DNA of 22,485 nucleotides, counting the filler, from an uncultured virus (IMG/VR IMGVR_UViG_2897328257_000004) (Duplodnaviria; Heunggongvirae; Uroviricota; Caudoviricetes). It is 3 parts of one record of this genome, joined end to end, with 100 filler letters (N's around TTAATTAATTAA, not from the genome) between each part and the next. Parts side by side here need not be neighbours in the genome. Positions count along the whole stretch, not along the records: positions 4,216 to 17,862 come from IMGVR_UViG_2897328257_000004; 2 more parts are not named here. One strand, written 5' to 3'. The position numbers and the translations under genes are program-made. This document shows, piece after piece, positions 1 to 22,485 of this stretch. Numbering within the stretch: position 1 is the first letter of the stretch; every line of letters starts with the position of its first letter. The notes beneath the pieces were generated by a model, which was not told the DNA's origin, ran no database searches, and saw only the letters and a program-made list of their open reading frames with translations.

Positions 1-1131
1 TCAAATGACCAGTTTTTTCCATTCCTTACCGCGTGCGTCGTTGTAAATATCGGTCATTTTTTGATTCGAATGGCCCAGCAAAATTTTGGTATCAATTCCC
101 TGTTCTCTGAACAATCGTTCTGATAAAGATCTCTGCTCATGGAAAGAGGGTGGGGTGCCATTAGCACGCCAGTTGTAATCCACTGAATCCCGGGCTTTTT
201 TAAATGCAACGGTTAACGTTGCTGGCTTAACCATCCCGCCGCGCTTAGCTGTCCCTTTAGCATGATGGTGGTGCAATAGCCACGGACTAAGAACGCAATC
301 GCGACAGGATGACACCACATCATCCAGGGTGAGATTTAATTTATCGCAACGCAGAGCCAGAGGGATGGCAATCCGGGTTCCTGTTTTTTGCTGTTCGACA
401 TGAAGATAACCATCCCTGATATCCGAAAATTTCATTTTGCAAATATCTGAAAGGCGCTGGCCTGTCATCAGTGCCAGCAGCATACCACGCTGTAAAAAGT
501 AACCATCCTTTTCCGCTGCATTATAAATCATCATCCACTCATCAAAGGTCAGTCGTTGCCGTGATATCCGTACCTGTGGTTTTTTTGCCGATTCTGCAGG
601 GTTAAAGCCTGGCGGGACATCGCCCGTTTGCTGGGCCTCCCGGAAAACATCAATCAGTACTTTCCTGAAAATTTGTCCCATTCTGTTATGTCCTTTTGCC
701 TTGTAATCTTCCAGCACCGATACCACATCTTTTACGGTTATGGCATCTAAAGGTCTGGTACCAAAACGTTCATCAAATACCCTGAGAGGGGATGCTTTCT
801 GTTTCAGTGTGTTGAGTTTGATCTCTCCGTTTTCATATCTTTCCTGTTGAATTTTTCGGTAACTATTCAGAAAAACAGAAACGGTTGATGAACCACCGGT
901 ATCACGAATAATTTTCTCCTGCAGAGTGAGCATTTGTTCCATTTGTTGCCTGGCAAGACGGCTGTTCGCTTCTGCTGCAATAGCTTCTGCCTGTTTCTGG
1001 TCAATACTGCCGAGCCCGTGATTTTTTCCTGTTATGGGATGCCTGTAACGCCAGTAAACTTTGTTATTTCTTTTGTCAAAATACGGAGATAATCCCGGAA
1101 CTTCAGTTTTATATTTTCGTGGGCGCGCCAT
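1..1131 (-). CDS. int: Lambda-family tyrosine integrase
   Basis: 376 aa. N-terminal arm-binding region (VYWRYRHPITGK). Catalytic motifs GQRLSD (R), QQKTG (K), FHEQR (HxxR), LLGH (H) and DIYND (Y). Overlaps the 3' end of xis. Confidence 0.97.
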   Translation of the reverse strand: MARPRKYKTEVPGLSPYFDKRNNKVYWRYRHPITGKNHGLGSIDQKQAEAIAAEANSRLARQQMEQMLTLQEKIIRDTGGSSTVSVFLNSYRKIQQERYENGEIKLNTLKQKASPLRVFDERFGTRPLDAITVKDVVSVLEDYKAKGHNRMGQIFRKVLIDVFREAQQTGDVPPGFNPAESAKKPQVRISRQRLTFDEWMMIYNAAEKDGYFLQRGMLLALMTGQRLSDICKMKFSDIRDGYLHVEQQKTGTRIAIPLALRCDKLNLTLDDVVSSCRDCVLSPWLLHHHHAKGTAKRGGMVKPATLTVAFKKARDSVDYNWRANGTPPSFHEQRSLSERLFREQGIDTKILLGHSNQKMTDIYNDARGKEWKKLVI

Positions 1132-1357
1132 CTTCCAGTATCCTCTTCAAAGCAGGGTGATCTGTGGCGATCACTTCCGGCTTGTTTACCATTCCGACAA
1201 AGCGAGCTCGAGGATCCACTCGCCAGTGTCTTCCAACTTTTTTGGGGAGAGGAAATATCATTCCGGCTTTAGCGTATTTACTTAACGTGCCCGGAGTAGG
1301 GACCGGTTCACTGAATTCCTCTTTTGCCCACTCAGTGAGCAGAATAAGTCTTGCCAT
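1109..1357 (-). CDS. xis: Excisionase
   Basis: 82-aa basic protein immediately upstream of and overlapping int. Xis-type pattern LTEWA...TLSKYAKAGMIFPLPKKVGRHWRV. Confidence 0.9.
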   Translation of the reverse strand: MARLILLTEWAKEEFSEPVPTPGTLSKYAKAGMIFPLPKKVGRHWRVDPRARFVGMVNKPEVIATDHPALKRILEDGAPTKI

Positions 1358-1421
1358 GAGCGTTGTTCGCTAATCATGGCCGCCGCCACTATAGCTTGCG
1401 GACGACGACCGGGGTTGAACA

Positions 1422-3893
1422 TTAAAAATCAGCCTGACTCGGGATCAGTTTTTGCCAGATTGCTGAAACTTGTTTTGCCTGGTGACGGGCATCGTCCAGC
1501 GCATTGTGGGGTACGCCTTCGAATGGAATAGCCATTCTGACATCAAAGCCAATGGCATTACCCAGTTCAACGATTGTGCGTACATCGCGATCGTTGTAGT
1601 AAAGCCACGGGCAGGGGATCCCCTGCCGTTCATATGAACGGCGTAAAATTACGTTGTCGAAGTTGGCTCCATTTCCCCATACCTGGACAAAACGCCCGCC
1701 GGAGTTTTTTTCGATAAATTCTATGAATAGCCGGAGAGCAACATCTAACGAGATTTCATCGGTAAAAATAGCGGATTGTGCTTCGCGTGATCGTTTCGCC
1801 CACCACTTTATTGTTTTACGGTCGATGATTCCGCCGGAGGTTTCCAGATCGATAGCTTTACTGAATTCAGGCCCCATCTCTCCGGTTGCCGGATCAAAAA
1901 ATTTACCGCCAATAGAGTTGATTGGCGCATCAGGATTTGTTCCCATCGTTTCAAGGTCGACCGACAGGTGAATCCACACTCTGCTGGTGGATGTGATAAT
2001 GTGATGACCATTCACCGCAATCAAGGGCTCTGCTGCCTCGCCAGTTTCACTATCGCTGGTGTGATGCTGATCGTTACCAGCATTCTCATTGTTCGGATGT
2101 TCAGCGCCTTCCATTTCCTCCGAATCATCTTCCTGAACTTCAGCCTGATTTTTTTCATCGAATGTTTCCTGGTATGTTGCGTCGCCCATTACCGCGCCAC
2201 AGTCAGGACAGTTGCCGTCGCCGGTCTGACCGCAAGCGGTGCAGACTTTTTCCGGTTCTTGTTGCACTTCTGGTTCAGGCAGTTTCGTTTCTGGCTCGTT
2301 TTGTAACGCATTTGGACTGTTTTGTTCCGCTTTCTGGTCGTTTTGTTCCGATTCGGGCTGGTTCTGGTTCACAGAATCGCGGGTTTCAATCCCCTTAACC
2401 CATTTCGGATCATTCGGGTCGCTAATCCCTTCAACAAATTCACCACGTGATGCAGCAAGCAATTTATCGGTGTCAGGCTGGCTGATATTGGCTGCCTGCA
2501 TAATTTTGTTTACTTCGTCAGCGGTAACTTTTACCGGCTCTGGTTGTTCTGAATCTTCTGCGGTATCTGTATTTTGCTGTAAGCCCGTATATGTGCCATT
2601 TTTTCGGGCAAAATATTCTTCTTTTGAGATTTCGGTACCACCGGCAGCCAGCGCCTTGTCCAGGCCAGAAAGTTTGTTTGCCCTGCCGTATTTTTCCCCG
2701 TCCTTATCGGTAAAGACGAAATAAAACGGTCCTTCACGCTCTACAGATGGTTCAGCTTCCACCAGGATTTCATTTTTTTGAGAATTGGATTCCGCCGTCT
2801 CCACTGGATCAGTTTGTGCTGCTGACGACAGGATAGCATCAGCAGAGCTCTGGTCTGTTTCTTCATGTTCAAACACGCCCTTTGTCGTCAGGTATTCGCT
2901 GATGTATTTGTTCAGTGCAACGGGATCTTTGTGAATGTCGATCGGGCGCTCACGAACAAGGCCGAAAATAGTCTGACGGTCATAGCGAAGCGCATCAGGC
3001 TGTTTGCGCATTGATGCTGAGATACGCTTCCAGTCTTCGCGATCCTTGTCGATAACCTCATTTTTAGCCCAGCGATGGATGGTACCGTCAATGTTTCCTG
3101 TATCCACATCCCCGGGCCAGAGGGCGCAGGCCAGTTCTTTATCCAGTGTTTTCCATGTCTGCCTGTATTCGCGACGAATGGCTGTAGTGACAGGGTTGAT
3201 TTTTGCTGCTGAGTTTTCGGTGAGGTGCTGGTTAACTCTGGTGCGTGCGAGATCAACAACAGACGTATATTTTCCGGTTTTCTTGCGTTCACCTTCGCGA
3301 CGTTTTTTCCAGATGCGCATCTCTGCCTGAATTTCTGGCCATTTGGCACCAGGCTTACATTTATGCTTAACCCACCCGATGGCATGCAGTTTAATCTCCG
3401 GATACATGGCGTTAACTTCTGGCATTTTCATCAACGCTTCAACGATATGTCCGTCGAAGGTTGCCATGTCTTCCTGCAACAATTCCTGTGCGCTAATCAC
3501 CATATCAACGGTGATGTTTTCACATGTGTCGAACTTAACCATGACAGCGTTCTGTACTTCAGGGGACAGCTTGTCAAAAGTGACGTTCATCGGATCTGAT
3601 TCAGTCTCAACCGGGACAAAGGAAGCAGACGCCTCATCCCAGCGGTTTTCCAGCATATATTCAGCATCCCAGGAGTCGAGGGCTGGGCGGGGTGTACCGG
3701 GTTTATCCTCACAGACAAGAAATTTATAAGCGCAGTCCTGAGCAGCCGGATAATGTTCAAGGAATTGCCAGTGAAATTTTGCGCGGGCGCGACGTTCATC
3801 ACCGGCTTCAATGGCTGTGGCCACAGCAACAGCGCCCTCGTTTTTTATTGCCTGTTCGTCAGGAATGGCGGCGCAAATAAATATTTTACTCAT
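1422..3893 (-). CDS. Prophage exonuclease: RecE(ExoVIII)-like N-terminal region fused to a C-terminal DEDDh 3'-5' exonuclease domain
   Basis: 823 aa. C-terminal motifs DLETMG, WGNGANFD and HNALDDA (DEDDh). CTAC-x7-CPDC motif and acidic linker. The N-terminal two thirds resemble the Rac RecE-type non-catalytic region (from recall). Confidence 0.85.
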   Translation of the reverse strand: MSKIFICAAIPDEQAIKNEGAVAVATAIEAGDERRARAKFHWQFLEHYPAAQDCAYKFLVCEDKPGTPRPALDSWDAEYMLENRWDEASASFVPVETESDPMNVTFDKLSPEVQNAVMVKFDTCENITVDMVISAQELLQEDMATFDGHIVEALMKMPEVNAMYPEIKLHAIGWVKHKCKPGAKWPEIQAEMRIWKKRREGERKKTGKYTSVVDLARTRVNQHLTENSAAKINPVTTAIRREYRQTWKTLDKELACALWPGDVDTGNIDGTIHRWAKNEVIDKDREDWKRISASMRKQPDALRYDRQTIFGLVRERPIDIHKDPVALNKYISEYLTTKGVFEHEETDQSSADAILSSAAQTDPVETAESNSQKNEILVEAEPSVEREGPFYFVFTDKDGEKYGRANKLSGLDKALAAGGTEISKEEYFARKNGTYTGLQQNTDTAEDSEQPEPVKVTADEVNKIMQAANISQPDTDKLLAASRGEFVEGISDPNDPKWVKGIETRDSVNQNQPESEQNDQKAEQNSPNALQNEPETKLPEPEVQQEPEKVCTACGQTGDGNCPDCGAVMGDATYQETFDEKNQAEVQEDDSEEMEGAEHPNNENAGNDQHHTSDSETGEAAEPLIAVNGHHIITSTSRVWIHLSVDLETMGTNPDAPINSIGGKFFDPATGEMGPEFSKAIDLETSGGIIDRKTIKWWAKRSREAQSAIFTDEISLDVALRLFIEFIEKNSGGRFVQVWGNGANFDNVILRRSYERQGIPCPWLYYNDRDVRTIVELGNAIGFDVRMAIPFEGVPHNALDDARHQAKQVSAIWQKLIPSQADF

Positions 3894-3988
3894 TGTGTTT
3901 AAACCTCATTACAGATTTCAGGGTGAACGAATCCCTGCCATTGCTGGCATTTTTAATCCGTTGGTATGGCGTTAATATGGCTGGCGGG

Positions 3989-4114
3989 TTATCCAGCCGG
4001 TATTTCGTTATTCAGGTACAGCGATACTTTGTTTAACGGGAGACATTCACCGGAAATTTTTTGCTCGTCTCTTGCCTGATGGCAGGATTCTTTACTGGCA
4101 TAAATTCCGGTAAT
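3989..4114 (-). CDS. YdfD/DUF1482-family small protein, 5' end lost in the gap
   Basis: Hand translation ITGIYASKESCHQARDEQKISGECLPLNKVSLYLNNEIPAG* matches the C..A..EQKI.G.C.P..KV....N.EIPAG pattern of YdfD-like proteins. Expected position upstream of the exonuclease. Not in the ORF track. Confidence 0.8.
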   Translation of the reverse strand: MTGIYASKESCHQARDEQKISGECLPLNKVSLYLNNEIPAG

Positions 4115-4115
4115 C

Positions 4116-4215
4116 NNNNNNNNNNNNNNNNNNNNNNNNNNNNNNNNNNNNNNNNNNNNTTAATTAATTAANNNNNNNNNNNNNNNNNNNNNNNNNNNNN
4201 NNNNNNNNNNNNNNN
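4116..4215. other. Artificial contig linker (44 N + TTAATTAATTAA + 44 N)
   Basis: Stops-in-all-frames 12-mer at 4160-4171 flanked by N runs. Identical design to the second gap. Confidence 0.99.
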
Positions 4216-4275
4216 CTGACGAACCTGTATTTCAAGATTAAAGAAGACCGTCGTAAGGCGGCACGGGGAGAGTAG
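4216..4275 (+). CDS. S: Class II holin (phage 21 S-like pinholin), C-terminal fragment
   Basis: Hand translation LTNLYFKIKEDRRKAARGE* is the characteristic C-terminus of S21-family holins. Lies upstream of a SAR endolysin. Confidence 0.92.
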   Translation: MTNLYFKIKEDRRKAARGE

Positions 4276-4947
4276 GTGATGAACCATGAAGAAATGAATC
4301 AGCGCTTCAGTCGTCTGGAAAATGAAATTGCTGAACTGAATAAAAAACTGTCGGCGCTGATGCCTTCTGAAGATGCAAACAAACGCCGCGATGAGCAGTT
4401 TGCGGCGTTTTACGATGATTGCATCAAAATTGCTCGCAGGATCTTTGCGAATATTTTGCAGGAAAAGTTTTTACCGACCGCATTGTCAGAAAAGTACTCC
4501 ATTACGGTTAAAAGTGCCGGAGAGGAAGGCAATAAACGTTATTTTATTGCGTCTGCACCGGATAAAGACCAGGAATGGGGGGGTAATCGGCCATCTTTTA
4601 TTGTGACAAGCGATGACTGGAATATCACGATCAGTGAAGATGGAAAAGTAACACCAGCATCGCACCAGCACAGTGAGGCGCTCATTGAATTTGCCATTGA
4701 TTACATGAAGAACAATAAAAAGCAGGGGCTGATGCAGCGCATTGGTCGCTGCATGGGATATCTGCAGCTGGCGGCAGAGATTGAAGCACTTGCCTGTGGT
4801 GCTGACAAGGATGTAGTTGTGCGGGAGGCTCTTCTTCGTGAGTTTGACAACCCGCCCTTTAAAAAAGTGCCGGCTTACTGGTTTCATCCCGGACTGACTT
4901 ATCTGAAAGGGCGGTTTGGGGAGAGGTTATCTGAACTTAAGCGATAG
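4276..4947 (+). CDS. Hypothetical protein between holin and endolysin, with N-terminal coiled coil
   Basis: 223-aa ORF starting immediately after the holin stop (GTG 4276 or ATG 4279, GGAG upstream). Heptad-like FSRLENEIAELNKKLSAL. No recognisable catalytic motif. Confidence 0.75.
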   Translation: MMNHEEMNQRFSRLENEIAELNKKLSALMPSEDANKRRDEQFAAFYDDCIKIARRIFANILQEKFLPTALSEKYSITVKSAGEEGNKRYFIASAPDKDQEWGGNRPSFIVTSDDWNITISEDGKVTPASHQHSEALIEFAIDYMKNNKKQGLMQRIGRCMGYLQLAAEIEALACGADKDVVVREALLREFDNPPFKKVPAYWFHPGLTYLKGRFGERLSELKR

Positions 4948-5247
4948 TTTATTGAAGAGCCGTTTTTTTTGCAGACAGGCAAAGTTTTTATCCCATGAAC
5001 AACCCGGGTGACTGAGTTCGTCATTAAACCATTTGTTAATGTTGTGCTTCAGATGCTGAAGCATCAATGGTGTTAATGTGGTGATAATGATATCCAGAGT
5101 TTCTGTTGAAAGCATGCCGTAAGGCTCTGAGAGAATGGCCTGAGTGGCCTCGCTGTTATCCGGGATAAGCGCTTTTAATTCTGATTTAACATTTTCGTTC
5201 ATTATCTGCAAAAACTCTTTGCGTAAATTGTTGTCATTATTATTCAT
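4927..5247 (-). CDS. Hypothetical protein, AT-rich, antisense to the late operon (moron-like)
   Basis: 106-aa ORF with an ATG start. Two perfect minus-strand TATAAT hexamers upstream (5295-5300, 5318-5323). 21-nt convergent overlap with 4276..4947. Confidence 0.65.
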   Translation of the reverse strand: MNNNDNNLRKEFLQIMNENVKSELKALIPDNSEATQAILSEPYGMLSTETLDIIITTLTPLMLQHLKHNINKWFNDELSHPGCSWDKNFACLQKKRLFNKLSLKFR

Positions 5248-5372
5248 TTATAAAATCTCATTTGTTGTTACCGGGTGTGTCCTGGTGCCTGTTGATTATA
5301 TTCATCGTGAGTACCGGATTATATATCTGACATATCCAGGAATAAGAGAGCTATAAATCCTGATAAATATCC

Positions 5373-5906
5373 ATGAACGCAAAAATCAAATACGGCCTGT
5401 CAGCTGCCGTTCTGGCGCTGATTGCCGCAGGGGCTTCTGCGCCTGAAATCCTCGACCAGTTTCTGGATGAAAAGGAAGGCAACCACACCACGGCATACCG
5501 TGATGGTGCGGGTATCTGGACCATCTGCCGAGGTGCCATCATGGTGGATGGTAAGCCTGTGATTCCTGGCATGAAGCTGTCGAAGGAAAAATGCGACCGG
5601 GTTAACGCCATTGAGCGTGATAAGGCGCTGGCATGGGTGGAGAAAAACATCAAAGTGCCACTGACTGAACCCCAGAAAGCGGGGATCGCGTCATTCTGCC
5701 CGTATAACATTGGCCCCGGTAAGTGTTTCCCGTCGACGTTTTATAAACGAATTAATGCAGGCGATCGCCGGGGTGCATGCGAGGCGATTCGCTGGTGGAT
5801 TAAAGACGGTGGCAGAGACTGCCGTATCCGCTCAAATAACTGTTATGGTCAGGTATCCCGTCGTGACCAGGAGAGCGCGCTGGCGTGCTGGGGTATCGAC
5901 AGATAA
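5373..5906 (+). CDS. R: SAR endolysin (GH24 lysozyme, R21-like)
   Basis: Gly/Ala-rich N-terminal SAR segment GLSAAVLALIAAGASA. Catalytic triad E35-D44-T50 with T4-lysozyme spacing. Confidence 0.96.
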   Translation: MNAKIKYGLSAAVLALIAAGASAPEILDQFLDEKEGNHTTAYRDGAGIWTICRGAIMVDGKPVIPGMKLSKEKCDRVNAIERDKALAWVEKNIKVPLTEPQKAGIASFCPYNIGPGKCFPSTFYKRINAGDRRGACEAIRWWIKDGGRDCRIRSNNCYGQVSRRDQESALACWGIDR

Positions 5907-6014
5907 GCCGAATATTTTGCTGAAAAATGACGTTGGCCAACGCGGACGGATAACACGAAATCCTGCGAACTGGCAAAATGTAAGTGAATAACGTCAGGAA
6001 CATTATTTCACGCA

Positions 6015-6040
6015 GAGGCACCGTAATGGTGCCTTTGTCA
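6015..6040 (+). terminator. Terminator-like hairpin after the endolysin gene
   Basis: GAGGCACC-GTAAT-GGTGCCTT stem-loop followed by an imperfect T tract (TGTCATTTC). Confidence 0.5.
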
Positions 6041-6045
6041 TTTCT

Positions 6046-6171
6046 GCGCTTCGCACAAGCGTAAATAAACCAAAGAACCTTTCAGGATGAGCCCTGGTGG
6101 ATAACCGGCAGTGGTCTGGTTAACCCTCTTTGGGCTGGTTATTCCTGTGCGCAGGGTTCATCACTAAAAGG
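6046..6171 (+). promoter_or_regulatory. Structured 5' leader, copy 1 (upstream of the antirepressor-N gene)
   Basis: Shares AGAACCTTTCAGGATGA (6074-6090) and GGTTCATCACTAAAAGG (6155-6171) exactly with 7441-7457 and 7519-7535. The two blocks are mutually complementary and include the SD. Confidence 0.75.
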
Positions 6172-6180
6172 AAATAACCG

Positions 6181-6753
6181 ATGAATATGATGACCGTGCC
6201 GTTTCACGGCGATTCTCTTTATGTGGTTAACCATAACGGCGAACCATACGTTCCCATGAAACCTGTCGTTGAGGGAATGGGTATGACCTGGCAGTCTCAA
6301 CACCGCAAATTGATGGAGAGATTTAAGACCTGCATCATCGAAATGATGATTCAGCTCCCCGGTGATACTCAGCGTCGTCTGGTTATCTGTCTTGCTTTAC
6401 GTAAACTTGCAGGTTGGCTGCAAACCATCAACCCAAATAAAGTTAAACCTGAAATCCGCGACAGAGTCATTCAGTATCAGGAAGAGTGCGACGATGTTCT
6501 CTATGAATACTGGACGAAGGGTTTTGTCGTTAATCCTCGTCAAATGAGCGTGATGGAAGAACTCAATCAGGCTTGCGCTGACATGCAACGGGATAAAAAC
6601 ATTGTCAGTGTGTTTGCTACCGGGCTGAATGAGTGGAAACAGGTTAAAGCTGCGCATGTATCAAAAATCCGCACATTGATAAACGAAGCGAATCTGCTGA
6701 TTGATTTTGTCCTGGCTGATACAGGCAAAGGGAAAATAACAAAGGCGGATTGA
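6181..6753 (+). CDS. Phage antirepressor protein (P22 Ant N-terminal domain)
   Basis: 190 aa. VPFHGDSLYVV..NGEPYVPMKPVVEGMG..W.SQ..KL, CLALRKLAGWLQTINPNKVKPEIR and YQEECDDVLYEYWTKG are P22_AR_N hallmarks. SD AAGGA. Confidence 0.92.
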   Translation: MNMMTVPFHGDSLYVVNHNGEPYVPMKPVVEGMGMTWQSQHRKLMERFKTCIIEMMIQLPGDTQRRLVICLALRKLAGWLQTINPNKVKPEIRDRVIQYQEECDDVLYEYWTKGFVVNPRQMSVMEELNQACADMQRDKNIVSVFATGLNEWKQVKAAHVSKIRTLINEANLLIDFVLADTGKGKITKAD

Positions 6754-6767
6754 TGGAGAGGTGGCTA

Positions 6768-6902
6768 ATGATATCGGATAAAATCATAACGCTGACAAAG
6801 ACCATTTGTGTGATTGTCGGCGTTTCATTTTCGCTAATGATGGTTGCTCTTTTTCTTTCCATAGCCTGGATGGCGTTGAGTTCGGCAGGGCTGGTGGGGT
6901 GA
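6768..6902 (+). CDS. Small putative membrane protein (44 aa)
   Basis: [51 protein letters not shown]. An in-frame ATG at 6753 overlaps the upstream stop, and its TGA overlaps the Rz GTG (GTGA). Not in the ORF track. Confidence 0.65.
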
Positions 6903-7342
6903 GCATAAACCGAATTATTTCCGCGTTTACCGTTATTCTGCTGGTGGTCTGTGGTGTGCTTAGTCTGGGGCTGAATCATTACCGTGATAACGCCATCGCC
7001 TACAAAGAGCAGCGCGATAAAGCCACATCCATCATCGATGATATGCAGAAGCGGCAACGTGATGTAGCAGAACTTGACGCCAGATACACAAAGGAGCTTG
7101 CTGATGCTAATGCGACTATCGAAAGTCTCCGTGCTGATGTTTCTGCTGGTCGTAAGCGCCTGCAAGTCGCCGCCACCTGTGCAAAGTCAACGACCGGAGC
7201 CAGCAGCATGGGCGATGGAGAAAGCCCAGGACTTACAGCAGATGCTGAACTCAATTATTACCGTCTCAGAAGTGGAATCGACAAGATAACCGCGCAGGTT
7301 AACTACCTGCAGGAATACATCAGGACGCAATGCCTGAAATAA
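6899..7342 (+). CDS. Rz: i-spanin Rz
   Basis: N-terminal TM segment followed by [25 protein letters not shown] and the [10 protein letters not shown] end. Start taken as GTG 6899 rather than 6806. Confidence 0.93.
7104..7289 (+). CDS. Rz1: o-spanin lipoprotein Rz1, nested in Rz (+1 frame)
   Basis: AAGGAG SD at 7091-7096. Signal peptide with lipobox VSAC and Pro-rich mature part (SPPP...PEPAAWAM). Confidence 0.9.
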
Positions 7343-7372
7343 TTTTTTTGCAAATCACAAAGTCCATTTAAT

Positions 7373-7398
7373 GAGCCCCGCGATGCGGGGCTTTTTTA
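7373..7398 (+). terminator. Rho-independent terminator after Rz
   Basis: AGCCCCGC-GAT-GCGGGGCT followed by TTTTT. Confidence 0.85.
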
Positions 7399-7412
7399 TG
7401 TACGCAGTAAAC

Positions 7413-7535
7413 GCGCTTCACACGCGCGACTTATGAACACAGAACCTTTCAGGATGACCCTTGAGGATGCCGGTTTGGTGATCGGTGCCTTTCTGTGGGC
7501 CGGAATCCTGTGTGACAAGGTTCATCACTAAAAGG
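7413..7535 (+). promoter_or_regulatory. Structured 5' leader, copy 2 (upstream of the Rha-family gene)
   Basis: Paralogue of 6046-6171 with two identical 17-mers, the same 28-nt offset to an upstream GCGCTTCRCAC box, and compensatory changes. Confidence 0.75.
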
Positions 7536-7544
7536 TGTGCACTG

Positions 7545-8087
7545 ATGAATTATCCAACTATCGTTAACGGCATCGATTTTCGAGATCTGATTTTTGTGGC
7601 AAACAACGATCCGGTTACAGATTCTTTTATGGTGGCAAAAGCATTTGGAAAGCTGCCGAAGAACGTAGTTCGTGACATTGAACGAACCATAGAAGCTTGC
7701 CCTCCTGAGTTTGATACAAAGCTCAACTTTGAGCTTTGCTATAAAAACAATGAGTTACAGAATGGTAAGCCGCAAAAATTCTACCGTCTCCGCAAGGATG
7801 GGTTGATGCTTTTGGTTATGTCCTACACCAAAAAAGAAGCAATGCGTATCAAAATTGCTTACATCAACGCATTTAACTGGATGTACGCCATGCTTCAGGT
7901 TGGTCATCGTCAATTTGAAGAAGAGAGAAATGCCGTAATGCTGGAGTACATGAAAGAGAAGGATGTTGCCAGCATGTCAGGTCGCCTGCTAAATCGCTGG
8001 GGCAAAATTAAGAAGCCACAGCTGCTGGCTAGAATTGAACGCCTTGAACAGCACGGGCAAACCGTAATCCCCGGACTCATCAATTAA
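7545..8087 (+). CDS. rha: Rha-family phage regulatory protein
   Basis: VTDSFMVAKAFGK..KNVVRDIE, NFELCY, YRLRKDGLMLLVMSYT and KIAYINAFN are Rha motifs. Start at ATG 7545 after AAGGTG (180 aa). Confidence 0.92.
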   Translation: MNYPTIVNGIDFRDLIFVANNDPVTDSFMVAKAFGKLPKNVVRDIERTIEACPPEFDTKLNFELCYKNNELQNGKPQKFYRLRKDGLMLLVMSYTKKEAMRIKIAYINAFNWMYAMLQVGHRQFEEERNAVMLEYMKEKDVASMSGRLLNRWGKIKKPQLLARIERLEQHGQTVIPGLIN

Positions 8088-8089
8088 CG

Positions 8090-8505
8090 GCAGTACCGCG
8101 AAACAACCCAAGCCAGTAAGTGGGGAAATAACACTGGCAGCCACTGAAAGATGAACCTCCAGCCTTATGGCAAAAAAGATTCTTTGTGGTGGCGGACTGA
8201 TGGAAAGACATCGGTTATTGCAGAGGCCATTCAATGAGTGGTCTCGACAATGGCTTATACCCTACACGGGATAACTTAATTGATATCCTTTTTAACGGAT
8301 AAAGGCATTTCAGCCTGACATAGCCATGCGCCGTATCGTCGCCGTATTCCTGCATTAACAGAGACCGCAGCCCGACAGGGAGACTCCTCTGCGAGAGTGT
8401 GCGGGGATAATCAAAAACGATACACACCGGGGTTTACCGCGTTAACGGAGCGCGGCGTTGTCCCCTCATGGTCGCTGGTCCGGTGCGATGGTGGAAGAAA
8501 CTGGA
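8090..8505 (+). ncRNA. Candidate structured non-coding RNA region between rha and cos
   Basis: No convincing ORF. Many nested helices with G-U pairs that work on the + strand (see findings). No family assignment. Confidence 0.4.
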
Positions 8506-8538
8506 TTTTGTTGCAACTGATAACCATTATCATTTTAC

Positions 8539-8580
8539 GGGTCCTTTCCGGCGATCCGGGCCGTTACGGGGCGGCGACCT
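8539..8580 (+). promoter_or_regulatory. cos: cosQ and cosN (lambda-type cohesive end site)
   Basis: cosQ GGGTCCT at 8539-8545. Lambda 12-nt cohesive end GGGCGGCGACCT at 8569-8580, followed by lambda-like CGCGGGTTTTCGCTATTTATGAAAATTTT. Confidence 0.97.
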
Positions 8581-8619
8581 CGCGGGTTTTCGCTATTTAT
8601 GAAAATTTTTAGGGAAAAA

Positions 8620-8732
8620 TCAGATCCGTTCTTCTTCTTTTTAACTGATTGATTATCAATAGAATTTTAAAAATATAAAAGGATCTGACAAAGGCTGTTT
8701 TTGTCCGAAAACGCCATTTTCAGATCCTTTCT
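8620..8732 (+). promoter_or_regulatory. cosB: three terminase R sites and an IHF site
   Basis: TCAGATCCGTTCT (8620-8632), inverted AAAGGATCTGA (8678-8688) and TCAGATCCTTTCT (8720-8732) in the R3/R2/R1 arrangement. IHF consensus WATCAANNNNTTR on the minus strand at 8642-8654. Confidence 0.88.
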
Positions 8733-8749
8733 GGTTTCCGGAGGAGTGT

Positions 8750-9298
8750 ATGAACGTCAATAAGAAAAAACTGGCCGATATTTTTGGCGTTGATGTCAGG
8801 ACCATCACCGCCTGGCAGAGTCAGGGGTTACCACTGGTTTCTGGTGGAGGGAAAGGGACTGAATCAGTTTTTGATACAACTGCTGCCATTCAGTGGTATG
8901 CGCAGCGCGAAGCTGATATTGAAAACGAAAAACTCCGTAAAGAGGTCGAAGATTTGAGGGCTGCCAGTGAATCTGACCTTCAGCCCGGCACCATTGATTA
9001 CGAACGTTACCGACTGACGAAGGCACAGGCCGATGCACAGGAGCTGAAAAATGCTCGTGAGGAAGGCCTTGTCCTCGAGACGGAGTTATTTACCTACATC
9101 TTTCAGAGAGTGGCACAGAATATATCTGGGATCCTTGTCCGTGTCCCTCAGACACTGCAGCGTAAATACCCTGAGATATCACCCGCACATCTTGATGCTG
9201 TGAAAACTGAAATCGCGAAAGCATCCGATGTGGCTTCTGAAGCCGGTGAGAATGTGCGCAGGTGGATTGATGATTTCAGACGAACTGAGGGCGGCTAA
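8750..9298 (+). CDS. nu1: Terminase small subunit
   Basis: w[59 protein letters not shown]; first gene after cos. Confidence 0.97.
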
Positions 9299-11198
9299 TT
9301 CTGCAGGAGCGATAGCAACCGGCCTTCTTGCGCTAAAAATTCCTGTCCCCCTGACGACAGTTCAGTGGGCAGATCGACACTATTACCTTCCGAAAGAGTC
9401 ATCTTACACCCCGGGGCGGTGGGAAACACTGCCGTTTCAGGTAGCCATCATGAACAGCATGGGGAATGACCGGATCCGCACGGTTAATCTGATTAAATCT
9501 GCCCGTGTTGGTTATACAAAGATGTTGCTGGGAGTGGAGGCTTATTTTATTGAGCATAAATCACGCAACAGCCTTCTTTTCCAGCCTACGGATTCTGCTG
9601 CTGAAGATTTTATGAAATCTCATGTGGAACCCACGATCAGGGATGTGCCGGTTTTACTCGATCTTGCACCGTGGTTTGGGCGTAAACATCGTGATAATAC
9701 CCTCACGCTGAAACGCTTTTCATCGGGTGTGGGCTTCTGGTGCCTGGGCGGTGCGGCAGCAAAAAACTACCGTGAAAAATCCGTGGACGTGGTCTGCTAT
9801 GACGAGCTTTCCTCGTTCGAGCCGGATGTTGAAAAAGAGGGCTCGCCAACCCTGCTGGGGGATAAGCGTATTGAGGGCTCTGTATGGCCAAAATCCATTC
9901 GCGGCTCGACGCCTAAAATCAAAGGTTCCTGCCAGATCGAAAAAGCGGCCAACGAGTCGGCGCATTTCATGCGTTTTTATGTGCCCTGCCCGCACTGTGG
10001 GGAGGAGCAGTATCTGAAATTTGGCGATGAGTCCACGCCTTTTGGCCTTAAATGGGAGAAGGACAGACCCGAAAGTGTTTTCTACCTCTGTGAACATCAT
10101 GGCTGTGTGATCCATCAGTCTGAACTGGACCAGAGCAACGGGCGGTGGATCTGTGAAAACACAGGCATGTGGACCCGTGACGGTCTGACGTTTTTCAGCG
10201 CTGCGGGTAATGAAATTCCGCCGCCGCGCTCCATCACGTTCCACATCTGGACGGCGTACAGTCCGTTCACCACCTGGGTACAGATAGTCTATGACTGGCT
10301 GGATGCACTGAAAGATCCCAACGGCCTGAAAACCTTTGTGAACACCACGCTGGGCGAGACCTGGGAAGAGGCCGTGGGCGAAAAACTCGATCACCAGGTA
10401 CTGATGGATAAGGTTGTGCGTTACACGGCGGCGGTGCCTGCCCGGGTGCTTTATCTGACGGCGGGCATTGACTCGCAGCGAAACCGTTTTGAGATGTATG
10501 TCTGGGGATGGGCTCCGGGAGAGGAAGCCTTTCTGGTGGATAAAATCATCATTATGGGGCGTCCTGATGAGGAAGAGACTTTGTTACGTGTGGATGCGGC
10601 GATCAACAAAAAATACCGCCATGCAGACGGAACCGAAATGACCATTTCCCGGGTCTGCTGGGACACCGGGGGGATCGATGGCGAAATCGTTTATCAGAGA
10701 TCAAAAAAACACGGTGTTTTCCGGGGGTTGCCGGTAAAAGGCGCATCTGTCTATGGCAAGCCGGTGATCACCATGCCAAAAACCCGCAATCAGCGGGGCG
10801 TGTATCTGTGTGAAGTGGGGACGGACACCGCAAAAGAAATTCTCTATGCCCGTATGAAAGCCGATCCCACGCCTGCGGATGAGGCCACGTCGTATGCCAT
10901 CCGTTTTCCTGATGATCCAGAGGTTTTTTCGCAGACAGAGGCGCAGCAACTGGTAGCGGAAGAGCTGGTGGAGAAGTGGGAAAAAGGAAAGATGCGTCTG
11001 CTGTGGGATAACAAAAAGCGGCGTAACGAAGCGCTGGACTGCCTGGTGTATGCCTACGCGGCATTACGTGTGTCCGTGCAACGCTGGCAGCTTGATCTGG
11101 CTGTACTGGCAAAATCCCGGGAAGAAGAGACGACCCGGCCAACCCTGAAAGAACTGGCAGCGAAGCTGTCCGGAGGAGTGAATGGTTACAGTCGCTGA
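9270..11198 (+). CDS. A: Terminase large subunit (gpA family)
   Basis: Walker [10 protein letters not shown], Walker [33 protein letters not shown] 9270 preferred to 9228. Confidence 0.97.
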
Positions 11199-11388
11199 AC
11201 TGCAGGCGCTGCGTCAGGCGCGCCTTGATTTATTAACCGGTAAACGGGTGGTGTCTGTCCAGAAAGATGGTCGCAGAATTGAATATACGGCGGCTTCTCT
11301 GGATGAGCTTAACCGTGCGATCAATGATGCGGAGTCGGTACTGGGGACAACCCGCCGTCGCCGTTGTCCGCTGGGAGTGAGGTTATGA
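11182..11388 (+). CDS. W: Head completion protein gpW
   Basis: 68 aa. DLLTGKRVVSVQKDGRRIEY motif; between terminase and portal. Confidence 0.95.
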   Translation: MVTVAELQALRQARLDLLTGKRVVSVQKDGRRIEYTAASLDELNRAINDAESVLGTTRRRRCPLGVRL

Positions 11389-12977
11389 AACGAACGCCTG
11401 TCCTGATTGATGTGAACGGCGTTCCGCTTCGGGAGAGCCTCAGCTACCACGGGGGCGGTGCAGGATTTGGCGGGCAAATGGCGGAGTGGTTGCCACCCTC
11501 GCAGAGTGCCGATGCGGCCCTGCTGCCCGCGTTGCGTCTGGGGAATGCCCGTGCAGATGATCTGGTGCGCAATAACGGGATAGCGGCTAATGCGGTGGCC
11601 CTGCATAAGGATCATATTGTCGGGCATATGTTTCTGATCAGCTACCGTCCGAACTGGCGCTGGCTGGGGATGCGGGAGACTGCGGCAAAAAGTTTTGTCG
11701 ATGAGGTGGAGGCGGCCTGGTCGGAATACGCAGAAGGGATGTTTGGCGAGATTGACGTGGAAGGGAAACGCACGTTTACGGAATTTATCCGTGAAGGTGT
11801 GGGCGTTCATGCCTTTAACGGCGAAATCTTTGTGCAGCCGGTCTGGGATACGGAGAGCACGCAGCTGTTTCGTACGCGTTTTAAAGCCGTGAGTCCGAAA
11901 CGGGTGGACACGCCAGGGCACGGTATGGGGAACCGCTTTCTGCGGGCCGGTGTGGAGGTCGATCGATATGGTCGTGCCGTTGCGTACCATATCTGTGAGG
12001 ATGATTTTCCGTTCTCCGGGAGTGGACGATGGGAACGGATCCCGCGTGAACTTCCCACCGGGCGTCCGGCCATGCTGCATATTTTCGAGCCGGTGGAGGA
12101 CGGGCAGACCCGTGGAGCCAATCAGTTTTACAGCGTCATGGAACGGCTGAAGATGCTCGATTCCCTGCAGGCAACACAGCTTCAGTCGGCCATTGTCAAG
12201 GCCATGTATGCAGCGACGATTGAAAGTGAACTGGATACCGAAAAGGCCTTTGAATATATCGCCGGTGCGCCGCAGGGGCAGAAGGATAATCCGCTTATTA
12301 ATATTCTGGAGAAGTTCTCCAGCTGGTATGACACGAATCACGTGACGCTGGGCGGTGTCAAAATTCCGCACCTTTTCCCTGGTGATGATCTGAAACTACA
12401 GACAGCGCAGGATTCAGACAATGGATTTTCGGCGCTTGAACAGGCGCTGCTGCGGTATATCGCCGCCGGTCTTGGCGTTTCCTACGAACAGTTGTCCCGT
12501 GATTACTCGAAGGTCAGTTATTCAAGTGCCCGCGCCTCCGCCAATGAGTCGTGGCGCTATTTTATGGGGCGGCGAAAATTTATTGCGGCCCGGCTGGCCA
12601 CGCAGATGTTTTCCTGCTGGCTGGAAGAGGCACTTCTTCGGGGGATTATTCGTTCGCCACGGGCACGTTTTGATTTTTATCAGGCGCGATCAGCCTGGTC
12701 ACGGGCAGAGTGGATTGGTGCCGGAAGAATGGCCATTGACGGGCTCAAGGAAGTCCAGGAATCAGTGATGCGCATTGAGGCCGGACTGAGCACGTATGAG
12801 AAAGAGCTGGCGCTGATGGGCGAGGATTATCAGGACATTTTCCGCCAGCAGGTCAGGGAATCTGCAGAGCGGGAAAAAGCCGGACTCTCACGCCCGGTGT
12901 GGATAGCGCAGGCGTATCAGCAGCAGATAGCGGAGAGTCGCAGGCCGGAAGAGGAGACAACACCACGTGAGACGTAA
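11385..12977 (+). CDS. B: Portal protein (lambda gpB family)
   Basis: ARADDLVRNNG, GQTRG, GLGVSYEQLSRDY...YSSARAS, IDGLKEV. ATGA overlap with the W stop. Confidence 0.97.
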   Translation: MKRTPVLIDVNGVPLRESLSYHGGGAGFGGQMAEWLPPSQSADAALLPALRLGNARADDLVRNNGIAANAVALHKDHIVGHMFLISYRPNWRWLGMRETAAKSFVDEVEAAWSEYAEGMFGEIDVEGKRTFTEFIREGVGVHAFNGEIFVQPVWDTESTQLFRTRFKAVSPKRVDTPGHGMGNRFLRAGVEVDRYGRAVAYHICEDDFPFSGSGRWERIPRELPTGRPAMLHIFEPVEDGQTRGANQFYSVMERLKMLDSLQATQLQSAIVKAMYAATIESELDTEKAFEYIAGAPQGQKDNPLINILEKFSSWYDTNHVTLGGVKIPHLFPGDDLKLQTAQDSDNGFSALEQALLRYIAAGLGVSYEQLSRDYSKVSYSSARASANESWRYFMGRRKFIAARLATQMFSCWLEEALLRGIIRSPRARFDFYQARSAWSRAEWIGAGRMAIDGLKEVQESVMRIEAGLSTYEKELALMGEDYQDIFRQQVRESAEREKAGLSRPVWIAQAYQQQIAESRRPEEETTPRET

Positions 12978-14472
12978 TCTTTCACACATTATTGCCGCAG
13001 CATTCAATGAACCGCTGCTTCTGGAGCCCGCCTATGCGCGGGTTTTCTTTTGCGCGCTCGGGCGCGAGATGGGGGCAGCAAGTCTTTCGGTACCACAACA
13101 ACAGGTACAGCTTGATGCGCCCGGAATGCTGGCTGAAACGGACGAGTACATGGCCGGAGGTAAACGACCGGCCCGTGTTTACCGGGTGGTGAACGGTATT
13201 GCTGTACTGCCGGTGACCGGCACGCTGGTGCACCGGCTGGGCGGTATGCGGCCATTTTCCGGAATGACAGGCTATGACGGCATTGTCGCCTGTCTTCAGC
13301 AGGCAATGGCGGATAGCCAGGTGCGGGGCGTACTGCTGGACATTGACAGTCCGGGCGGGCAGGCCGCCGGCGCGTTTGACTGCGCTGACATGATTTACCG
13401 CCTTCGTCAGCAGAAGCCGGTCTGGGCACTGTGCAATGACACGGCCTGTTCTGCAGCCATGCTGCTGGCGTCGGCCTGCTCCCGACGGCTGGTTACCCAG
13501 ACATCCCGTATCGGCTCCATTGGCGTGATGATGAGCCATGTCAGCTATGCCGGTCATCTGGCGCAGGCCGGTGTGGATATCACGCTGATTTATGCCGGGG
13601 CGCACAAGGTGGATGGCAATCAGTTTGAAGCGTTGCCGGCAGAGGTTCGCCAGGACATGCAGCAGCGGATTGATGCGGCGCGCCGGATGTTTGCCGAAAA
13701 AGTGGCGATGTATACCGGGTTGTCTGTGGATGCGGTCACGGGAACAGAGGCCGCCGTTTTTGAAGGTCAGTCCGGCATTGAGGCCGGGCTGGCGGATGAA
13801 TTAATCAATGCGTCGGATGCCATCAGTGTGATGGCCACGGCGCTGAACAGTAATGTCAGAGGAGGCAGTATGCCGCAATTAACTGCAACGGAAGCCGCCG
13901 TGCAGGAGAACCAGCGAGTGATGGGGATCCTGACATGCCAGGAAGCGAAAGGACGTGAACAGCTTGCCACGATGCTGGCAGGACAACAGGGCATGAGCAT
14001 TGAACAGGCCCGGGCGATTCTGGCCGCGGCAGCACCACAGCAGCCGGTGGCATCCGCGCAGAGTGAAGCCGATCGCATTATGGCGTGTGAAGAAGCGAAC
14101 GGTCGTGAACAACTGGCGGCAACGCTGGCGGCGATGCCGGAGATGACGGTGGAAAAAGCCCGCCCGATCCTGGCTGCTTCACCGCAAGCGGATGCAGGCC
14201 CCTCACTTCGTGATCAGATTATGGCTCTGAGTGAGGCGAAAGGGGCTGAGGCGCTGGCTGAAAAACTGGCGGCGTTTCCCGGAATGACTGTGGAGTCTGC
14301 CCGAGACATGCTGGCCTCATCGTCGGATAAAGCAGAACCGGTCTCTGCATCCACAACCGCCCTGTTTGAACGGTTCATGGCGAACCATTCACCGGCAGCG
14401 GTGCAGGGTGGCGTGTCACAGGCGTCAGCAGACGGTGATGCGGACGTGAAAATGCTCATGGCCATGCCATGA
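12967..14472 (+). CDS. C: S49 capsid maturation protease gpC
   Basis: LLDIDSPGG, ACSAA and IGSIGV S49 motifs; follows the portal gene. Confidence 0.95.
   Translation: MRRNLSHIIAAAFNEPLLLEPAYARVFFCALGREMGAASLSVPQQQVQLDAPGMLAETDEYMAGGKRPARVYRVVNGIAVLPVTGTLVHRLGGMRPFSGMTGYDGIVACLQQAMADSQVRGVLLDIDSPGGQAAGAFDCADMIYRLRQQKPVWALCNDTACSAAMLLASACSRRLVTQTSRIGSIGVMMSHVSYAGHLAQAGVDITLIYAGAHKVDGNQFEALPAEVRQDMQQRIDAARRMFAEKVAMYTGLSVDAVTGTEAAVFEGQSGIEAGLADELINASDAISVMATALNSNVRGGSMPQLTATEAAVQENQRVMGILTCQEAKGREQLATMLAGQQGMSIEQARAILAAAAPQQPVASAQSEADRIMACEEANGREQLAATLAAMPEMTVEKARPILAASPQADAGPSLRDQIMALSEAKGAEALAEKLAAFPGMTVESARDMLASSSDKAEPVSASTTALFERFMANHSPAAVQGGVSQASADGDADVKMLMAMP
13870..14472 (+). CDS. nu3: Scaffolding protein, in-frame internal start in C (Nu3-like)
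   Basis: GGAGG SD at 13861-13865 and in-frame ATG 13870 (MPQLTATEAA). Ala/Glu-rich helical repeats; same arrangement as lambda C/Nu3. Confidence 0.75.
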   Translation: MPQLTATEAAVQENQRVMGILTCQEAKGREQLATMLAGQQGMSIEQARAILAAAAPQQPVASAQSEADRIMACEEANGREQLAATLAAMPEMTVEKARPILAASPQADAGPSLRDQIMALSEAKGAEALAEKLAAFPGMTVESARDMLASSSDKAEPVSASTTALFERFMANHSPAAVQGGVSQASADGDADVKMLMAMP

Positions 14473-14508
14473 AGTCAGTGCTGACCATCAATACGAGGTT
14501 TTAACAAT

Positions 14509-14856
14509 ATGGTGACGAAAACCATCACTGAACAGCGTGCGGAAGTACGTATTTTTGCCGGTAATGATCCGGCTCACACTGCCACAGGCAGCAGCGGGAT
14601 TTCTTCTGCAACACCGGCTCTGACGCCCCTGATGCTGGATGAAGCCAGCGGGAAACTGGTGGTCTGGGACGGACAGAAAGCCGGTAGTGCGGTTGGCATA
14701 CTGGTACTGCCGCTTGAAGGCACAGAGACGGTGCTGACCTATTACAAGTCGGGGACCTTTGCGACGGAGGCAATCCACTGGCCTGAACGTGTGGATGAAC
14801 ACAAAAAGGCCAACGCCTTTGTCGGCACAGCCCTGAGTCACGCGGCGCTGCCGTAA
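14509..14856 (+). CDS. D: Head decoration protein (gpD/Shp-like)
   Basis: GNDPAHTATG, TPLMLD...KLVVWDG, YYKSGTF; upstream of the major capsid gene. Confidence 0.95.
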   Translation: MVTKTITEQRAEVRIFAGNDPAHTATGSSGISSATPALTPLMLDEASGKLVVWDGQKAGSAVGILVLPLEGTETVLTYYKSGTFATEAIHWPERVDEHKKANAFVGTALSHAALP

Positions 14857-14913
14857 CACGTTATCAGGCCGCCGCGTTGGCCTGACTGATTTCTGAATGA
14901 AAGGAACTGATTT

Positions 14914-15942
14914 ATGGGATTGTTTACGACCCGCCAGTTACTCGGTTATACCGAACAAAAAGTGAAATTTCGTGCGCTGTTTCTGGAACTGTTTTTCCGC
15001 CGTACGGTGAATTTCCACACCGAAGAGGTGATGCTGGACAAAATTACCGGAAAAACGCCGGTGGCAGCCTATGTATCCCCGGTTGTTGAAGGAAAAGTGC
15101 TGCGTCATCGTGGTGGTGAAACCCGCGTGTTACGTCCGGGCTACGTCAAGCCGAAACACGAATTTAATTACCAGCAGGCGGTGGAGCGCCTTCCAGGTGA
15201 AGATCCGGCGCAGCTGAACGACCCGGCCTACCGTCGTCTGCGTATCATCACCGATAACCTCAAACAGGAAGAGCATGCCATTGTCCAGGTGGAAGAAATG
15301 CAGGCGGTGAATGCCGTGCTGTATGGCAAATACACCATGGAAGGGGAGCAGTTTGATACTGTCGAGGTGGATTTCGGGCGCTCTGAAGGAAATAACATTG
15401 AGCAGGCTGATGGTAAAAAATGGTCTGAGCAGGACCGTGATACGTTTGATCCGACGCATGATATTGACCTCTACTGCGATCAGGCCAGCGGTCTTGTGAA
15501 TATCGCCATTATGGACGGTACGGTCTGGCGTCTGCTGAATGGCTTTAAGCTGTTCCGCGAAAAACTGGATACCCGTCGCGGCTCAAATTCACAACTCGAA
15601 ACGGCAGTGAAAGACCTGGGAGCGGTGGTGTCTTTCAAAGGGTATTACGGCGATCTGGCTATTGTGGTGGCGAAAACGTCTTATGTGGCAGAGGACGGTA
15701 CCGAAAAACGTTATCTGCCAGAGGGCACGCTGGTCCTGGGAAATACGTCAGCAGAGGGGATCCGTTGTTACGGTGCCATTCAGGATGCACAGGCGTTGTC
15801 CGAAGGTGTGGTGGCTTCTTCCCGTTACCCGAAACACTGGCTGACCGTGGGCGATCCGGCCCGTGAATTCACCATGACGCAGTCTGCACCGCTGATGGTG
15901 CTGCCGGATCCGGATGAGTTTGTGGTGGTACAGGTGAAATAA
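14914..15942 (+). CDS. E: Major capsid protein gpE
   Basis: 342 aa. PGYVKPKH, RLPGEDP, LDTRRGSNSQLETAVKDLG, TMTQSAPLM. Confidence 0.97.
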   Translation: MGLFTTRQLLGYTEQKVKFRALFLELFFRRTVNFHTEEVMLDKITGKTPVAAYVSPVVEGKVLRHRGGETRVLRPGYVKPKHEFNYQQAVERLPGEDPAQLNDPAYRRLRIITDNLKQEEHAIVQVEEMQAVNAVLYGKYTMEGEQFDTVEVDFGRSEGNNIEQADGKKWSEQDRDTFDPTHDIDLYCDQASGLVNIAIMDGTVWRLLNGFKLFREKLDTRRGSNSQLETAVKDLGAVVSFKGYYGDLAIVVAKTSYVAEDGTEKRYLPEGTLVLGNTSAEGIRCYGAIQDAQALSEGVVASSRYPKHWLTVGDPAREFTMTQSAPLMVLPDPDEFVVVQVK

Positions 15943-15950
15943 TCCGGGAG

Positions 15951-15979
15951 CGGGGGCGAAATGCCCCCGTGTCTTTTTT
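15951..15979 (+). terminator. Terminator-like hairpin after the major capsid gene
   Basis: CGGGGGC-GAAAT-GCCCCCG followed by TGTCTTTTTT. Confidence 0.75.
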
Positions 15980-15993
15980 CACAGGGGGCTGAG

Positions 15994-16377
15994 ATGGCAA
16001 CAAAAGAAGAAAATCTGAATCGTCTTCGTCAACTGGCTGGTCTGCTGGGACGCGAGGCGGATATGTCGGGGAGTGCTGCGGATATTGCTCAGCGTGTGTC
16101 TGAGTGGGAAGAGGAGCTTGCTGCTTCCCGGGAGGACATTATGCACTCTGATGAGAGCGGGTCTGACCAAAATTACACAGACGATGGTGAGCCGTTGAAC
16201 AACACGGATGCTCCGGATGATGTTAAAGCCGTCCGTGTGCGCAAGTGCCTGCATGTGATGGGGTATTGCCCGGAGACAGGCCGTCCTGTTGAGCTTACGT
16301 TCCGGGGGATGCGTGTTCTGGTGCCATCATCACTGGCAATGGCCATGATACAGCACGGAACGGCTGAGTATGCGTGA
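15994..16377 (+). CDS. FI: DNA packaging protein gpFI
   Basis: TKEENLNRLRQLA..LGREADMSGS..DIAQRVSEWEEEL; synteny. ATG 15994 preferred because 15961 lies inside the hairpin. Confidence 0.88.
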   Translation: MATKEENLNRLRQLAGLLGREADMSGSAADIAQRVSEWEEELAASREDIMHSDESGSDQNYTDDGEPLNNTDAPDDVKAVRVRKCLHVMGYCPETGRPVELTFRGMRVLVPSSLAMAMIQHGTAEYA

Positions 16378-16723
16378 TTTTCAGAATGCCTTTGATGCCG
16401 CCCTTGCGGGGGTGGACAGCACGATTGTTGAAGTGATGGGGATCCGTGCGCAGTTCACCTCCGGAGCACAGCGTGGCGGTGAAGTTCTGGGGGTTTTTGA
16501 CGATCCGGAGTCGCTGGGTTTTGCCGGTGGCGGGGTCCGTATTGAAGGAAGCAGCCCGTCATTATTTGTGCGGACGGATACGGTCCGTGCCGTGCGGCGT
16601 GGTGACACGCTGACCATTAACGGCGGGATGTTCTGGGTGGATCGTGTTTCTCCGGATGACGGGGGCAGCTGTTATCTCTGGCTCAACCGTGGGCAACCAC
16701 CCGCTGTTAACCGGCGACGATAA
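16370..16723 (+). CDS. FII: Head-tail joining protein gpFII
   Basis: GVFDDPE, GVRIEGSSPSLFVRT, WVDRVSPDDGGSC, G.PPAVNRRR. Confidence 0.95.
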   Translation: MRDFQNAFDAALAGVDSTIVEVMGIRAQFTSGAQRGGEVLGVFDDPESLGFAGGGVRIEGSSPSLFVRTDTVRAVRRGDTLTINGGMFWVDRVSPDDGGSCYLWLNRGQPPAVNRRR

Positions 16724-16738
16724 ACGCAGGGTGAAATT

Positions 16739-17314
16739 ATGGCGATAAAAGGGCTTGATCAGGCGATTGACAATCTGAGCCGGGTTCGTAAAAACGCCAT
16801 TCCGGCGGCTTCAGCAATGACGATTAACCGCGTGGCCACAACGGCGATTAATCAGTCTTCATCACAGGTTGCCCGGGAGACAAAGGTACGCCGGAAACTG
16901 GTTAAGGAACGGTCCAGACTGAAACGGGCCACGGTCAGAAATCCGAATGCAAAAATTATCGTTAACCGCGGTGATCTCCCTGTGATTAAGCAGGGGATCA
17001 GAATGCTGGGGCGTCGTCCGGACAGCATACTCAAAGCCGGTCAGCATCGTTATCAGCGGGCATTTATCCAGCGATTAAATAATGGGCGCTGGCATGTTAT
17101 GCAACGTCTTCCCCAGGCCAGATATGAGGAGGGCAATGATGACAAGGGCAGGAAAAAGCGTAATCGCCTTCCCATTCAGGTGGTGAAAATCCCGATGGCG
17201 GCCCCACTGAAACAGGCGTTTGATGAAAACGTTGACCGTATCCGTCGAGAACGCCTACCCAAAGAACTGGCATATGCGCTGAAACAACAACTGAGGATTG
17301 CGATAAAACGATGA
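16739..17314 (+). CDS. Z: Tail completion protein gpZ
   Basis: MAIKGL.QA, VNRGDLPVIK, NGRWHVMQR, PIQVVKIPMA.PL. Confidence 0.95.
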   Translation: MAIKGLDQAIDNLSRVRKNAIPAASAMTINRVATTAINQSSSQVARETKVRRKLVKERSRLKRATVRNPNAKIIVNRGDLPVIKQGIRMLGRRPDSILKAGQHRYQRAFIQRLNNGRWHVMQRLPQARYEEGNDDKGRKKRNRLPIQVVKIPMAAPLKQAFDENVDRIRRERLPKELAYALKQQLRIAIKR

Positions 17315-17706
17315 AACATACTGATATTCGTGCCGCAGTGCTGGATGCACTCGAGCAGCATGAACACGGGGCGACGCTGTTTGATGGTCGCCCCGTTGTT
17401 TTTGACGAAGAGGATTTTCCCGCGATCGCGGTTTATCTGACGGATGCAGAGTATACCGGTGAAGAGCTGGATGCAGATACCTGGCGGGCCACACTGCATA
17501 TTGAGGTGTTTTTACCGGCACAGGTACCGGATTCAGAGCTTGATCTGTGGATGGAAAGCCGGATTTACCCGGCGATAACTGCGATCCCGGCACTGGCGGG
17601 CATGATTACCACGATGGTTACGCAGGGCTATGAGTATCGTCGTGATGACGATATGGCATTGTGGAGTTCTGCAGATCTGACTTATTCCATTACATACGAG
17701 ATGTGA
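17311..17706 (+). CDS. U: Tail terminator protein gpU
   Basis: [47 protein letters not shown]. Confidence 0.96.
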
Positions 17707-17713
17707 GGACGAT

Positions 17714-17862
17714 ATGGCAACACCAAATCCCCTGGAGCCGGTAAAAGGTGCCGGTACCACACTGTGGGTTTACACCGGCAAGGGTGATGCTTATGCAAAC
17801 CCGTTGTCAGACGATGAGTGGACGCGCCTGGCAAAAATAAAAGATCTGACCCCCGGCGAGAT
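17714..17862 (+). CDS. V: Major tail tube protein gpV, truncated by the gap
   Basis: [34 protein letters not shown] is the gpV N-terminus. Confidence 0.95.
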
Positions 17863-17962
17863 NNNNNNNNNNNNNNNNNNNNNNNNNNNNNNNNNNNNNN
17901 NNNNNNTTAATTAATTAANNNNNNNNNNNNNNNNNNNNNNNNNNNNNNNNNNNNNNNNNNNN
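17863..17962. other. Artificial contig linker (44 N + TTAATTAATTAA + 44 N)
   Basis: 12-mer at 17907-17918 flanked by N runs. Confidence 0.99.
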
Positions 17963-17963
17963 G

Positions 17964-19562
17964 GGGGAAACCGGCAGTTACAGTATGGATGTTGAGCCGG
18001 GGTTGTACCGGGTGACGCTGAACACGGAAGGGTACGCGCCGTCATATGTGGGTGACATTCTGGTGAAGGCGGAGTCTGCACCGGGAACGCTGAATAAATT
18101 TCTGATGGACCTGGAGGACGCACAGTATTACCCGAAAGCCCTTGCAGAGCTGGAAGCGGTGGCCGCGGAAATCCTGAAACGTGCGGAAGCGTCAGCGGCG
18201 AGTGCAGAGGAAGCGAAGAAACGGGCAGAGAATGCGCGGGGACCGAAGGGGGATAAGGGGGACACCGGGCCGCAGGGTATTCCCGGGCCAAAAGGCGATA
18301 CCGGCGAGCGTGGGCCAAAGGGTGAGCGTGGTGAGACAGGACCACAGGGGCTTCAGGGTGTGAAAGGTGAACGGGGAGAGAAGGGCGAAAAAGGCGAGCC
18401 GGGAGGACCGGATGCGACGACGGCACAGAAGGGAATTGTGCAGTTAAGCAGCGCAACGGACAGTGATGATGAAACGAAGGCAGCCACCCCGAAAGCGGTG
18501 AAAGCGGCAATGGACAAAGCGGACGGATGCCTGGAGAAAGCGAAAAACGGTGACGATATCCCGGATAAGGTGAAGTTTCTGAACACCGTGGGAGCAGCCA
18601 GAGTATACGGGCGGGACATTCATACGGGGGCCGGTGAATGGACCACGAGTGAGTTTGTCGCCTGGCTGAAAGAAAAAGGGGCATTTGACCAGCCTTACTG
18701 GATGATGAAGGCATCACTGCCTGCGGGATTCAATAAAGTCATCACGGATGTCGGGCCGGGAAAACTCAATCTGGGTGGCTGCGCCATTGAGGTGATGGGA
18801 ACGTATGAGGCTGCCATAGTCCGGGTCACCATTGGCGAATACGGTGCAACGGGGTTTATTAATGGCACGGTCTGTACCTGTACGGTTTACGGCGACACAC
18901 GGTATTTCCACTGGCGGGTGGATTACAGCACAAAAAACAAACCGGATACGGTCAGCCAGCGGGATGCCAGCACGACGCAGAAAGGTGTGGTGCAGTTAAG
19001 CAGTGATACTGGCAGTAATGACGAAACAAAGGCAGCCACGCCGAAGGCCGTGAAGGCGGCAATGGATGTGGCAAATGAAGCGAAAACAAAGGCAGAAGAG
19101 GCTGCAGCAGGAGGTGGTGTTCCCGGTCCGAAAGGAGAGAAAGGCGACCCCGGAGCACAGGGTCCGAAAGGTGAAACGGGAGCAACAGGCCCCGCTGGTC
19201 CGCGGGGAGCGCAGGGACCGAAAGGGGAGAAAGGCGACCCCGGTCCCAGAGGTGAGCGTGGAGAAACCGGGCCGATGGGGCCGCCCGGGGCATCAGACGG
19301 GAAGAGCCGGGTTGTGGGTATCAGGCTGGGTAATAAACAGACTTATGCGCCGCAAACAGACAGCACTACATGGGCAGTGGATTTGGATATTGGTGCAATG
19401 ATTACGGGGATTGGCGGTTACAACGACGGAAACAAAACCCTTATTGACAGGGTATCTTACAGGCCGCTTCAGGTGACATTTGATGGTTCTCAGTGGCGTA
19501 CAGTCAGCGTGGGTGAGTATGTGTCGTCAGGAGCTTCGGGGTTTGAGTATTTTCCATTATAA
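17964..19562 (+). CDS. Side tail fibre with collagen-like domains, 5' end lost in the gap
   Basis: Frame is open from the gap. [13 protein letters not shown]...PGTLNKFL is the Stf-type N-terminal domain. Two Gly-X-Y blocks, two fibre repeats and a C-terminal YRPLQ..FDG.QW fibre motif. Confidence 0.93.
18240..18410 (+). repeat. Collagen-like Gly-X-Y block 1 (19 triplets)
   Basis: [12 protein letters not shown] ... GEP GGP. Confidence 0.95.
18411..19067 (+). repeat. Two diverged copies of the phage tail fibre repeat (18411-18515, 18963-19067)
   Basis: [35 protein letters not shown] and [35 protein letters not shown]. Confidence 0.92.
19116..19295 (+). repeat. Collagen-like Gly-X-Y block 2 (20 triplets)
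   Basis: [12 protein letters not shown] ... GPP GAS. Confidence 0.95.
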
Positions 19563-19603
19563 AGCGCATCATCTTTCAGACATGTAACCGGGAGGACTTA
19601 CAG

Positions 19604-20275
19604 ATGCACATAAAGAATTTCAGACAATACACGCCGGAAAATCCGGATGTGCCGGGTGCGATGTACCTGAAATCAGAGGATGGTCAGGACTGGTATGAGT
19701 GTCAGTCGTTATTTTCAGCAGAGACGCTGAAGGTGGTTTATAACAGTGCCGGAGTCATTACCGGCATCAGCAGGGTGGCGTCAGTTCTGTGGCCAGTGGG
19801 CCAGAGTGTGGTGGAGGTGGCGGATACGGAAGAAAACCGCAAAGCTGACATCTCGGGGCGCTGGGGTTTTGACGGGGAGAAAATCACGGACCTGCTGACC
19901 GCGGAGAAAGCGCGAGGGATGAAGGGCGATGAAATTAACGCCTGGCGTAATGCGATGGAAGCGGCGAACTACACGTTTGAGCACAATGGCCGGAAATGGG
20001 ACTACGGGAAGTCAACGCAGACGCGTCTTGAGCCGTCGGTGGCGGCAGCGAAATCGGGGAAACTGCCGGAGGCGTTTTTCTGGACGGATGCGGAAAACAA
20101 TGATGTGGAAGTGACAGCAGAAGAGCTTATAGCGCTGAGTGAAGCGGCAGAGCAGGCGATGTTCACCAAAGGGATGGAAATCCACGTCCGGCAGCGCACC
20201 ATGAAGAAAGAGCTGGAAAAGCTGACCAGTGCGGATGAGATACTGGCATACAGGGTTGGCTGGGGTGATCCGTAA
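19604..20275 (+). CDS. Tail fibre assembly protein (Tfa-like N-terminus, DUF4376-like C-terminus)
   Basis: MHIKNF...YLKSEDGQDWYE, LWP...SVVEV, WTDAENN. GGAGG SD; directly after the fibre gene. Confidence 0.85.
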   Translation: MHIKNFRQYTPENPDVPGAMYLKSEDGQDWYECQSLFSAETLKVVYNSAGVITGISRVASVLWPVGQSVVEVADTEENRKADISGRWGFDGEKITDLLTAEKARGMKGDEINAWRNAMEAANYTFEHNGRKWDYGKSTQTRLEPSVAAAKSGKLPEAFFWTDAENNDVEVTAEELIALSEAAEQAMFTKGMEIHVRQRTMKKELEKLTSADEILAYRVGWGDP

Positions 20276-20680
20276 TCTGGAAAGGAGGACACTGCGTATT
20301 TTTATGGAAGGAGAACGCCCAATAACCAATTATGCTCCTTCACGGTAATACACAGGAAAAGTTACTTAGGTAAATATTACACTTTAACTGAACAGTTACT
20401 TTTTACTGCTATTGAGATTTTTCTCATAAATTACAGTGTAAGCAGATGTGACACAGCATGCCGGATGAGAGTGAGTTTTTTCTGATGCCTGTTCCGGTGG
20501 TGTAGTCGTGGTTCTGAGTGACTACACCAAGAATAATGTAAGATAAATCCTAAATTATTAAATTAATTTTTGGATTTATTTTTGGAATATCCTGAATGAA
20601 GCCGTAATTAATCATATTTCTTTATGAGTATGAGGTGTTGAGGCTGATTTGTATACAGATAATTTAACAGGATATCCATA

Positions 20681-21925
20681 ATGAGTAAAAAAATCACAAA
20701 GACACTTCTGTCATCTTCTCTGGTTGTAGGTCTGTTGAGTGTTAGTTCTTTTACACGTGCAAATGAATATAGCTACAGCGCCTTGGATGTGTTAGGTAAA
20801 CACGGAAGTACTTACACCATTGTTTATAATAGTGATTCTGATACCGCTTATGTTAAATGGAAAAAAGTACCTAGCGGTGTTGAGGGGATTAAAGATGGAG
20901 ATATTGTACAAGGATTATCAAAAATTAATAAAGATGGGACTGTAGAAGTTACTACCAAGGATGGCACTAGTACATATCGTGTGTATGACCGGGAGTTTCA
21001 TAACCTAATGAATTCACTGGTCAAGCAGGATAAAGAAAACACTCTTGGAAAGAAAGAGGGTACTCAAACAGACCTTGTATCTGATGCTGATATTCGGAAT
21101 CTTTTTGGCAGAATTGCTGCGATCTCTGAAATGGAAACTAATGTTGGTCTGGATGAATATGGGCGAGTGGCAACTAGTGCAGAGAGTATTAAAGAACGCG
21201 TGTCTTTGCAGACTTATCTGGCTACAGAGGCTGCAAATAGCGCAATTGGCCTAGATAAAAACGGTAAGCTAACTCTGAATGAGACAGATATTGTAACGCC
21301 GTTACGTATCAATGACGGCGTTGTCACTATAGCGAAAGATGTGGAAGAACAGAAAGAAGGGCTGGCGATCCAGAAGAAAGGACTGTCTGAGCTTTCATCC
21401 CGCACAGATATCATTGATGCAGCAACGGCTGCGAATACGAATAAAATTGATTCCCGAACCACCGTTGGTGTGAATGCGGACGGAACCCTGACCAGCGCTG
21501 ATGGCGCTACAAAAACGATTGCTGTTAATGACGGTCTCGTTGCTCTGTCCGGCAGAACAGACCGTATTGATGCTGCAGTTGGTAGCGTTGACCGCCGGGT
21601 TACTAAAAATACACAGGCTATTCAGTCCAATACTCGCCAGTTGCAGGAACATAATGCACGCCTGAACAGCCAGCAGCGTCAAATTCGTGAGAATCACGAA
21701 GAGATGAAGCGTGCAGCAGCACAGAGTGCAGCGCTGGCGGGGCTTTTCCAGCCGTACAGTGTGGGGAAATTCAACGCCACTGCTGCCCTGGGGGGGTACA
21801 GTGATAAACAGGCTGTTGCCGTGGGTGTTGGTTACCGTTTCAATGAGCAGACAGCAGCGAAAGCAGGTGTGGCAGCGAGTGATGGCGATGTGTCCTACAA
21901 CGTAGGTGTGAACTTTGAGTTTTAA
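20681..21925 (+). CDS. eib: Trimeric autotransporter adhesin of the Eib/Saa family (YadA-type anchor)
   Basis: Signal peptide; coiled-coil stalk [45 protein letters not shown]; anchor [19 protein letters not shown]...YNVGVNFEF with terminal Phe. Confidence 0.92.
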
Positions 21926-21949
21926 TTGCTGACAGTGACATGAAGCATG

Positions 21950-21982
21950 ACGGCAGGCGTGGAGTTTTGCCTGCCGTTTTTT
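21950..21982 (+). terminator. Rho-independent terminator after the adhesin gene
   Basis: ACGGCAGGC-(10 nt)-GCCTGCCGT followed by TTTTT. Confidence 0.85.
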
Positions 21983-22011
21983 CTCATGTGAGCATGAAAC
22001 AGGTGACAGCG

Positions 22012-22485
22012 ATGAAAGTGATTCTGGCGACCCGCAACCGTTATCTGGAGTATGGCCTGCAGCAGATGCTTGAGGGGTACAGGATAATACTGGCGAGGGA
22101 GTTTTTTACACCAGAGAACAGGAAGAGTGTTCCGGCACATGATGAGTCATGGGTGATAATCTGTGATGCCCTCCTTGGCAGGCTGATGTGCTGCATGTTT
22201 CAGGGACGCCGTTATCTTCAGATTGATGCGGAAGATGTTACGGGGCGCTTGGAGACGTACAGGAAAATCCGGAATGGTGAGTGGGTACATAATACGTATG
22301 CGCGACCTCTGACGATGTCCGAGATGGTGGTGATGTTTGGATACGTGTACCGGGAGTCAAAGCCCTGCCATCTTGCCCGTGAAATGGGGATAAACACGAA
22401 GACGGTGAACACCTTTCTGTATATGGGACTTGGTAAAAACGGTCTTAAGTACAGGAGTGCGAAGCACCTGGTTGGACGTGCGTAG
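22012..22485 (+). CDS. Putative transcriptional regulator with a degenerate LuxR-like C-terminal HTH
   Basis: 157 aa from MKVILA (AGGTG SD). PLTMSE.....LAREMGINTKTVNTF...GLGK resembles LT.RE...IA..L.IS.KTV..H. The longer ORF start (21940) overlaps the terminator. Confidence 0.7.
   Translation: MKVILATRNRYLEYGLQQMLEGYRIILAREFFTPENRKSVPAHDESWVIICDALLGRLMCCMFQGRRYLQIDAEDVTGRLETYRKIRNGEWVHNTYARPLTMSEMVVMFGYVYRESKPCHLAREMGINTKTVNTFLYMGLGKNGLKYRSAKHLVGRA

Follow-up and report, generated by a model that had tools for sequence, protein, structure and literature searches.

In bacteriophage T4, hairpins in the leaders of homing-endonuclease and late genes sequester the ribosome binding site (RBS). These hairpins are simple, and a late promoter located within the hairpin allows transcription to bypass them. 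The lambda N leader contains an RNase III-sensitive hairpin that occludes the ribosome binding site of N; it is not known to include pseudoknots. Pseudoknotted translational operators are found in Escherichia coli rpsO (S15) and the alpha operon (S4) as well as in T4 gene 32, and the autoregulatory protein that binds them is known. For phage antirepressors, the review PMC12197685 describes the antisense RNAs sar of P22 and c4 of P1/P7, which hold down antirepressor synthesis by RNA pairing at or near the RBS, and places c4 on the same transcript as its target. The RNA sar is annotated in the P22 record.

Here, we analyzed a 22,485-nt stretch of DNA, filler included (the window), from an uncultured virus of the Caudoviricetes, in which two antirepressor-type genes are preceded by copies of one leader (copies A and B). 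Each copy is probably a member of a family of cis-acting mRNA leaders of ~135 nt from temperate phages of Enterobacterales. As predicted from covariation, the leader fold is a double pseudoknot, which is new relative to the earlier nested-hairpin picture.

Two copies of the leader

The initial annotation reported that the two leaders share identical 17-mers, and this was confirmed. AGAACCTTTCAGGATGA is located at 6074–6090 and 7441–7457, and GGTTCATCACTAAAAGG is located at 6155–6171 and 7519–7535, with exactly two occurrences of each in the whole window. Each 17-mer also gave two window matches when up to two mismatches were allowed (0.00 and 0.01 expected from 100 shuffles), and no third copy or mimic of either was found across the 22-kb window at this threshold. 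Copies A and B can be aligned from a small upstream hairpin through the start codon. A covariance model scored them at 157 and 135 bits on the plus strand and at 17 and 14 bits on the minus strand. Contigs assembled from three RNA-seq runs end at 6033 and 7406, coinciding with the edges of the repeated leader; these ends are probably assembly breaks.

The stretches 6032–6187 (copy A) and 7399–7551 (copy B) were folded singly. Copy A formed a long hairpin of −49 kcal/mol with a z score of −3.07, and copy B formed a long hairpin of −45.7 kcal/mol, whose z score of only −1.55 is not unusual. In both folds, the 17-mers pair with each other as had been proposed (CCTTT with AAAGG and GATGA with TCATC), and AAAGG of the SD sequence forms the base of the long helix. 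The compensatory change (CCCTG/CAGGG versus CCTTG/CAAGG) and the inner stem noted earlier are also present. The last five 3′ bases of the long helix are the 5′ half of the SD; only this half is included in the helix, and the spacer and AUG are free in the lone folds.

Layout and conservation of the nested helices

The predicted layout of the leader is an intrinsic terminator, the hairpin P0, a linker of 7–9 nt, and a long helix (P1-P2-P2ext) ending in the 5′ half of the SD. All of the features given here are on the plus strand. Upstream of copy A, a terminator-like hairpin (GGCACC-GTAA-TGGTGCC, 6017–6033) with the tail TTTGTCATTTCT (whole element, 6017–6045) was recognized from the sequence and by a custom scan, while the standard terminator scan made no call. 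Upstream of copy B, an intrinsic-terminator-like hairpin (7373–7393) with a T run (whole element, 7373–7398) was recognized by both terminator scans. The terminator-like hairpin claimed ahead of each copy is strong for copy B and weaker for copy A.

P0 is located at 6046–6062 in copy A (GCGCTT/AAGCGT; family covariation) and at 7412–7428 in copy B (CGCGC/GCGCG; fold and family covariation). The 5′ strand of P1, which contains the anti-SD bases CCTTT, spans 6078–6096 and 7445–7463 in copies A and B, respectively, and the 3′ strand, with AAAGG at its end, spans 6152–6171 and 7516–7535. P2 and P2ext are formed by the 5′ strands GGATAACCGG (6099–6108) and GGATGCCGG (7465–7473) and the 3′ strands CTGGTTATTCC (6135–6145) and CCGGAATCCT (7500–7509). 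The strands of P1, P2, and P2ext were assigned from the folds and family covariation. A variable apical segment occupies 6109–6126 in copy A, and its length is 2–17 nt across the family. The SD of copy A (AAGGA, 6168–6172) precedes the ATG of an ant-like gene at 6181, and that of copy B (AAGGTG, 7532–7537) precedes the ATG of a rha-like gene at 7545.

In an alignment of 68 diverse members, which was fitted to the nested structure, the nested helices are paired in 96.3% of cells, compared with 33–55% for slid partners. Two-sided changes were observed in 28 of the 30 nested pairs; in P0, all four pairs show them. The family counts do not represent independent events because the members share ancestry and are in many cases derived from mobile DNA. 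None of the 500 shuffles equaled the nested-helix scores on any of five measures. The 3′ base of P1 is the SD strand in all 68 members, with the start codon 7–11 nt further on, and SD pairing is preserved in members via the compensatory changes CCUUA/UAAGG and CCUUG/UGAGG. The P1 arms are 19–21 nt long and contain a single mismatch and a single bulge. In 50 of the 68 members, a terminator-like hairpin was detected no more than 70 nt upstream. Covariation across the 68 members supports the structured RNA leader with the SD inside a helix that was originally proposed, and it indicates that the leader represents a genuine RNA family rather than a sequence duplicated only at this locus.

The helix alignment contains 87 G-U cells and 13 A-C cells, and the minus-strand model scores are weak; both results favor plus-strand RNA. 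A minus-strand antisense RNA was rejected on both of these grounds and because no promoter-like site was found for it.

Double pseudoknot

Two further pairings, PK1 and PK2, are both absent from the fitted structure model. PK1 forms between the linker that precedes the stem and an internal loop on the 3′ side, close to the apex. In copy A, CCAAAGA (6070–6076), in the linker directly 5′ of P1, is the exact complement of TCTTTGG (6127–6133), and in copy B, CACAGAA (7438–7444) pairs with TTCTGTG (7491–7497); both pairings are supported by family covariation. The best PK1 helix has a single register in 64 of the 68 members, with a mean of 6.94 bp versus 5.36 bp for permuted partners. By columns, 83% of the PK1 cells are paired (29–63% when slid), and 63 cells are two-sided (4–26 when slid). 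PK1 adjoins the anti-SD strand at 0–1 nt in 64 of the 68. In a second bacterial family, PK1 was tested register-free because registers differ between subtypes in the alignment, and it was in register in 13 of 19 members, including UCACAAC/GUUGUGG.

In PK2, the P0 loop pairs with a 6-nt 3′ bulge between P2 and P1. The strands, assigned from covariation, are CGCAC (6052–6056) and GTGCG (6147–6151) in copy A and TCACAC (7418–7423) and GTGTGA (7510–7515) in copy B. A PK2 helix of at least 5 bp is formed in 65 of the 68 members, and 34 helix types were observed. The mean length is 6.40 bp, compared with 4.62 bp for permuted and 3.65 bp for shuffled partners, and 82.6% of the cells are paired by columns (21–58% when slid). 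Two of the five PK2 column measures are not above shuffles (139 and 43 of 500 reach them).

The plain-stem fold of the initial annotation overlooked two covarying long-range pairings. Its diverged core does contain the inner stem, but the core belongs to a double pseudoknot with the P0 loop and the linker. The PK1-P2ext-P2 strand is 19–21 nt long and the P1 5′ strand is also 19–21 nt long; these matched strand lengths would allow the RNA to form two helical stacks lying side by side. A bistable apex, in which the 5′ CCGG takes a near or a far partner, was rejected as a general feature because the apical segment is reduced to 2–3 nt in some members and covariation supports the far pairing. Different pseudoknot codes are present in tandem copies that share a transcript, as seen for copies A and B in the window and for the members L145 and L146.

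In the subset of 53 members below 85% identity, conservation of at least 90% is seen almost exclusively in the basal helix, the SD, and the ends of PK1. Invariant unpaired bases are few in this set, and an invariant unpaired core of the riboswitch type was not observed. A self-cleaving ribozyme or riboswitch was rejected on this basis and for lack of an Rfam match. A repeated AGGATG motif, judged CsrA-like by eye, is not kept in divergent members. A putative IHF-like site was read in the linker, likewise by eye.

Gene context and distribution

The ant-like gene (6181–6753) encodes a P22_AR_N domain and a weak ORF11CD3 domain, and the rha-like gene (7545–8087) encodes Phage_pRha and ORF11CD3 (Pfam and PHROGs). 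The two products had been called unrelated. Their N-terminal domains are indeed different in Pfam, and their BLASTP similarity is not significant (E 0.24), but they share the ORF11CD3 C-terminal domain, which in Ant scores 20.6 bits, below the Pfam cut-off of 25. When the downstream genes were tabulated, Rha, KilA-N, P22_AR_N, Bro-N, AntA, or ANT domains were found in 48 of 58 representatives, which supports the earlier proposal of a portable module ahead of non-homologous antirepressor-type genes. Some members precede HNH_3 and T5orf172 nuclease-type genes, and at least six unrelated N-terminal families are represented among the downstream proteins. Near-identical leader copies are found ahead of different genes, with a sharp junction at the start codon. 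Rha-type cargo is reported to be harmful to the host or phage on expression (PMC4936722).

The leader occupies an extended untranslated interval within a polycistronic late operon. Its upstream neighbors are late genes (of 37, 12 encode spanins, 5 endolysins, 3 Q, and 2 tail proteins). Several phage records annotate ORFs of 54–63 aa across the leader.

Leader matches were obtained from 36 of the 151 genera in the bacterial family searched and from three further families of the same order. The leader is present ahead of antirepressor-type genes in many phages of enterobacteria, P22 and Shiga-toxin phages among them, and matches occur in 867 of 5,426 E. coli genomes. Rfam 15 gave no match in the whole window at gathering score, only weak terminator-driven matches on 5900–7700 at E ≤ 10, and nothing on the leader in 20 divergent members at E ≤ 0.1, in agreement with the initial annotation, which recognized no named family. 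The Rfam families covered include C4, IsrK, int-alpA, the ROSE and FourU thermometers, riboswitches, and ribozymes. Literature searches found no published description of the leader. The leader family is uncatalogued.

Proposed function

From the structure, strand, position, and gene association shown for the leader, we infer repression, with any release step equally hypothetical, and we consider it likely that the leader acts as a cis translational lock. The anti-SD strand would already be anchored at both ends by the time the SD is synthesized, so that the nascent SD would be captured immediately. The leader and the upstream terminator would hold translation of the cargo (Ant, Rha, KilA-N, etc.), which consists of harmful DNA-binding genes, at a low level on read-through and late transcripts.

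The cost of opening positions −18 to +6, calculated by nearest-neighbor energies for the nested fold only, is 7.1 kcal/mol for ant and 9.2 kcal/mol for rha. These values are inside the range of 5.3–21.1 kcal/mol for the window genes (20 tested, of which the 18 others are late genes). As a test for an RNA thermometer, opening was calculated in silico from ~30 to 42 °C, without the pseudoknots. The opening cost decreased from 8.3 to 6.3 kcal/mol for ant and from 11.1 to 8.1 kcal/mol for rha, and the pairing probability of the SD window changed little, from 0.56 to 0.54 and from 0.92 to 0.89, respectively. The earlier proposal was that translation would be kept off until triggered; the opening cost is ordinary, and no trigger was found. 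A sigma-70-type scan revealed no sigma-70-like promoter within either leader. A plain hairpin would suffice for occlusion; therefore, the elaborate knot hints at an additional role.

As a minor possibility, the knot may be the sensor or docking site of a trigger-responsive switch, for a protein, trans RNA, or small ligand, so that antirepressor translation would depend on a signal. The fold is more elaborate than occlusion requires, the pseudoknot sequences are highly variable codes (the 34 PK2 helix types), the tandem copies on one transcript differ in code, and RNA controls antirepressor genes in other systems (P22 sar and P1 c4). However, the few invariant unpaired bases in the 53 members are unlike ligand-binding cores, and neither a third copy or mimic of the 17-mers in the 22-kb window nor a partner was identified. 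The small RNA 24B_1 was rejected because its predicted site falls within the d_ant coding sequence and outside the leader (PMC4426718). It is rather doubtful that the leader represents a new class of address-coded riboregulators, with the copy-specific pseudoknot helices as specificity codes. In such a class, one lock but not another could be opened by a cognate RNA or factor that is supplied by the phage itself or by a co-resident phage, and antirepressors would be controlled copy by copy, with cross-talk between prophages, including Shiga-toxin phages.

The long P1 arms, with only one mismatch and one bulge, and the location in the untranslated gap of a late operon are also compatible with a processing or stability element. 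The duplex would then be a site for RNase III or another nuclease, or a 5′ stabilizer. Excision of the cargo mRNA from the late transcript would determine how well the mRNA is translated or how long it persists, as in the lambda N leader. We regard this as unlikely, since with PK1 and PK2 formed the duplex would be packed and kinked and offer no free two-turn helix. Still less probable is a platform that promotes translation, in which the knot would present the spacer and AUG or recruit 30S/S1 and raise initiation. The ordinary opening cost, the unpaired spacer and start codon, and the possible binding of S1 by pseudoknots are in its favor, but pairing of the SD core is seen in all members and is maintained by compensatory changes. 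Moreover, expression of these types of cargo gene is reported to be harmful (for Rha, PMC4936722).

A recombination linker or boundary, or a small ORF traveling with mobile cargo, with no RNA function, would fit the sharp start-codon junctions of near-identical copies and the annotated small ORFs, but it is very improbable and already disfavored by the two-sided changes in the nested pairs and both pseudoknots, by the G-U to A-C ratio, and by core lengths of 89–94 nt that break frames. A small ORF in the copy B leader (ATG at 7455) was rejected for this frame shift and because the ATG frame of copy A stops after five codons.

If the reading as a translational lock holds, P22 rha and Shiga-toxin phage ant carry an unannotated, doubly pseudoknotted RNA, which precedes genes able to tip the lysis-lysogeny balance and points to post-transcriptional antirepressor control absent from present models of prophage induction. 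The leader would also be a well-supported addition to Rfam as a new family. In phage records, it allows gene starts to be corrected and spurious small ORFs to be deleted, and in late operons, it marks where swappable cargo cassettes begin and end. With P22 or with reporter fusions in K-12, it is a tractable model for a knotted RNA that captures a ribosome binding site during transcription.

Comparison with known systems

In contrast to sar and c4, each window leader pairs the SD with its own adjacent 5′ arm. The P0 loop has its complement in the P2/P1 bulge and not in the RBS, as would be expected for a c4-type RNA, and the Rfam C4 and IsrK models did not match the leader in the window or in 20 divergent members. 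Like the lambda N leader, the window leaders are long duplexes in lambdoid phage mRNA that span the ribosome binding region; however, the two have no sequence or Rfam relationship.

The leaders resemble rpsO, the alpha operon, and T4 gene 32 in having a pseudoknot beside or around the initiation region, with PK1 abutting the anti-SD strand. Unlike these operators, they precede at least six unrelated N-terminal families. Autoregulation by the downstream protein is therefore unlikely because these proteins are too diverse, and no candidate for a binding protein was found.

SD bases lie within a leader helix in both copies and in the 68 members, as in the T4 hairpins. In both systems, a helix in cis pairs with the SD of an optional, potentially harmful phage gene on read-through transcripts. 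The sigma-70-type scan found no internal promoter in the window leaders, and unlike the simple T4 hairpins, they contain two covarying pseudoknots.

Two leader copies and their nested helices

The two leaders in the window, copy A before ant (6032–6187) and copy B before rha (7399–7551), can be aligned from the small upstream hairpin (P0) through to the start codon. The 17-mers that the initial annotation described as duplicated were located at 6074–6090 and 7441–7457 and at 6155–6171 and 7519–7535; each occurs twice in the window, where shuffled sequences would give 0.00 and 0.01. The proposed CCTTT/AAAGG pairing at the base of the long hairpin, in which the 5′ half of the Shine-Dalgarno sequence (SD) faces an anti-SD, is predicted in the folds of both copies (copy A, −49 kcal/mol, z −3.07; copy B, −45.7 kcal/mol, z only −1.55), and the compensatory changes named in that annotation are present in the sequence. 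A terminator-like hairpin, also claimed before each copy, is strong before B and weaker before A. RNA-seq contig ends coincide with the repeat edges. Ant and Rha do belong to different families: their N-terminal domains differ, and the two proteins show no significant similarity to each other. Both match the ORF11CD3 C-terminal domain, the Ant match being below the cut-off.

The nested helices (P0, P1, P2, and P2ext) were evaluated in an alignment of 68 members, which was fitted to the covariance model and thereby favours the structure. Standard pairs occupy 96.3% of the helix cells, against 33–55% with slid partners, two-sided changes were found in 28 of the 30 pairs, and none of 500 shuffles reached any of five measures. 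RNAalifold on an unfitted MAFFT alignment of 40 sequences recovered 25 pairs, of which eight have two-sided changes. There are 87 G-U cells to 13 A-C cells, and the two copies score 157 and 135 bits with the model on the plus strand, versus 17 and 14 bits on the minus strand; therefore, the leader is a plus-strand RNA.

Two pseudoknots and the geometry of the leader

Both pseudoknots, PK1 and PK2, are new in this analysis. Neither is included in the covariance models, so the alignment was not fitted to them. PK1 is formed by 7–9 nt directly 5′ of P1 and the 3′ internal loop near the apex (copy A, CCAAAGA 6070–6076 with TCTTTGG 6127–6133; copy B, CACAGAA 7438–7444 with TTCTGTG 7491–7497). The PK1 register holds the best helix in 64 of the 68 members, with a mean of 6.94 bp versus 5.36 bp for permuted partners and 4.96 bp for shuffled linkers, and compensated variants are many (for example, CGAGAG/CUCUCG, CCGUAGA/UCUACGG, and CCCACCGA/UCGGUGGG). 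In the column test, 83% of the cells pair, against 29–63% when slid, and two-sided cells number 63 against 4–26. PK1 is also in register in 13 of 19 members from a second bacterial family, which played no part in its discovery; these include the compensated UCACAAC/GUUGUGG, and their mean is 6.16 bp versus 5.17 bp shuffled.

PK2 pairs the loop of P0 with a 3′ bulge of 5–6 nt between P2 and P1 (copy A, CGCAC 6052–6056 with GTGCG 6147–6151; copy B, TCACAC 7418–7423 with GTGTGA 7510–7515). A helix of at least 5 bp is present in 65 of the 68 members, comprising 34 helix types, and the mean of 6.40 bp compares with 4.62 bp for permuted partners and 3.65 bp when shuffled. Register slips notwithstanding, 82.6% of the cells pair, against 21–58% when slid, and the covariation score is 0.408 versus at most 0.058; two of the five column measures do not exceed what shuffles give (139 and 43 of 500).

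The 5′ strand of P1 is 19–21 nt long in 65 of the 68 members, the strand comprising PK1, P2ext, and P2 is 19–21 nt long in 64, and the two differ by no more than 2 nt in 62. PK1 adjoins P1 at one side and P2ext at the other. Because of these matching lengths and junctions, PK1, P2ext, and P2 could stack as one helix alongside P1, and PK2 would hold P0 in place at the turn. Both strand lengths are nearly constant and consequently uncorrelated (r −0.08); therefore, they are compatible with this arrangement and do not prove it. The apical segment, which ranges from 2 to 17 nt across the members, is dispensable.

Distribution of the leader family

The leader represents a family and not a local duplication. 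With the two copies as queries, blastn matched 317 and 305 records of phages, covering Escherichia, Stx phages, Salmonella, Klebsiella, and Shigella. Scanning IMG/VR with a pattern gave at least 123 stretches, which together with the first loci and the window amount to at least 135 instances with at least 38 distinct cores of 89–94 nt. A first covariance model, derived from 40 sequences, gave hits in 36 of 151 genomes of the nearest family (one genome per genus), in 7 of 151 across the order, three other families included, and in none of the 151 taken at the class level. A second model, derived from 68 sequences, gave hits in 17 of 49 genomes of one of these three families and, at the class level, in 1 of 151, the nearest genome only. 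Within the genomes searched, the family is restricted to the order. By blastn, leader A is present in 867 of 5,426 complete E. coli genomes, at a median of 3 and a maximum of 10 places per genome.

Tandem leaders, approximately 0.3–1 kb apart, are common and include those of the window (others are at 194–355 and 1161–1315 of locus L145 and at 1501–1645 and 1813–1965 of L146). One searched genome has 12 matches, some as repeated pairs approximately 920 nt apart. The PK1 and PK2 sequences differ between tandem copies.

The initial annotation did not recognise the leader as a named family; consistently, Rfam gave no match in the window or in 20 divergent members. The Xanthomonas sRNA asX2 was rejected because its weak minus-strand hit at 7373–7452 of the window (29 bits; gathering score, 70) owes its score to the terminator hairpin and the P0 complement. 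The leader fails the test for C4 membership. A riboswitch or ribozyme core was dismissed with almost no invariant unpaired base (53 members less than 85% identical), and a small ORF was dismissed on an internal ATG frame that is not conserved. No sigma-70-like promoter was found in either leader. The 54–63-residue hypothetical proteins annotated across the leader in Salmonella phage records (L005, 1430–1594; L006 and L008, 1430–1621; L010, 1463–1654) look like spurious gene calls because the RNA covaries and the length changes break the frame. The phage P22 member (39494–39650; 75 bits) lies upstream of rha (orf201), whose annotated CDS (39575–40180 of NC_002371, locus L192) starts inside the RNA. 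The model places the start at ATG 39644, and the alignment of the annotated protein with a Rha homologue begins at its residue 24; therefore, the first 23 codons are probably not translated.

Neighbouring genes and prophage context

Among 23 representatives chosen from 39 downstream-protein groups, we found KilA-N (8), Phage_pRha (9, one weak), P22_AR_N (1), ANT (1), HNH_3 (2), TerB (1), and no domain (1). Among 35 of 38 genome-locus instances, leaving out two decayed ORFs (11 and 13 residues) and one duplicate, we found Phage_pRha (14), KilA-N (7), Bro-N (4), P22_AR_N (3), AntA (1), TerB (2), T5orf172 (1), and none (3). Antirepressor-type DNA-binding proteins thus lie downstream in 48 of the 58 cases. 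Decayed ORFs of 9–14 residues follow some leaders. The start codon is 7–11 nt after the helix in all 68 members. In 50 of these, P0 is preceded by a terminator-like hairpin at no more than 70 nt, some misses being imperfect stems visible by eye.

The upstream gene (n = 37) encodes a spanin (12), an endolysin (5), a Q-like protein (3), a tail protein (2), an Ant C-terminus (1), or a protein of unknown function (7), or is unmatched (7); where nameable, it is a late gene. In L007, L153, L154, and L159, the leader lies approximately 90–390 nt after a Q-like antiterminator gene and precedes a TerB-like (TciA) gene; therefore, it opens the late operon and does not stand behind the lysis genes. In L007 (Klebsiella phage 1 LV-2017), Rfam STnc100 has a match (2248–2436; 81 bits against a gathering score of 47) downstream of this tciA gene.

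The window is a lambdoid prophage. The integrase, excisionase, and large exonuclease genes are arranged in this order on the minus strand, and within 1–5400 they give way to lysis genes almost at once. The plus strand carries endolysin (5373–5906), Ant (6181–6753), Rz (6806–7342), and Rha (7545–8087), followed by the terminase genes Nu1 and gpA. Nothing similar to immunity, replication, or Q genes was found at 3893–4276, which suggests a deleted, cryptic prophage that may have no late promoter of its own. The ORF at 4276–4947 matches its PHROG in the C-terminal part only. Shigella phage POCJ13, like Stx2a and O104:H4 phages, shares approximately 94% identity with the region 5300–8800. In Stx phages, the ant gene that follows R is known as d_ant, and PMC4426718 describes a 20-nt RNA predicted to bind within its coding region, not in the leader.

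Possible mechanism and comparison with known systems

The leader RNA is conserved and knotted, the 5′ half of the SD forms part of its basal helix, and it lies after a terminator in late operons and before cargo genes of a type that is reportedly harmful to phage or host (for Rha, PMC4936722). The terminator would stop RNA polymerase lacking terminator resistance, and the leader would next limit translation of whatever is transcribed. As both ends of the anti-SD strand would already be anchored by PK1 and P2, the SD could be captured on emergence.

The initial annotation proposed that translation is kept off until triggered. Half of the SD is indeed always in the basal helix. However, the computed opening costs, which ignore the pseudoknots, are ordinary (7.1 and 9.2 kcal/mol, against 5.3–21.1 kcal/mol over 20 window genes) and drop only gently with temperature; in these models, both properties count against a strong block. 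No trigger for release was found in this analysis.

Our literature search found no published description of the leader. In function, the leader comes nearest to the lambda N leader and to the hairpins that sequester the ribosome binding site (RBS) of T4 endonuclease genes. Pseudoknot operators that are bound by proteins are also close. A further likeness is to P22 sar and P1 c4, RNAs that lock antirepressors (PMC12197685).

Follow-up and report, generated by a model that had tools for sequence, protein, structure and literature searches.

A phage mRNA leader with two covarying long-range helices, a candidate cis-acting lock on the translation of antirepressor-type genes

In phages P1 and P7 the C4 RNA (immI, controlling icd-ant), and in phage P22 the sar RNA, use short loops to recognise sites ahead of an antirepressor gene, and matched changes of loop and target give the C4 RNAs of P1 and P7 different specificities. 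Both C4 and sar are separate antisense RNAs, processed or separately transcribed, which cover the ribosome-binding site itself. The E. coli ribosomal-protein operators, such as the alpha-operon leader recognised by S4, are compact, multiply pseudoknotted leaders that include the ribosome-binding site and hold it in a form unusable by the ribosome. The RNase III-sensitive leader of the lambda N gene, in which a long hairpin covers the ribosome-binding site of the gene that follows, is not known to contain pseudoknots. In the IncI1 and IncB plasmids a leader peptide, repY, is translated, and an antisense RNA competes for the same loop that makes a distant contact within the leader. As described in PMC8053102, IncI1 (ColIb-P9) repZ and IncB repA carry a 5' hairpin whose loop base-pairs at a distance, ahead of a ribosome-binding site that itself lies in a hairpin; control acts at translation, and RepZ cannot be translated without the pseudoknot. 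The relevant sections of PMC4825925 describe for Salmonella prophage Gifsy-1 an RNA (IsrK; isrK-orf45-anrP) whose leader is transcribed and kept translationally silent by long-range pairing of its 5' part with downstream sequence, which maintains an inactive fold. This RNA has a helix of ~30 nt and an upstream ORF of 45 codons, its small-RNA terminator is read through, and a short isoform acts as activator in trans.

The leader considered here is about 150 nt long and occurs twice in the window, that is, the whole stretch of 22,485 nucleotides (filler included) of an uncultured virus genome that was analysed (Table 1). By type it would be a translational operator acting in cis, and we found no description of its form, which adds to the kiss of a hairpin loop with a bulge a second helix joining the 5' flank to the apical loop. 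With the IncI1 and IncB leaders (PMC8053102) it shares a 5' hairpin whose loop contacts a remote partner ahead of the ribosome-binding site, the placing of that site itself in a hairpin and, probably, control at translation. Unlike in those leaders, the target is a bulge displayed on a closed hairpin, a second pseudoknot is added, an internal AUG opens no conserved frame, and, in contrast to their antisense RNAs, a scan for the sigma-70 consensus detected no minus-strand promoter-like site. Like IsrK, it is a prophage RNA leader ahead of an antirepressor-like gene (PMC4825925, sections on the anrP leader); its helices, however, have only 5–8 bp, it has no conserved upstream ORF, and no terminator follows the 5' hairpin. 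Unlike for C4 and sar, both partners reside in one leader and the target bulge lies ~15 nt upstream of the Shine-Dalgarno sequence. The leader shares with that of lambda N a long phage mRNA-leader hairpin occluding the ribosome-binding site of the next gene. With the S4 operator it would have in common a compact, multiply pseudoknotted form that takes in the ribosome-binding site and withholds the mRNA from the ribosome. That operator serves a known repressor; here nothing points to a binding protein, and very few unpaired nucleotides are conserved. A riboswitch would be expected to keep such nucleotides at junctions for its pocket; in the RNA body only G150 and G153, of all unpaired columns, are conserved to 90% or more (38 sequences, in which the apical region is poorly aligned).

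Searched over the whole window, Rfam 15, which includes C4 (RF01695), IsrK (RF01394) and the pistol, twister and hatchet ribozymes, gave no match at the gathering score. At E <= 10 only five sub-threshold hits fell within 5900-7650 (asX2 twice, rimP, F6 and CRISPR-DR33), and of these the stronger asX2 hit, rimP and F6 align around a terminator hairpin, that at 7373-7397. Judged by model, the leader family is distinct from C4, IsrK and the known ribozymes and riboswitches. A literature search returned no description of the leader and no paper with its conserved 13-15-mers in the text, and the available portion of a 2026 preprint on mining non-coding elements does not mention it.

From 5' to 3', each leader consists of a short G+C-rich hairpin (H0) whose loop is the box discussed below, a spacer that is A+U-rich and unpaired in the folds, a 7-nt strand 'a', and a long interrupted hairpin, the main hairpin. 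We term PK1 the helix between the H0 loop (5–8 nt across leaders) and a bulge (6–7 nt) on the 3' strand of the main hairpin, and PK2 the helix between strand 'a' and the apical loop.

Table 1. Coordinates of the two leader copies, their predicted structural elements and their neighbours in the window.
Feature	Position	Strand	Details
Terminator-like hairpin, just 5' of leader copy 1	6013..6037	+	Inverted repeat, arms 6013-6022 / 6028-6037; GGCACC...GGTGCC, then T-rich tail; uncalled by the terminator scan because the T-run is interrupted
Leader copy 1	6026..6187	+	cmsearch, model R1 positions 1-156, 116.4 bits, E 5.8e-28
H0 5' hairpin, copy 1	6045..6063	+	Stem 6045-6051/6057-6063, loop CGCAC 6052-6056; UGCGCUU-CGCAC-AAGCGUA (minimum-energy fold)
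PK1 5' strand, copy 1	6052..6057	+	CGCACA, in H0 loop; isolated PK1 duplex -7.6 kcal/mol
PK2 5' strand, copy 1	6070..6076	+	CCAAAGA, immediately 5' of hairpin base
Main hairpin, copy 1	6078..6171	+	Basal helix CCUUU 6078-6082 / AAAGG 6167-6171 (Shine-Dalgarno); fold -50.3 kcal/mol, z -3.2
PK2 3' strand, copy 1	6127..6133	+	UCUUUGG, apical loop before conserved GGGC; inside an inverted repeat
PK1 3' strand, copy 1	6146..6151	+	UGUGCG, bulge on main-hairpin 3' strand
Gene downstream of copy 1	6181..6753	+	Antirepressor-like, P22_AR_N domain, Pfam PF10547 E 7.4e-46
Intrinsic terminator after Rz, just 5' of leader copy 2	7373..7398	+	9-pair stem 7373-7393, then TTTTAT (terminator scan)
Leader copy 2	7395..7551	+	Full match to model R1, 165.6 bits, E 9.6e-41
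H0 5' hairpin, copy 2	7412..7428	+	CGCGC 7412-7416 / GCGCG 7424-7428, loop UUCACAC 7417-7423 (fold)
PK1 5' strand, copy 2	7418..7423	+	UCACAC
PK2 5' strand, copy 2	7438..7444	+	CACAGAA
Main hairpin, copy 2	7445..7535	+	Basal helix CCUUU 7445-7449 / AAAGG 7531-7535 (Shine-Dalgarno); fold -45.7 kcal/mol
PK2 3' strand, copy 2	7487..7493	+	UUCUGUG, apical loop
PK1 3' strand, copy 2	7510..7515	+	GUGUGA, six-base bulge, wholly unpaired in fold
Gene downstream of copy 2	7545..8087	+	Rha-family regulator, Phage_pRha + ORF11CD3; PF09669 E 1.7e-21, PF10549 E 4.7e-26

By blastn against phage records, copy 1 matches 306 and copy 2 matches 366 of them, including Stx-converting, Shigella, Salmonella P22-like and Klebsiella phages, and a pattern scan of viral contigs yielded at least 125 stretches, corresponding to at least 79 unique leaders (taken with a 60-nt upstream flank) or at least 81 (with another window). 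In a sample of 151 genomes spread over the genera of the nearest relative's family, covariance model R1 matches 36 at E <= 0.001. Five of the 151 genomes of an order-level sample match as well, two of eight from the same family, one of four from a second and two of six from a third; among the genomes searched from the other families of that sample there was no model match. The P22_AR_N gene behind copy 1 is inserted between the lysozyme gene and Rz, and the Rha gene behind copy 2 sits between Rz and the terminase genes. Behind 38 leaders, one locus with an 11-codon remnant being left out of the count, lie 13 Rha, 11 KilA-N, 3 P22_AR_N, 3 Bro-N, 1 ANT and 4 TerB genes and 3 without a Pfam family, and most homologues have, by eye, a G+C-rich hairpin with a U-run upstream. 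The element is thus the leader of accessory cassettes in the late operon, each arranged as a terminator followed by the leader and then the gene. In two RNA-library runs a 6-9-kb contig of a relative spans the stretch at flat depth, which carries no transcription or RNA-end signal, and two raw-read runs gave 0 and 1 read on the stretch.

The initial annotation of this DNA had noticed a box in each copy, GCGCTTCGCAC starting at 6046 and GCGCTTCACAC at 7413, complementary to a segment further downstream (CGCACA to TGTGCG in copy 1, TCACAC to GTGTGA in copy 2). All positions and letters that it gave for both boxes and partners were correct on re-checking, the paired segments being exact reverse complements of each other. 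Box and first conserved block are each repeated at a spacing of 1367, so that the 28-nt distance between them is the same in both copies, as had been stated. The partner had been placed in a bulge on the 3' side of the main hairpin, where the minimum-energy folds leave six of its six bases unpaired in copy 2 and four of six in copy 1, and the claim that the pairing crosses this hairpin is borne out, the pseudoknot being formed by a hairpin loop with a bulge. Two features came to light in addition: the box itself is a hairpin loop, and a second long-range helix connects the 5' flank to the apical loop.

Taken sequence by sequence, the complementarity is within chance. In 111 of 113 unique leaders an H0 hairpin was detected, and the best complement of its loop within its own leader had p values of 0.01-0.95, mostly 0.03-0.4, compared with shuffled loops. 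Such non-significant single matches would suit the notion that there is no RNA pairing at all, the boxes being complementary by chance or serving as inverted DNA half-sites for a protein. The wobble counts would suit it also, since G-U versus A-C cells number 37 versus 27 in the nested helices, 5 versus 2 in PK1 and 9 versus 12 in PK2, which leaves the strand unsettled and RNA from the + strand unproven by these counts; we took the + strand from gene orientation and the Shine-Dalgarno sequence. Our judgement that PK1 is real rests on the comparative evidence across homologues and not on the match in one sequence. Model R1 was built from 75 leaders with nested helices only and holds no PK1 information, and alignment A2, made with this model, comprises 39 sequences including both window copies; a MAFFT alignment (A1) with its RNAalifold consensus misaligns copy-1-type bulges and was left out of the pseudoknot counts. 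On A2, 93.2% of the 219 cells of the six PK1 pairs are paired compared with 70.4% after shuffling of the 3' letters, a level that none of 500 shuffles reached, and sliding the partner by 1-3 columns leaves 16-51% paired; the slid control corrects for relatedness and the shuffle control ignores it, relatives being non-independent events. All six pairs are changed on both sides somewhere in the 39 sequences, so that the box-bulge covariation proposed in the initial annotation is strong in the homologues. The central pair is GC in 21 sequences, UA in 9, AU in 4, CG in 1, GU in 1 and unpaired in 2. A count based on anchors and independent of the loop alignment, allowing one flanking nucleotide per side and counting G-U as a pair, found that PK1 reaches 5 bp or more in 73 of the 77 distinct combinations.

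Among close relatives loop and bulge vary together in three versions (UCUCAC/GUGAGA, UCACAC/GUGUGA and UCGCAC/GUGCGA). Distant matched versions are found in phage 2851 (CCGCA/UGCGG) and in mEpX2 (UUCUCG/CGAGAA), the latter keeping the match in a main hairpin of quite different sequence, and CCUCG/CGAGG, CGCUC/GAGCG, UGCCC/GGGCA, UCGUAC/GUACGA, UUCACC/GGUGAA, CCGAAA/UUUCGG and GUGCAU/AUGCGC occur as well, bringing the number of PK1 versions to about a dozen by eye. The order-level search gave five leaders. By reading, L160, L161, L162 and L164, three of which belong to two further families of the order, retain both long-range helices, L162 holding its PK1 through a U-G wobble, and the fifth, L163, has one PK1 mismatch. 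About a dozen unrelated versions that are complementary at one fixed structural position argue against the absence of RNA pairing, as do a few pairs kept solely as G-U (L150:1501-1663 and L162); a protein site, moreover, would need matching changes in the protein, and the neighbouring genes come from at least six families. We regard the reading without RNA pairing as extremely improbable. The comparison of homologues indicates instead that the short complementary boxes do meet in the folded mRNA leader, in a long-range RNA contact that evolution has maintained and that occurs in many enterobacterial prophages. There are natural exceptions: L039 joins a copy-1-type box and strand 'a' to a body of another class and is mismatched in both helices, in PK1 by one central mismatch; L119 has lost the bulge by deletion; and L146 lacks the 5' part, yet its Rha gene is intact.

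In close relatives no position of the structured core varies more than the central PK1 pair (1.55 and 1.61 bits). High variability of this pair would also be an expected outcome of selection for recognition specificity in trans. One may accordingly imagine that H0 of one RNA, or a processed fragment of it, kisses the bulge of another leader, the loop acting as a specificity code between co-resident prophages or tandem leaders, much as IsrK acts on isrK-orf45-anrP or C4 RNA on ant in P1 and P7. Tandem leaders 0.3-1.4 kb apart (in the window and in L132, L133 and L150) do differ in both PK1 and PK2, and IsrK offers a precedent in which a short RNA activates the mRNA of an antirepressor-like gene (PMC4825925, the portion on its short isoform). 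We nevertheless find recognition in trans quite improbable. A scan limited to the sigma-70 consensus returned no promoter-like site on either strand of 5850-7650, no U-run terminator that would yield a separate small RNA follows H0 by reading, neither a free-standing H0 copy nor an extra leader was found elsewhere in the window, and a C4 or IsrK match in Rfam is absent. Co-resident leaders can, furthermore, share one loop, as do L071/L112 on one contig and L012/L109 in one genome, and PK2, without an obvious role in trans, is equally varied, with 34 matched versions compared with 30 for PK1. Strict orthogonality of co-resident leaders, which we had entertained as a separate proposition, is refuted by the same two pairs of shared loops.

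PK2, the second covarying long-range helix, pairs the 5–8 nt directly 5' of the hairpin base with the apical loop, just before a conserved GGGC. On A2, where the apical region is only loosely aligned, 76.0% of its 287 cells are paired compared with 63.4% after shuffling (0 of 500 shuffles), and three of its pairs occur in 3–5 pair types each; by the anchor-based count, 71 of the 77 combinations form 5 bp or more of it. Among the matched versions are CUCAG/CUGAG, CCAAG/CUUGG, CGAG/CUCG, CAUAG/CUAUG, CACCG/CGGUG, CGCAG/CUGCG, GUCG/CGAC and CCACAA/UUGUGG, and mismatches are seen in L112 and L066. The nested helices are preserved likewise: the H0 stem covaries, both sides having changed in five of its five pairs, helices 3-8 show 93.7-100% pairing and changes on both sides in 21 of their 22 pairs, and all 33 pairs of nested helices and PK1 together have 94.3% of their cells paired on A2 versus 77.4% when shuffled. 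The basal helix CCUUU/AAAGG brings the Shine-Dalgarno sequence into pairing, 6-12 nt before the start codon, so that the Shine-Dalgarno sequence lies in a helix kept by compensatory change, as is characteristic of a leader that sequesters it in cis. The pattern of substitutions shows both long-range helices and the Shine-Dalgarno hairpin to be under selection for pairing, and these two helices and all the nested ones to be kept by compensatory change across many prophages.

From the crossing helix the initial annotation had gone on to suggest that translation might depend on whether the transcript includes the upstream box, distinguishing read-through from processed or internally initiated RNA. 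While the structural half of that interpretation, a covarying pseudoknot, has stood up well, the functional half has not. As to internal initiation, zero sigma-70-like promoter sites on either strand of 5850-7650 compare with 2.6 expected from shuffles; as to dependence on the box, the main hairpin by itself pairs the Shine-Dalgarno sequence in the folds whether the box is present or not; and as to box-less transcripts, a 5' hairpin is recognisable by reading upstream of the main hairpin in 37 of 39 model matches, the exceptions being L146, whose 5' part is absent, and L133:189-354, whose stem is degenerate. A version in which the box acts only on read-through RNA, and transcripts started or cut between box and hairpin are translated differently, can draw on the use of the 5' flank by both long-range helices, such that loss of ~45 nt would abolish both, and on the A+U-rich spacer between H0 and strand 'a', unpaired in the folds. 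Set against these are the promoter scan and the sequestration of the Shine-Dalgarno sequence by a hairpin without the flank, and we give this version little credence. The read-through idea would survive only in the form of 5' processing, for which we see a similarly slim chance.

We lean, with guarded confidence, towards the view that the leader is a cis-acting, doubly pseudoknotted translational lock which buries the ribosome-binding site of antirepressor-type genes, the direction of the effect being our inference. By simple geometrical reasoning, the apical loop of a straight 26-bp hairpin would be unable to reach the strand entering its base; because PK2 would be incompatible with such a straight hairpin, we propose that the hairpin bends back at the bulge. 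At the bulge, PK1 together with H0 would make a three-way junction, and the upper stem with PK2 (~5+4+3+7 layers) might pack beside the lower stem (~19 layers). Strand 'a', which in the alignment adjoins the basal helix with no linker, would continue straight into that helix and anchor the 5' strand of the Shine-Dalgarno helix. Such anchoring should limit fraying and ribosome entry so that the basal helix is clamped shut, and the downstream antirepressor-type gene would then be poorly translated, or not at all, on any transcript that carries the leader. The upstream terminator and the leader would together form a double lock against expression in the lysogen, a sensible arrangement for proteins of the antirepressor type. 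PK2 is probably the first of these elements to form during transcription, ahead of the synthesis of the 3' arm; in folds of nascent RNA ending before the 3' arm it is part of the minimum-energy structure in both copies. One leader, L132:1501-1650, has a loop with several transitions that is unmatched to its bulge and is followed by an 11-codon remnant, and we count this joint loss of match and gene as decay, in favour of the lock reading.

The same geometry can be turned the other way. Perhaps the hairpin alone is the OFF state and translation is turned ON once PK2 forms, by itself or together with PK1, and puts strain on the basal helix or competes with it for space, either within a time window during transcription or in response to some factor, much as with the RepZ pseudoknot of IncI1 and IncB. 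That the 5' strand of PK2 abuts the basal helix without a linker, that PK2 comes first in the nascent folds, and that standard H-type geometry cannot, by our reasoning, hold PK2 and the full stem together all speak for such an activator or two-state switch, and a pseudoknot essential for RepZ translation provides the precedent (PMC8053102, its treatment of RepZ). In L127, L144 and L150 the basal helix is 6 nt longer and the lengths of the upper stem and PK2 are unchanged, leaving the two arms unequal, which would be somewhat easier to explain if PK2 competed sterically with the Shine-Dalgarno helix than if it were part of a lock. The energies, however, point the other way, as the whole fold has about -45 to -50 kcal/mol versus about -7 kcal/mol for PK2, the basal and middle helices being far stabler. 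PK2 and the Shine-Dalgarno helix share 0 nucleotides, and a conserved leader peptide that could open the hairpin is absent, unlike the case of repY. On balance we hold the activator, the main rival of the lock, to be rather unlikely.

A more ambitious proposal would place the leader in a new class of RNA switches that work by changing conformation. With its two pseudoknots it would be a sensor or kinetic timer and would allow antirepressor and other accessory genes to be translated only under a particular condition, with the loop-bulge helix doubling as a specificity code in trans between co-resident prophages. That condition might be late transcription in its fast, Q-modified form, the presence of a small molecule, or some factor from the phage or its host, and the hypervariable loop-bulge helix would let the leaders of co-resident prophages cross-talk or stay insulated in trans. 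We think this combination unlikely.

Several other candidates were set aside. In copy 2 the AUG within CAGGAUGA opens 25 codons ending at the Shine-Dalgarno sequence, but frame and stop are not conserved: across 81 unique leaders, among the matches listed, the stop of the internal AUG frame ranges from -63 to +407, falling at the TAA of the Shine-Dalgarno sequence in 32 and 7 nt later in 13, hence at the Shine-Dalgarno sequence in 45 of the 81. Because this AUG opens no conserved frame, we take the conservation around it to be structural. CAGGAUGA resembles the SELEX consensus of CsrA, but the GGA that a CsrA site would use is lost in divergent homologues (e.g. CAGAAAG and CGGGAUA). No consistent consensus for LexA or IHF was apparent by eye in the box or spacer. 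A dual RNA of the IsrK type was rejected since an A-rich spacer and not a U-run comes after H0, and the terminators called by the terminator scan lie upstream of H0.

If the lock reading is true, a widespread structured RNA with two covariation-supported pseudoknots stands in front of accessory genes of the ant, rha and kilA types, and would explain the silence, within the late operon, of antirepressor-type genes that could upset lysogeny. The leader is a candidate new family for RNA databases and a compact object for probing, structure determination and reporter genetics, its natural matched versions being ready-made compensatory mutants. Few viruses have been studied as thoroughly as the lambdoid, Stx-converting and P22-like phages, and yet in the matched phage records the stretches upstream of ant, rha and kilA-type genes are mostly unannotated or labelled 'hypothetical'.

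Homologue comparison revealed, besides the helix joining the loop of the 5' hairpin to a bulge on the 3' strand of the main hairpin (PK1), a second covarying long-range helix (PK2) in the leader, in which the apical loop pairs with the seven nucleotides adjoining the 5' side of the main hairpin base (strand 'a'). Counted by inspection, PK2 occurs among the homologues in at least a dozen matched sequence versions.

One homologous leader, L039 (viral contig locus, positions 351-509), carries a copy-1-type 5' hairpin and strand 'a' on a hairpin body of a different type, and each of its two long-range helices contains one mismatch. This leader is a natural recombinant, and it amounts to a swap mutant already made in nature. 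In the VT2-Sakai-type leaders L129 and L004, the loop letters AUCUCAC recur once in the spacer directly 3' of the 5' hairpin (GCGC-AUCUCAC-GCGC-AUCUCAC). Because of this recurrence, the spacer of these two leaders could take the place of the loop as pairing partner for the same bulge. Some other leader classes also have spacer copies of the loop sequence, which are weaker.

Tandem leader-gene cassettes are frequent, with two cassettes within 0.3-1.4 kb in three genome loci (L132, L133 and L150) as well as in the window. Tandem leaders differ from each other in both long-range helices in all four arrangements, a number too small for a test against chance. As for the genes that follow, a TerB-domain protein of ~141 aa replaces the Rha, KilA-N or Ant-type regulator downstream of the leader in 4 of 38 loci, and the leader is therefore bound to no single protein family.

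Features of the leaders and of the window
Feature	Positions	Strand or location
PK2, copy 1	6070-6076 with 6127-6133	
PK2, copy 2	7438-7444 with 7487-7493	
Spacer-repeat leader, L129	2524-2681	
Spacer-repeat leader, L004	352-509	
Leader + TerB-domain gene, genome loci L145, L152, L157, L159		
Lambda-type integrase	1-1131	minus
823-aa protein, Rv2179c-like exoribonuclease domain	1422-3893	minus
223-aa ORF	4276-4947	plus
70-aa ORF	8215-8427	minus
71-aa ORF	8397-8612	plus
Tail-fibre gene	17985-19562	about 2 kb past capsid gene
Protein with YadA-like anchor	20681-21925	

Three window ORFs, of 223, 70 and 71 aa, gave no Pfam match; the two short ones fall within the 660 nt that separate the Rha gene from the terminase genes. 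The prophage of the window looks rearranged or cut down (1-5400 and 17985-21925), with the lambda-type integrase and the exoribonuclease-domain protein no more than about 1.5 kb away from its lysis genes.
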